From positions 1-37,642 of IMG/VR virus record IMGVR_UViG_3300026543_000013: a stretch of DNA of 37,642 bases; one strand, given 5' to 3'. A program made the translations under genes and the position numbers. Of this stretch, positions 1 to 37,642 are shown piece after piece. The notes beneath the pieces are model-generated. The model was not told the DNA's origin. It saw only the letters and a list, made by a program, of their open reading frames with translations, and searched no databases. Each line of letters starts with the position of its first letter. The stretch's first letter is position 1. The DNA is from a virus (Duplodnaviria > Caudoviricetes).

Positions 1-117
1 CCTACAGATGGAATGCTTGAGGCTACAGGGCATAAGCGGCTAAGGGTTAATAAGATTAGCTATGTTAAAGATGAATCTATCTAACTATTAACGGAGACAA
101 TCTTATGAAACGAATCA
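1..117 (+). repeat. Terminal direct repeat copy 1 (identical to 37526-37642)
   Basis: cctacagatg...gaaacgaatca is present at both ends and cuts through the 37394 ORF, as expected for an assembly circularisation overlap. Confidence 0.95.
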
Positions 118-347
118 AATATTTTATAATGCTGCTTATTACTCATCGTGAATACTGCATTCGATGCAATGAAAGTAGCCATCAATACCGGATAGAGTGG
201 CGCAGGGCAGAAAGGCAGAAAAGCCTACCAATGATGGAAGCGGCCATGAGCGATAACGACACACGCCTCGAAGCAATAAAGGCCAGCTACTTTTCAGACA
301 AAGACGTTTTACGCCATCACTATCTCGGAGTACTCACTAATGGATAA
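105..347 (+). CDS. hypothetical protein
   Basis: GGAGA RBS; overlaps the next ORF in operon style. Confidence 0.65.
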   Translation: MKRIKYFIMLLITHREYCIRCNESSHQYRIEWRRAERQKSLPMMEAAMSDNDTRLEAIKASYFSDKDVLRHHYLGVLTNG

Positions 348-618
348 CAACCTAATACAGGCAATTAAAGAGTTACCCGACTACATTTCCAATAATTTAA
401 AAAATGAAGATGAGGTCATAGCCCTTATCAACAAATCATTCGAGGGAAAGGATCTGGTTCCCTCTGGATTGGTTAAGGATGCGTACAAGGAGGCATTCTA
501 CACCGATACTAAAATCGGATGGAAAAGAGACTGGGACAGCAGCGAGGCAAAAGTTATTTTAACGGGCAGAGCTGAAGATTACAAAGCCGTTCTAGCACAG
601 GGGAGTAATAAAGAATGA
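340..618 (+). CDS. hypothetical protein
   Basis: GGAG RBS; coupled to neighbouring ORFs. Confidence 0.7.
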   Translation: MDNNLIQAIKELPDYISNNLKNEDEVIALINKSFEGKDLVPSGLVKDAYKEAFYTDTKIGWKRDWDSSEAKVILTGRAEDYKAVLAQGSNKE

Positions 619-920
619 CTTATATAACCGAGATTATACCAGATTCATGGCCTGATTGGGCTAAAGATGCATTTGATGACGGTCAGTTTTTCAGAATAGC
701 CGTAGAGAAAGTCATAGACCTTGAGGCACAACTATCCAAAGAGTGGATAAGTGTTGAGGATAGATTGCCTGAAAAGGGCGTGAAGGTTCTTATTGGGCGC
801 GATGATAATGTTGGTCATGCAAAGTTTAACGGCCACAGCTGGACAATAATTTCATCAAATGACGTAGTTGTTCCGAGTCAAGTAACCCACTGGCAACCAC
901 TCCCAAAGGCGCCAAAATGA
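615..920 (+). CDS. DUF551-domain phage protein
   Basis: WISVEDRLPE...VTHWQPLPKAP signature. Confidence 0.85.
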   Translation: MTYITEIIPDSWPDWAKDAFDDGQFFRIAVEKVIDLEAQLSKEWISVEDRLPEKGVKVLIGRDDNVGHAKFNGHSWTIISSNDVVVPSQVTHWQPLPKAPK

Positions 921-1105
921 CCATCTTCATCAACTGCACCCTAATGCTAATCATTGGCCTATCTATGGCCTACTGGAGCGCTATACGGGCTAAATACAGA
1001 CGCTTTAACGATTGGTGTACAAGTAGCGGGATTATGGGTGCAATCGTCTATGCGGGCGTATGTGGCTCTTTAGTGTGGATTGTGTCGTATAGCCTGGGCT
1101 TATAA
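917..1105 (+). CDS. small membrane protein (2 TM)
   Basis: ATGA coupling; two hydrophobic segments. Confidence 0.65.
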   Translation: MTIFINCTLMLIIGLSMAYWSAIRAKYRRFNDWCTSSGIMGAIVYAGVCGSLVWIVSYSLGL

Positions 1106-1131
1106 ACCTATAACAGAAGAGGGTTAGATAG

Positions 1132-1314
1132 ATGAAATTATCGGAATTAAAAATATTGGTTGATGAGTGGATTGCTACTGATGATTGGGACGATGCTGAA
1201 ATTGCTTTGTTTGACTCTGATGGTAACTCCGTACCCAGCAACATAGAGATTACCTTCGAGTGTCTGCCGGATAGAATTGACGGTTATGAAGCTCTTGGAT
1301 TTACCGAAGTATAA
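1132..1314 (+). CDS. acidic hypothetical protein
   Basis: GAGGG RBS; MKLSELK start is typical of small phage proteins. Confidence 0.7.
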   Translation: MKLSELKILVDEWIATDDWDDAEIALFDSDGNSVPSNIEITFECLPDRIDGYEALGFTEV

Positions 1315-1342
1315 CACTTATCACCACTAAAGAGGCAGGTAA

Positions 1343-1540
1343 ATGTATATCCCAGACCCAATTGAAAGGATGAATAGCAATATCGAGAACATGATAGATG
1401 ATGTGTTTTCCGGTGTCCCTGATGGTAAGGCTCGCTGTATGGGCTGCAAGGGAATCTTTGATGAAGATGATTTACACGCCGCTTCAGGGCATCCTGACTC
1501 GCCGGCAGGTTGTGCTAAATGCCTCGGGTTTGATAGATGA
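1343..1540 (+). CDS. putative Zn-finger protein
   Basis: CMGC...CAKC; GAGG RBS. Confidence 0.7.
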   Translation: MYIPDPIERMNSNIENMIDDVFSGVPDGKARCMGCKGIFDEDDLHAASGHPDSPAGCAKCLGFDR

Positions 1541-1713
1541 CAAAGGTATTTATAGGCGCATACAAAGGCTCTGACATCTACCTGGATGATAAGGAAGATA
1601 AGGCTGCAATAGCACTGATAACGCATCAACAAGACGAAATAGAACGCCTTACAAGGGTTGATCCTGAGCTTAAGGCGACAATGGGTAGGATTATTGAGAG
1701 AGAGGGTAGTTAA
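1537..1713 (+). CDS. hypothetical protein (58 aa, MTKVFIGAYKG...; not in ORF track)
   Basis: ATGA overlap with the upstream stop; fills the gap exactly. Confidence 0.65.
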   Translation: MTKVFIGAYKGSDIYLDDKEDKAAIALITHQQDEIERLTRVDPELKATMGRIIEREGS

Positions 1714-1714
1714 T

Positions 1715-1963
1715 ATGAAAGATGATGAAACGTTTACTTTTTCACACTTTACCGATAACGGCATTGTTCTCGGATTGGAAGACCGTCCATATGAAGGAAT
1801 GAAGCCATCGTGCCTGATTTTTTCAACCCTGAACAATAATGGCGAGACTGAAATCGTCACTATGGACTTAGAAGGAGTTGAGGTTAGTCGCAGGGCTGTG
1901 ATTAAACGCGGCGATGTTATTGAAAAATCTGGCAATGTTACTCATGTTCGATTCAAGGATTAA
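1715..1963 (+). CDS. hypothetical protein (start revised to MKDDETF)
   Basis: GAGGG RBS before ATG 1715. Confidence 0.65.
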   Translation: MKDDETFTFSHFTDNGIVLGLEDRPYEGMKPSCLIFSTLNNNGETEIVTMDLEGVEVSRRAVIKRGDVIEKSGNVTHVRFKD

Positions 1964-1997
1964 ACGTCTGTAGGGTCACCACCAGTGCCGGTTTATA

Positions 1998-2010
1998 AAT
2001 CAATGACTTA
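1998..2010 (+). promoter_or_regulatory. IHF-binding consensus
   Basis: AATCAAtgacTTA matches WATCAANNNNTTR. Confidence 0.5.
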
Positions 2011-2082
2011 AGAAATAATAGGCATATACGGTCATCACTTAAAACCCTTCCCATCCATCCCGACCATTACCGTAGCCAGTCT

Positions 2083-2289
2083 TCATAAGCCTTTAGCCTC
2101 TTCAATAAGAGTTAAATAAGGGATGGATAATGGAATGGTTGTTCCAGAAGTCGTTATCTTTGGCGGGTTAAGACAGCCATGCTCGCCACAAGTCCACACG
2201 AACTCACCGCAGGACATATTCATATAATGGCCTTCGTCGCCACATGCACAAACAGCGCTCCTGTGTGAAAAAACTTGCATCATAATCAT
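2083..2289 (-). CDS. Cys/His-rich hypothetical protein, lone minus-strand gene in the + arm
   Basis: CAC...CGEHGC motif; upstream structured leader. Confidence 0.5.
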   Translation of the reverse strand: MIMMQVFSHRSAVCACGDEGHYMNMSCGEFVWTCGEHGCLNPPKITTSGTTIPLSIPYLTLIEEAKGL

Positions 2290-2295
2290 CTCAAT

Positions 2296-2318
2296 TAAAT
2301 AAGGGGTTGCTAGCCCCT
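2296..2318 (-). terminator. possible intrinsic terminator/attenuator hairpin
   Basis: Minus strand reads AGGGGCT-AGC-AACCCCT followed by TATTT. Confidence 0.4.
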
Positions 2319-2541
2319 GGTTTCAGGTTTGATAAAGGCTATACCGCCCGATGTGCTTACTTTAATAGAGGGACACACATCGCAACTAAAGGTGGCCTAT
2401 TGTTGTTCCTGTGATTATTTTAACACAAACACCCCCAACCTTTTGATGTATATGTACTTATTCTGGGCGAAAACTTTCCGCCCAATATTACCTCATTATA
2501 TAACCCCTTAATAATTTATTATGTCAGGGGTTAATATTTAA

Positions 2542-2570
2542 TAGACAAGCGGGCGGTATAAGACTAGTAT
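2542..2570 (+). promoter_or_regulatory. sigma70-type promoter
   Basis: TAGACA-17 nt-TAGTAT, directly upstream of a GC-rich hairpin. Confidence 0.6.
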
Positions 2571-2575
2571 TGGTG

Positions 2576-3155
2576 GTGCTGGGTGCAAGACAGTTTTGTT
2601 CCCAAGAAGAAGGTTTTCCCTTAATTCACCTTCCCCGGCACACGATTTAAAAAGAAATAAGGGCGTGTTTAAAAGCAATTGAGGTGTAGAAGTACATTTC
2701 CATATTATACCCCAAAACCGTTTTAAACAGAGTTGTTATTGATGCGAGTAAAGGTTTTTGAATCTGGCGGTTAATCATATCGTTATTAAAAGCTCCGAGG
2801 CCTTCGGGTAAAGAGTTAATTAAGTTTCAAATTCTGCTGTAATTAGTGGTTATCACGGCAGTGATACGGTAGGCCACACGGGTTCGAGTCCCGATAGCAG
2901 CACTCTCTTCAATAACATCTCCCAGTCCATTAGACGCAGTAACAATTGACACTGGCGAAAACGCAACTGTTATCCAGGTTAAATATTTAACACCTATATT
3001 ATTAATAACGTTAGAGCGCGGATAAAGCAGTGATTAGGCAGGGGCTGGGTTGATCTCCCGACAAGGCTGTAAATAGGATGCTGCATACCGTTAATGATAT
3101 TTGTAAACTCACAGAGTATTGGCATAGGGCTTGTAGCATCCCTGCCAAACGCTCT
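2576..3155 (+). ncRNA. putative large structured non-coding RNA (or RNA cluster)
   Basis: No credible + ORF; successive helices 2576-2583/2634-2641, 2666-2674/2721-2729, 2734-2742/2909-2917, 3013-3018/3150-3155 and GGATGCTGCA/TGTAGCATCC. Confidence 0.5.
2833..2902 (+). ncRNA. tRNA-like element (acceptor stem + T-arm, no valid anticodon arm)
   Basis: CGGG-TTCGAGT-CCCG T-arm; CTGCTG/TAGCAG acceptor-like helix; AGTGGTTA D-loop-like motif; no CCA. Confidence 0.55.
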
Positions 3156-3166
3156 ATAGGATAACT

Positions 3167-3343
3167 ATGATTAAATGGAAACAAACCAATAGATTCGAGG
3201 CTGTATCCAACGAGGGCCACAAGCTATTAAAGACCCTCCCTCACAGCCCAGAACCTATTTACAACGTATTTGACAAGGATGATAAGTATTTAGGCAGCAC
3301 CAGGGATAGGGCAGCAGTAAACAAATTAATTATTGGAGAATAG
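3167..3343 (+). CDS. hypothetical protein (58 aa, MIKWKQTNRF...; not in ORF track)
   Basis: AGGA RBS; stop 3 nt before the next start. Confidence 0.65.
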   Translation: MIKWKQTNRFEAVSNEGHKLLKTLPHSPEPIYNVFDKDDKYLGSTRDRAAVNKLIIGE

Positions 3344-3346
3344 ACA

Positions 3347-3643
3347 ATGACAAAAGCAACTAAAAAACCTGTAACTATTGAATTTGTGCGGTGGACTGGC
3401 GAAAATCACAGGGAGGTTTTTAACTTTCTGTTTGATGGTGATCTGCCAGAGGAGAATATGATTAAAACCGAGGGTAAGAACTTTTATATTTCTCACGGCA
3501 AGGTTCACGGGGGTCTGATGATAAAGACCTTAGAGGGTGAGCATAAAGCCAGTATTGGCGACGTGATTATAAGGGGCGTCGCTGGCGAGTTCTATCCCTG
3601 CAAGCCTGATATTTTTGAACAAACATACGATGTCGTAGATTAG
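3347..3643 (+). CDS. conserved phage protein (PGDYG-like family)
   Basis: KKPVTIE...IKTLEG...IGDVIIRGVAGEFYPCKPDIFEQTY. Confidence 0.8.
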   Translation: MTKATKKPVTIEFVRWTGENHREVFNFLFDGDLPEENMIKTEGKNFYISHGKVHGGLMIKTLEGEHKASIGDVIIRGVAGEFYPCKPDIFEQTYDVVD

Positions 3644-3679
3644 GCAGGTATAAGCACATTAATAACGGAGAAATAGAAA

Positions 3680-4312
3680 ATGAGTAGACCTTTACATATT
3701 ACCTTTACAGGAATTGATGACAGGACTGATTTAACGCGAGCAGATGAGCTTTCATCACAATACCGTATCGAATGGGGCGTTCTATTTTCGGCAGGTAATC
3801 GTGATGCCAGATACCCCTGCGCTCAAGCTGTTAATGAAATCCTTGAAATATCAGGATTAAAGGCGGCTCACCTTTGCGGCGCTCTGGCCAGAAGCGCACA
3901 AACAGGAGTTATATCTGATGCCGTACATACCTCAAGATTTGATCGAGTCCAAATAAATGGCCATAACGTTATCGAAGAAAACATTCCAGCCATTGAGAAA
4001 AAATATGGAGTTCATGTTATTCGGCAGACAAGAAAGAATGAGTTCATGGATAACCCTCGCATTATGGAGCTATACGACTGTTCTGGTGGTCGTGGTGTTC
4101 TGCCCGGTCAGATACCAAGGCACCCCGGAAATGATTTATTTGTTGGGTATGCGGGGGGTATGGGGCCGGATACAGTAAAACAATATCTTTCAAAAATTCA
4201 AGGCGATGGTGATTTCTGGATTGATATGGAGGGCAATGTCCGCACAAAGGGTTGGTTTGACTTGGATAAGGTTGAGCGTGTTTGTGAAATTGTATTCGGC
4301 CCAGAGTTTTAA
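3680..4312 (+). CDS. TIM-barrel protein, phosphoribosylanthranilate isomerase (TrpF)-like phage family
   Basis: RVQIN, LYDCSGGRG, VGYAGGMGPDTV, WIDMEGNVR and FDLDKV parallel TrpF motifs (VQLH, LLD..GGTG, LAGGL.P.NV, DVSSGVE, KD..K). Confidence 0.7.
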   Translation: MSRPLHITFTGIDDRTDLTRADELSSQYRIEWGVLFSAGNRDARYPCAQAVNEILEISGLKAAHLCGALARSAQTGVISDAVHTSRFDRVQINGHNVIEENIPAIEKKYGVHVIRQTRKNEFMDNPRIMELYDCSGGRGVLPGQIPRHPGNDLFVGYAGGMGPDTVKQYLSKIQGDGDFWIDMEGNVRTKGWFDLDKVERVCEIVFGPEF

Positions 4313-4370
4313 TTTTAACCAATAAGGCACAGATAGATTTACTTAAATGAATTGAAGAGGATTGAATAGG

Positions 4371-4529
4371 ATGGAAATTTATATTTATATTTATATTTAT
4401 GGGGTGGCTGTAACGACTATGGCTAATGTCGATAAGGCAACTAAAAAGGAGTTTAGTGTGGCGATTATTCTTGCTGTGCTTTGGCCCGTTTACCTTCCGT
4501 CGAGAATTGTGCGGAAATTAACCCATTAA
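4371..4529 (+). CDS. small membrane protein with (IY)4 repeat (not in ORF track)
   Basis: MEIYIYIYIYG...IILAVLWPVYL; hydrophobic segment with WP motif. Confidence 0.6.
   Translation: MEIYIYIYIYGVAVTTMANVDKATKKEFSVAIILAVLWPVYLPSRIVRKLTH
4377..4400 (+). repeat. (ATTTAT)x4 tandem repeat
   Basis: Four perfect in-frame hexamers. Confidence 0.9.
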
Positions 4530-4549
4530 TCAGAGATGGAGAATAGAAG

Positions 4550-4918
4550 ATGAGACTAATAGCTTTATCGATAATATTTATGCTGGCAGCTTGCCAAGGC
4601 CCTCCGCCCGGGATCACAAAAGAAAAGGCGAAAAGCCACCCCCAGCGATGCATTCAGATATGTGTGGATCATCAGTTCTCAAACATGCATAGCACAGGGA
4701 CAAGTTGGGGCACTGGAAGCAGTTCGATGAATGGAATGAGTCAGCGAGATACATACTCCCTTGTCAGGCGCGGTTGTGCTGCCATCTATGAGGGTAAAGA
4801 GTGCTGTGTTGATAACGATGGTTACTATGGCACCTACAGGGATTTGATTGTAATACATCACTGGCCCGGAATACCTCATCTAAAATCACCTCAAAGGGCT
4901 GGCTACTGCCCCCCATAA
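4550..4918 (+). CDS. Cys-rich lipoprotein
   Basis: Signal peptide ending in lipobox LAAC; GGAGA RBS. Confidence 0.7.
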   Translation: MRLIALSIIFMLAACQGPPPGITKEKAKSHPQRCIQICVDHQFSNMHSTGTSWGTGSSSMNGMSQRDTYSLVRRGCAAIYEGKECCVDNDGYYGTYRDLIVIHHWPGIPHLKSPQRAGYCPP

Positions 4919-4943
4919 CCCACACTACTGAGAGGCAGATGTA

Positions 4944-5216
4944 ATGACTTGGGACATAGCAACAAATACAAAGCCGAAAGCTCGCAAAGAGTATCGATGC
5001 CAGGCTTCGGAATGCATAAACAATATTATGGGGCCCGGCGACTTTACGCCAGAGGAATTAATAGATTGGAACCAAGCAAAGGATGAAGGCTTTAAAATAC
5101 TCAAGGGCACCGTTTACATGAAAACAGACGGAATATGGGAAGGTGAAGCATCAGTATTCCGCGCACGCCCTGCTATGGATGATATTTGTATTAAGTATCT
5201 TCTTTACGATGAATAG
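4944..5216 (+). CDS. hypothetical protein (KARKEYRC family, Zn-finger-like)
   Basis: KARKEYRCQASEC motif common in phage ORFs; GAGG RBS. Confidence 0.7.
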   Translation: MTWDIATNTKPKARKEYRCQASECINNIMGPGDFTPEELIDWNQAKDEGFKILKGTVYMKTDGIWEGEASVFRARPAMDDICIKYLLYDE

Positions 5217-5223
5217 CACCTGA

Positions 5224-5252
5224 TTAACTATTAACCCTAAAAGCGCTATAAT
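5224..5252 (+). promoter_or_regulatory. sigma70-type promoter upstream of the late/structural operon
   Basis: TTAACT-17 nt-TATAAT. Confidence 0.6.
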
Positions 5253-5282
5253 GCCCACTATGGATAAACTTGGGGTATTGGC

Positions 5283-5480
5283 GTGGAATTCACTAAAGAG
5301 GACGTTCTCAACAGAAAAGAGCTTCCGATGTCTGAGAAGATAGACCACGCCTATTTCATCTACGAGGGCGATTACCCCAATAATCAATTCTGGGATGGCG
5401 GTGTATGCTATGTCCCTGTGAGATACAAGCAGGTACGCCACAAGCTGAGAGTGAACATCAAGCGAGCGGAAAGTGAGTGA
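5283..5480 (+). CDS. hypothetical protein
   Basis: GGGG RBS, GTG start, coupled to the next ORF. Confidence 0.55.
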   Translation: MEFTKEDVLNRKELPMSEKIDHAYFIYEGDYPNNQFWDGGVCYVPVRYKQVRHKLRVNIKRAESE

Positions 5481-5706
5481 CAATGACAAGAACAAAACAT
5501 TGCTGGGAATGCGGGCCATATCAGAAGGGAAGGAGCCAACAGAAGAGCAAAAGCTGGCGCTAGAGAACCATGCGCGTTTTATGATTGCATTCAGGCACTT
5601 TATCGAACATATGGTAAACTACTGGAAGCGCTGGATTTTATTCTTATTGGGCAGTTTAATCGGCGGCTTTTCTTTCCGTGATACAATAGAAACTTTATTT
5701 AAATAG
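5473..5706 (+). CDS. hypothetical protein with C-terminal TM helix
   Basis: WILFLLGSLIGGF hydrophobic segment. Confidence 0.65.
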   Translation: MSDNDKNKTLLGMRAISEGKEPTEEQKLALENHARFMIAFRHFIEHMVNYWKRWILFLLGSLIGGFSFRDTIETLFK

Positions 5707-5714
5707 GATTAATT

Positions 5715-5900
5715 ATGAATAATCAAGAGGTGTACGGACTTAAGCCAGTCGCTAGTGATAATGCGGAGAGCGGGAGTGCAGTAACTGTCAATGCCATCCA
5801 CCCATCGGCGGCCAATGATCGGAGCGCGAGATTTACCGAGATTCAAAAGTACAATCCTAGGCATGTGTTATTGTGGCCTTGTAAAGCAACTAGATTCTAA
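5715..5900 (+). CDS. hypothetical protein
   Basis: AGGA RBS; fills the gap before the large gene. Confidence 0.55.
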   Translation: MNNQEVYGLKPVASDNAESGSAVTVNAIHPSAANDRSARFTEIQKYNPRHVLLWPCKATRF

Positions 5901-5912
5901 ATAGGGTAAACA

Positions 5913-8900
5913 ATGGCCTTAAAATTCCTTATACTCAGTGACAGCCAACTAACAAGCACTGGCGGTCATCTTGAGGCCACCTTTAACACTGACCCCTCAT
6001 GGCTAACGACCACCCCCAGTACTACAGACGTCACTGTAACCAATAACCCCACAGCAGGATTTGTAACCGGCAACGGTGCTAATCCCAGTGATGTCTCTCA
6101 TTTGTGGGGTATTGACGGTGCTGTCGTACAGTTATTAAGGCATCTTGATTCAATCGGTATAACTTCAGAAGATAATGTTAACTATGGTGAGGGAGGTAGT
6201 GGCTGGAGTTCTGCCAGGATAAGAGGCCAGGCAATACGTGATACTCTGATCAATATCCACTATTTTGATTACGTTATTATCGGAACCGGTACCAATCCTG
6301 CTGACACCAAACAAGACGATTCACCTAATTCAGCCGATCCTTATCCAACAACCCTCATCACTGAGCTAATAGATTTAGCCTTTGAGTTCAATCCCAAGGG
6401 CGTTTTCCTCTGGACTACTCCCCCCAAAAACAACAACCCAACTTATGATCCCTTACGCAATGGCAATGACACCAGTTGGCGGGATTATGTTGAAGGTGTT
6501 GGGGCCTTTGAAGAAAGTTTCCAAGACACGTACAAGCGGTTAACCGTTTTTGATGCCTATAACGTAATGGGAGGCAGAACATTAAACCCCTCTTTATGGG
6601 CTGATACTACCCATATGAACAACGCAGGGCACACGTTAATTGCTGACAATTCACTAATCCCTGACTTTCTCGCTTATCAAGATAAATATGCTGCCACCGT
6701 CGGAGCGAATGGGGTATACGGGTTCAAGCCTACCGTCCTGAGAGATGTTGTTGTTATGGGCGTGCTTGAGAATGCGATTAACTTTCAAGTCGGACAGGTA
6801 GTAACCGCTAATTCTATCCATCAATCCCTCATCGCTGATGGTAAGACCCGAATCAATGCGATTAACGCGAGCGTACAGGTCATCAATGGAGCGACCGGAG
6901 ATTTTAAGTTATACTTATACAAGCAGACAGGACACGGCTCAGAGCCCGACACAGAGCCAACAACCCAGTTAATAGCGTCCACAACCTTTACAGTGACGCA
7001 AGACTTGACGAATTTTTCACATATTCGTTATGCTATTCCAGGTGGTTATTTACCGGCAGCGGGTGAGGTGGTTGTAGCAGCGGTAGAGAATGCATCAGGA
7101 TCAATACAGGTAATACAGATAACAGGCGTTCCCGATGCGGGTAATTGGAGAAACACAGGCGGGGCTGATGCTAGCTGGGGAACAACAGGTGTATCAGATT
7201 TCACTAGCCGCTTTGAATACGGCACTTGGTTTGAAAAAGAGGAAGCAGGTATGGCAACCGATGATATAAAAACGGCCAAATTTCAGGTCGCTATGAATGG
7301 ATCACTAGGCGACGGATTAAACCAGAGCTACACAAAGGCCGGTATATCATGGACACCTAAAGCCGCTTACATAATCGTTTCACAAGGTTCAGTCGATGCT
7401 ACTGCTGCCGCAGGAATGTCTATGTGCGGTGGTATTTCGGACGGTACAACCCAGGCCGTGATGGGTACGAGCAGCGAGGATGATGTAGCCTCGACTAATG
7501 TCTTCCGCTACAGCGCATCAGATAGAGTTATTGCCTTACTAGACCCCACAGACAATACGCACGCAACCCGCTCAAGTGAGTGGGAGTTTAACGCTTTTGT
7601 ACCGGGAGGAGTCAGTCTTACCCAGAGGGCCACGGGTGGTATCAATGCGATAGCCACTATTATCCTATTCGGTGGTGCTGATTTAGAGGTCGAGGCATTA
7701 ATATTAGATTTAGGCAATGTTCAGACCGCTATTACTCATACAACATCTTTTGAACCCACCTTCATACTGCCCATTTCAAACGGTAGTAATGTGGATAATT
7801 CGGGAGCTGTGGATAACTTGGGGATAGGTTTAGGCGCTGTGACCAATGATGGTGCAGGTACTATCGTTCAAATGACGCTAGGAAGCTCAGGATCAAACGG
7901 TAGCGGTGCGGGTAGTGCTGCGCAACGTGTCCAAACTGATAACGCATCCATGCAAGTTAACTCGAATAACGGTAACGCCACCTCATTAACCGCTTTTTCT
8001 AACTTCACCTCCGTCAGTTTCGATACCACTTCAAATTTTAATATGGGCAATGATGATTTACTTGTCTTAGCTATGCGAACCGGTGACGCTCAAACATGGG
8101 CAGGACAGATCAACACCCCAACAGCAGGAGAAATAACAGCTGATGGCGGTTGGTTAATCACTGACCCAGGCTTTAAGCCTCAATTATTTGGTTTAAATAC
8201 CTCAATGGCTACCGCAACAAACACACCGGATATATCGGCCACAGCGGGAACTTTTGGGTTTTCAGTGTTTGAGGATGGAGAATCGGTATCCGTCCAGATT
8301 AGGACAGAAGTGGGTGCCACTCAAATAGTTAGCGAATCCCTCTCCACAGACGATGCTTTCTTTTTAACCGATGATGACGGTGTGACGACTTTTAACGCCA
8401 CTAACCCACAAATGCAGCCAACGGGCGCTTTAATCGCTACTGCCGATATAACATTAATGGACGCCACCCCCCGAAGATTGACAGGGTGGGCTATTGAATC
8501 AATTGTATCTCTTGGCCCTCCTACACTCACAGCAGAATACAATGATCAATTTAACGATGTAGGGGACACCCCCAGCGTTGATATAAGTACGAATATTGCC
8601 GGCGGCACTTCATTCAGCGCAGAAGGACTGCCCCCTTCTCTATCGATTAATGCGAGCACAGGGGTTATTACGGGCACTCTAGGCCAGGATGGCAACTTCC
8701 CGGTGACTATCAACGCTCAGAACAGTATCGGTGTTTTGCTCCCTCCCGCCCAATTCAGATGGTATGTCGGAGCCCAGGCAGGCATGTTTGAAAAGCTTGA
8801 ACAAGTAGGATCGAATGGATTCATGTACGCCTATAACGAGCAAGGCAGAACAATAGCCCAGATGAACGCGGCATTCTTCTCTAATCGCTATGTTGTGAGC

Positions 8901-9020
8901 GTATTAAAAACCGACGATTATCTACAAGTTACTGGATCAGATGGCACTAAGATTTATCAAGTAACCGTAACCCCTGAAACAAGAACGGTAGCCCTTACGC
9001 TATCATTGACTTTCGCATGA
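5913..9020 (+). CDS. large virion-associated protein: SGNH/GDSL hydrolase + beta-rich domains + Ig-like (He_PIG) domain
   Basis: SDS (block I), GEGGS (II), GTN (III), DTTH (V); C-terminal FSAEGLPPSLSINASTGVITGT. Confidence 0.8.
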   Translation: MALKFLILSDSQLTSTGGHLEATFNTDPSWLTTTPSTTDVTVTNNPTAGFVTGNGANPSDVSHLWGIDGAVVQLLRHLDSIGITSEDNVNYGEGGSGWSSARIRGQAIRDTLINIHYFDYVIIGTGTNPADTKQDDSPNSADPYPTTLITELIDLAFEFNPKGVFLWTTPPKNNNPTYDPLRNGNDTSWRDYVEGVGAFEESFQDTYKRLTVFDAYNVMGGRTLNPSLWADTTHMNNAGHTLIADNSLIPDFLAYQDKYAATVGANGVYGFKPTVLRDVVVMGVLENAINFQVGQVVTANSIHQSLIADGKTRINAINASVQVINGATGDFKLYLYKQTGHGSEPDTEPTTQLIASTTFTVTQDLTNFSHIRYAIPGGYLPAAGEVVVAAVENASGSIQVIQITGVPDAGNWRNTGGADASWGTTGVSDFTSRFEYGTWFEKEEAGMATDDIKTAKFQVAMNGSLGDGLNQSYTKAGISWTPKAAYIIVSQGSVDATAAAGMSMCGGISDGTTQAVMGTSSEDDVASTNVFRYSASDRVIALLDPTDNTHATRSSEWEFNAFVPGGVSLTQRATGGINAIATIILFGGADLEVEALILDLGNVQTAITHTTSFEPTFILPISNGSNVDNSGAVDNLGIGLGAVTNDGAGTIVQMTLGSSGSNGSGAGSAAQRVQTDNASMQVNSNNGNATSLTAFSNFTSVSFDTTSNFNMGNDDLLVLAMRTGDAQTWAGQINTPTAGEITADGGWLITDPGFKPQLFGLNTSMATATNTPDISATAGTFGFSVFEDGESVSVQIRTEVGATQIVSESLSTDDAFFLTDDDGVTTFNATNPQMQPTGALIATADITLMDATPRRLTGWAIESIVSLGPPTLTAEYNDQFNDVGDTPSVDISTNIAGGTSFSAEGLPPSLSINASTGVITGTLGQDGNFPVTINAQNSIGVLLPPAQFRWYVGAQAGMFEKLEQVGSNGFMYAYNEQGRTIAQMNAAFFSNRYVVSVLKTDDYLQVTGSDGTKIYQVTVTPETRTVALTLSLTFA

Positions 9021-9304
9021 CTCCAGACGAGATAAACGAATTAGTAGACGATTGCATCGATCATTTATGCGACGATAACCCCGCCTATGGCGCAGGGTCT
9101 TTAGCTGAATTAGCGAGACTATGGGCAAAGGCAGGATTAACCCAACAATCCTTTATGGATATGCGCCAATACATTATCAATAGCTCCATTGAAAGATTAG
9201 GGACATCAGCTACCGCTTTTATCCACACTAAGTTACAATTAGCCGAACAAGATTTAATGAAAGAACGCCGTAAGAGCGCTCATTCCAATATAATTATTCA
9301 CTAG
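9017..9304 (+). CDS. hypothetical protein
   Basis: ATGA coupling. Confidence 0.7.
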   Translation: MTPDEINELVDDCIDHLCDDNPAYGAGSLAELARLWAKAGLTQQSFMDMRQYIINSSIERLGTSATAFIHTKLQLAEQDLMKERRKSAHSNIIIH

Positions 9305-9316
9305 TGGAGATTAACA

Positions 9317-9580
9317 ATGCCAGGCCCCAAACCTAAAGCATCCCAAGAAGCCCTTGAAGCACTCTCAAAGCGATTCGATGAACTAGCCCAATCTCTCAAC
9401 GTCCCCGCTATCGGTGGCGCCAATGACCTGTTAACTCAGCTCAACAAGCTCCAAACACTTGTTCTAAGAATGGCTCACAACACAGGAACAGCCTCATCAA
9501 TCATCCGAGAGGCAGGCCTGGAGCCCTTTGTGCCCGGTAAGAAAGATATGTCAAAGTTTCACAATATGGCTAATGGGTGA
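9317..9580 (+). CDS. hypothetical protein
   Basis: GGAGA RBS. Confidence 0.7.
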   Translation: MPGPKPKASQEALEALSKRFDELAQSLNVPAIGGANDLLTQLNKLQTLVLRMAHNTGTASSIIREAGLEPFVPGKKDMSKFHNMANG

Positions 9581-9583
9581 TTT

Positions 9584-9745
9584 ATGAGATGGATTCTATT
9601 ACCCGTTAAGCTGCCCCTTGTTGCAATTGGCTTAATATTGTCACCAATGCTAGCAACAATATCTTATTGTGCTAGCGCTTCACCGGAAATCACATGGGAT
9701 GAGTATTTCGCCATGTCGGTAAAGAAGTGCATAAATATTATCTAG
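9584..9745 (+). CDS. small membrane protein (53 aa; not in ORF track)
   Basis: MRWILLPVKLPLVAIGLILSPML hydrophobic N-terminus; tight packing. Confidence 0.55.
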   Translation: MRWILLPVKLPLVAIGLILSPMLATISYCASASPEITWDEYFAMSVKKCINII

Positions 9746-9757
9746 GAGGCAATAACC

Positions 9758-9844
9758 ATGCCAGCACATACACCTAAAGAGAAAGCTAAACCCATCAGCA
9801 AGCCTAAACGCAAGTCCTTATTGCATAAGCCAAAGGGGAAGTAA
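9758..9844 (+). CDS. 28-aa Lys-rich peptide (MPAHTPKEKAKPISKPKRKSLLHKPKGK)
   Basis: Strong AGGAGG RBS. Confidence 0.55.
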   Translation: MPAHTPKEKAKPISKPKRKSLLHKPKGK

Positions 9845-9975
9845 TGATTAAGGTTATATTATCGATGATGTTCGCTATCGGCTTTATTGCTGTTTGCCAG
9901 GTTATCGGAGAGGGAGCAGTTAACCTAAATACCATAATGGGTTAACTAATCTATATCAATATTTATCAATATACT

Positions 9976-9988
9976 TATCAAATGGTTA
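9976..9988 (+). promoter_or_regulatory. IHF consensus / candidate packaging-site element upstream of terS
   Basis: TATCAAatggTTA, preceded by two more TATCAA copies. Confidence 0.5.
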
Positions 9989-10000
9989 CAGAGTAAAGTA

Positions 10001-10249
10001 ATGGCTAGGAACAACCGTATAGTGTGTGACGAGAATACAAGGAAGAAAATTAAGGCAGGTATGCTCATTAAAAAGCTTACAGATCATGTAGTTGACGGGG
10101 TGGAAATGACGGCAACCCAAGTCACCGCTGCTCTAGGGCTTTTAAAGAAGTCTTTGCCCGATCTAAAGCAGATAGAAGTGGAGGGTCAGATCGATTCCAG
10201 GACTACATTAATCGTTAAGGATTTAACCGGTGCCAATCCTAGAGATTAG
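10001..10249 (+). CDS. terS: terminase small subunit (putative)
   Basis: Directly upstream of TerL; TRKKI..LIKKL...ALGLLKKSLPDLKQIE pattern. Confidence 0.7.
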   Translation: MARNNRIVCDENTRKKIKAGMLIKKLTDHVVDGVEMTATQVTAALGLLKKSLPDLKQIEVEGQIDSRTTLIVKDLTGANPRD

Positions 10250-11684
10250 GCAGAAGCCACAAGGCCCAATACTCTCTAATTACTTCTACTCATGGGATAG
10301 AATAGAGTTAATCATGGGGCCACTGGGCTCTGCTAAGACGGTAACGAGCTGTCAAAAGTTAATGCAGGCCATGATTAACCAGGCTCCAAACCCTCAAGGA
10401 ATACGCCCTACCCGCTTCTATGCTATCCGCAACACCTACTCAGACCTATTAACGACTACGGCTAAAGACTGGCTTGAACTCTATCGAGAGCTTGGTACTT
10501 ATGCCGAGGGTAGTAAGAAGCCACCTATCCACACTTTAGATTTTGATCTTGAAGACGGTACCACGGTTAACTCCGAGGTAGTCTTTCTCGCATTAGATAG
10601 GCCTGATCACATTAAGAAGCTGAGAGGGTCACAAGTGACAGCGTTTTGGCTGAATGAGATTAAAGAGCTACATAAGGCTGTAGTCGATATGGCTGATTTA
10701 AGGCATGGTCGATACCCTTCAATGGCTGCGGGGGGTGTTAATCCTACTTGGCATGGGATGATTGGAGATACTAACGCGTGTGATGAAGATCACTGGTATT
10801 ACGACTTGGCCGAGAATGTCCACCCTGAAGACTGGAACTTTCACAGACAGCCAGGGGGATTACTACAGGAGGGCGAAGAGTTTGTTGCTAACCCTGCTGC
10901 TGAGAATATCAACAACTTGCCAGAGGGGTACTATACCAGGGGGATGCAAGGTAAGGCCCGGGATTGGATAAAGATCAATCTGTGTAACGAATACGGGTTT
11001 GTGATGGATGGCAAGCCTGTCTATCCTGAATATGTTGATAGTGTTCATTGCATGGATGCTAATTACATACCCAATAGAGAGCTACCTATTATCCTCGGTG
11101 CTGACTTTGGCCGAACTCCTGCTTGTGCGTTACTACAGTTTGATCCTGCAATGGGTCGATATTACGGCTTTGATGAGTTTGTCACTAATGATATGAGCGC
11201 TGTCCTGTTTGCTCCAGAGCTTAAACTGTTCTTAGACCGAGAGTACCCTGGCTTCAAGTTCAATATAGGCTGGGGTGATCCATCCGGTGATCATAAAGGG
11301 CAGGCAACAGAGGACACTCCGCTAAAGATACTGAGGGCACACGGTATCCCCTTTGTAGGCACCACCACCAATAACCCGTTAATACGTCGAGCTTCTATTG
11401 TTAACCCTATGAGGCGGCTGTGTATGGATGGTAAGCCCGCCTTTATGGTCAGTCCAAAGGCTAAGATGTGGCGCAAAGGCTTAGCGGGTGGGTTTTGTTA
11501 TAAGCGTAAACAGATTGCAGGGGATGAGCGATACCACGATGAACCCGATAAGAACGAGTACTCGCATGTTTGTGAGGCTGGGGAGTATGCATTACAAGGT
11601 AGTGGTGAGGGTGCCAAAGCTATTATGCCTGACAATGTGGTAACTACGGTTGTTATCGCTAAATCAGACTTCGATGTATTCTAA
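10230..11684 (+). CDS. terL: terminase large subunit
   Basis: Walker A GPLGSAKT, Walker B FWLNE, coupling motif GDTN, nuclease motifs GADFG, GDPSG, DKNEYSHVCEA. Confidence 0.95.
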   Translation: MPILEIRQKPQGPILSNYFYSWDRIELIMGPLGSAKTVTSCQKLMQAMINQAPNPQGIRPTRFYAIRNTYSDLLTTTAKDWLELYRELGTYAEGSKKPPIHTLDFDLEDGTTVNSEVVFLALDRPDHIKKLRGSQVTAFWLNEIKELHKAVVDMADLRHGRYPSMAAGGVNPTWHGMIGDTNACDEDHWYYDLAENVHPEDWNFHRQPGGLLQEGEEFVANPAAENINNLPEGYYTRGMQGKARDWIKINLCNEYGFVMDGKPVYPEYVDSVHCMDANYIPNRELPIILGADFGRTPACALLQFDPAMGRYYGFDEFVTNDMSAVLFAPELKLFLDREYPGFKFNIGWGDPSGDHKGQATEDTPLKILRAHGIPFVGTTTNNPLIRRASIVNPMRRLCMDGKPAFMVSPKAKMWRKGLAGGFCYKRKQIAGDERYHDEPDKNEYSHVCEAGEYALQGSGEGAKAIMPDNVVTTVVIAKSDFDVF

Positions 11685-12070
11685 TGGATAAGTCCGAACG
11701 CATTACAGAGCATTGGTACATTGTCTTCAAGGGTTCAGGCCTTAATCACTGGCTGTTTAAATATCTACAACCAGGCTTTAAACATTGCTATGCGGTCAAA
11801 GAGAGTGCCGGTGGTCAGTTCTGGATCATTATCAACAGTAAGAACTGCCACACAGACGTTAGAATAGAGTCAAAGGACGAATATCCCCACATTAGAGCCT
11901 TAGAGCCTAATAGCGTTATCCTATCGATTAGGGCTATAATCAATCCAGAAAACTATCGCTATACCTTCTGCGTGTTTAATTGTGTAGAGGTCTGTAAATC
12001 AGTGTTGGGTATTAAAAGCTTTTGGTGCTGGACACCTTACCAACTGTATAAGAGGCTAAATCATGGCTGA
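11684..12070 (+). CDS. conserved protein between terL and portal (possibly permuted papain-like fold)
   Basis: FKHC...NCVEVCK...TPYQLYKRL. Confidence 0.7.
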   Translation: MDKSERITEHWYIVFKGSGLNHWLFKYLQPGFKHCYAVKESAGGQFWIIINSKNCHTDVRIESKDEYPHIRALEPNSVILSIRAIINPENYRYTFCVFNCVEVCKSVLGIKSFWCWTPYQLYKRLNHG

Positions 12071-12377
12071 TGCAATAAAAAAGGCGGGGAAGCAGGGGCT
12101 TATCGGCGCTACTGGCTTTGTTGATCCTAATTTAACCTTTAAGAAAACACTGAGGCAGAAATCCTCACAGCTTGTTGAGCCGCGTAAAGGAACCACAGGC
12201 AGACAGCGACAAGCACAGCAGCTTAACCTACTTCAACTACAGCGAGAGAAGGCCAGGGTAGAAGAGGCTGAGAGTGAGATAGCTTCACGTAGAGGTTTGG
12301 CAGGGTCAAGAGTGGGTCGAAGTTCATTGATTAAGTCAAACCCCACGGGCCTATCACAGAATCTAGGGGGTACGTAG
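12063..12377 (+). CDS. small virion protein preceding portal
   Basis: Ends ...RSSLI...LGG, typical of pre-portal proteins in T7/BPP-1-like phages. Confidence 0.7.
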   Translation: MADAIKKAGKQGLIGATGFVDPNLTFKKTLRQKSSQLVEPRKGTTGRQRQAQQLNLLQLQREKARVEEAESEIASRRGLAGSRVGRSSLIKSNPTGLSQNLGGT

Positions 12378-13963
12378 TGCATAAAATCCCTAAAGGTTTA
12401 GGTGTCATAAAAGACATTATTAAGCGCTTTGATAAGGCTGAGAAGCTTAGGGAGTTCTGGCGCTCTACTCTTCAAGAGGCTTATGAGTACGCATTGCCTC
12501 AGAAAGAAACCTTTACCGTCCGTAGTCCTGGACAGCGTAAGGCTCGACATATCTATGATTCTACAGCCCCAATGGCTATTAAGACCTATGCAGCCCGTAT
12601 TCAATCAGCGCATACACCCCCCTGGCAGCAGTGGATGGATTTTGTTTCTGGTACTGATGTCCCCAAAAAGGAGAGAGAAGCCACTAACCAGAAGCTCGAA
12701 CAAGCTACCGAGATATTCTTTAACCATTTAAACCAATCAGACTTTAGCAACCAATCCAATGAATCCGATCAGGATATGGCCATTAGTACGGGGGCTATGT
12801 TCTTTGAGGAAGGTGATTTACTCGCTAATGAGCCTTTGTTTAAGTTTACGTCTATCCCTTTATCACAGTTATACCTTGAGCCAGGTGAGGGAATAAAGAA
12901 CACCGGTTGGAGAAAGCACGAGGTTAGGGCCCGGGACTTGAAGACTATGTGGCCTGATGCTGAGTTTGGGACAGAATTAACCGAGAAGATAGCGAAGAAA
13001 CCTGATGATAAGGTCGGCATTCTCAACGGCGTATTAAAAGCTGATGGATTGTTTCACCAAGTCGTTATTTATAAAGCAAAGAAAGAATTAATCTTCACGC
13101 AATCCTTCGAAGAATCTCCCTTAATTATCTATCGAGCCAATGTTACTGCAGGTGAGAGCTACGGTAGAGGCCCTGTATTGGATGTGATGGGCGATATTAG
13201 GACAGTTAACAAGGTTAAGGAATATCTGCTTAAGAATGGCGCTTTACAGATGACAGGTGTTTATACAGCTGCCTCTGACAGTACGTTTAATCCTTACACA
13301 GTCAATATTGCACCAGGTTCTATTATCCCGGTAGCCACTAACGACAGCAGAAACCCCTCGTTAAAGCCTTTAGAGAACTCCGGCCGATTGGATGTGGGTC
13401 AGTTAATCATTGAAGACTTGCAAGCTAATATCAATCGCGCCCTATTCGCCAATCCTTTAGGGGAGACAGACGACCCTGTTAAATCAGCTACTGAGCAAAT
13501 GCTACGCAATCAGGAAATGCTTAGGATGTCCGGGTCTAGTTTTGGCCGGTTGAACACTGAGAAGGTCAAACCTATTGTTGAACGGGGTTTGGGTATACTG
13601 TTCCGCAATGGTTTATTGTTCTTGGGTGCAGATGGGGCCAGACGCCCTCTAAAGGTTGATGGTAAGCAAACATCGATCAAGATGCAGTCACCTTTGGCCA
13701 AGGCTGAATCAATTGAGGACTTTCAGAACTTCCAAGTATGGCTATCAACGATGCAAACCCTTGACCCTGCGGTATTGGCTTTAGGTGCACAGGTTGAGAA
13801 CTTCCCCTCCTGGACAGCTGAGAAGCTCGGCTTACCCGCGGGTGAGTTAGTCAGGAGTAAGGAAGAGATTAAACAAGCCTCGGAGCAGGTATTAAGCCAA
13901 CTACAACAACAGAACCCAGGAGAACCCAGTGGTGGAGAAATCGGAGGACAGGCAGGAGGATGA
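12377..13963 (+). CDS. portal (head-tail connector) protein
   Basis: IYDSTA, GESYGRGP and KSATE motifs of T7 gp8/Bbp21-type portals; 528 aa. Confidence 0.93.
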   Translation: MHKIPKGLGVIKDIIKRFDKAEKLREFWRSTLQEAYEYALPQKETFTVRSPGQRKARHIYDSTAPMAIKTYAARIQSAHTPPWQQWMDFVSGTDVPKKEREATNQKLEQATEIFFNHLNQSDFSNQSNESDQDMAISTGAMFFEEGDLLANEPLFKFTSIPLSQLYLEPGEGIKNTGWRKHEVRARDLKTMWPDAEFGTELTEKIAKKPDDKVGILNGVLKADGLFHQVVIYKAKKELIFTQSFEESPLIIYRANVTAGESYGRGPVLDVMGDIRTVNKVKEYLLKNGALQMTGVYTAASDSTFNPYTVNIAPGSIIPVATNDSRNPSLKPLENSGRLDVGQLIIEDLQANINRALFANPLGETDDPVKSATEQMLRNQEMLRMSGSSFGRLNTEKVKPIVERGLGILFRNGLLFLGADGARRPLKVDGKQTSIKMQSPLAKAESIEDFQNFQVWLSTMQTLDPAVLALGAQVENFPSWTAEKLGLPAGELVRSKEEIKQASEQVLSQLQQQNPGEPSGGEIGGQAGG

Positions 13964-14225
13964 TTTAGAATCATTTTTCCTTCAAGGTATTGAGCAGCAA
14001 GAAGTTTTTAAGCAATTAACAGAAGCTAATAACAATTTAATCCACAAGGTGTTTGTACAGAACCCAGCAGGCGTGGAGTTATTAACGAAATGGAAGAACG
14101 ATTTAATTATGCAACCCTCGGTATTACCTCACTTTACGCAGTTTGAGGCAGGGATAGCAGAAGGGGTAAAGGTGTTCATTAGAAACATTATTATACAATC
14201 TGAATCAGTGGAGAAAGACTTATGA
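13929..14225 (+). CDS. Bbp19-like conserved protein
   Basis: VF..PAGVELL...AEG pattern; position between portal and scaffold. Confidence 0.65.
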   Translation: MVEKSEDRQEDDLESFFLQGIEQQEVFKQLTEANNNLIHKVFVQNPAGVELLTKWKNDLIMQPSVLPHFTQFEAGIAEGVKVFIRNIIIQSESVEKDL

Positions 14226-14980
14226 GTGACGAAGAAACAACAGAAAGCACAGAAACAACCAGCGATGCCGATGCGGTAGCCGCGGCAGTCACAGACGATA
14301 GGCCCGATTGGCTGTTAGATCGTTACATGACTGAAGGGCGAAGCATTGCCGATGCTACGTCAGAACAGGCTAAAGGGTATAACGAGATACGCGGTAAGCT
14401 AGGCTCCTTTACCGGGGCTCCTGATGCGTATGAGTTTGTGCTCAATGACCAGTTAAAGGAGAACGGTGTAGAATTAGAAGCCGATAACCCTTTAATTACC
14501 TCATTCACTGAGATGGCTAAAGAGGCGGGTATGTCTCAGGATATGGCTAACAACCTGGTTAACTTGTTTGTCGAGGGTCAATATGCTGACTCCGGTGCCA
14601 ATGAAGAGGCTGAAGTAGCTAGAGTCGGCGAAGAGATGAAGCTATTGGGTGATGATGCCCAACAACGTGTAGATAACATCAGTAAGTGGGCCAGTGTTCA
14701 CCTAACTCCTGAGCAGGTAGAAGGATTGGGTGATGCCACTACGACCGCAGCCGGTGTAAAAGCGGTCGAGGCTTTGATTTCCAAGTCCCGAAATGCATCA
14801 ATGACGAACACCGATGTAGAGCAGGTCAGTTCTATTACACAGTCAGAGCTTGATGAGTTAATGCAGGCTCGGGATGGAAACAACAATCTTAAACGGCAGG
14901 TAGATCCTGAATACAGGAAGATGGTTAGCGAGAAGTTCGCCATACTGTATCCTGGTGAGAACGTGCACACGGTAGGTTAA
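14222..14980 (+). CDS. capsid scaffolding protein
   Basis: Acidic; RPDWL, GAPDAYEF, AKEAGMSQ, DPEYRKMV motifs; position. Confidence 0.85.
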   Translation: MSDEETTESTETTSDADAVAAAVTDDRPDWLLDRYMTEGRSIADATSEQAKGYNEIRGKLGSFTGAPDAYEFVLNDQLKENGVELEADNPLITSFTEMAKEAGMSQDMANNLVNLFVEGQYADSGANEEAEVARVGEEMKLLGDDAQQRVDNISKWASVHLTPEQVEGLGDATTTAAGVKAVEALISKSRNASMTNTDVEQVSSITQSELDELMQARDGNNNLKRQVDPEYRKMVSEKFAILYPGENVHTVG

Positions 14981-14981
14981 T

Positions 14982-15467
14982 ATGGCTTTTACACAAAACA
15001 CCCTTGCTACGGTAGGCGCTCAATCAGCTCCAGCGCCTTCTGTTTATTCTTATTCATCCAATGATAGTTTGGCTACTGTTACCGGTGCTAATTACTTTGC
15101 GGATAAGGAGAATCAATTTAGCGAGGGTGATTGGATATTTACCTTATTGTCAGATGGTCATGCCTTCCTTGAAGTGAGTAGTGATACCGCAACAGTCACG
15201 GTGGTTAACGTCGCTGTGTCTACTGAGCCCGTTGTCCAGCGCTTTACGTCTGGAGGTACGATTAATGCAGCCACTAACCTTGTGTTAAGCACAGGAACCC
15301 ACACTCTCATTATGCCTACCTCGACTCAGGGTATTTTAGAGATTAAGTCTATATCCGGGGTGATTACACTAGATCCTGGTACGAATACGATAGAGGACAG
15401 CGACACGGTATCCACAACCGTTAATCGTCGATTCTACTTAGAGGCTACAGTTTTTAGAGAATTGTAA
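14982..15467 (+). CDS. capsid decoration-like protein with C-terminal extension (paralog of 18225-18491)
   Basis: MAFT...YS.ND..ATVTGANYF shared with the 18225 ORF. Confidence 0.75.
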   Translation: MAFTQNTLATVGAQSAPAPSVYSYSSNDSLATVTGANYFADKENQFSEGDWIFTLLSDGHAFLEVSSDTATVTVVNVAVSTEPVVQRFTSGGTINAATNLVLSTGTHTLIMPTSTQGILEIKSISGVITLDPGTNTIEDSDTVSTTVNRRFYLEATVFREL

Positions 15468-15493
15468 TATACTGAGATAGCACAGCACGTGCT

Positions 15494-15592
15494 AAGCGCG
15501 GGGAGTCCCTCTCCAAGGTAAAGTCTTTTAGACACCTCCCCGCTGCTTATTATTATAGGTCAATAAGACTTATATCTAAATGGGGAGGGTTC
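15494..15592 (+). promoter_or_regulatory. structured leader with anti-SD loops (C4/CI-like)
   Basis: GCGGGGAG/CTCCCCGC stem enclosing CCCTCTCCA, which is complementary to TGGGGAGGG at the RBS. Confidence 0.55.
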
Positions 15593-17038
15593 ATGGGATT
15601 TCGCAGCAATCAACCAACAACCGGCAGAGATTTCTTCTTCTCACCTTCTGGGAATGATGAGTTATCAGGGACGAGTGACGAGAACCCCGTATCTACACCC
15701 CTTAAAGCTATTGAGTTTGTTAACGCCTTATCTCTTGTGCCCTCGGGTACTGATCCTGCCTCCATTAATGCTTCTGTAACAGGAACTTATTCTGATGCGC
15801 TTATCTTGCCTGACAGCACCTCTATCAACTGTGCTTTTGCCAGCATCCTTACAACAGACCAGATCAATATAACTTCCGGCAGGGGCCATAGCTCGATATG
15901 GGGCTCGCTATTAAACTTCTCGTCGAATTGCACCATCTACAAGATAGCCGGTAAAGATCGGGTCAGGGCTGAAATTAACGCTATGGTGGTCGGTATTGAA
16001 TCTCCCCCGGCTACTAATTGTGTAGGCTTTGATGTATCAGGAAGTTGTGACGATATTTTTATCCGATTAGTGGAGGCTGAATTAAGGGGTGATGGTGCTG
16101 TACTTATCGATCACACGGCGACCTCTCCTACACCGATTGATTACAATATTGAGGTATCCGAGTTTTTTAACACTAATCAAACCCTGATGGATTTCAACCC
16201 CCCTAATGCAACTGACCAGGCCAGTATTAATATTAGCGTAGCCCAAGAGGATTTAGGCTCAACCACTACAGGATCGATGTTGTTTAATGTTTTAAGTGGA
16301 CGTTTAATTGTCAAGGCCGAAGTCTTACAGGCTGATGATTTATGCGTTGTGGCAAGTGGTGCGAGTTTATCCTTAGATTGTCAAATAGCTTTTGGTGATG
16401 TACTCATTAAAGACGGGGGCGATGCGATATTAAAATCCATTGGCTTGCTGGTGGGTGACATCACTGTAGAAGCTGGCGCTACGCTGGAATGTATAATTAA
16501 TCGGCATGTAGGAACAATTACGAATAACGGCACGATTAACGGCACGATTAACGGCCAGCGCTTCGGGAATTGGACGCCGCAAGCTGTGTTAACTGCATCA
16601 AGCCTGGTAAGCCAAGAGCCTGTAGGCACTGATAACCCCCTTCAGATTAATTATGGCGCAGCACAAGGAACGGTAAGTGATCCAGTCATGTTAGCGGCCG
16701 ATGGAACGATTACGATCAATGAGTCTGGATTTTATGATATTAATGCGACGTATAGCGTAGGTAGACAAGGCGCAGCGGGTGGAACGGCTGATATTTTTAT
16801 CCGGGGGTTATTAGATGCGGCACAGGTAGGTAATCCCATATCGGCTATTATCGACACGCCTAATGTGGTTATCCCTATACAGCTTGAGCTTATTGGGTTT
16901 CTAGAGGCGGGTGCCGTATTAACCGGAGAAATTGTTAGAGACAGTGCAGGTATGGATGACGGGGGGATATTTTCAATATCATCCTCTATTGGGTGGGGCA
17001 CCTCTCCCAGTGCAGCTATCAGGATATTTAAAACATGA
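15593..17038 (+). CDS. fibre/spike-like protein: beta-helix cap + beta-solenoid + C-terminal BclA/C1q-like head
   Basis: FFSPSGNDELSGTSDENPVST N-cap motif; GTITINESGFYDINATY C1q/BclA-like strand pattern. Confidence 0.7.
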   Translation: MGFRSNQPTTGRDFFFSPSGNDELSGTSDENPVSTPLKAIEFVNALSLVPSGTDPASINASVTGTYSDALILPDSTSINCAFASILTTDQINITSGRGHSSIWGSLLNFSSNCTIYKIAGKDRVRAEINAMVVGIESPPATNCVGFDVSGSCDDIFIRLVEAELRGDGAVLIDHTATSPTPIDYNIEVSEFFNTNQTLMDFNPPNATDQASINISVAQEDLGSTTTGSMLFNVLSGRLIVKAEVLQADDLCVVASGASLSLDCQIAFGDVLIKDGGDAILKSIGLLVGDITVEAGATLECIINRHVGTITNNGTINGTINGQRFGNWTPQAVLTASSLVSQEPVGTDNPLQINYGAAQGTVSDPVMLAADGTITINESGFYDINATYSVGRQGAAGGTADIFIRGLLDAAQVGNPISAIIDTPNVVIPIQLELIGFLEAGAVLTGEIVRDSAGMDDGGIFSISSSIGWGTSPSAAIRIFKT

Positions 17039-17205
17039 ACGATGAAATGAGAATATTAATTGCTTTAGCTGAGCACCTCGGAGTGACTATTATGGTCAGT
17101 GGCGGGGATATTGAAGGCTCTACTGAGTTACATGCTGATTTATTCATGCGTGACTGTGAGGGGGCAAAGCAAGGCACCTATGTTTATACAATCGATGATG
17201 ATTGA
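17035..17205 (+). CDS. hypothetical protein (56 aa; not in ORF track)
   Basis: ATGA coupling; MNDEMRILIALAEHLG. Confidence 0.55.
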   Translation: MNDEMRILIALAEHLGVTIMVSGGDIEGSTELHADLFMRDCEGAKQGTYVYTIDDD

Positions 17206-17209
17206 TAGT

Positions 17210-17237
17210 TTTACACTATCGCAAACCATGCTAATAT
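17210..17237 (+). promoter_or_regulatory. promoter for major capsid gene
   Basis: TTTACA-16 nt-TAATAT with extended -10 TG. Confidence 0.5.
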
Positions 17238-17355
17238 AGATTTATCCAATCCCGCTACCCTTCTAAAGGCCCGGAACACGGAGACTTAATTTAGTCGCCC
17301 CCTGTTTCAGGCCACGCGATAAGAAACTTTATTGTACTTTTAGGAGGGACATATC

Positions 17356-18213
17356 ATGTCCAAGAATCTAACAGATGCTGCTGTCCAGGAGTTTGACTCC
17401 GATGTTAAGCAGGAATATCAAGGTATGGCCGGTTTGCGCTCATCCGTCACAGTACGGACTGGTGTAATAGGTGATGCTTATAAGTTTGTTCGTCAGGGTA
17501 AAGGTCTAGCCAATCAAAAGGCAACACAGGCCGATGTCACCCCGATGGATATCAGTTACACGCGTCCGGTAGCAAACCTGGAGAATTGGAACGCTCCAGA
17601 ATACACGGACATTTTCGATCAAGCCACTGTCAACTTTGATGAGAAATCAGAGCTCGCAACGACCATTGCTAAAGCGATCGGTAGACGCGAGGATCAATTG
17701 ATTATCGATGCCATGGCGGCTGTAACCTTTGCCACTACCGAGGACGGTGACGCTGATACTGGCTTTAGTGCCACAGTAGCGACTAACTTCACGGTTGCTG
17801 AGCTGCGAACAGCGGCCAAGCATTTCAACACCATTGAAGCCGAGAACAGTGAGCGTCATATTGCCTTGCAAGCTAATGCGCTGGATGCTCTCTTAGGCAC
17901 AACCCAGGTGACAAGCTCTGACTTCAACACAGTCAAGGCTTTAGTCCAGGGTGAAATAGATACGTTTATGGGCTTTAAGTTCCATGTTATCGGCGCACGT
18001 GTTGAAGGTGGGTTGCCTGGATCCACTGGCGCAGAGCAGGCGCTCTTGTGGCATAAGGCAGCAATCGGTATTGCCATCGGTCTTGATATGAAAACCACTA
18101 TCGATTGGGTAGCCCAGAAAACTTCCTGGTTAGCGAACGGCATATTTAAAGCCGGTGCAGTAGCTCGCGAGCCTCAGGGTATTGTTCGCATCATCTACGA
18201 CGAAACCGCATAG
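17356..18213 (+). CDS. major capsid protein
   Basis: AGGAGG RBS; AIGRREDQLIIDA, SSDFN..KALVQGEIDTFMGFKF and W.AQKTSWL motifs of Bbp17-like capsids. Confidence 0.93.
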   Translation: MSKNLTDAAVQEFDSDVKQEYQGMAGLRSSVTVRTGVIGDAYKFVRQGKGLANQKATQADVTPMDISYTRPVANLENWNAPEYTDIFDQATVNFDEKSELATTIAKAIGRREDQLIIDAMAAVTFATTEDGDADTGFSATVATNFTVAELRTAAKHFNTIEAENSERHIALQANALDALLGTTQVTSSDFNTVKALVQGEIDTFMGFKFHVIGARVEGGLPGSTGAEQALLWHKAAIGIAIGLDMKTTIDWVAQKTSWLANGIFKAGAVAREPQGIVRIIYDETA

Positions 18214-18224
18214 GAGGTTTTATC

Positions 18225-18491
18225 ATGGCTTTTACAGAAGGTACATTTTTGCCATTATCATCACAGGCTAACTCGGACGCTTCGAGGGTGTTTGTGTATA
18301 ACACAGCAGACAACACTGCCGCGGTCACGGGAGCAAATTATTTTGATCCTGCTGGCGCAGTTACAGGTGGATTGGGATTGAAAACCGATGATTTTATTCT
18401 CACGACTCAAAGTGACGGAACTGATTATTATCAGGTAGCTGTATCCGCAACTGGCGTTGTGACATTGCCGTTATCATTGGCTTTCTCATAA
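18225..18491 (+). CDS. capsid decoration/cement-like protein
   Basis: AGGAGG RBS, immediately after MCP, followed by a terminator. Confidence 0.75.
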   Translation: MAFTEGTFLPLSSQANSDASRVFVYNTADNTAAVTGANYFDPAGAVTGGLGLKTDDFILTTQSDGTDYYQVAVSATGVVTLPLSLAFS

Positions 18492-18518
18492 GTTCCACTG
18501 CTGACTTTATGATAGTTA

Positions 18519-18547
18519 CCTCACCTCTCCGGGGGTGGGGCTTTTTC
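18519..18547 (+). terminator. intrinsic terminator after capsid genes
   Basis: CCTCACCTC-TCCG-GGGGTGGGG hairpin followed by CTTTTT. Confidence 0.75.
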
Positions 18548-18558
18548 AGAGGTGCCCT

Positions 18559-19140
18559 ATGGCTACAGATATCGATATTTCGTCTAACGCACTTCAACTC
18601 ATAGGCTCCAAGTCTATTACCTCCTTTACTGAACCTGGTGCGGGTGCAAGAGTTGCCAGTGCTTTGTATGAAACCACCTTAATTGCTTTGTTAACGGATA
18701 CTTATTGGCGCTTTGCCATGAAGAAGCAGAGCCTTAATCTACTCTCTCAAACCCCAGCTAATGACTTTCAATTCGCCCACCAGATACCGACCGATAGTTT
18801 AAAGATTTATAAGGTTGATCCGAATTGCTTTTATAAGATATACGAGGATAAAATTTTCTCGAATCAGAACACCTTAATTGCTGATTACATCTTTCGACCC
18901 GATACCACACTGCTCCCTAGTTACTTTGTGTTAGCGTTTACTTACAAGCTAGCCAGTGACTTTGCTTTAGCGGTGACGGATAACGAGAAGAAAAACGCAC
19001 TCTTTGAAGGCAAATTCCAAGCGGCTATCTCAAGAGCCTTTGGAGCAGACGCACAACAAAACCCTCAAACTCCTATTGTTGACCAACCCTTTACCGATGT
19101 ACGTTTTGGTGGCGGCTTGTCAGGTGATTGGTTTATTTAA
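18559..19140 (+). CDS. tail tubular protein A / adaptor (start revised to MATDIDI)
   Basis: ISSNALQLIG...I.SF...W.FA motif; GAGG RBS. Confidence 0.88.
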   Translation: MATDIDISSNALQLIGSKSITSFTEPGAGARVASALYETTLIALLTDTYWRFAMKKQSLNLLSQTPANDFQFAHQIPTDSLKIYKVDPNCFYKIYEDKIFSNQNTLIADYIFRPDTTLLPSYFVLAFTYKLASDFALAVTDNEKKNALFEGKFQAAISRAFGADAQQNPQTPIVDQPFTDVRFGGGLSGDWFI

Positions 19141-21140
19141 TGGCTAGATTGTGGCATTTACAAACAAGTTTTAACCGCGGTGAATTAGACCCCAGGTTAA
19201 CAGGGCGTAAAGATTTACAGGCTTACTTTGCCGGTGGCCGAACAATGCAGAATGTTGTCACACTGGTACAGGGCGGTATTCGTCGTAGAAATGGTACTGA
19301 GTTTATCCACGAAGACGATGATGGGCGATTGTTTAACTTCTCTTTTTCGACCGAGACTAACTATTGTTTACTGTTCACTGACTTAAAAATCAGAGTCTTT
19401 AAAGATGGTGTATCTCAAACTACCATCGTCAGCCCTTATACATTGGCCCAGGTTAAAGACTTAGACTATATCCAATCCGCAGACACCGCTTTAATCTTTC
19501 ACGCTGACGTTCAATCTCAGGAGCTTTCAAGAACTTCAGACACAGTATGGTCTATTGGTAATATTACTTTTTTAAACCAGCCCCAATTTGATTTTGACGA
19601 TACCTTAAGCCCTCCACCTACCAGTGAAGTCCAGCAAGCGACATTTAACTCAGTCACTGTTGGCGATAGGTATAAAATAGTTTTAGAGGGTGTATTAAGC
19701 GATAGTGTGGTTTTTTCTGATGACGATGCAACGAACGCACAGAATATAGAAATAGCGATTACTGACCTCTTTAACACAGGTGGGTCGGGTACTATTACGG
19801 TGGTTGCGGCCTCTACCTTTGTTTTTGATATCACCTTTTCCGGCAGCAGTGCTAAAGACTGGAACCTATTAACTTTCTCCCCTGATATTGTGGCATCCAC
19901 TTTTGTGGTGACAGTGACAGAAACGACTCCGGGAGTCGCCAGGTCAGAGGATGTCTGGTCAGTGGCGAGAGGATGGCCCCAAACCGCAACTTTTCACGAA
20001 GCCCGGTTATGGTTAGGCGGTACAACATTCAGGCCTGCAACTTTATGGGGTTCAAAGGTCAATCAGTTCTTTGACTTCAATAAGGGGAAAGCGAGAGATG
20101 ATGAGGGCATCGATGTTACTTTGGATACAGATCAGGTTAACGCTATTGTGGGTGTTTTTAGCAATCGAACGCTACAGGTATTTACTTCGGGTGCTGAGTT
20201 CTCCGTTCAAACAAGCCCTATCACCCCACAAAATATAGCCATTGCGCCCCAAACGTCTTTTGGATCGAAGAAGGTCAGACCTGTTACCGTGGATGGCTTG
20301 ACGTTATTTGTCCAAAGAACGGGTAAAGCGGTGAGAAACTTTTTCTTTGTCGATGAAGCTAAGTCGTATAATTCGAGTTCTATTTCAGTTTTAGCAAGTC
20401 AGTTAATCAATGACCCTATTGAAATAGCGGTTTCAAGGGGTACGACTTCGGTTGATGCTAATTACGTCTACATCATTAATGCTGATGGGAGTATGACGGT
20501 TTATAACACGTTGGCCTCTGAAGATGTTCAAGGATTTACGAATTGGGTCACTGAGGGGGATATGATCTCTGCTGCTGTCGTGGATGATGCCTTGTACACC
20601 TATGTTGAGAGGACTATAGGCGGTACACCTATCTTTTTCCTGGAGCGTGAAGATACCACTTTAACTACTGATTCAAGCGCTTCCAGTAGCTCAACGGATA
20701 CCCTCACAGGGTTAAGTCATTTAGAAGGTGAGACAGTCGATGTTATAGCTGATGGGGCTTATCAAGGTACTTTTGTAGTCTCAGGAGGTCAGATAACAAT
20801 AGATCACACAGCCACACTCATTACCGGGGGTTTATGTTTTATCCCCATTATCGAAACGATGCCCTTAAGTATTGCTTTACAGAATGGCCCAAATGCCGCG
20901 CTGCCTAAGCGTATTGTACGGGCCTCCGTAGAATTATTTGAAAGCAACAGTGTTATAGTCAATGATGAACGTATTGCTAATAAGACGATGGGGGTTGATG
21001 TGTTTGAAGCGCCTATACCTATTACAGGGATAGAAGAGGTCTGGTTACAAGGTTACGAGATTGATGCGGTATTAACCATTACTCAGGAAGAACCTATGCC
21101 TATGACCATCCTAGCTCTCTATATGGAGGTGTCTGTCTAA
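19140..21140 (+). CDS. tail tubular protein B / nozzle (start revised to MARLW)
   Basis: QTSFNRGELDP, GGIRRRNGT, GWP..ATFHEARLW and LFVQRTG motifs. Confidence 0.9.
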   Translation: MARLWHLQTSFNRGELDPRLTGRKDLQAYFAGGRTMQNVVTLVQGGIRRRNGTEFIHEDDDGRLFNFSFSTETNYCLLFTDLKIRVFKDGVSQTTIVSPYTLAQVKDLDYIQSADTALIFHADVQSQELSRTSDTVWSIGNITFLNQPQFDFDDTLSPPPTSEVQQATFNSVTVGDRYKIVLEGVLSDSVVFSDDDATNAQNIEIAITDLFNTGGSGTITVVAASTFVFDITFSGSSAKDWNLLTFSPDIVASTFVVTVTETTPGVARSEDVWSVARGWPQTATFHEARLWLGGTTFRPATLWGSKVNQFFDFNKGKARDDEGIDVTLDTDQVNAIVGVFSNRTLQVFTSGAEFSVQTSPITPQNIAIAPQTSFGSKKVRPVTVDGLTLFVQRTGKAVRNFFFVDEAKSYNSSSISVLASQLINDPIEIAVSRGTTSVDANYVYIINADGSMTVYNTLASEDVQGFTNWVTEGDMISAAVVDDALYTYVERTIGGTPIFFLEREDTTLTTDSSASSSSTDTLTGLSHLEGETVDVIADGAYQGTFVVSGGQITIDHTATLITGGLCFIPIIETMPLSIALQNGPNAALPKRIVRASVELFESNSVIVNDERIANKTMGVDVFEAPIPITGIEEVWLQGYEIDAVLTITQEEPMPMTILALYMEVSV

Positions 21141-21553
21141 TGGCTGAAGCCGCTTTATTTATTTCAGCAGCGACCTCTTTATTGGGGGTAGGCGTCCAAG
21201 TATCCGCAGGTAGAACAAAGGCGAGAGAGTCTGAGCTATCCGCAAAAATACAGGAAACGGCTGCCACACAAAGAGAGGCTGATCGTAAAGACAGGTTAGC
21301 GTCTGCTCTGGCTACAGCTAACGCACAGGCAGGGGCTTCAGGTATTGAAGCCTTTGAGGGCTCACCCTTAACCATTTTGCAAGAATCGATTAGAGCAGAA
21401 GAAACCGCCACGGAAAGGGATCAGTTTAATACCCGTATCTCTGCGTTAACCACAAGAGCCCGGGGACAGACAGCGAGAACAGCCAGTCAAGTAGGGGCAG
21501 CTACCAGTCTATTACAAGGTGGGTCTAGAACTGCTCAGCTAATACCGGAGTAA
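21140..21553 (+). CDS. small internal virion (ejection) protein
   Basis: Ala/Gly-rich; AGASGI..EGSP motif; position. Confidence 0.8.
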   Translation: MAEAALFISAATSLLGVGVQVSAGRTKARESELSAKIQETAATQREADRKDRLASALATANAQAGASGIEAFEGSPLTILQESIRAEETATERDQFNTRISALTTRARGQTARTASQVGAATSLLQGGSRTAQLIPE

Positions 21554-21555
21554 TC

Positions 21556-23670
21556 ATGGCTAAACCTTTTTCAGAAGTCGTTAATATCCAGCCTGCAACC
21601 TTTTCAACCGGTGCTGCTCAATTTCAGACCAGTCTTGCGCAGGGTTTAGATGCCTTTGCGGCTCAACAAGCTGGAGCCGCGGCACAGAAGACCATTGCTG
21701 AATCCAGCGCACAGGGTAAGGCGGCAGGGGTAGAGCAACAGAAGGCCGGGGGTAAATTAGAGCTAAAAGAAGAAACCTTTATTGGGGGTATTTCACAGAA
21801 AGCCTTTAATATTTCCGCACGTGAGGGGTATTTAAAATCATTAGACAATGACAATATCGAACAAATTACGAATATCTCCAATGAGAACGCGGGCAATTTA
21901 GCCGGGTTTAATGATGCTGTTAACGCCTATTCAAAGGGGGTGATGGAGAGCGTTGATCCTGCTTCCCGGTCGGCGGTTGCTTTATCCATTGATTCAATGG
22001 TTTCCCGCTTCAGGCCCAAGATACAAGCGGCTCAAGCAAAAGCGGTTGTCGATCAGGCTAATCAAGACCAGGCCATTAACGCCACGGAAAGAAGCCGATT
22101 AGCTCAATCTTCATCCTTTGAGGGGGATGTGGAGCAGGCGGGGATTAATCTAGCCTTTTCCATTGATTCAATTAACAACCGCACTGATTTAGACGACGAA
22201 CAAAAGTCTATCCGTATTCGCAATGTTCAACTGGAAGAAAGGGAGGCACATTTTTCAGGTGAGCTATCGAGAACCTTTGATAGTGAGGGGCCGCAGGCGG
22301 CAATGGATCAGCTTGATGGCTTAAAGATGCCCAAAGGGTTTACCCCGGATGAGTGGGATAAATTTGTCTCTCAAGAACAAACTAAAGTTAACCGCAAGGT
22401 TCAACGGCAGAAGCGTGATTTAAAGGCGGTCACAGAAGCGGCTAAGATAGAAGCTAAAACGGCCAGAGGGTTATTGTTCCTTGATCCTGCCATCCCTGCT
22501 GACCCTTCAGACAGTGAGGATAGGGAAGATGTTAATTTAGCTTATGAGCAAATTTCCCAGGATTGGCAGGGTCTTCCAGCACAAGACCAGATTAATAACA
22601 CTGTGGAGTTTACCGAGAATACGGGATTAGTCCCCGATCAAATTATCTCCAATGTTAACGCGGCTATGCGCTCTGGTACAACTGAGCAAGTCGGGCTGAT
22701 GTCGGACTATCTATCCAGGGTTCAAGAATCGAGTCCAGCGAGTTTAAAGGACATTCCCCAAGAATCCAGGGCCATTAGCCTGCAAGTCTCCGATGCTATA
22801 CGCGCCGGTATTGATGGGGATGTCGCTTTAGAGCAAGCCAGGAAAAATACCTTTGGCCTGACGGATACCGAGAAAGACACGATTAGAAATCAAACACAAG
22901 CGGTGAGTAAGGATTTAACCGGCAATTTACAGACTATGGCCAATCAAGACCTTGACCAAGGAGGGTTTGATACGGGTATTTTCTCCTTTGTGCCTGATGT
23001 GCCGGCGGCTATGGATGGGGATTTTCGTAACTCTTTTGGCCGGTTTATGAATATGACAGGGGGAGATGTAGAGCAATCGCAGAAATTAGCCTTTCAAGCC
23101 ACAAAGTCAGTGTGGTCAGTCACTGAGACTGGGGGCCCTAAGCGGTTTATGAAGTACGCGCCTGAAGTGATGTATAACATTCCCGGTATAAATTCTAACT
23201 GGATTGAAGACCAATTTAACGAAGAGATGGAACTGGCCGGCGCCGAGGGTGCGATTATTGCTATAGATAACTCTGTGGCCAGAGAATCACGCCCTAGCTA
23301 CCCGGTATTAGTACAGGATGAGAACGGTATTTTACAACCTATGCGCGATGAGAATAACGCCTTGATGCGCTATAAACCTGATTACAAATCCACTGAAGAC
23401 TATAAAGAATTAATCGGTGAGCCTGGTCGTAAGTTAGAATCGGCCAAGAAGCAGCGCGAGATTAACCTTAATAGGCGGGCCAATCAAATACGCCGCGGTA
23501 TTCAGGTTCGAGTTTTAGGCAATCAATTTATCCCGTTTAATGAAAGGGCTGATTTCTTACAGAGTGAAGCAGGCAGAAGCGAAATCGAACTAGCGATTAC
23601 CAATATGCAGGCGGCTGATAAGATCAACGCCTTAGAAGCTCAGGAGGCGCGCAATGCCTTTGATCTCTGA
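21556..23670 (+). CDS. internal virion (ejection) protein
   Basis: 704 aa, helical, Ala/Gln-rich; position. Confidence 0.75.
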   Translation: MAKPFSEVVNIQPATFSTGAAQFQTSLAQGLDAFAAQQAGAAAQKTIAESSAQGKAAGVEQQKAGGKLELKEETFIGGISQKAFNISAREGYLKSLDNDNIEQITNISNENAGNLAGFNDAVNAYSKGVMESVDPASRSAVALSIDSMVSRFRPKIQAAQAKAVVDQANQDQAINATERSRLAQSSSFEGDVEQAGINLAFSIDSINNRTDLDDEQKSIRIRNVQLEEREAHFSGELSRTFDSEGPQAAMDQLDGLKMPKGFTPDEWDKFVSQEQTKVNRKVQRQKRDLKAVTEAAKIEAKTARGLLFLDPAIPADPSDSEDREDVNLAYEQISQDWQGLPAQDQINNTVEFTENTGLVPDQIISNVNAAMRSGTTEQVGLMSDYLSRVQESSPASLKDIPQESRAISLQVSDAIRAGIDGDVALEQARKNTFGLTDTEKDTIRNQTQAVSKDLTGNLQTMANQDLDQGGFDTGIFSFVPDVPAAMDGDFRNSFGRFMNMTGGDVEQSQKLAFQATKSVWSVTETGGPKRFMKYAPEVMYNIPGINSNWIEDQFNEEMELAGAEGAIIAIDNSVARESRPSYPVLVQDENGILQPMRDENNALMRYKPDYKSTEDYKELIGEPGRKLESAKKQREINLNRRANQIRRGIQVRVLGNQFIPFNERADFLQSEAGRSEIELAITNMQAADKINALEAQEARNAFDL

Positions 23671-26600
23671 GACTAACCCCGGAACTATTCAGCAATTACC
23701 TGACTCCCCAGAAATGGAAGCCATTGAGCCTTCGATCGGTGAGGTCTTTGGCGCCGGCTTTAGAATAGAAAACTCCCTTGTATCTGCGGCCTCTAATGGG
23801 TTTGGGTTTAATCAATTTGAACCTGAAGAAGGTTTTGATCCTTACCAACCTGAAGTAATAAAGGGTTATGAATTGTGGGCTGAGAATTTCATGGATGTTA
23901 AATCCTCTTCTGAAATGTCGATGGTGAAATCACAGATTGATAACGAGCTCCAAGATAAGCAGACATTGGATGCCGGAGGGGTGACAGGCTTTGTGGCTCA
24001 AGTCGCCGCAGGTATTACAGACCCCCTCTATTGGCCCCTGTTAGCTATTCCTGGCGGTGCGGCTATAAGGTCATCTACAAGTGTAGGACAGTCAGCGGCG
24101 AAGCTAGCGGCCATTGGTGGGATTTCAGAGATACCCGCAGAAGCGGTTAAACAATCGTTTCAAGAAACCCGAACCGGTACGGATTCCATGTTAGCGATTG
24201 GAGGCGCTACGGTCTTAAGTGGAATCTTGGGGGGTGTGGCTAAATCTCTGAGCACAGCAGAGATTAATACGATTTCCAAGAAGTTAGACGAGGTGATGTC
24301 TGATGCTGATACGCTTATTGTCCCAGGCAATAGTAAGTCTTTAAGTGCGGCTGAATCCGTCACTTTATCGAAAGCAGAGTTAAAGCCTGTTTCTGTTGGC
24401 GGTCTTGAGGCTATGGGAGTTAGTCCGTTATTAAGGGCTGAGAACTCCCCCTCTGTTAAAACCCGTCAGTTGTCGGCGGATATGATGGAATCGGCCACGG
24501 TTAAACAAGCCAATGTAGATGGTAAAGCAACCATTCCCGAGGGGGGAAGCGCAGAAACACGGATTAAGATGTGGGATGCTGGATTGTATCAAGGACTTAA
24601 AGACCTCGATAAATTTTATACGGCGTACCGTGGGGGCAAAGGAACAACCTCAAGAATTATTAACGATTATGTCATGCGAAATAAGGCCGGCAAGCTATCA
24701 CCCAAGGAATTTAGAGAAGAGGTAGGGAGAGTGGCCAGGCGGGGTGATGTATCGACTATCCCAGAAGTCCAGCAAGCGGCTGAATCTTTCCGCAAAAATG
24801 TGTTTGATCCGTTGAAAGAAGCGGCGATTAGGGAGAAGTTATTACCTCCAGGTGTTGAAGTGAGCACAGCAACGTCTTATTTAACAAGGGTTTACAATAC
24901 CAAAAAGATAGCGGCCAAGCGTCCAGAGTGGAACGGTATTGTAGAAAGCTGGCTAACCTCTAATCGTACAGCGGCGCAAGAGTTACGGGCGGGTGATGTC
25001 TCGCCGAAAATAAAAGCCGAAGAAGCTGGAACGGTATTCCATAGAACTACAGCAGATGAATTTTTTACATTTGAAAAGCGGCCGACTAGCAAGCCTAGTT
25101 TTTCTAAAGGGGAAGGTTTTTTCTTTTCTAAGTCTGCCGACGACCCTTCAATTAGTGTTTTTGGCTCAAATATAGTAGAGGCAAAAGTAAGTATTAAAAA
25201 GCCATCACCAATAGAGAGCTTAAAAACCGCAGGGGGTGAGGTGGGCCGTTCTAAAATACCTCTAAGTAAAGCACCAAAGGATTTAGAGGATACTGTTATT
25301 GGTGATCTAAACACGGGTATTAGCCATAATGACACGGGCGGGATAAACCCAAAATTAAGCAAAAAAGAATATGGAACTTTGGCTAAAAAAGCAGCCAAGC
25401 AGGGTAATTTATTTAGAGTGATAGACCCTGAAATTCTATCAAAGCAAAATGTGAAGGAAATAAAGGAGGCCGGCTTTGATGGCTTCGACTTTGAGGGCGT
25501 GGGCGGGACTCCAGGCCAGGTAATAGCCTTGTCAGCAGATCAGGTTAATGTTAAAAGCTTCACCAAAGGGGGTAAAAAATCACTCCCCCCAGGAAAAGCA
25601 GCGCCAGCTAAGGATCAATCTATTATTGAGGCTGAGGCTGCGTTAACGGATTTGGAGATTAAGCATATCGCTGAAGATATTACCAATAATATTATGGGTA
25701 TTGCTGCCGGCCGTGTCCCTTATGAAATAATTCCCAATGTTCGAGGCCCCTTGAAAGAAAGAACCTTTAACATCCCTGATCGTTTAATCGAAGACTTTTT
25801 AGAATCGGATATTGATATTGTGGCCAGGCAGTATAAAAGAACGATGGCGCCCGATGTCGAATTAACGCGATTGTACGGTAAGGCAGATATGGAGCAGGAA
25901 TTAGAGGACATTGCTTCGAGTTATACTGAATTAATCGACAAGGCCAAAACCGAAAAAGAACGCACTCAATTAACGCGGAAGCTGGAACAGGATCAAATCG
26001 ATATTAGTGCAATGCGAGATAGATTAAGAGGTTCGTACCGTACACCGGAAGACCCTAATAGCTTCTTTGTTCGTGCCGGCCGCGTGTTAAGAGATGTTAA
26101 TTTCGTCCGTATGCTGGGGGGTATGACCTTGAGCGCTATCCCTGATCTTGCTAGACCTATAGCGGTGAACGGTTTAAGGCCTGTATCACGCGGATTGATG
26201 ACTTTAGCCACCAGCCCTAAACGGTTTGGTATGGCCAAGGATGAAGTCAGGCGGGCGGCTGTTGGTTTGGATATGGTGTTAAATGGTCGCGCTGCGTCGA
26301 TGGCAGAACTCACAGACATTTACAACAAGGGCACTCAGTTTGAACGTGGATTGAGGCAGATGTCCGATGCCTTTGGCAAAATGACGTTAATGTCACAATG
26401 GAACACAGCTTTAAAAACGTTCTCGGGGGTCATAACGCAAGATAGAATCTTGGCAGGTGTTGTTAAGTTATCCGAGGGTAAAGCGTCCAAATCGATGATT
26501 ACGCGCCTTGCAGCGTCTGGAATAGGAGTACCCCAGGCCAAAGCTATTGCTAAACAGTTTCAGAAGCATGGTGATACCGGGAGTTTAAATCTTTCCAATG

Positions 26601-27244
26601 GTCACTTGTGGGATAATCACGAAGCCTTAGAGGTCTTCAGGGCGGCTGTACTTAAGGATGTAGACAGGACTATAGTAACTCCAGGGTTAGGGGAAAAACC
26701 TTTATGGACTAGCTCGGAAACGGGAAAGTTAATCTTTCAGTTTAAAACCTTTGCGGCGAGTGCTCACAATAAAATATTAGTCGCTGATTTACAGTACAGG
26801 GATGCCGAAGCCTTAAACGGTTTTTTGTTATCGGTCGCTTTTGGTACTGCGGCTTATGGAGCGAAAGAATTTGTGGCCGGCAGAGAGATTAGTTCTGATC
26901 CTAAAAAGCTGATTGTCGAATCTTTGGATAGATCGGGGGTCTTCGGGTATTTTTGGGATGCGAACAATATTGTGGAGAAGATGACTAGGGGAGAGGTCGG
27001 AGTAAACAAAGCGATTGGCGCCCCTCCTATGTCAAGATATGCAAGCCGCAATATCATGGGTGCATTACTTGGCCCTTCGGCGGGTACGATTGAGGACTTA
27101 AACGCTGTAACCGGGGCAATAGCGCAGGGTGAGTTTACAGAATCAGATTTACGGCGTGTTAGAAAGCTATTGCCTGGCCAGAATTTATTTTATATCCGTC
27201 AATTATTAAACACTTTAGAAAAAGATATAGGTGCAGGATTATGA
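23654..27244 (+). CDS. large internal virion protein with inserted ART-like domain
   Basis: 1196 aa; SYLTRVYN, LKERT and FQFKTF motifs of T7 gp16-position proteins; insert at aa ~459-636. Confidence 0.85.
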   Translation: MPLISETNPGTIQQLPDSPEMEAIEPSIGEVFGAGFRIENSLVSAASNGFGFNQFEPEEGFDPYQPEVIKGYELWAENFMDVKSSSEMSMVKSQIDNELQDKQTLDAGGVTGFVAQVAAGITDPLYWPLLAIPGGAAIRSSTSVGQSAAKLAAIGGISEIPAEAVKQSFQETRTGTDSMLAIGGATVLSGILGGVAKSLSTAEINTISKKLDEVMSDADTLIVPGNSKSLSAAESVTLSKAELKPVSVGGLEAMGVSPLLRAENSPSVKTRQLSADMMESATVKQANVDGKATIPEGGSAETRIKMWDAGLYQGLKDLDKFYTAYRGGKGTTSRIINDYVMRNKAGKLSPKEFREEVGRVARRGDVSTIPEVQQAAESFRKNVFDPLKEAAIREKLLPPGVEVSTATSYLTRVYNTKKIAAKRPEWNGIVESWLTSNRTAAQELRAGDVSPKIKAEEAGTVFHRTTADEFFTFEKRPTSKPSFSKGEGFFFSKSADDPSISVFGSNIVEAKVSIKKPSPIESLKTAGGEVGRSKIPLSKAPKDLEDTVIGDLNTGISHNDTGGINPKLSKKEYGTLAKKAAKQGNLFRVIDPEILSKQNVKEIKEAGFDGFDFEGVGGTPGQVIALSADQVNVKSFTKGGKKSLPPGKAAPAKDQSIIEAEAALTDLEIKHIAEDITNNIMGIAAGRVPYEIIPNVRGPLKERTFNIPDRLIEDFLESDIDIVARQYKRTMAPDVELTRLYGKADMEQELEDIASSYTELIDKAKTEKERTQLTRKLEQDQIDISAMRDRLRGSYRTPEDPNSFFVRAGRVLRDVNFVRMLGGMTLSAIPDLARPIAVNGLRPVSRGLMTLATSPKRFGMAKDEVRRAAVGLDMVLNGRAASMAELTDIYNKGTQFERGLRQMSDAFGKMTLMSQWNTALKTFSGVITQDRILAGVVKLSEGKASKSMITRLAASGIGVPQAKAIAKQFQKHGDTGSLNLSNGHLWDNHEALEVFRAAVLKDVDRTIVTPGLGEKPLWTSSETGKLIFQFKTFAASAHNKILVADLQYRDAEALNGFLLSVAFGTAAYGAKEFVAGREISSDPKKLIVESLDRSGVFGYFWDANNIVEKMTRGEVGVNKAIGAPPMSRYASRNIMGALLGPSAGTIEDLNAVTGAIAQGEFTESDLRRVRKLLPGQNLFYIRQLLNTLEKDIGAGL

Positions 27245-29385
27245 CAGTAACAAGCCTACCCGTAAGGGATGAGTTCACAGCCACAGCAAGCCAAACGGTG
27301 TTTAATTACACGTTTAAAATCTTTGCTGATGGTCAATTAAATGTCTATATCACGCCATCTGGACAGGAGGCGAATGACTCTACCGACATTACAACGGCTT
27401 ACACGATTGATCCGGGTACGATTGGAAACCCTGTAGGGGGTTTTATTACGCTTAATTCTGGCGCTTCTTCTGGTGATTTAGTCACTATTGTGTCGAATAT
27501 CCCTGAAGCAAGAACAACCGATTATCAGAATAGCGGCGACTTCCTACCCGAAACGGTTAACGATGATTTTGATACGGTTGTCTCATTGACCAAGCAGCAG
27601 GAGGATAGAAGCTCACGGACGCTTTCTTTTCAGGAGTCTTTACAGAATGCCACGGCTTTAACTTTAGCCTCTCCAGTAGCGGGTTTATATCTAGCGTGGA
27701 ACTCTACAGCCACAGGGACTGAAAACGTCGGTGCCCCAGGGGCCATACAACCCAGCGAGCTAAACGGCACAACGGCTCAGATGGTGGCTAATGCGTCACT
27801 ATTGGCGGGTGAGTTTATTATAACCTCCGGTCGTACCTCTAGCGGTGATGGTGGTGGTAGTTTATTTCTATCTCAAACTGTAACGGGTGGTTCAGATGAT
27901 GGCGGCTCTTTGCTTAAAGGTGTAGGTAATCCGGGCATTGAGTTTGTTAACTTATTCCCAGGAGGAATAGGAAACTTAAGAATGTGGGGCGTTATAGGTG
28001 ACGGCGTTATTGATGACACAATAGATATCCTCGCAGCTCTAACTTACGGATCACTTAACGATGTACCCATCTACGGATTAGACGGGGATATTTATTTAAT
28101 CTCCTCACTGATTATTCCGATTAACACTAAATTACTAGGGTCAGGGTTTAACTTCCTTTCTGACGGGTCAGTCAGTGGCGCTAATCAAATCATTAAAGTA
28201 CTGGCCGATTGCGAGATTACCGAATTAATACTTGATGTCGGCTCAAATAACCCCTCTTCACGCGCTTTAGAAGTAGGTGATAGATACAAAGGCCGCAGGC
28301 TAATAGTCACTTCAGTCAATCAAAATACGGAAACAGGCAACCTTGAAGGTGCTATTCAAATACGTGGAGTAGATGTTGATATTGATTACGTTGAGGCAGA
28401 TAAGTTTGATAATGGTGGGGTTTTCTTTGCGGCGTCGGGTCGTATTGGTACGCTTAAAGTCAGTTTATTCAGGCGTGGTTTTTACGTAAGACAGACAACC
28501 GATCTAACCGTTGAACGGTTTGTCGCTGATCAAGCCAGTCCTAATGCCACGCTATCAGCTGGGCAGAATGCTCTACTAATGGAGTCATCATCAGGCTCCC
28601 CTGACTCGACTAGCAATATTCGTATTTTAGATATTGATATTGATGGCAGTGGAGAACACGGTATTCGATTGGGTGGTGACGATACTATTAGCGATGTCTA
28701 TTTAGGGCCAAGCATTATACGAAATACAGGCTCATGCGGCATTAAGATTCTAGGCGGTGGTACAACTGCGACCACTTTACACCGTAGAATAGTAATCGCT
28801 GAGTACAATATGTGGGATTTAGGCCAGGGTGTTAACGATAACCAATGTGGCTTATTGTTAATGAGATGCCAGGGCTTAACGGTTGCTTCTGGATCAATCA
28901 GAAAAGTGAGTAAGACTTTCTCTGTTCATACAGGCATTCGGATTGAAGGTTGTTTCCAGGCCACCATAGACCTTGTTAATATCGAGGATTGCGAGTCTAA
29001 CGGGCTTATCTTTGACAGCGGTAATGGTGATGATATGGACGATGTCACGGTGGCCGGGGGTAATATTCGCCAGTGTGGAGGGTCTGGAATCGTTTTAGAC
29101 ACAACCTCTATCACCATGCGAAGAGTTAAGGTGATGGGCAAGCCTAATGTCGAAAGCAATGCTGCGGGGGTCACAGTGCAGGGCGGTGGTACATTAACCG
29201 ATTGCTTGATTGAAGCACATCTAGTGCAGAATACACTGGATACACAGTGGGCAAGCGCTCCAGCCTGCCTAGCGAATTTCTCCAATGATCACCCATCAGC
29301 AGCAAAACCGGCTAATGGATCGACCTCTCAAGAGGATGGGGGTTCTTTTTACATTATGAAAGGTGCGGTATGGACAGCGCTTTAA
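27241..29385 (+). CDS. tailspike (T7-type N-terminal anchor + pectate-lyase-like beta-helix)
   Basis: FTATASQTVFNYTF anchor; WGVIGDGVIDDT beta-helix cap; repeated GI.I strands. Confidence 0.88.
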   Translation: MTVTSLPVRDEFTATASQTVFNYTFKIFADGQLNVYITPSGQEANDSTDITTAYTIDPGTIGNPVGGFITLNSGASSGDLVTIVSNIPEARTTDYQNSGDFLPETVNDDFDTVVSLTKQQEDRSSRTLSFQESLQNATALTLASPVAGLYLAWNSTATGTENVGAPGAIQPSELNGTTAQMVANASLLAGEFIITSGRTSSGDGGGSLFLSQTVTGGSDDGGSLLKGVGNPGIEFVNLFPGGIGNLRMWGVIGDGVIDDTIDILAALTYGSLNDVPIYGLDGDIYLISSLIIPINTKLLGSGFNFLSDGSVSGANQIIKVLADCEITELILDVGSNNPSSRALEVGDRYKGRRLIVTSVNQNTETGNLEGAIQIRGVDVDIDYVEADKFDNGGVFFAASGRIGTLKVSLFRRGFYVRQTTDLTVERFVADQASPNATLSAGQNALLMESSSGSPDSTSNIRILDIDIDGSGEHGIRLGGDDTISDVYLGPSIIRNTGSCGIKILGGGTTATTLHRRIVIAEYNMWDLGQGVNDNQCGLLLMRCQGLTVASGSIRKVSKTFSVHTGIRIEGCFQATIDLVNIEDCESNGLIFDSGNGDDMDDVTVAGGNIRQCGGSGIVLDTTSITMRRVKVMGKPNVESNAAGVTVQGGGTLTDCLIEAHLVQNTLDTQWASAPACLANFSNDHPSAAKPANGSTSQEDGGSFYIMKGAVWTAL

Positions 29386-29780
29386 ACATCTCTATTAAGT
29401 GCGCGATAGATTTCAATAACGTCTGATTCAATCTGTTCTGTGATGGTTGAGCTATTGTATTCAATATCCAGATAGACATATCGAGTGAGTAGGGCGATTA
29501 ATCCAATAGCGAATACGTATTCGACAAGCTTGATCATTCCGTATATCCCCAGCATCTTTAGAGTGATTAGGTTAAATTGCAGCTTTGTGCCCTGTTTTAG
29601 ATTGCAGGGGCCGCATTGCAGCTTTAAATTGATCTTCCATAGCCTCGACATCTTAAATCGACTAGCCGCGAGTATATGCCCGCTCTGAATGTCGACTGAG
29701 CTACCACAATCACTGCACATTAACTGCTTATGCGCCCTGGCTAATCTCTTCCAGGGCCTGCTGTTGTGGAATTTACTCAC
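29382..29780 (-). CDS. HNH/NinG-like Zn nuclease domain fused to a TM segment
   Basis: CSDCG...GH...NLKLQCGPCN..G followed by VFAIGLIALL. Confidence 0.7.
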   Translation of the reverse strand: MSKFHNSRPWKRLARAHKQLMCSDCGSSVDIQSGHILAASRFKMSRLWKINLKLQCGPCNLKQGTKLQFNLITLKMLGIYGMIKLVEYVFAIGLIALLTRYVYLDIEYNSSTITEQIESDVIEIYRALNRDV

Positions 29781-29782
29781 GG

Positions 29783-29971
29783 CTATAAAGGGTCAGCATT
29801 TATTCGCTTATTCCATGAGGTATTTTTATCTATCCAGCCAGTCTCGCCGGTTTCTAACTTGCACCCGCAATCCACACAGCTTATTATCATGCTAACTCTA
29901 TGAGTTCCCTGCCGTTCAACTCCAGCCTTGCCGCCGCAAAAGGGGCAATTTCTAAGCTTTGTCTTATCCAT
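29783..29971 (-). CDS. Lar-family restriction alleviation protein
   Basis: LRNCPFCGGKA...ISCVDCG...WNKR. Confidence 0.8.
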   Translation of the reverse strand: MDKTKLRNCPFCGGKAGVERQGTHRVSMIISCVDCGCKLETGETGWIDKNTSWNKRINADPL

Positions 29972-30248
29972 TATTTACTTCCTCGTTACGGCTTCTCGCA
30001 ATATCGGCCAGGGCTTTGATATCAATGTGATACTCGCCAGTGTGGTGCCATTTAACAGCGTCTGGCGCAATCATTACCCATAGCGCCATGTGATTGGTAT
30101 TAAGTATCTGATATTTCTTCGACAGCAATAAATACGCCCGGAAAAGGAATAGCATAAATAAAACGACACTCAACCCCATAGTTACAATTACCCAATCAGC
30201 AGAGCTTGGGTTTAATATTTCAAATATTTGAGCTAGCGTGCTTGGCAT
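29964..30248 (-). CDS. membrane protein
   Basis: TM helix WVIVTMGLSVVLFMLFLF. Confidence 0.65.
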   Translation of the reverse strand: MPSTLAQIFEILNPSSADWVIVTMGLSVVLFMLFLFRAYLLLSKKYQILNTNHMALWVMIAPDAVKWHHTGEYHIDIKALADIARSRNEEVNNG

Positions 30249-30293
30249 ACTCTTTCACCTTATCAGTTACACATTCTATATAGTTGTTAGCGG

Positions 30294-30521
30294 TTATTTA
30301 GCTTTGTCTACCATTACTAGTGAGAATGACGCATTACACGGATGGTCTTGATCCTCTATTTCGTGCTCTCTAACGTGGATTACTAAGCCGCTATTAACGG
30401 TAATTTCATGCTCTTGAGCATAGCTACCATTATTTTTATTTCTCCTGATATGTTTTGCGACCGCCTCCAATGCATCGTAGCTTGGCGTTCGCTCACATGC
30501 ATATATGTTTATAGTTGCCAT
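30294..30521 (-). CDS. hypothetical protein
   Basis: GGAGA RBS. Confidence 0.65.
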   Translation of the reverse strand: MATINIYACERTPSYDALEAVAKHIRRNKNNGSYAQEHEITVNSGLVIHVREHEIEDQDHPCNASFSLVMVDKAK

Positions 30522-30560
30522 TTCTATCTCCAGTAGTTAAGCCGTCCATGGCATTAATGA

Positions 30561-31058
30561 TTAAAAGTTAGCTTTTATCGCAAAACTCATCATCGTAGAG
30601 CCGTCAATGTCCATAAGCTCGCCTGATACCGTCACAGCTTCACGTACGTCATAAGTTAGCCCTGCACCGTAGTTAGTCGCTGAATCGGTAGCACTGGCTG
30701 TCTCGCCATTCTTGGACGCCTTAGCCTTAGCTTTAGTCTGCCCGATAAATGCATAGGGATTTAAACCACCGGCTCCACTGACAGGATAGGTAATCACAAT
30801 ATCACCGCCCCACATATCCTTAAGCTCTACGCGCGCACCGTTTACCGTTTCATCTTCAGCCAGGATCATGTAGCGACCACGGACAGAAAAGAGCCCGCCC
30901 AGTACATCGCCGAAGTGATAGCCGCCGACCAAGTTAACGCCGTTGAAATCGCCGACATCAGTATCCAGGTTAAACATCGATGTGCCGATAAATGCATCAC
31001 CTCTTGCTACACCAATACCTGCAAATGTTAAAATCAATATTGCTAATATACTCTTCAT
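30561..31058 (-). CDS. outer-membrane 8-strand beta-barrel protein (Ail/Lom/OmpA-TM-like)
   Basis: Signal peptide; LNPYAFIG, NYGAGLTY; terminal Phe (KANF). Confidence 0.85.
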   Translation of the reverse strand: MKSILAILILTFAGIGVARGDAFIGTSMFNLDTDVGDFNGVNLVGGYHFGDVLGGLFSVRGRYMILAEDETVNGARVELKDMWGGDIVITYPVSGAGGLNPYAFIGQTKAKAKASKNGETASATDSATNYGAGLTYDVREAVTVSGELMDIDGSTMMSFAIKANF

Positions 31059-31095
31059 AGTTTTCTCACTTTAGTTGATGGCTTTCGCCAGTTGG

Positions 31096-31455
31096 TTAAT
31101 AGTTACCACTCCAGCCCGCAGGCCCATTAGATCGACTGTCAATATGTGTAAAGGTATTATACCGCCCTATACCGCCAGCGCCGATACTTTCAGCGTATGC
31201 CGCAACATCATCAGGCTCAGTATCGGCCACTGTAATATCAGCAGCCCTACCCTGTACGTGTTGAGACTTTCGAGAGCCGCCTACATTCTCGTTATGAATA
31301 GCACAGCGACAACCCGAGTTAATTACCACAGGTTTATCAAAGTGATGTCTGATGCGCTCCAGTAGGTTTATAAGCATGACATCGACGGTATCGAACCCGC
31401 AGCCACATCGGCATTGAAATTCTACGCGTGTAAAGTGTTCGCTAAGTTTAATCAT
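31096..31455 (-). CDS. peptidase M15 endolysin
   Basis: HFTRVEFQCRCGCG, INSGCRC..HN..VGGS..SQH..GRAADI, FTHIDSR. Confidence 0.92.
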   Translation of the reverse strand: MIKLSEHFTRVEFQCRCGCGFDTVDVMLINLLERIRHHFDKPVVINSGCRCAIHNENVGGSRKSQHVQGRAADITVADTEPDDVAAYAESIGAGGIGRYNTFTHIDSRSNGPAGWSGNY

Positions 31456-31877
31456 TTTTTAATCTCCAGTAGTTCAGGGTTGGAATGTACGTTACCGATT
31501 ACAAGATAGTCATTGTTGGCAGCTCTAGACGCCCTTAGCGATTCGATTAATGTGCCATGAGTACCTTTGCCGCCAAGCTGAAATAAGCCATCCTTAAAGA
31601 CAATCTCTGATAGATTGAGGTTTGATTTAATGTAGGCGCTAGGCTGAACAATATCGCCTTCATATATCGGAGTGTCGTTCTTATCGAATAATCCGGTGAA
31701 TTGCATCCACTCAACAGTATTTAATATTGACGATGAATCGAGCGTATGATTAACGAGTTCCACTTTCGACGCCTCAACACCATCCCAGTAGCTAACATCA
31801 TGCTCAGCCGATTCGTCGTTATACATCATAACTTTTTCGTTTAAATCCCATCCTCTGAATCTTATCTCTCTGCTCAT
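31452..31877 (-). CDS. YopX-family protein
   Basis: REIRFRGWD...MQFTGL.DKN..IYEGDIV...VIGNVHSNPELL. Confidence 0.92.
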   Translation of the reverse strand: MSREIRFRGWDLNEKVMMYNDESAEHDVSYWDGVEASKVELVNHTLDSSSILNTVEWMQFTGLFDKNDTPIYEGDIVQPSAYIKSNLNLSEIVFKDGLFQLGGKGTHGTLIESLRASRAANNDYLVIGNVHSNPELLEIKK

Positions 31878-32098
31878 TTATCCACCTCCACTAACATATA
31901 AGTATAACCAGAAAGATTGCATACAATATCTTGCATCTCTCTGAATCTGGCTGTCATTGCTGCATCTGAGTAGCGCTTTTTATATCGATTGAAATAGAGA
32001 TTACAGATTTCAAAAGCCCTCAATCCACGCTTACGACCGGCTAACAGTTTTCTTAGATTGCAGTGAATAGTTGAAACGCCTTCCGCTCTAGCATCCAT
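31874..32098 (-). CDS. putative winged-HTH protein
   Basis: LRAFEI...SDAAMTARFRE pattern. Confidence 0.55.
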   Translation of the reverse strand: MDARAEGVSTIHCNLRKLLAGRKRGLRAFEICNLYFNRYKKRYSDAAMTARFREMQDIVCNLSGYTYMLVEVDK

Positions 32099-32099
32099 A

Positions 32100-32246
32100 T
32101 CAGAACCCTCCAGTAGCTAAGCAAATAATTAAATAGTGAATGACTAGCAGGAATCCAAAGCCCGACAAGAGATACCGTTTATCCGACATGACCTGTTCGT
32201 CTTCTACTTCTTTGCGCTTATCAAAGTCTTTCCGTCTTTTATACAT
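32100..32246 (-). CDS. small membrane protein (start revised to MYKRRK)
   Basis: C-terminal TM; GGGA RBS. Confidence 0.5.
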   Translation of the reverse strand: MYKRRKDFDKRKEVEDEQVMSDKRYLLSGFGFLLVIHYLIICLATGGF

Positions 32247-32319
32247 AATCTTTATCCCTGATATTTCCAGATTAATATTATTACTGCTACCTCTAAAACT
32301 AATAGCAAGTAAATGAATG

Positions 32320-32709
32320 TCACCCGTTAGGCTTCCAGTTCTTCGCAAACTTCTCAGCGCTTCGACCTACCACATAGCCGCCCAGGCCGATCTTAACAAT
32401 ATCAAGTAGCGACATAACTTGTTCCGGTGGCAGGTTTGCAGGCGTAAATCCTAGCCAATGAGCCACAATTAAACCGGTAAAGGTTAGCATCGTAGTCGGT
32501 CGCCAGTTACGCTGCATCCAGCTTTCGCCCTGAGCTTCGGCAACAATAATACTTTTCTGCGCGTCAACTATTTTAGAGTCAAGACCAACTAAAGAATTGG
32601 ATATTTCAAACTTGAACTGCTCGGCCTTATCTTTATCCACTACAAACTTATCCACAATGCTAAACATCGGTTTTATAGCTGCACTAATAATATCTGTTAT
32701 TGGATTCAT
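32320..32709 (-). CDS. holin (3TM, GTA-type)
   Basis: IVDKFV.DKD, AEAQGESWMQRNWRP, IGLGGYVVGRSAEK. Confidence 0.88.
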   Translation of the reverse strand: MNPITDIISAAIKPMFSIVDKFVVDKDKAEQFKFEISNSLVGLDSKIVDAQKSIIVAEAQGESWMQRNWRPTTMLTFTGLIVAHWLGFTPANLPPEQVMSLLDIVKIGLGGYVVGRSAEKFAKNWKPNG

Positions 32710-32951
32710 ATAAACGTTCCCCCGTTATCTGTAATGATTTTTTCATGCTCGATTAGCGAGTCTTTAAACTCGACCATTGTATTGATTAGCATCCCTGATA
32801 CATCATCATGCGCTAATTTATTGTATAAGGTTTCTAGCTCAATAAGCCCAACCTTTAACACAAACCTTGTCTGCTTAGACCTTACCACTGATGGGTTATT
32901 GTTACCTTTCGCGCATTCGGTGCGGTCAGGAAAAGCGATTATTTCCGACAT
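32706..32951 (-). CDS. hypothetical protein
   Basis: MSEIIAFP start; coupling. Confidence 0.6.
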   Translation of the reverse strand: MSEIIAFPDRTECAKGNNNPSVVRSKQTRFVLKVGLIELETLYNKLAHDDVSGMLINTMVEFKDSLIEHEKIITDNGGTFI

Positions 32952-33271
32952 ACTGCGACCCCATTGATACAATAAAGCATCTTATCTACCAGTTGCCCTA
33001 TCCTGCTTTTTTTGTAACTGCTTCTTGGATCGTCACAGCGCTGATAATAATAGCCTTTCAAATAAGCATCATAATAAAGCTCTAGCCATTTCTCTTTAGG
33101 TAGCCATTTTTTAATAAAATACTCTTCCTGAACAATATCCTCTATCCTGACTCCTTTGCTTACACATTCAGAAACCATATCCAGGTATAGGCTTCCTGCA
33201 CTGTAGGGCATGCTGTGCTTTAATATTCCTTTCAATATACCGATACACTGTTTCTTGATGTGCTTGGCCAT
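32939..33271 (-). CDS. hypothetical protein (start revised to MAKHIK)
   Basis: GAGGA RBS. Confidence 0.6.
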   Translation of the reverse strand: MAKHIKKQCIGILKGILKHSMPYSAGSLYLDMVSECVSKGVRIEDIVQEEYFIKKWLPKEKWLELYYDAYLKGYYYQRCDDPRSSYKKSRIGQLVDKMLYCINGVAVCRK

Positions 33272-33282
33272 GATCGTATCCT

Positions 33283-33453
33283 CTAATTTAAAGTAGGAAT
33301 AAATCGATACTGTACGGGCTTCTTTGTCTTCTTGCGTCGGGCATGAGCCACGCACATTTTAAGTATTCTCATTAGCTTGCTGAAAGCAATCCACTCAACA
33401 AAAAAAGTAATTCGCCCGTGTCGATCAAACTCAAATAATTTAGTCTTTAACAT
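33283..33453 (-). CDS. hypothetical protein (56 aa, MLKTKLFEFD; not in ORF track)
   Basis: Fills the gap; overlaps the rusA stop. Confidence 0.5.
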   Translation of the reverse strand: MLKTKLFEFDRHGRITFFVEWIAFSKLMRILKMCVAHARRKKTKKPVQYRFIPTLN

Positions 33454-33779
33454 TGCTCTAACTCCACTATTGAAAACTTAATGTACTCTTCGCCCTTCTT
33501 TACATCGATAGCGCGAAGATGCATTTCTTTTATCTGCCTATCATTAAATCCATACTTCTTTTGCAGGCAGTCTACAAATAATTTAACCGGGTTATCTATA
33601 TCACTGGCATGATTGCTAAAACCAAACTCCAGGCTGACCGATAAAAATCCTTCAGGTACAACCATGCGCGGTAACTTTGAGCATACTTCCCGTTCATACC
33701 GCTTGTATTTATCCGTTTTAAATCTGCGACCTTTCCACGCCTCGTTGACTGATAGCGGCTTGATGTTAAGAATGTTCAT
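33447..33779 (-). CDS. rusA: RusA-family Holliday junction resolvase
   Basis: PLSVN..W, SDIDNPVK..VDCL, NDRQI. Confidence 0.88.
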   Translation of the reverse strand: MNILNIKPLSVNEAWKGRRFKTDKYKRYEREVCSKLPRMVVPEGFLSVSLEFGFSNHASDIDNPVKLFVDCLQKKYGFNDRQIKEMHLRAIDVKKGEEYIKFSIVELEQC

Positions 33780-34102
33780 ATCTTAATAAGCCCTTTCTCA
33801 ATCATGCGCTCCCATGTTCTGAATAGGGCATCTAAAATAAATTCTCGAATGTCGCCGGGGCCAAACTCAGAATGAACCCTTCCATCAATAACATCGTGGC
33901 AATTAGAGCAGGCATAGACCGCGTACCAGTCTGGAGCCTTTAGCCCCATCCCGCTGCTTACAGGTGTTGACACATGGCAGAGCGCTACCTTTTCAGGATC
34001 GCCGTTACAGTAGGAATACATTTGAAGGGTGCAATCTTCGCCGCGAGCTGAGTCGCGCAATTTTTGGTACTTTCGCTTATACTTGTCTGAGGCCATGATC
34101 AA
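33776..34102 (-). CDS. DUF1364-family nuclease-like protein
   Basis: LRDSARGEDC...CNGDPE...GMGLK.PD...ACSNCHDVIDGR. Confidence 0.88.
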   Translation of the reverse strand: MIMASDKYKRKYQKLRDSARGEDCTLQMYSYCNGDPEKVALCHVSTPVSSGMGLKAPDWYAVYACSNCHDVIDGRVHSEFGPGDIREFILDALFRTWERMIEKGLIKI

Positions 34103-34187
34103 TACTCAACTATTGTTCTGGTTAGGAAGGAGATTTATGACTTCTCCCGGTTGCTGGGCCTCTTCGGAGGCTTGGTTAATTATACGC

Positions 34188-34556
34188 CTAATATCCGAAT
34201 CTTGTATCTTTCTTTTCTTCTATGATTCTGCGATCTAATATGCCGGATATGTGTAGCAACGAACTATAAAGCTCAGTAATTGGCGGGCATACCGGAAGCT
34301 CCTCGCCGTGATCTTTTGCGTACTGCACAGAGGGATATCCGTGTCTCTGCCATTCGGCTATGTCCCTGCAATTAATCTGCATGATGGCTTCTATCGCTGT
34401 TCTGGCATCGTTAACATGACTGGTGAGCCTTCTATGCTCTTTTGCTTTCTCTGCCGCATCTCGGATTAAATCTCTATTAACCTCACTCTCTGACCTGAAT
34501 GACTGGATAAGTTTGTTCGCCGCGTCTAGCTGTTCCTGCAATTCTTTCTTTAACAT
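34188..34556 (-). CDS. hypothetical coiled-coil protein
   Basis: Coupled ORF. Confidence 0.65.
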   Translation of the reverse strand: MLKKELQEQLDAANKLIQSFRSESEVNRDLIRDAAEKAKEHRRLTSHVNDARTAIEAIMQINCRDIAEWQRHGYPSVQYAKDHGEELPVCPPITELYSSLLHISGILDRRIIEEKKDTRFGY

Positions 34557-34894
34557 TAAATATTCCCCTTTCTGACATTAGCCGAATAAGTGCGGTAAAG
34601 CTCGACAACCATTTCAGCCGACTTTCGCTTGTTATGCAGGATATGAAACTCTATTTCAGCCTGCTTGATCAACTCAATATGAGCAATGTAGTCACCGTGG
34701 CACTCAGCAGCCATTTCCCGCTCCTTCACGCCACCTTTGGCACCTTGGAAGCAGAAAGCCCTTACTGTCTTTCGCATCTCAGCCAGGGCGTGATAATTAG
34801 CTCTAGCCCTTGCGTGTGTTTCATCAGTATCAGCTAGATAATTAACCGCCTTCTGAGTCTTCTGGTTTATTGTAAGGTCTTCTTGTTCGTTCAC
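34556..34894 (-). CDS. helical phage protein, possibly UvsY-like recombination mediator
   Basis: ERE.AA...DY...A...YRT.SAN.R pattern; lies near recombination genes. Confidence 0.5.
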   Translation of the reverse strand: MNEQEDLTINQKTQKAVNYLADTDETHARARANYHALAEMRKTVRAFCFQGAKGGVKEREMAAECHGDYIAHIELIKQAEIEFHILHNKRKSAEMVVELYRTYSANVRKGNI

Positions 34895-34913
34895 TGTTCT
34901 ATATTCCTTGTAT

Positions 34914-34948
34914 TAAAAAGGCCCGCACTTTTCAGTGACTACCGGGCA
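34914..34948 (-). terminator. intrinsic terminator
   Basis: Minus strand reads GCCCG...CAC-TGAAAA-GTG-CGGGC then CTTTTT. Confidence 0.55.
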
Positions 34949-35304
34949 AGACCTGAGGTATATAATTCCTGCGCTAAGGGTCGAGAGGGCCAGTTAATAA
35001 TAACTTTTCGCTTTAGCCTTTCTTGCTTAGCCTTGTGCTTTTTCTGTCTTGATAATGATGAGCTTTGTGAGGATATGAAAGGCAGAATATTAAACAGCTT
35101 CGCATAACCAGAAGTGTATAAGTGCGTTTTCTGGCTTCTCTTCTGTCTAAATAGAGTTCCCATATCTTCGAGCTTATCAACTTCTTTTCTCGCTCTCGTT
35201 GTTCCGCAGCCAAGACCGTTAGCAACATCCTCAAACCGGCAGCCAGGATTCTTAAATATAAAATCAATCAAGGCTGATAAGTCTACTTTTTGTGCCCTAC
35301 TCAT
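34939..35304 (-). CDS. winged-HTH DNA-binding protein (start revised to MSRAQK)
   Basis: LIDFIFKNPGC...DVANGLGC..TRARKEVDKLEDMG. Confidence 0.7.
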   Translation of the reverse strand: MSRAQKVDLSALIDFIFKNPGCRFEDVANGLGCGTTRARKEVDKLEDMGTLFRQKRSQKTHLYTSGYAKLFNILPFISSQSSSLSRQKKHKAKQERLKRKVIINWPSRPLAQELYTSGLAR

Positions 35305-35410
35305 CGTCTTCATCCTCATCAACCCATGAACAATGCTCCCCACAACAAGGGCATATACCCACATCTTCAAAGTCTCCGGCATCTGCGCCGCAACATTCAC
35401 TGATTAGCAT
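35297..35410 (-). CDS. 37-aa Zn-ribbon protein
   Basis: SECCGA...GICPCCGEHC. Confidence 0.65.
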   Translation of the reverse strand: MLISECCGADAGDFEDVGICPCCGEHCSWVDEDEDDE

Positions 35411-35978
35411 TGTGAGCCATCCTAAATTCAGTTGATTTAATAATCTCACGCTCTTTAGTGGTGAACATTCCACCCTTTGAAGGCGCAACCCATAATACTC
35501 GCTGATCGTCTTCAGATAATTCTGCCCAAGCCTCAGCTGCAGTGCTAAGATTTTCAGAATCAAAAGCTTGCTTCATTACTTGAATGGTGTCGATATGCTC
35601 CATAACCTTTGCATTGTGAGCAATAAAGAACTCGGATACTTCAAGCTTGGCCTGGTTAACAATAGCGTCGCCTACTTCATTGGCTGAGGCATACTGAGTG
35701 CCACCATACCCGCAGGAGGCTAATGCGCGCCCTATGGCTGATGTTTCGCAGTTCTCAACGGCTGAGGTCTTATTGATGTTAGTTGACCCCCTTTCCTCTT
35801 CTGCGTAGCCTGAGCCTACCTGATGGCCTGCTTCATTGTGAATAGTGGCCTTAATAACTATCAAGTCGGCATTGCTGATTAAATCGGTGTCGATAGTCCA
35901 CTCTTTATGTTCATTGCGGAAGTCGTTAATTCTCTCCGCTACCGTCATGTATTCTTTACCGTGTATATTTACTGGCAT
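35397..35978 (-). CDS. putative single-strand annealing protein (Rad52/Sak-like fold)
   Basis: GKEY.TVAER...AVENCETSAIGRALA motif. Confidence 0.65.
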   Translation of the reverse strand: MPVNIHGKEYMTVAERINDFRNEHKEWTIDTDLISNADLIVIKATIHNEAGHQVGSGYAEEERGSTNINKTSAVENCETSAIGRALASCGYGGTQYASANEVGDAIVNQAKLEVSEFFIAHNAKVMEHIDTIQVMKQAFDSENLSTAAEAWAELSEDDQRVLWVAPSKGGMFTTKEREIIKSTEFRMAHNANQ

Positions 35979-36121
35979 GATATTAATCCCATTTCAGTTA
36001 AACATTGCTCAGCTTCATACTGACAGCTATAGCCATCGTTATAATCTTGTGACATTCCAGGCTGATGAGGTACACCATCTTTACAATCACGCATACCTTT
36101 TAAATACTCGTCGCTATTCAC
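35969..36121 (-). CDS. 50-aa hypothetical protein (not in ORF track)
   Basis: GTGA coupling; EYLKGMRDCKDG...DYNDGY. Confidence 0.55.
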   Translation of the reverse strand: MNSDEYLKGMRDCKDGVPHQPGMSQDYNDGYSCQYEAEQCLTEMGLISCQ

Positions 36122-36303
36122 TTGCCACTCCTTTTAATTGCTTTCTCAGCCTTCTCAACATCCAAGGCGAGGCCCGTTGCGATATAGCAGCCCAGAAGCT
36201 GAAACTCTCTAAACTCCTCGCTAGACATACCATTCATGCCGTCGCGGAGTTTTACATAGTCGCGAGACTGCTCTAAAGTCTTATCGCTGATTTCAACTAG
36301 CAT
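36118..36303 (-). CDS. hypothetical protein (start MLVEIS)
   Basis: GGAGA RBS. Confidence 0.6.
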   Translation of the reverse strand: MLVEISDKTLEQSRDYVKLRDGMNGMSSEEFREFQLLGCYIATGLALDVEKAEKAIKRSGK

Positions 36304-36463
36304 CGTTATTCTCCACTGCAAAGCTTCCACCAGTAACAGGCTCGGCTTCTTTCTCATCGCCTAATTTCTCAAAGTTCTCTTCAAAGTTATCGAAGATAAA
36401 AGGCCCATTGTTTTTAAGATCGTTGATAATTTCGTCAAGTACTACGGGGTCTGGATTAATCAT
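36293..36463 (-). CDS. acidic 56-aa protein (not in ORF track)
   Basis: ATGA coupling; MINPDPVVLDEI. Confidence 0.5.
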   Translation of the reverse strand: MINPDPVVLDEIINDLKNNGPFIFDNFEENFEKLGDEKEAEPVTGGSFAVENNDAS

Positions 36464-36711
36464 TGTCCTGCCACCTTGACTTTATCAGATGTAATATGAA
36501 AGGCGTAAATAGGCTGACCCTTAATGGCTTGAGCTAAGTCACCTAACGCCCTAGCATTAACCTCTAGCGCTGATGCAATATCACTAATCGCCTCGCCGGT
36601 TTCAATCGTTTGGGTTACTACTATGTTAGAGAGGTGATTTCCCGCCAGTTCTTCTTTTGCTTTCTTAATGGCTTGATCGATATATTTTTGTGTGGGCGTT
36701 TTCTTTTTCAT
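36460..36711 (-). CDS. hypothetical protein (start MKKKTP)
   Basis: AGGA upstream. Confidence 0.65.
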   Translation of the reverse strand: MKKKTPTQKYIDQAIKKAKEELAGNHLSNIVVTQTIETGEAISDIASALEVNARALGDLAQAIKGQPIYAFHITSDKVKVAGQ

Positions 36712-36953
36712 TTGCTTTCTTCCTTTGTTAAATGCTTCTACCGACAAACCCGCAATGAAGCGGGGAATTGAAGGGCAGCATCCTAAGCCGCAAATTTACA
36801 TGATCCTATCCTCTGAGAGTTAAAGGAATTAATTTTGCTTCTCTTTTTCGTCTCTTAAGTTTGATATAAAGGAGCGGCTTATTTTGCACCCCTTCACCCA
36901 AGATGCCCCAGAGCCTGTAATCAGGATGGGGCGAGTTGAGACCTTAATGGGGT

Positions 36954-37265
36954 TTATCTAATAAATTCCTCGAATGATAAAGTTTTTCCGTCTTCGACTT
37001 CTACGGTCTGGTCATCAACATTAATAGTGGTTACAGGGAATTCATTGTCGTGGATTGTGGTGGTAATCCCGAAGCCGGTTTCCCCAGTTAAATCATCAAG
37101 CATCTGACAAAAGACTATTCTTGTTAGATATTGAAAGTCATCCCAGCGAGCTTTTCTAGCTAGCGCCTCCTTAACCTGAGTCACAACATCCCTACCGCCC
37201 CAGTGTGAATATAAAACCACCTGCTCTGTGCCTGATTTAATAATTACATTTGCTCTTGCGCCCAT
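36954..37265 (-). CDS. conserved early phage protein (MG.R...LYSHWGG family)
   Basis: First gene of the leftward operon; AAGGA RBS. Confidence 0.75.
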   Translation of the reverse strand: MGARANVIIKSGTEQVVLYSHWGGRDVVTQVKEALARKARWDDFQYLTRIVFCQMLDDLTGETGFGITTTIHDNEFPVTTINVDDQTVEVEDGKTLSFEEFIR

Positions 37266-37303
37266 CGTCTTATCCTTTGGTGTGTTGGTAGTTGATGTAA
37301 GTC

Positions 37304-37368
37304 AATTTACACCTCATGTAATCATAAGTCAAATAAATACTTGTAAATATTTTCAGATGGTGTAAATT
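37304..37368. promoter_or_regulatory. back-to-back divergent promoters
   Basis: Left: TTGACT-17-TAAATT; right: TTGTAA-16-TAAATT; both share GGTGTAAATT as an inverted repeat. Confidence 0.65.
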
Positions 37369-37393
37369 ACACACTAACCAAAGAGGAACTATT

Positions 37394-37609
37394 ATGTCTC
37401 CAGTCCAATACAAAGAATTACTTAGGCGGTATGTAAGGATTAATTTCGCAACCCAGTACGAGGCTGCTGAGTTTTTCGATTGTAGCCCTACAACACTTTC
37501 GCTCGTTATGAGTGAGGATCGAAGCCCTACAGATGGAATGCTTGAGGCTACAGGGCATAAGCGGCTAAGGGTTAATAAGATTAGCTATGTTAAAGATGAA
37601 TCTATCTAA
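37394..37609 (+). CDS. Cro-like HTH regulator
   Basis: TQYEAAEFFDCSPTTLSLVMS.DRSP HTH pattern; first gene of the rightward operon. Confidence 0.75.
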   Translation: MSPVQYKELLRRYVRINFATQYEAAEFFDCSPTTLSLVMSEDRSPTDGMLEATGHKRLRVNKISYVKDESI

Positions 37610-37642
37610 CTATTAACGGAGACAATCTTATGAAACGAATCA
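37526..37642 (+). repeat. Terminal direct repeat copy 2
   Basis: Exact match to 1-117. Confidence 0.95.

What the first reader, a model, noticed from the sequence alone, without database searches (positions are those of the whole stretch)
2542..3160. ~600-nt promoter-driven, densely structured non-coding tract: candidate novel large phage RNA
Seen: this is the longest ORF-free stretch in an otherwise tightly packed genome. It begins just after TAGACA-17-TAGTAT and is tiled by helices. These are GTGCTGGG/CCCGGCAC (2576/2641) with inner GAAGGT/ACCTTC; TGTTTAAAA/TTTTAAACA (2666/2729); a long-range GAGtTGTTATTGA/TCAATAACAtCTC helix (2730-2742/2909-2921) enclosing a C-UUCG-G hairpin and a tRNA-like domain; a possible pseudoknot at 2922-2972; and a rod at 3013-3155. 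Known: phages encode large ornate ncRNAs (GOLLD and ROOL classes) that often sit near tRNAs. Inference: this is one processed RNA or an RNA cluster of a class I do not recognise. Since the genome lacks replication genes, an RNA-primed (ColE1 RNAII-like) origin is an alternative role.
Basis: partly seen in the sequence, partly recalled or inferred. Interest (0 to 1): 0.8.

Follow-up and report, generated by a model that had tools for sequence, protein, structure and literature searches.

The report
Modular phage RNA with swappable cargo
The 600 gene-free bases of this phage hold a row of predicted folded RNA modules that match no catalogued RNA family yet keep their base pairing in related phages; the central stem carries a tRNA-like piece here and two true tRNAs in a relative, and is likely cut by the host enzyme RNase III, so it likely serves as a swappable slot for small RNAs.

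Summary
The helices are real, and relatives keep them. The tract (about 2576-3155, + strand) lies in a complete 37.6-kb podovirus. It is a mosaic, not one fixed giant RNA. Eight related contigs reshuffle these parts. One puts true tRNA-Phe and tRNA-Cys in the same stalk. Module A shows two-sided changes in 6 of 19 pairs (4 sequences). D recurs, with swapped base pairs, in gene-free units of cultured Vibrio phages that hold 0-3 tRNAs. Stalk bases fit a relaxed RNase III box pattern (22 of 74 distinct long stems, 4.4 expected). In the two-tRNA relative the predicted cuts fall at the first base of tRNA-Phe and inside the CCA of tRNA-Cys. Rfam gave no hit, GOLLD and ROOL included. Best reading: a stable-RNA island whose stalk is likely cut by host RNase III to free interchangeable tRNA or tRNA-like cargo. 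Transcription, cutting and function are untested. An origin-primer role is unlikely.

The parts
2542..2570 (+). sigma-70-type promoter-like site, TAGACA-17-TAGTAT; predicted start about 2576
   Evidence: A best -35/-10 pair ends 3-5 nt before helix P1 in 5 of 5 module-A carriers, with unrelated spacers (7-10 of 12 matches). Contig loose ends in runs X3 and X4 show the same geometry. Not shown to be active.
2576..2729 (+). Module A: P1 2576-2583/2634-2641, P2 2609-2614/2628-2633, pseudoknot 2618-2623/2658-2663, P3 2666-2674/2721-2729, P4 2681-2688/2706-2713
   Evidence: Shared with L046 (second unit), L059 and L078; by eye a distant form in L072. P1, P2 and pseudoknot: 97% of cells paired, 6 of 19 pairs with two-sided changes, 0 of 500 shuffles. 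P3 and P4.
2730..2749 (+). Stalk, 5' arm; RNase III-type box pattern at 2731-2740, predicted cut after 2742
   Evidence: determinants from PMC1540722 passages, relaxed at two positions
2750..2901 (+). Variable head (cargo): hairpins incl. C-UUCG-G 2802-2807, then a tRNA-like element with acceptor-like stem 2835-2839/2898-2902 and T-arm 2879-2893; no paired D-stem, no CCA
   Evidence: The same slot holds tRNA-Phe(GAA) plus tRNA-Cys(GCA) in L028/L046 (Rfam 43.8 and 52.5 bits) and other folds in L042, L059, L068-L072 and L078.
2902..2921 (+). Stalk, 3' arm; predicted cut after 2910 (would free a 168-nt head, 2743-2910)
2922..2973 (+). Module C: pseudoknot, P1 2922-2926/2951-2955, crossing helix 2939-2948/2964-2973, small hairpin 2956-2963
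   Evidence: In 10 sequences, always just 3' of a stalk: 91% of cells paired, 3 of 16 pairs with two-sided changes (10 of 500 shuffles as high). Nine of the 10 share the core used as search pattern, so variation is under-sampled.
2996..3155 (+). Domain D: pseudoknot 2996-3006/3090-3100, D1 3013-3018/3150-3155, conserved GATAAA at 3021, D2 3037-3042/3141-3146, D3 3077-3085/3132-3140
   Evidence: Close copies in L046 and L042. The same architecture with different sequence is in eight units of cultured Vibrio phages (descriptor; model built from Vibrio sequences only).

Best explanation
The tract is a row of separately folding, reshuffled modules behind one promoter-like site, likely transcribed as a ~580-nt stable-RNA precursor whose central stalk is likely cut by host RNase III to free a swappable tRNA or tRNA-like cargo. 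Shown: the helices and their conservation; that modules A, C, D and the heads reassort between phages; that the slot holds true tRNAs in a relative and a T-arm element here; and that stalk bases fit an RNase III box pattern. Inferred steps: (1) host sigma-70 polymerase starts near 2576; (2) RNase III cuts after 2742 and 2910, freeing a 168-nt head and leaving A and C+D as folded, nuclease-resistant RNAs; (3) true-tRNA cargo tops up host tRNA pools, and T-arm heads like this one act as tRNA mimics or decoys, for instance for tRNA-directed host defences; (4) the conserved arms and module borders serve as recombination anchors through which cargo is exchanged. Step 3 is the weakest (about 0.3 on its own). 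D persists with an empty slot, so it likely has a job of its own.
For: Mosaicism: G002 shares the window's virion genes (55-96% aa) yet has another 5' module with the same C and D. G001 shows no match to the virion genes yet has the same A, C and D. Of 8 related contigs, D is in 2 (L046, L042). Cargo: two Rfam tRNAs inside the same stalk in L028/L046. The head of L046's first unit recurs at 94% over 48 nt (E 1e-9) on a different stalk in the tRNA island of Xanthomonas phage Kintu. Vibrio phage units hold 3, 2, 2 or 0 tRNAs between a 5' hairpin and a D-type domain. RNase III pattern: 25 of 81 long stems (22 of 74 distinct arms) match, all within 4 nt of the stem base; column-shuffled mean 4.4, maximum 13, 0 of 2000 as high. 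In L046 the predicted cuts fall just before G1 of tRNA-Phe and between CC and A of tRNA-Cys. No conserved A-C or C-D pairing. Direct repeats sit at module borders in L028.
Against: No transcript or cleavage data. The RNase III pattern was relaxed after I saw the stalks (C-G allowed at distal box 2, any pair at proximal box 1), and the window's stalk departs from the E. coli optimum at both and has a U-U mismatch between the boxes. The matching stems fall into about six related sequence families, so they are not 22 independent cases. Several real stalks do not match (both in L072, one each in L046 and L042, Kintu's head stalk, one Xanthomonadales stalk type, the NF and 1.122.A 5' hairpins). In L046 the stalk ends 1-2 bp beyond the predicted cuts, so the coincidence with tRNA ends is partly geometric, and n = 1. 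Five of module A's 6 two-sided changes come from one sequence. The link of D to Vibrio is not significant by nhmmer, and the window's own model score (13.1 bits, E 0.25) is below one background hit of 14.4 bits.
Confidence: 0.5

Rival explanations
1. One unprocessed GOLLD/ROOL-like ornate RNA: 5' and 3' domains fold, perhaps oligomerise into a cage, and carry tRNA-like cargo in a flexible linker.
For: Size about 580 nt and three pseudoknots, as in ROOL (581 nt, three pseudoknots; PMC5737381). GOLLD has separate 5' and 3' domains, a variable 5' part and tRNAs sometimes in the linker (PMC12286853). Vibrio units keep 5' domain plus D when the slot is empty. In the A' type the predicted 5' end pairs with a linker behind the cargo.
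Against: The 5' module, C and the 3' module each come and go independently. No conserved cross-module helix in the A type. RNase III pattern at stalk bases. No GOLLD or ROOL match.
Confidence: 0.25
2. A cis-acting leader: the folded modules (A or D) modify RNA polymerase or shield the message, like HK022 put (recalled), so that transcription reads through into the downstream operon.
For: It sits behind a promoter-like site, ahead of 26 kb of same-strand genes that include the virion genes. A'-type 5' hairpins end in a U-tract that must be passed to reach the tRNAs, and D ends shortly before a start codon in the window and the Vibrio units.
Against: True tRNAs in the slot point to trans-acting products. 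Downstream genes differ from phage to phage (methylase, phosphatase, unknowns). Module A has no terminator-like site.
Confidence: 0.12
3. C or D is a self-cleaving or other catalytic RNA that trims the cargo itself, as theta ribozymes do behind phage tRNAs (recalled).
For: C lies directly 3' of a stalk in 10 of 10 sequences, with a near-invariant core (partly a search bias). D has a pseudoknot and a conserved unpaired GAYAAA across unrelated stem sequences.
Against: No Rfam ribozyme hit at E up to 10. C has only 2 nt where an HDV-like fold needs P3/L3 (sequence; fold recalled). C is absent from the Vibrio and Kintu loci searched.
Confidence: 0.08
4. RNA-primed replication origin (ColE1 RNA II-like).
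For: No replication initiator was recognised in the window. It is a structured tract behind a promoter-like site.
Against: tRNA cargo in relatives. Two units plus an annotated replication protein in Vibrio phage NF. No GC-skew turn at the tract. No iteron-like repeats. Of 16 records of terminase relatives searched whole, none holds the tract (one 19-nt chance-level hit).
Confidence: 0.04

Closest known systems
GOLLD RNA (Rfam RF02032)
   Same: Large phage-borne RNA of unknown function; variable 5' part, conserved 3' domain, tRNAs sometimes inside a variable linker (PMC12286853 passages).
   Different: No match to the model. About 580 nt rather than often over 800. Cargo sits in a 20-bp stalk with an RNase III-type base. 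3' parts are also exchanged.
ROOL RNA (Rfam RF03087)
   Same: Similar length, three pseudoknots, phage and tRNA context (PMC5737381 passages).
   Different: No match. [quoted passage not shown]
RNase III processing stalks (T7 R1.1-derived substrate in PMC1540722; rRNA operon stalks, recalled)
   Same: Long helix with distal-box and proximal-box spacing that encloses an RNA to be released.
   Different: The enclosed RNA is interchangeable between phages; two box positions depart from the E. coli optimum; cleavage untested.
Phage tRNA islands (annotated tRNAs of Vibrio phages Seahorse, H2, 1.116.O; Xanthomonas phage Kintu)
   Same: Same slot position; homologous flanking modules or head in cultured phages.
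   Different: The flanking folded modules are unannotated in those records, and the window has no true tRNA.
ICP1 ~800-nt non-coding transcript (PMC7567579)
   Same: Most abundant transcript of a Vibrio phage, from an ORF-free gap without tRNAs: a precedent for expression of such tracts.
   Different: No sequence, model or descriptor match to any module: an analogue at most.

Membership tests
GOLLD RNA | Match to the conserved 3' domain model RF02032 | tested here: not met
   0 of 5 records at E up to 10; no Rfam hit in window, relatives or Vibrio loci. No known GOLLD carrier was run as a positive control.
GOLLD RNA | Variable linker that may hold tRNAs between 5' and 3' domains | tested here: met
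GOLLD RNA | Homo-oligomeric nanocage | not testable with these tools
   needs cryo-EM or mass photometry
ROOL RNA | Match to model RF03087 | tested here: inconclusive
   0 of 5 records, but the control genomes were silent too; cmscan of all Rfam also gave no ROOL hit.
ROOL RNA | Intertwined 5' and 3' regions | tested here: not met
   No A-C helix of 5 bp or more kept in 4 of 4; one invariant 8-bp A-D candidate in 2 sequences, uninformative; modules reassort.
tRNA gene (window head) | Cloverleaf passing ARAGORN or Rfam RF00005 | tested here: not met
   only a relaxed call
tRNA gene (window head) | T-arm with canonical loop | tested here: met
   2879-2893, 4-bp stem
tmRNA | ARAGORN or Rfam tmRNA match with tag frame | tested here: not met
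   Only the 15-nt T-arm scored, 11 bits against a cut-off of 47; ARAGORN 0.
RNase III substrate | 11-bp helix with distal box (UA, UG) and proximal box (GC, W, AU, W) | tested here: inconclusive
   Spacing and 4 of 6 box pairs met in the window; distal 2 is C-G and proximal 1 is A-U; pattern enriched at stem bases in the set.
RNase III substrate | Site-specific cleavage by the enzyme | not testable with these tools
   needs an in vitro assay
HDV-like (theta) ribozyme, module C | Nested double pseudoknot with P3/L3 and P1.1 (recalled) | tested here: not met
   Only 2 nt between the crossing strand and P1'; no Rfam hit.
ColE1-type origin | Autonomous replication from an RNA primer | not testable with these tools
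   indirect signs are negative

The most novel reading that the evidence does not exclude
These units are an exchange system for non-coding RNA. A conserved RNase III-opened socket lets phages of Vibrio, Xanthomonadales and uncultured hosts swap tRNAs and tRNA decoys, like gene cassettes, to counter tRNA-directed defences. It is flanked by at least three undescribed pseudoknotted RNA classes, of which D, kept even when the socket is empty, is a new catalytic or self-assembling RNA.
Probability: 0.2. Interest if true: 0.87.

Novelty: new variant of a known kind. Interest (0 to 1): 0.7.

Why it matters
Large phage RNAs (GOLLD, ROOL, the ICP1 transcript) have no known function, and degenerate tRNAs in phages are usually ignored. 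Here both meet in one locus with a concrete prediction: cut sites to the nucleotide and a slot whose content varies from two tRNAs to a T-arm mimic to nothing. Domain D and the A'-type 5' module occur in cultured Vibrio phages (L3 on V. natriegens, 1.122.A on V. cyclitrophicus), so expression, processing and knock-out can be tested now. Modules A, C and D are candidate new RNA families.

Tried and rejected
Rfam on the window (gathering; E up to 10 on 1900-3400), relatives and cultured phages: only tRNAs. Direct blastn of the tract against 50,697 phage records: 3 short hits, the one inspected lying inside a gene. L042, L059 and L070 units: no match. D against plasmids: 2 marginal 39-nt hits, not followed. 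Terminase relatives: none of 26 loci and none of 16 whole records holds the tract. Patterns with no hit: viral; GTDB genomes. One search gave 40 loci, of which 36 were chance and were dropped. Searches found only known contigs. Host: two distant terminase hits in MAGs (47-48%) say nothing reliable. Expression: no RNA holder listed; a second read lay-over gave no answer. nhmmer between D and the Vibrio 3' domains: not significant. ICP1 RNA: unrelated. Antisense-guide idea (P1 C4 / P4 CI type): the head has no antisense match of 11 nt or more to the rest of the genome. Decayed gene: longest + strand ORF in the tract is 28 aa. Model R1 was built with module C pairs out of register (my error) and L078 was in its training set, so one search counts only as a sequence-profile search. 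The antisense control is not independent, because a paired stem reproduces the pattern on the other strand; one search replaced it. In one search the D1 and D2 partners come from the descriptor, so those counts are circular, and the script mis-picked one pseudoknot partner (L094). Fremin 2023 csRNA catalogue (PMC10690425): 3 of 6 held supplement files were searched with no hit; the alignment and position files could not be read, so a short module may be listed there.

Full report
Setting. The window is a complete 37,642-base virus record with direct terminal repeats. It carries a podovirus-type virion module on the + strand and lysis, RusA, HNH and HTH genes on the - strand. No replication initiator was recognised. 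The tract lies among small + strand genes, about 7 kb before the terminase. The host is unknown. Shared modules with Vibrio and Xanthomonas phages suggest a gammaproteobacterium (inference). Three of the four runs laid are labelled marine.

Observation. Folding alone is modest: z -1.98, 4 of 100 shuffles as good. The promoter-like site is not above chance alone. Rfam and ARAGORN found nothing, apart from a T-arm at 2879-2893.

Relatives. Contigs of four runs covered the tract and the phrog_419 gene but little of the flanks. Pattern scans gave eight related contigs: L028/L046 (two units), L042, L059, L068 (4 true loci of 40, L046 included), L069-L072 (4 of 4) and L078. They show a mosaic. The 5' part is either module A (window, L046 second unit, L059, L078; by eye a distant form in L072) or a different module A', a 28-33-bp hairpin plus U-tract (L046 first unit, L042, L068, L071). 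One to four long stalks follow, each with a different head. Module C follows the last stalk (only its first bases in L046's first unit). D is present in L046 and L042 only. G002 (L042) shares the window's virion genes but not module A; G001 (L046) shares A, C and D but not the virion genes. In L028/L046 the stalk homologous to 2730-2921 encloses tRNA-Phe and tRNA-Cys (43.8 and 52.5 bits), both ending in CCA. Folding z-scores of relatives run from -0.9 to -14.8 (12 shuffles each).

Covariation. Five of the six changes come from L046. Module C, 10 sequences: 91% paired, 3 of 16 pairs (10 of 500 shuffles); the set is biased by the search pattern. A -35/-10 pair ends 3-5 nt before P1 in 5 of 5 module-A carriers, with unrelated spacers.

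Cultured phages. The head of L046's first unit matches Xanthomonas phage Kintu (94% of 48 nt, E 1e-9), on another stalk in a tRNA island. Stenotrophomonas phages show the same stalk-and-head design with other sequences. Module A' matches an unannotated 610-nt gap in Vibrio phage NF, which led to 35 and 25 Vibrio phage records. I inspected 11 further loci. They have a promoter-like site and a long 5' hairpin, mostly with a U-tract, then a slot with three tRNAs (Seahorse), two (H2, 1.116.O), a stalk with or without a T-arm (NF, 1.122.A) or nothing (L3), then a 3' domain. In 1.110.O a tRNA-Met follows the stalk and no D-type domain was found.

Domain D. By eye, most of these 3' domains share the window's layout: pseudoknot strand, D1, GAYAAA, D2, inner pseudoknot partner, D2', A-rich linker, D1'. 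nhmmer did not support this. A loose descriptor hit the window 4 times. One tightened to the Vibrio spacings hit it once, at 2996-3154. It also hit L046, L042 and eight Vibrio units, nothing else in 709 kb of loci, 1 place in 200 shuffled windows and 0 of 5000 shuffled tracts. I designed it after seeing the window and set the span range to admit it; it misses Seahorse, H2 and L3. Independently, a covariance model built from four Vibrio sequences ranked L042 (E 0.004), L046 (E 0.02) and the window (E 0.25) first to third in 70 kb. A background hit elsewhere reached 14.4 bits, above the window's 13.1. I take homology as likely, not proven.

Mechanism. Pertzev and Nicholson (PMC1540722, passages) give the E. 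coli RNase III determinants as a distal and a proximal box in an 11-bp helix. With two positions relaxed, 25 of 81 long stems (22 of 74 distinct arms) match, all within 4 nt of the stem base, against a column-shuffled mean of 4.4 (0 of 2000). The stems form about six families and several real stalks fail. In the window the predicted cuts are after 2742 and 2910. In L046 they fall before G1 of tRNA-Phe and one base short of the CCA end of tRNA-Cys. No pairing between A and C or C and D is conserved. In L028 the 3' end of D (window 3104-3167) recurs 2.2 kb downstream, and a 13-nt repeat beginning at the start of C flanks a 58-aa gene, which suggests module borders act as recombination anchors (inference). 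Hence the best reading: a stable-RNA island with an RNase III-opened cargo slot (0.5). Rivals are an intact GOLLD-like RNA (0.25), a cis-acting leader (0.12), a ribozyme (0.08) and an origin primer (0.04). What the T-arm head does is conjecture; tRNA mimicry is the most economical guess, since true tRNAs occupy the same slot.

What is known. GOLLD is the closest design and ROOL the closest in size (passages of PMC12286853, and PMC5737381); neither model matches (ROOL control silent). The abundant ICP1 RNA (passages of PMC7567579) is unrelated. Literature searches (listings and abstract starts only) showed no description of these modules or of such a slot. The library lacks most subscription papers, and the key Fremin 2023 files were unreadable (PMC10690425, passages and 3 of 6 held supplements). 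HK022 put, theta ribozymes, ColE1, C4/CI RNAs and rRNA stalks are cited from memory. Earlier notes of this scan describe similar RNase III-framed swappable stalks in other phages. I saw them after forming the idea (note). They are unchecked AI notes, not support, but they suggest the design is widespread, which lowers the uniqueness of this locus.

Verdict. Real, conserved and uncatalogued; a new variant of phage tRNA-island and large-RNA systems, with three candidate new RNA families and testable cut sites. Interest 0.7.

Noticed in passing
L028 3987-4046 and 1750-1820; window 3104-3167: The 3' end of domain D is duplicated 2.2 kb downstream in this relative, bracketing a gene block led by a 307-aa ORF; the window's D ends with the downstream version, as if the block had been lost or gained by recombination.
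   Followed up: partly
L028 999-1011 and 1201-1213: A 13-nt direct repeat starting with the first bases of module C flanks a 58-aa gene between the two RNA units.
   Followed up: partly
L072 (minus strand, between its 5' module and its stalks): An ORF that reads like an HNH endonuclease (judged by eye from the DNA, not scanned) interrupts the RNA unit.
   Followed up: no
L090 1851-2460 and L098 1003-1548 (Vibrio phage NF, MN812722): Two unannotated RNA units on opposite strands of one cultured phage, each with a D-type domain.
   Followed up: partly
L089 2200-3500 (Kintu), L107-L109: Xanthomonadales phage tRNA islands hold unannotated stalks with swappable heads, and extra tRNA-like Ser and Gly elements called only by relaxed ARAGORN in Kintu.
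   Followed up: partly
L042 head 2380-2470 (minus strand numbering) and L078 1576-1670: A second head family, 73% alike over 96 nt, with no T-arm and no Rfam match.
   Followed up: no
window 30561-31058 (-): Outer-membrane beta-barrel gene (PF13505, E 2e-11) beside the lysis genes; points to a Gram-negative host.
   Followed up: no
window 3680-4312 (+): 210-aa protein with a weak PRAI TIM-barrel match (PF00697, E 6e-5) just downstream of the RNA tract.
   Followed up: no
window 5913-9020 (+): 1035-aa protein with no PHROG match placed before the terminase; its N-terminus reads like an SGNH/GDSL hydrolase (by eye).
   Followed up: no
window 37266-104: Divergent junction where cumulative GC skew has its minimum; a better origin candidate than the tract.
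   Followed up: no
window 2417-2490: 74 nt upstream of the promoter are 89% identical in L042 although the promoters differ; possibly control of the small minus-strand gene 2083-2289.
   Followed up: no
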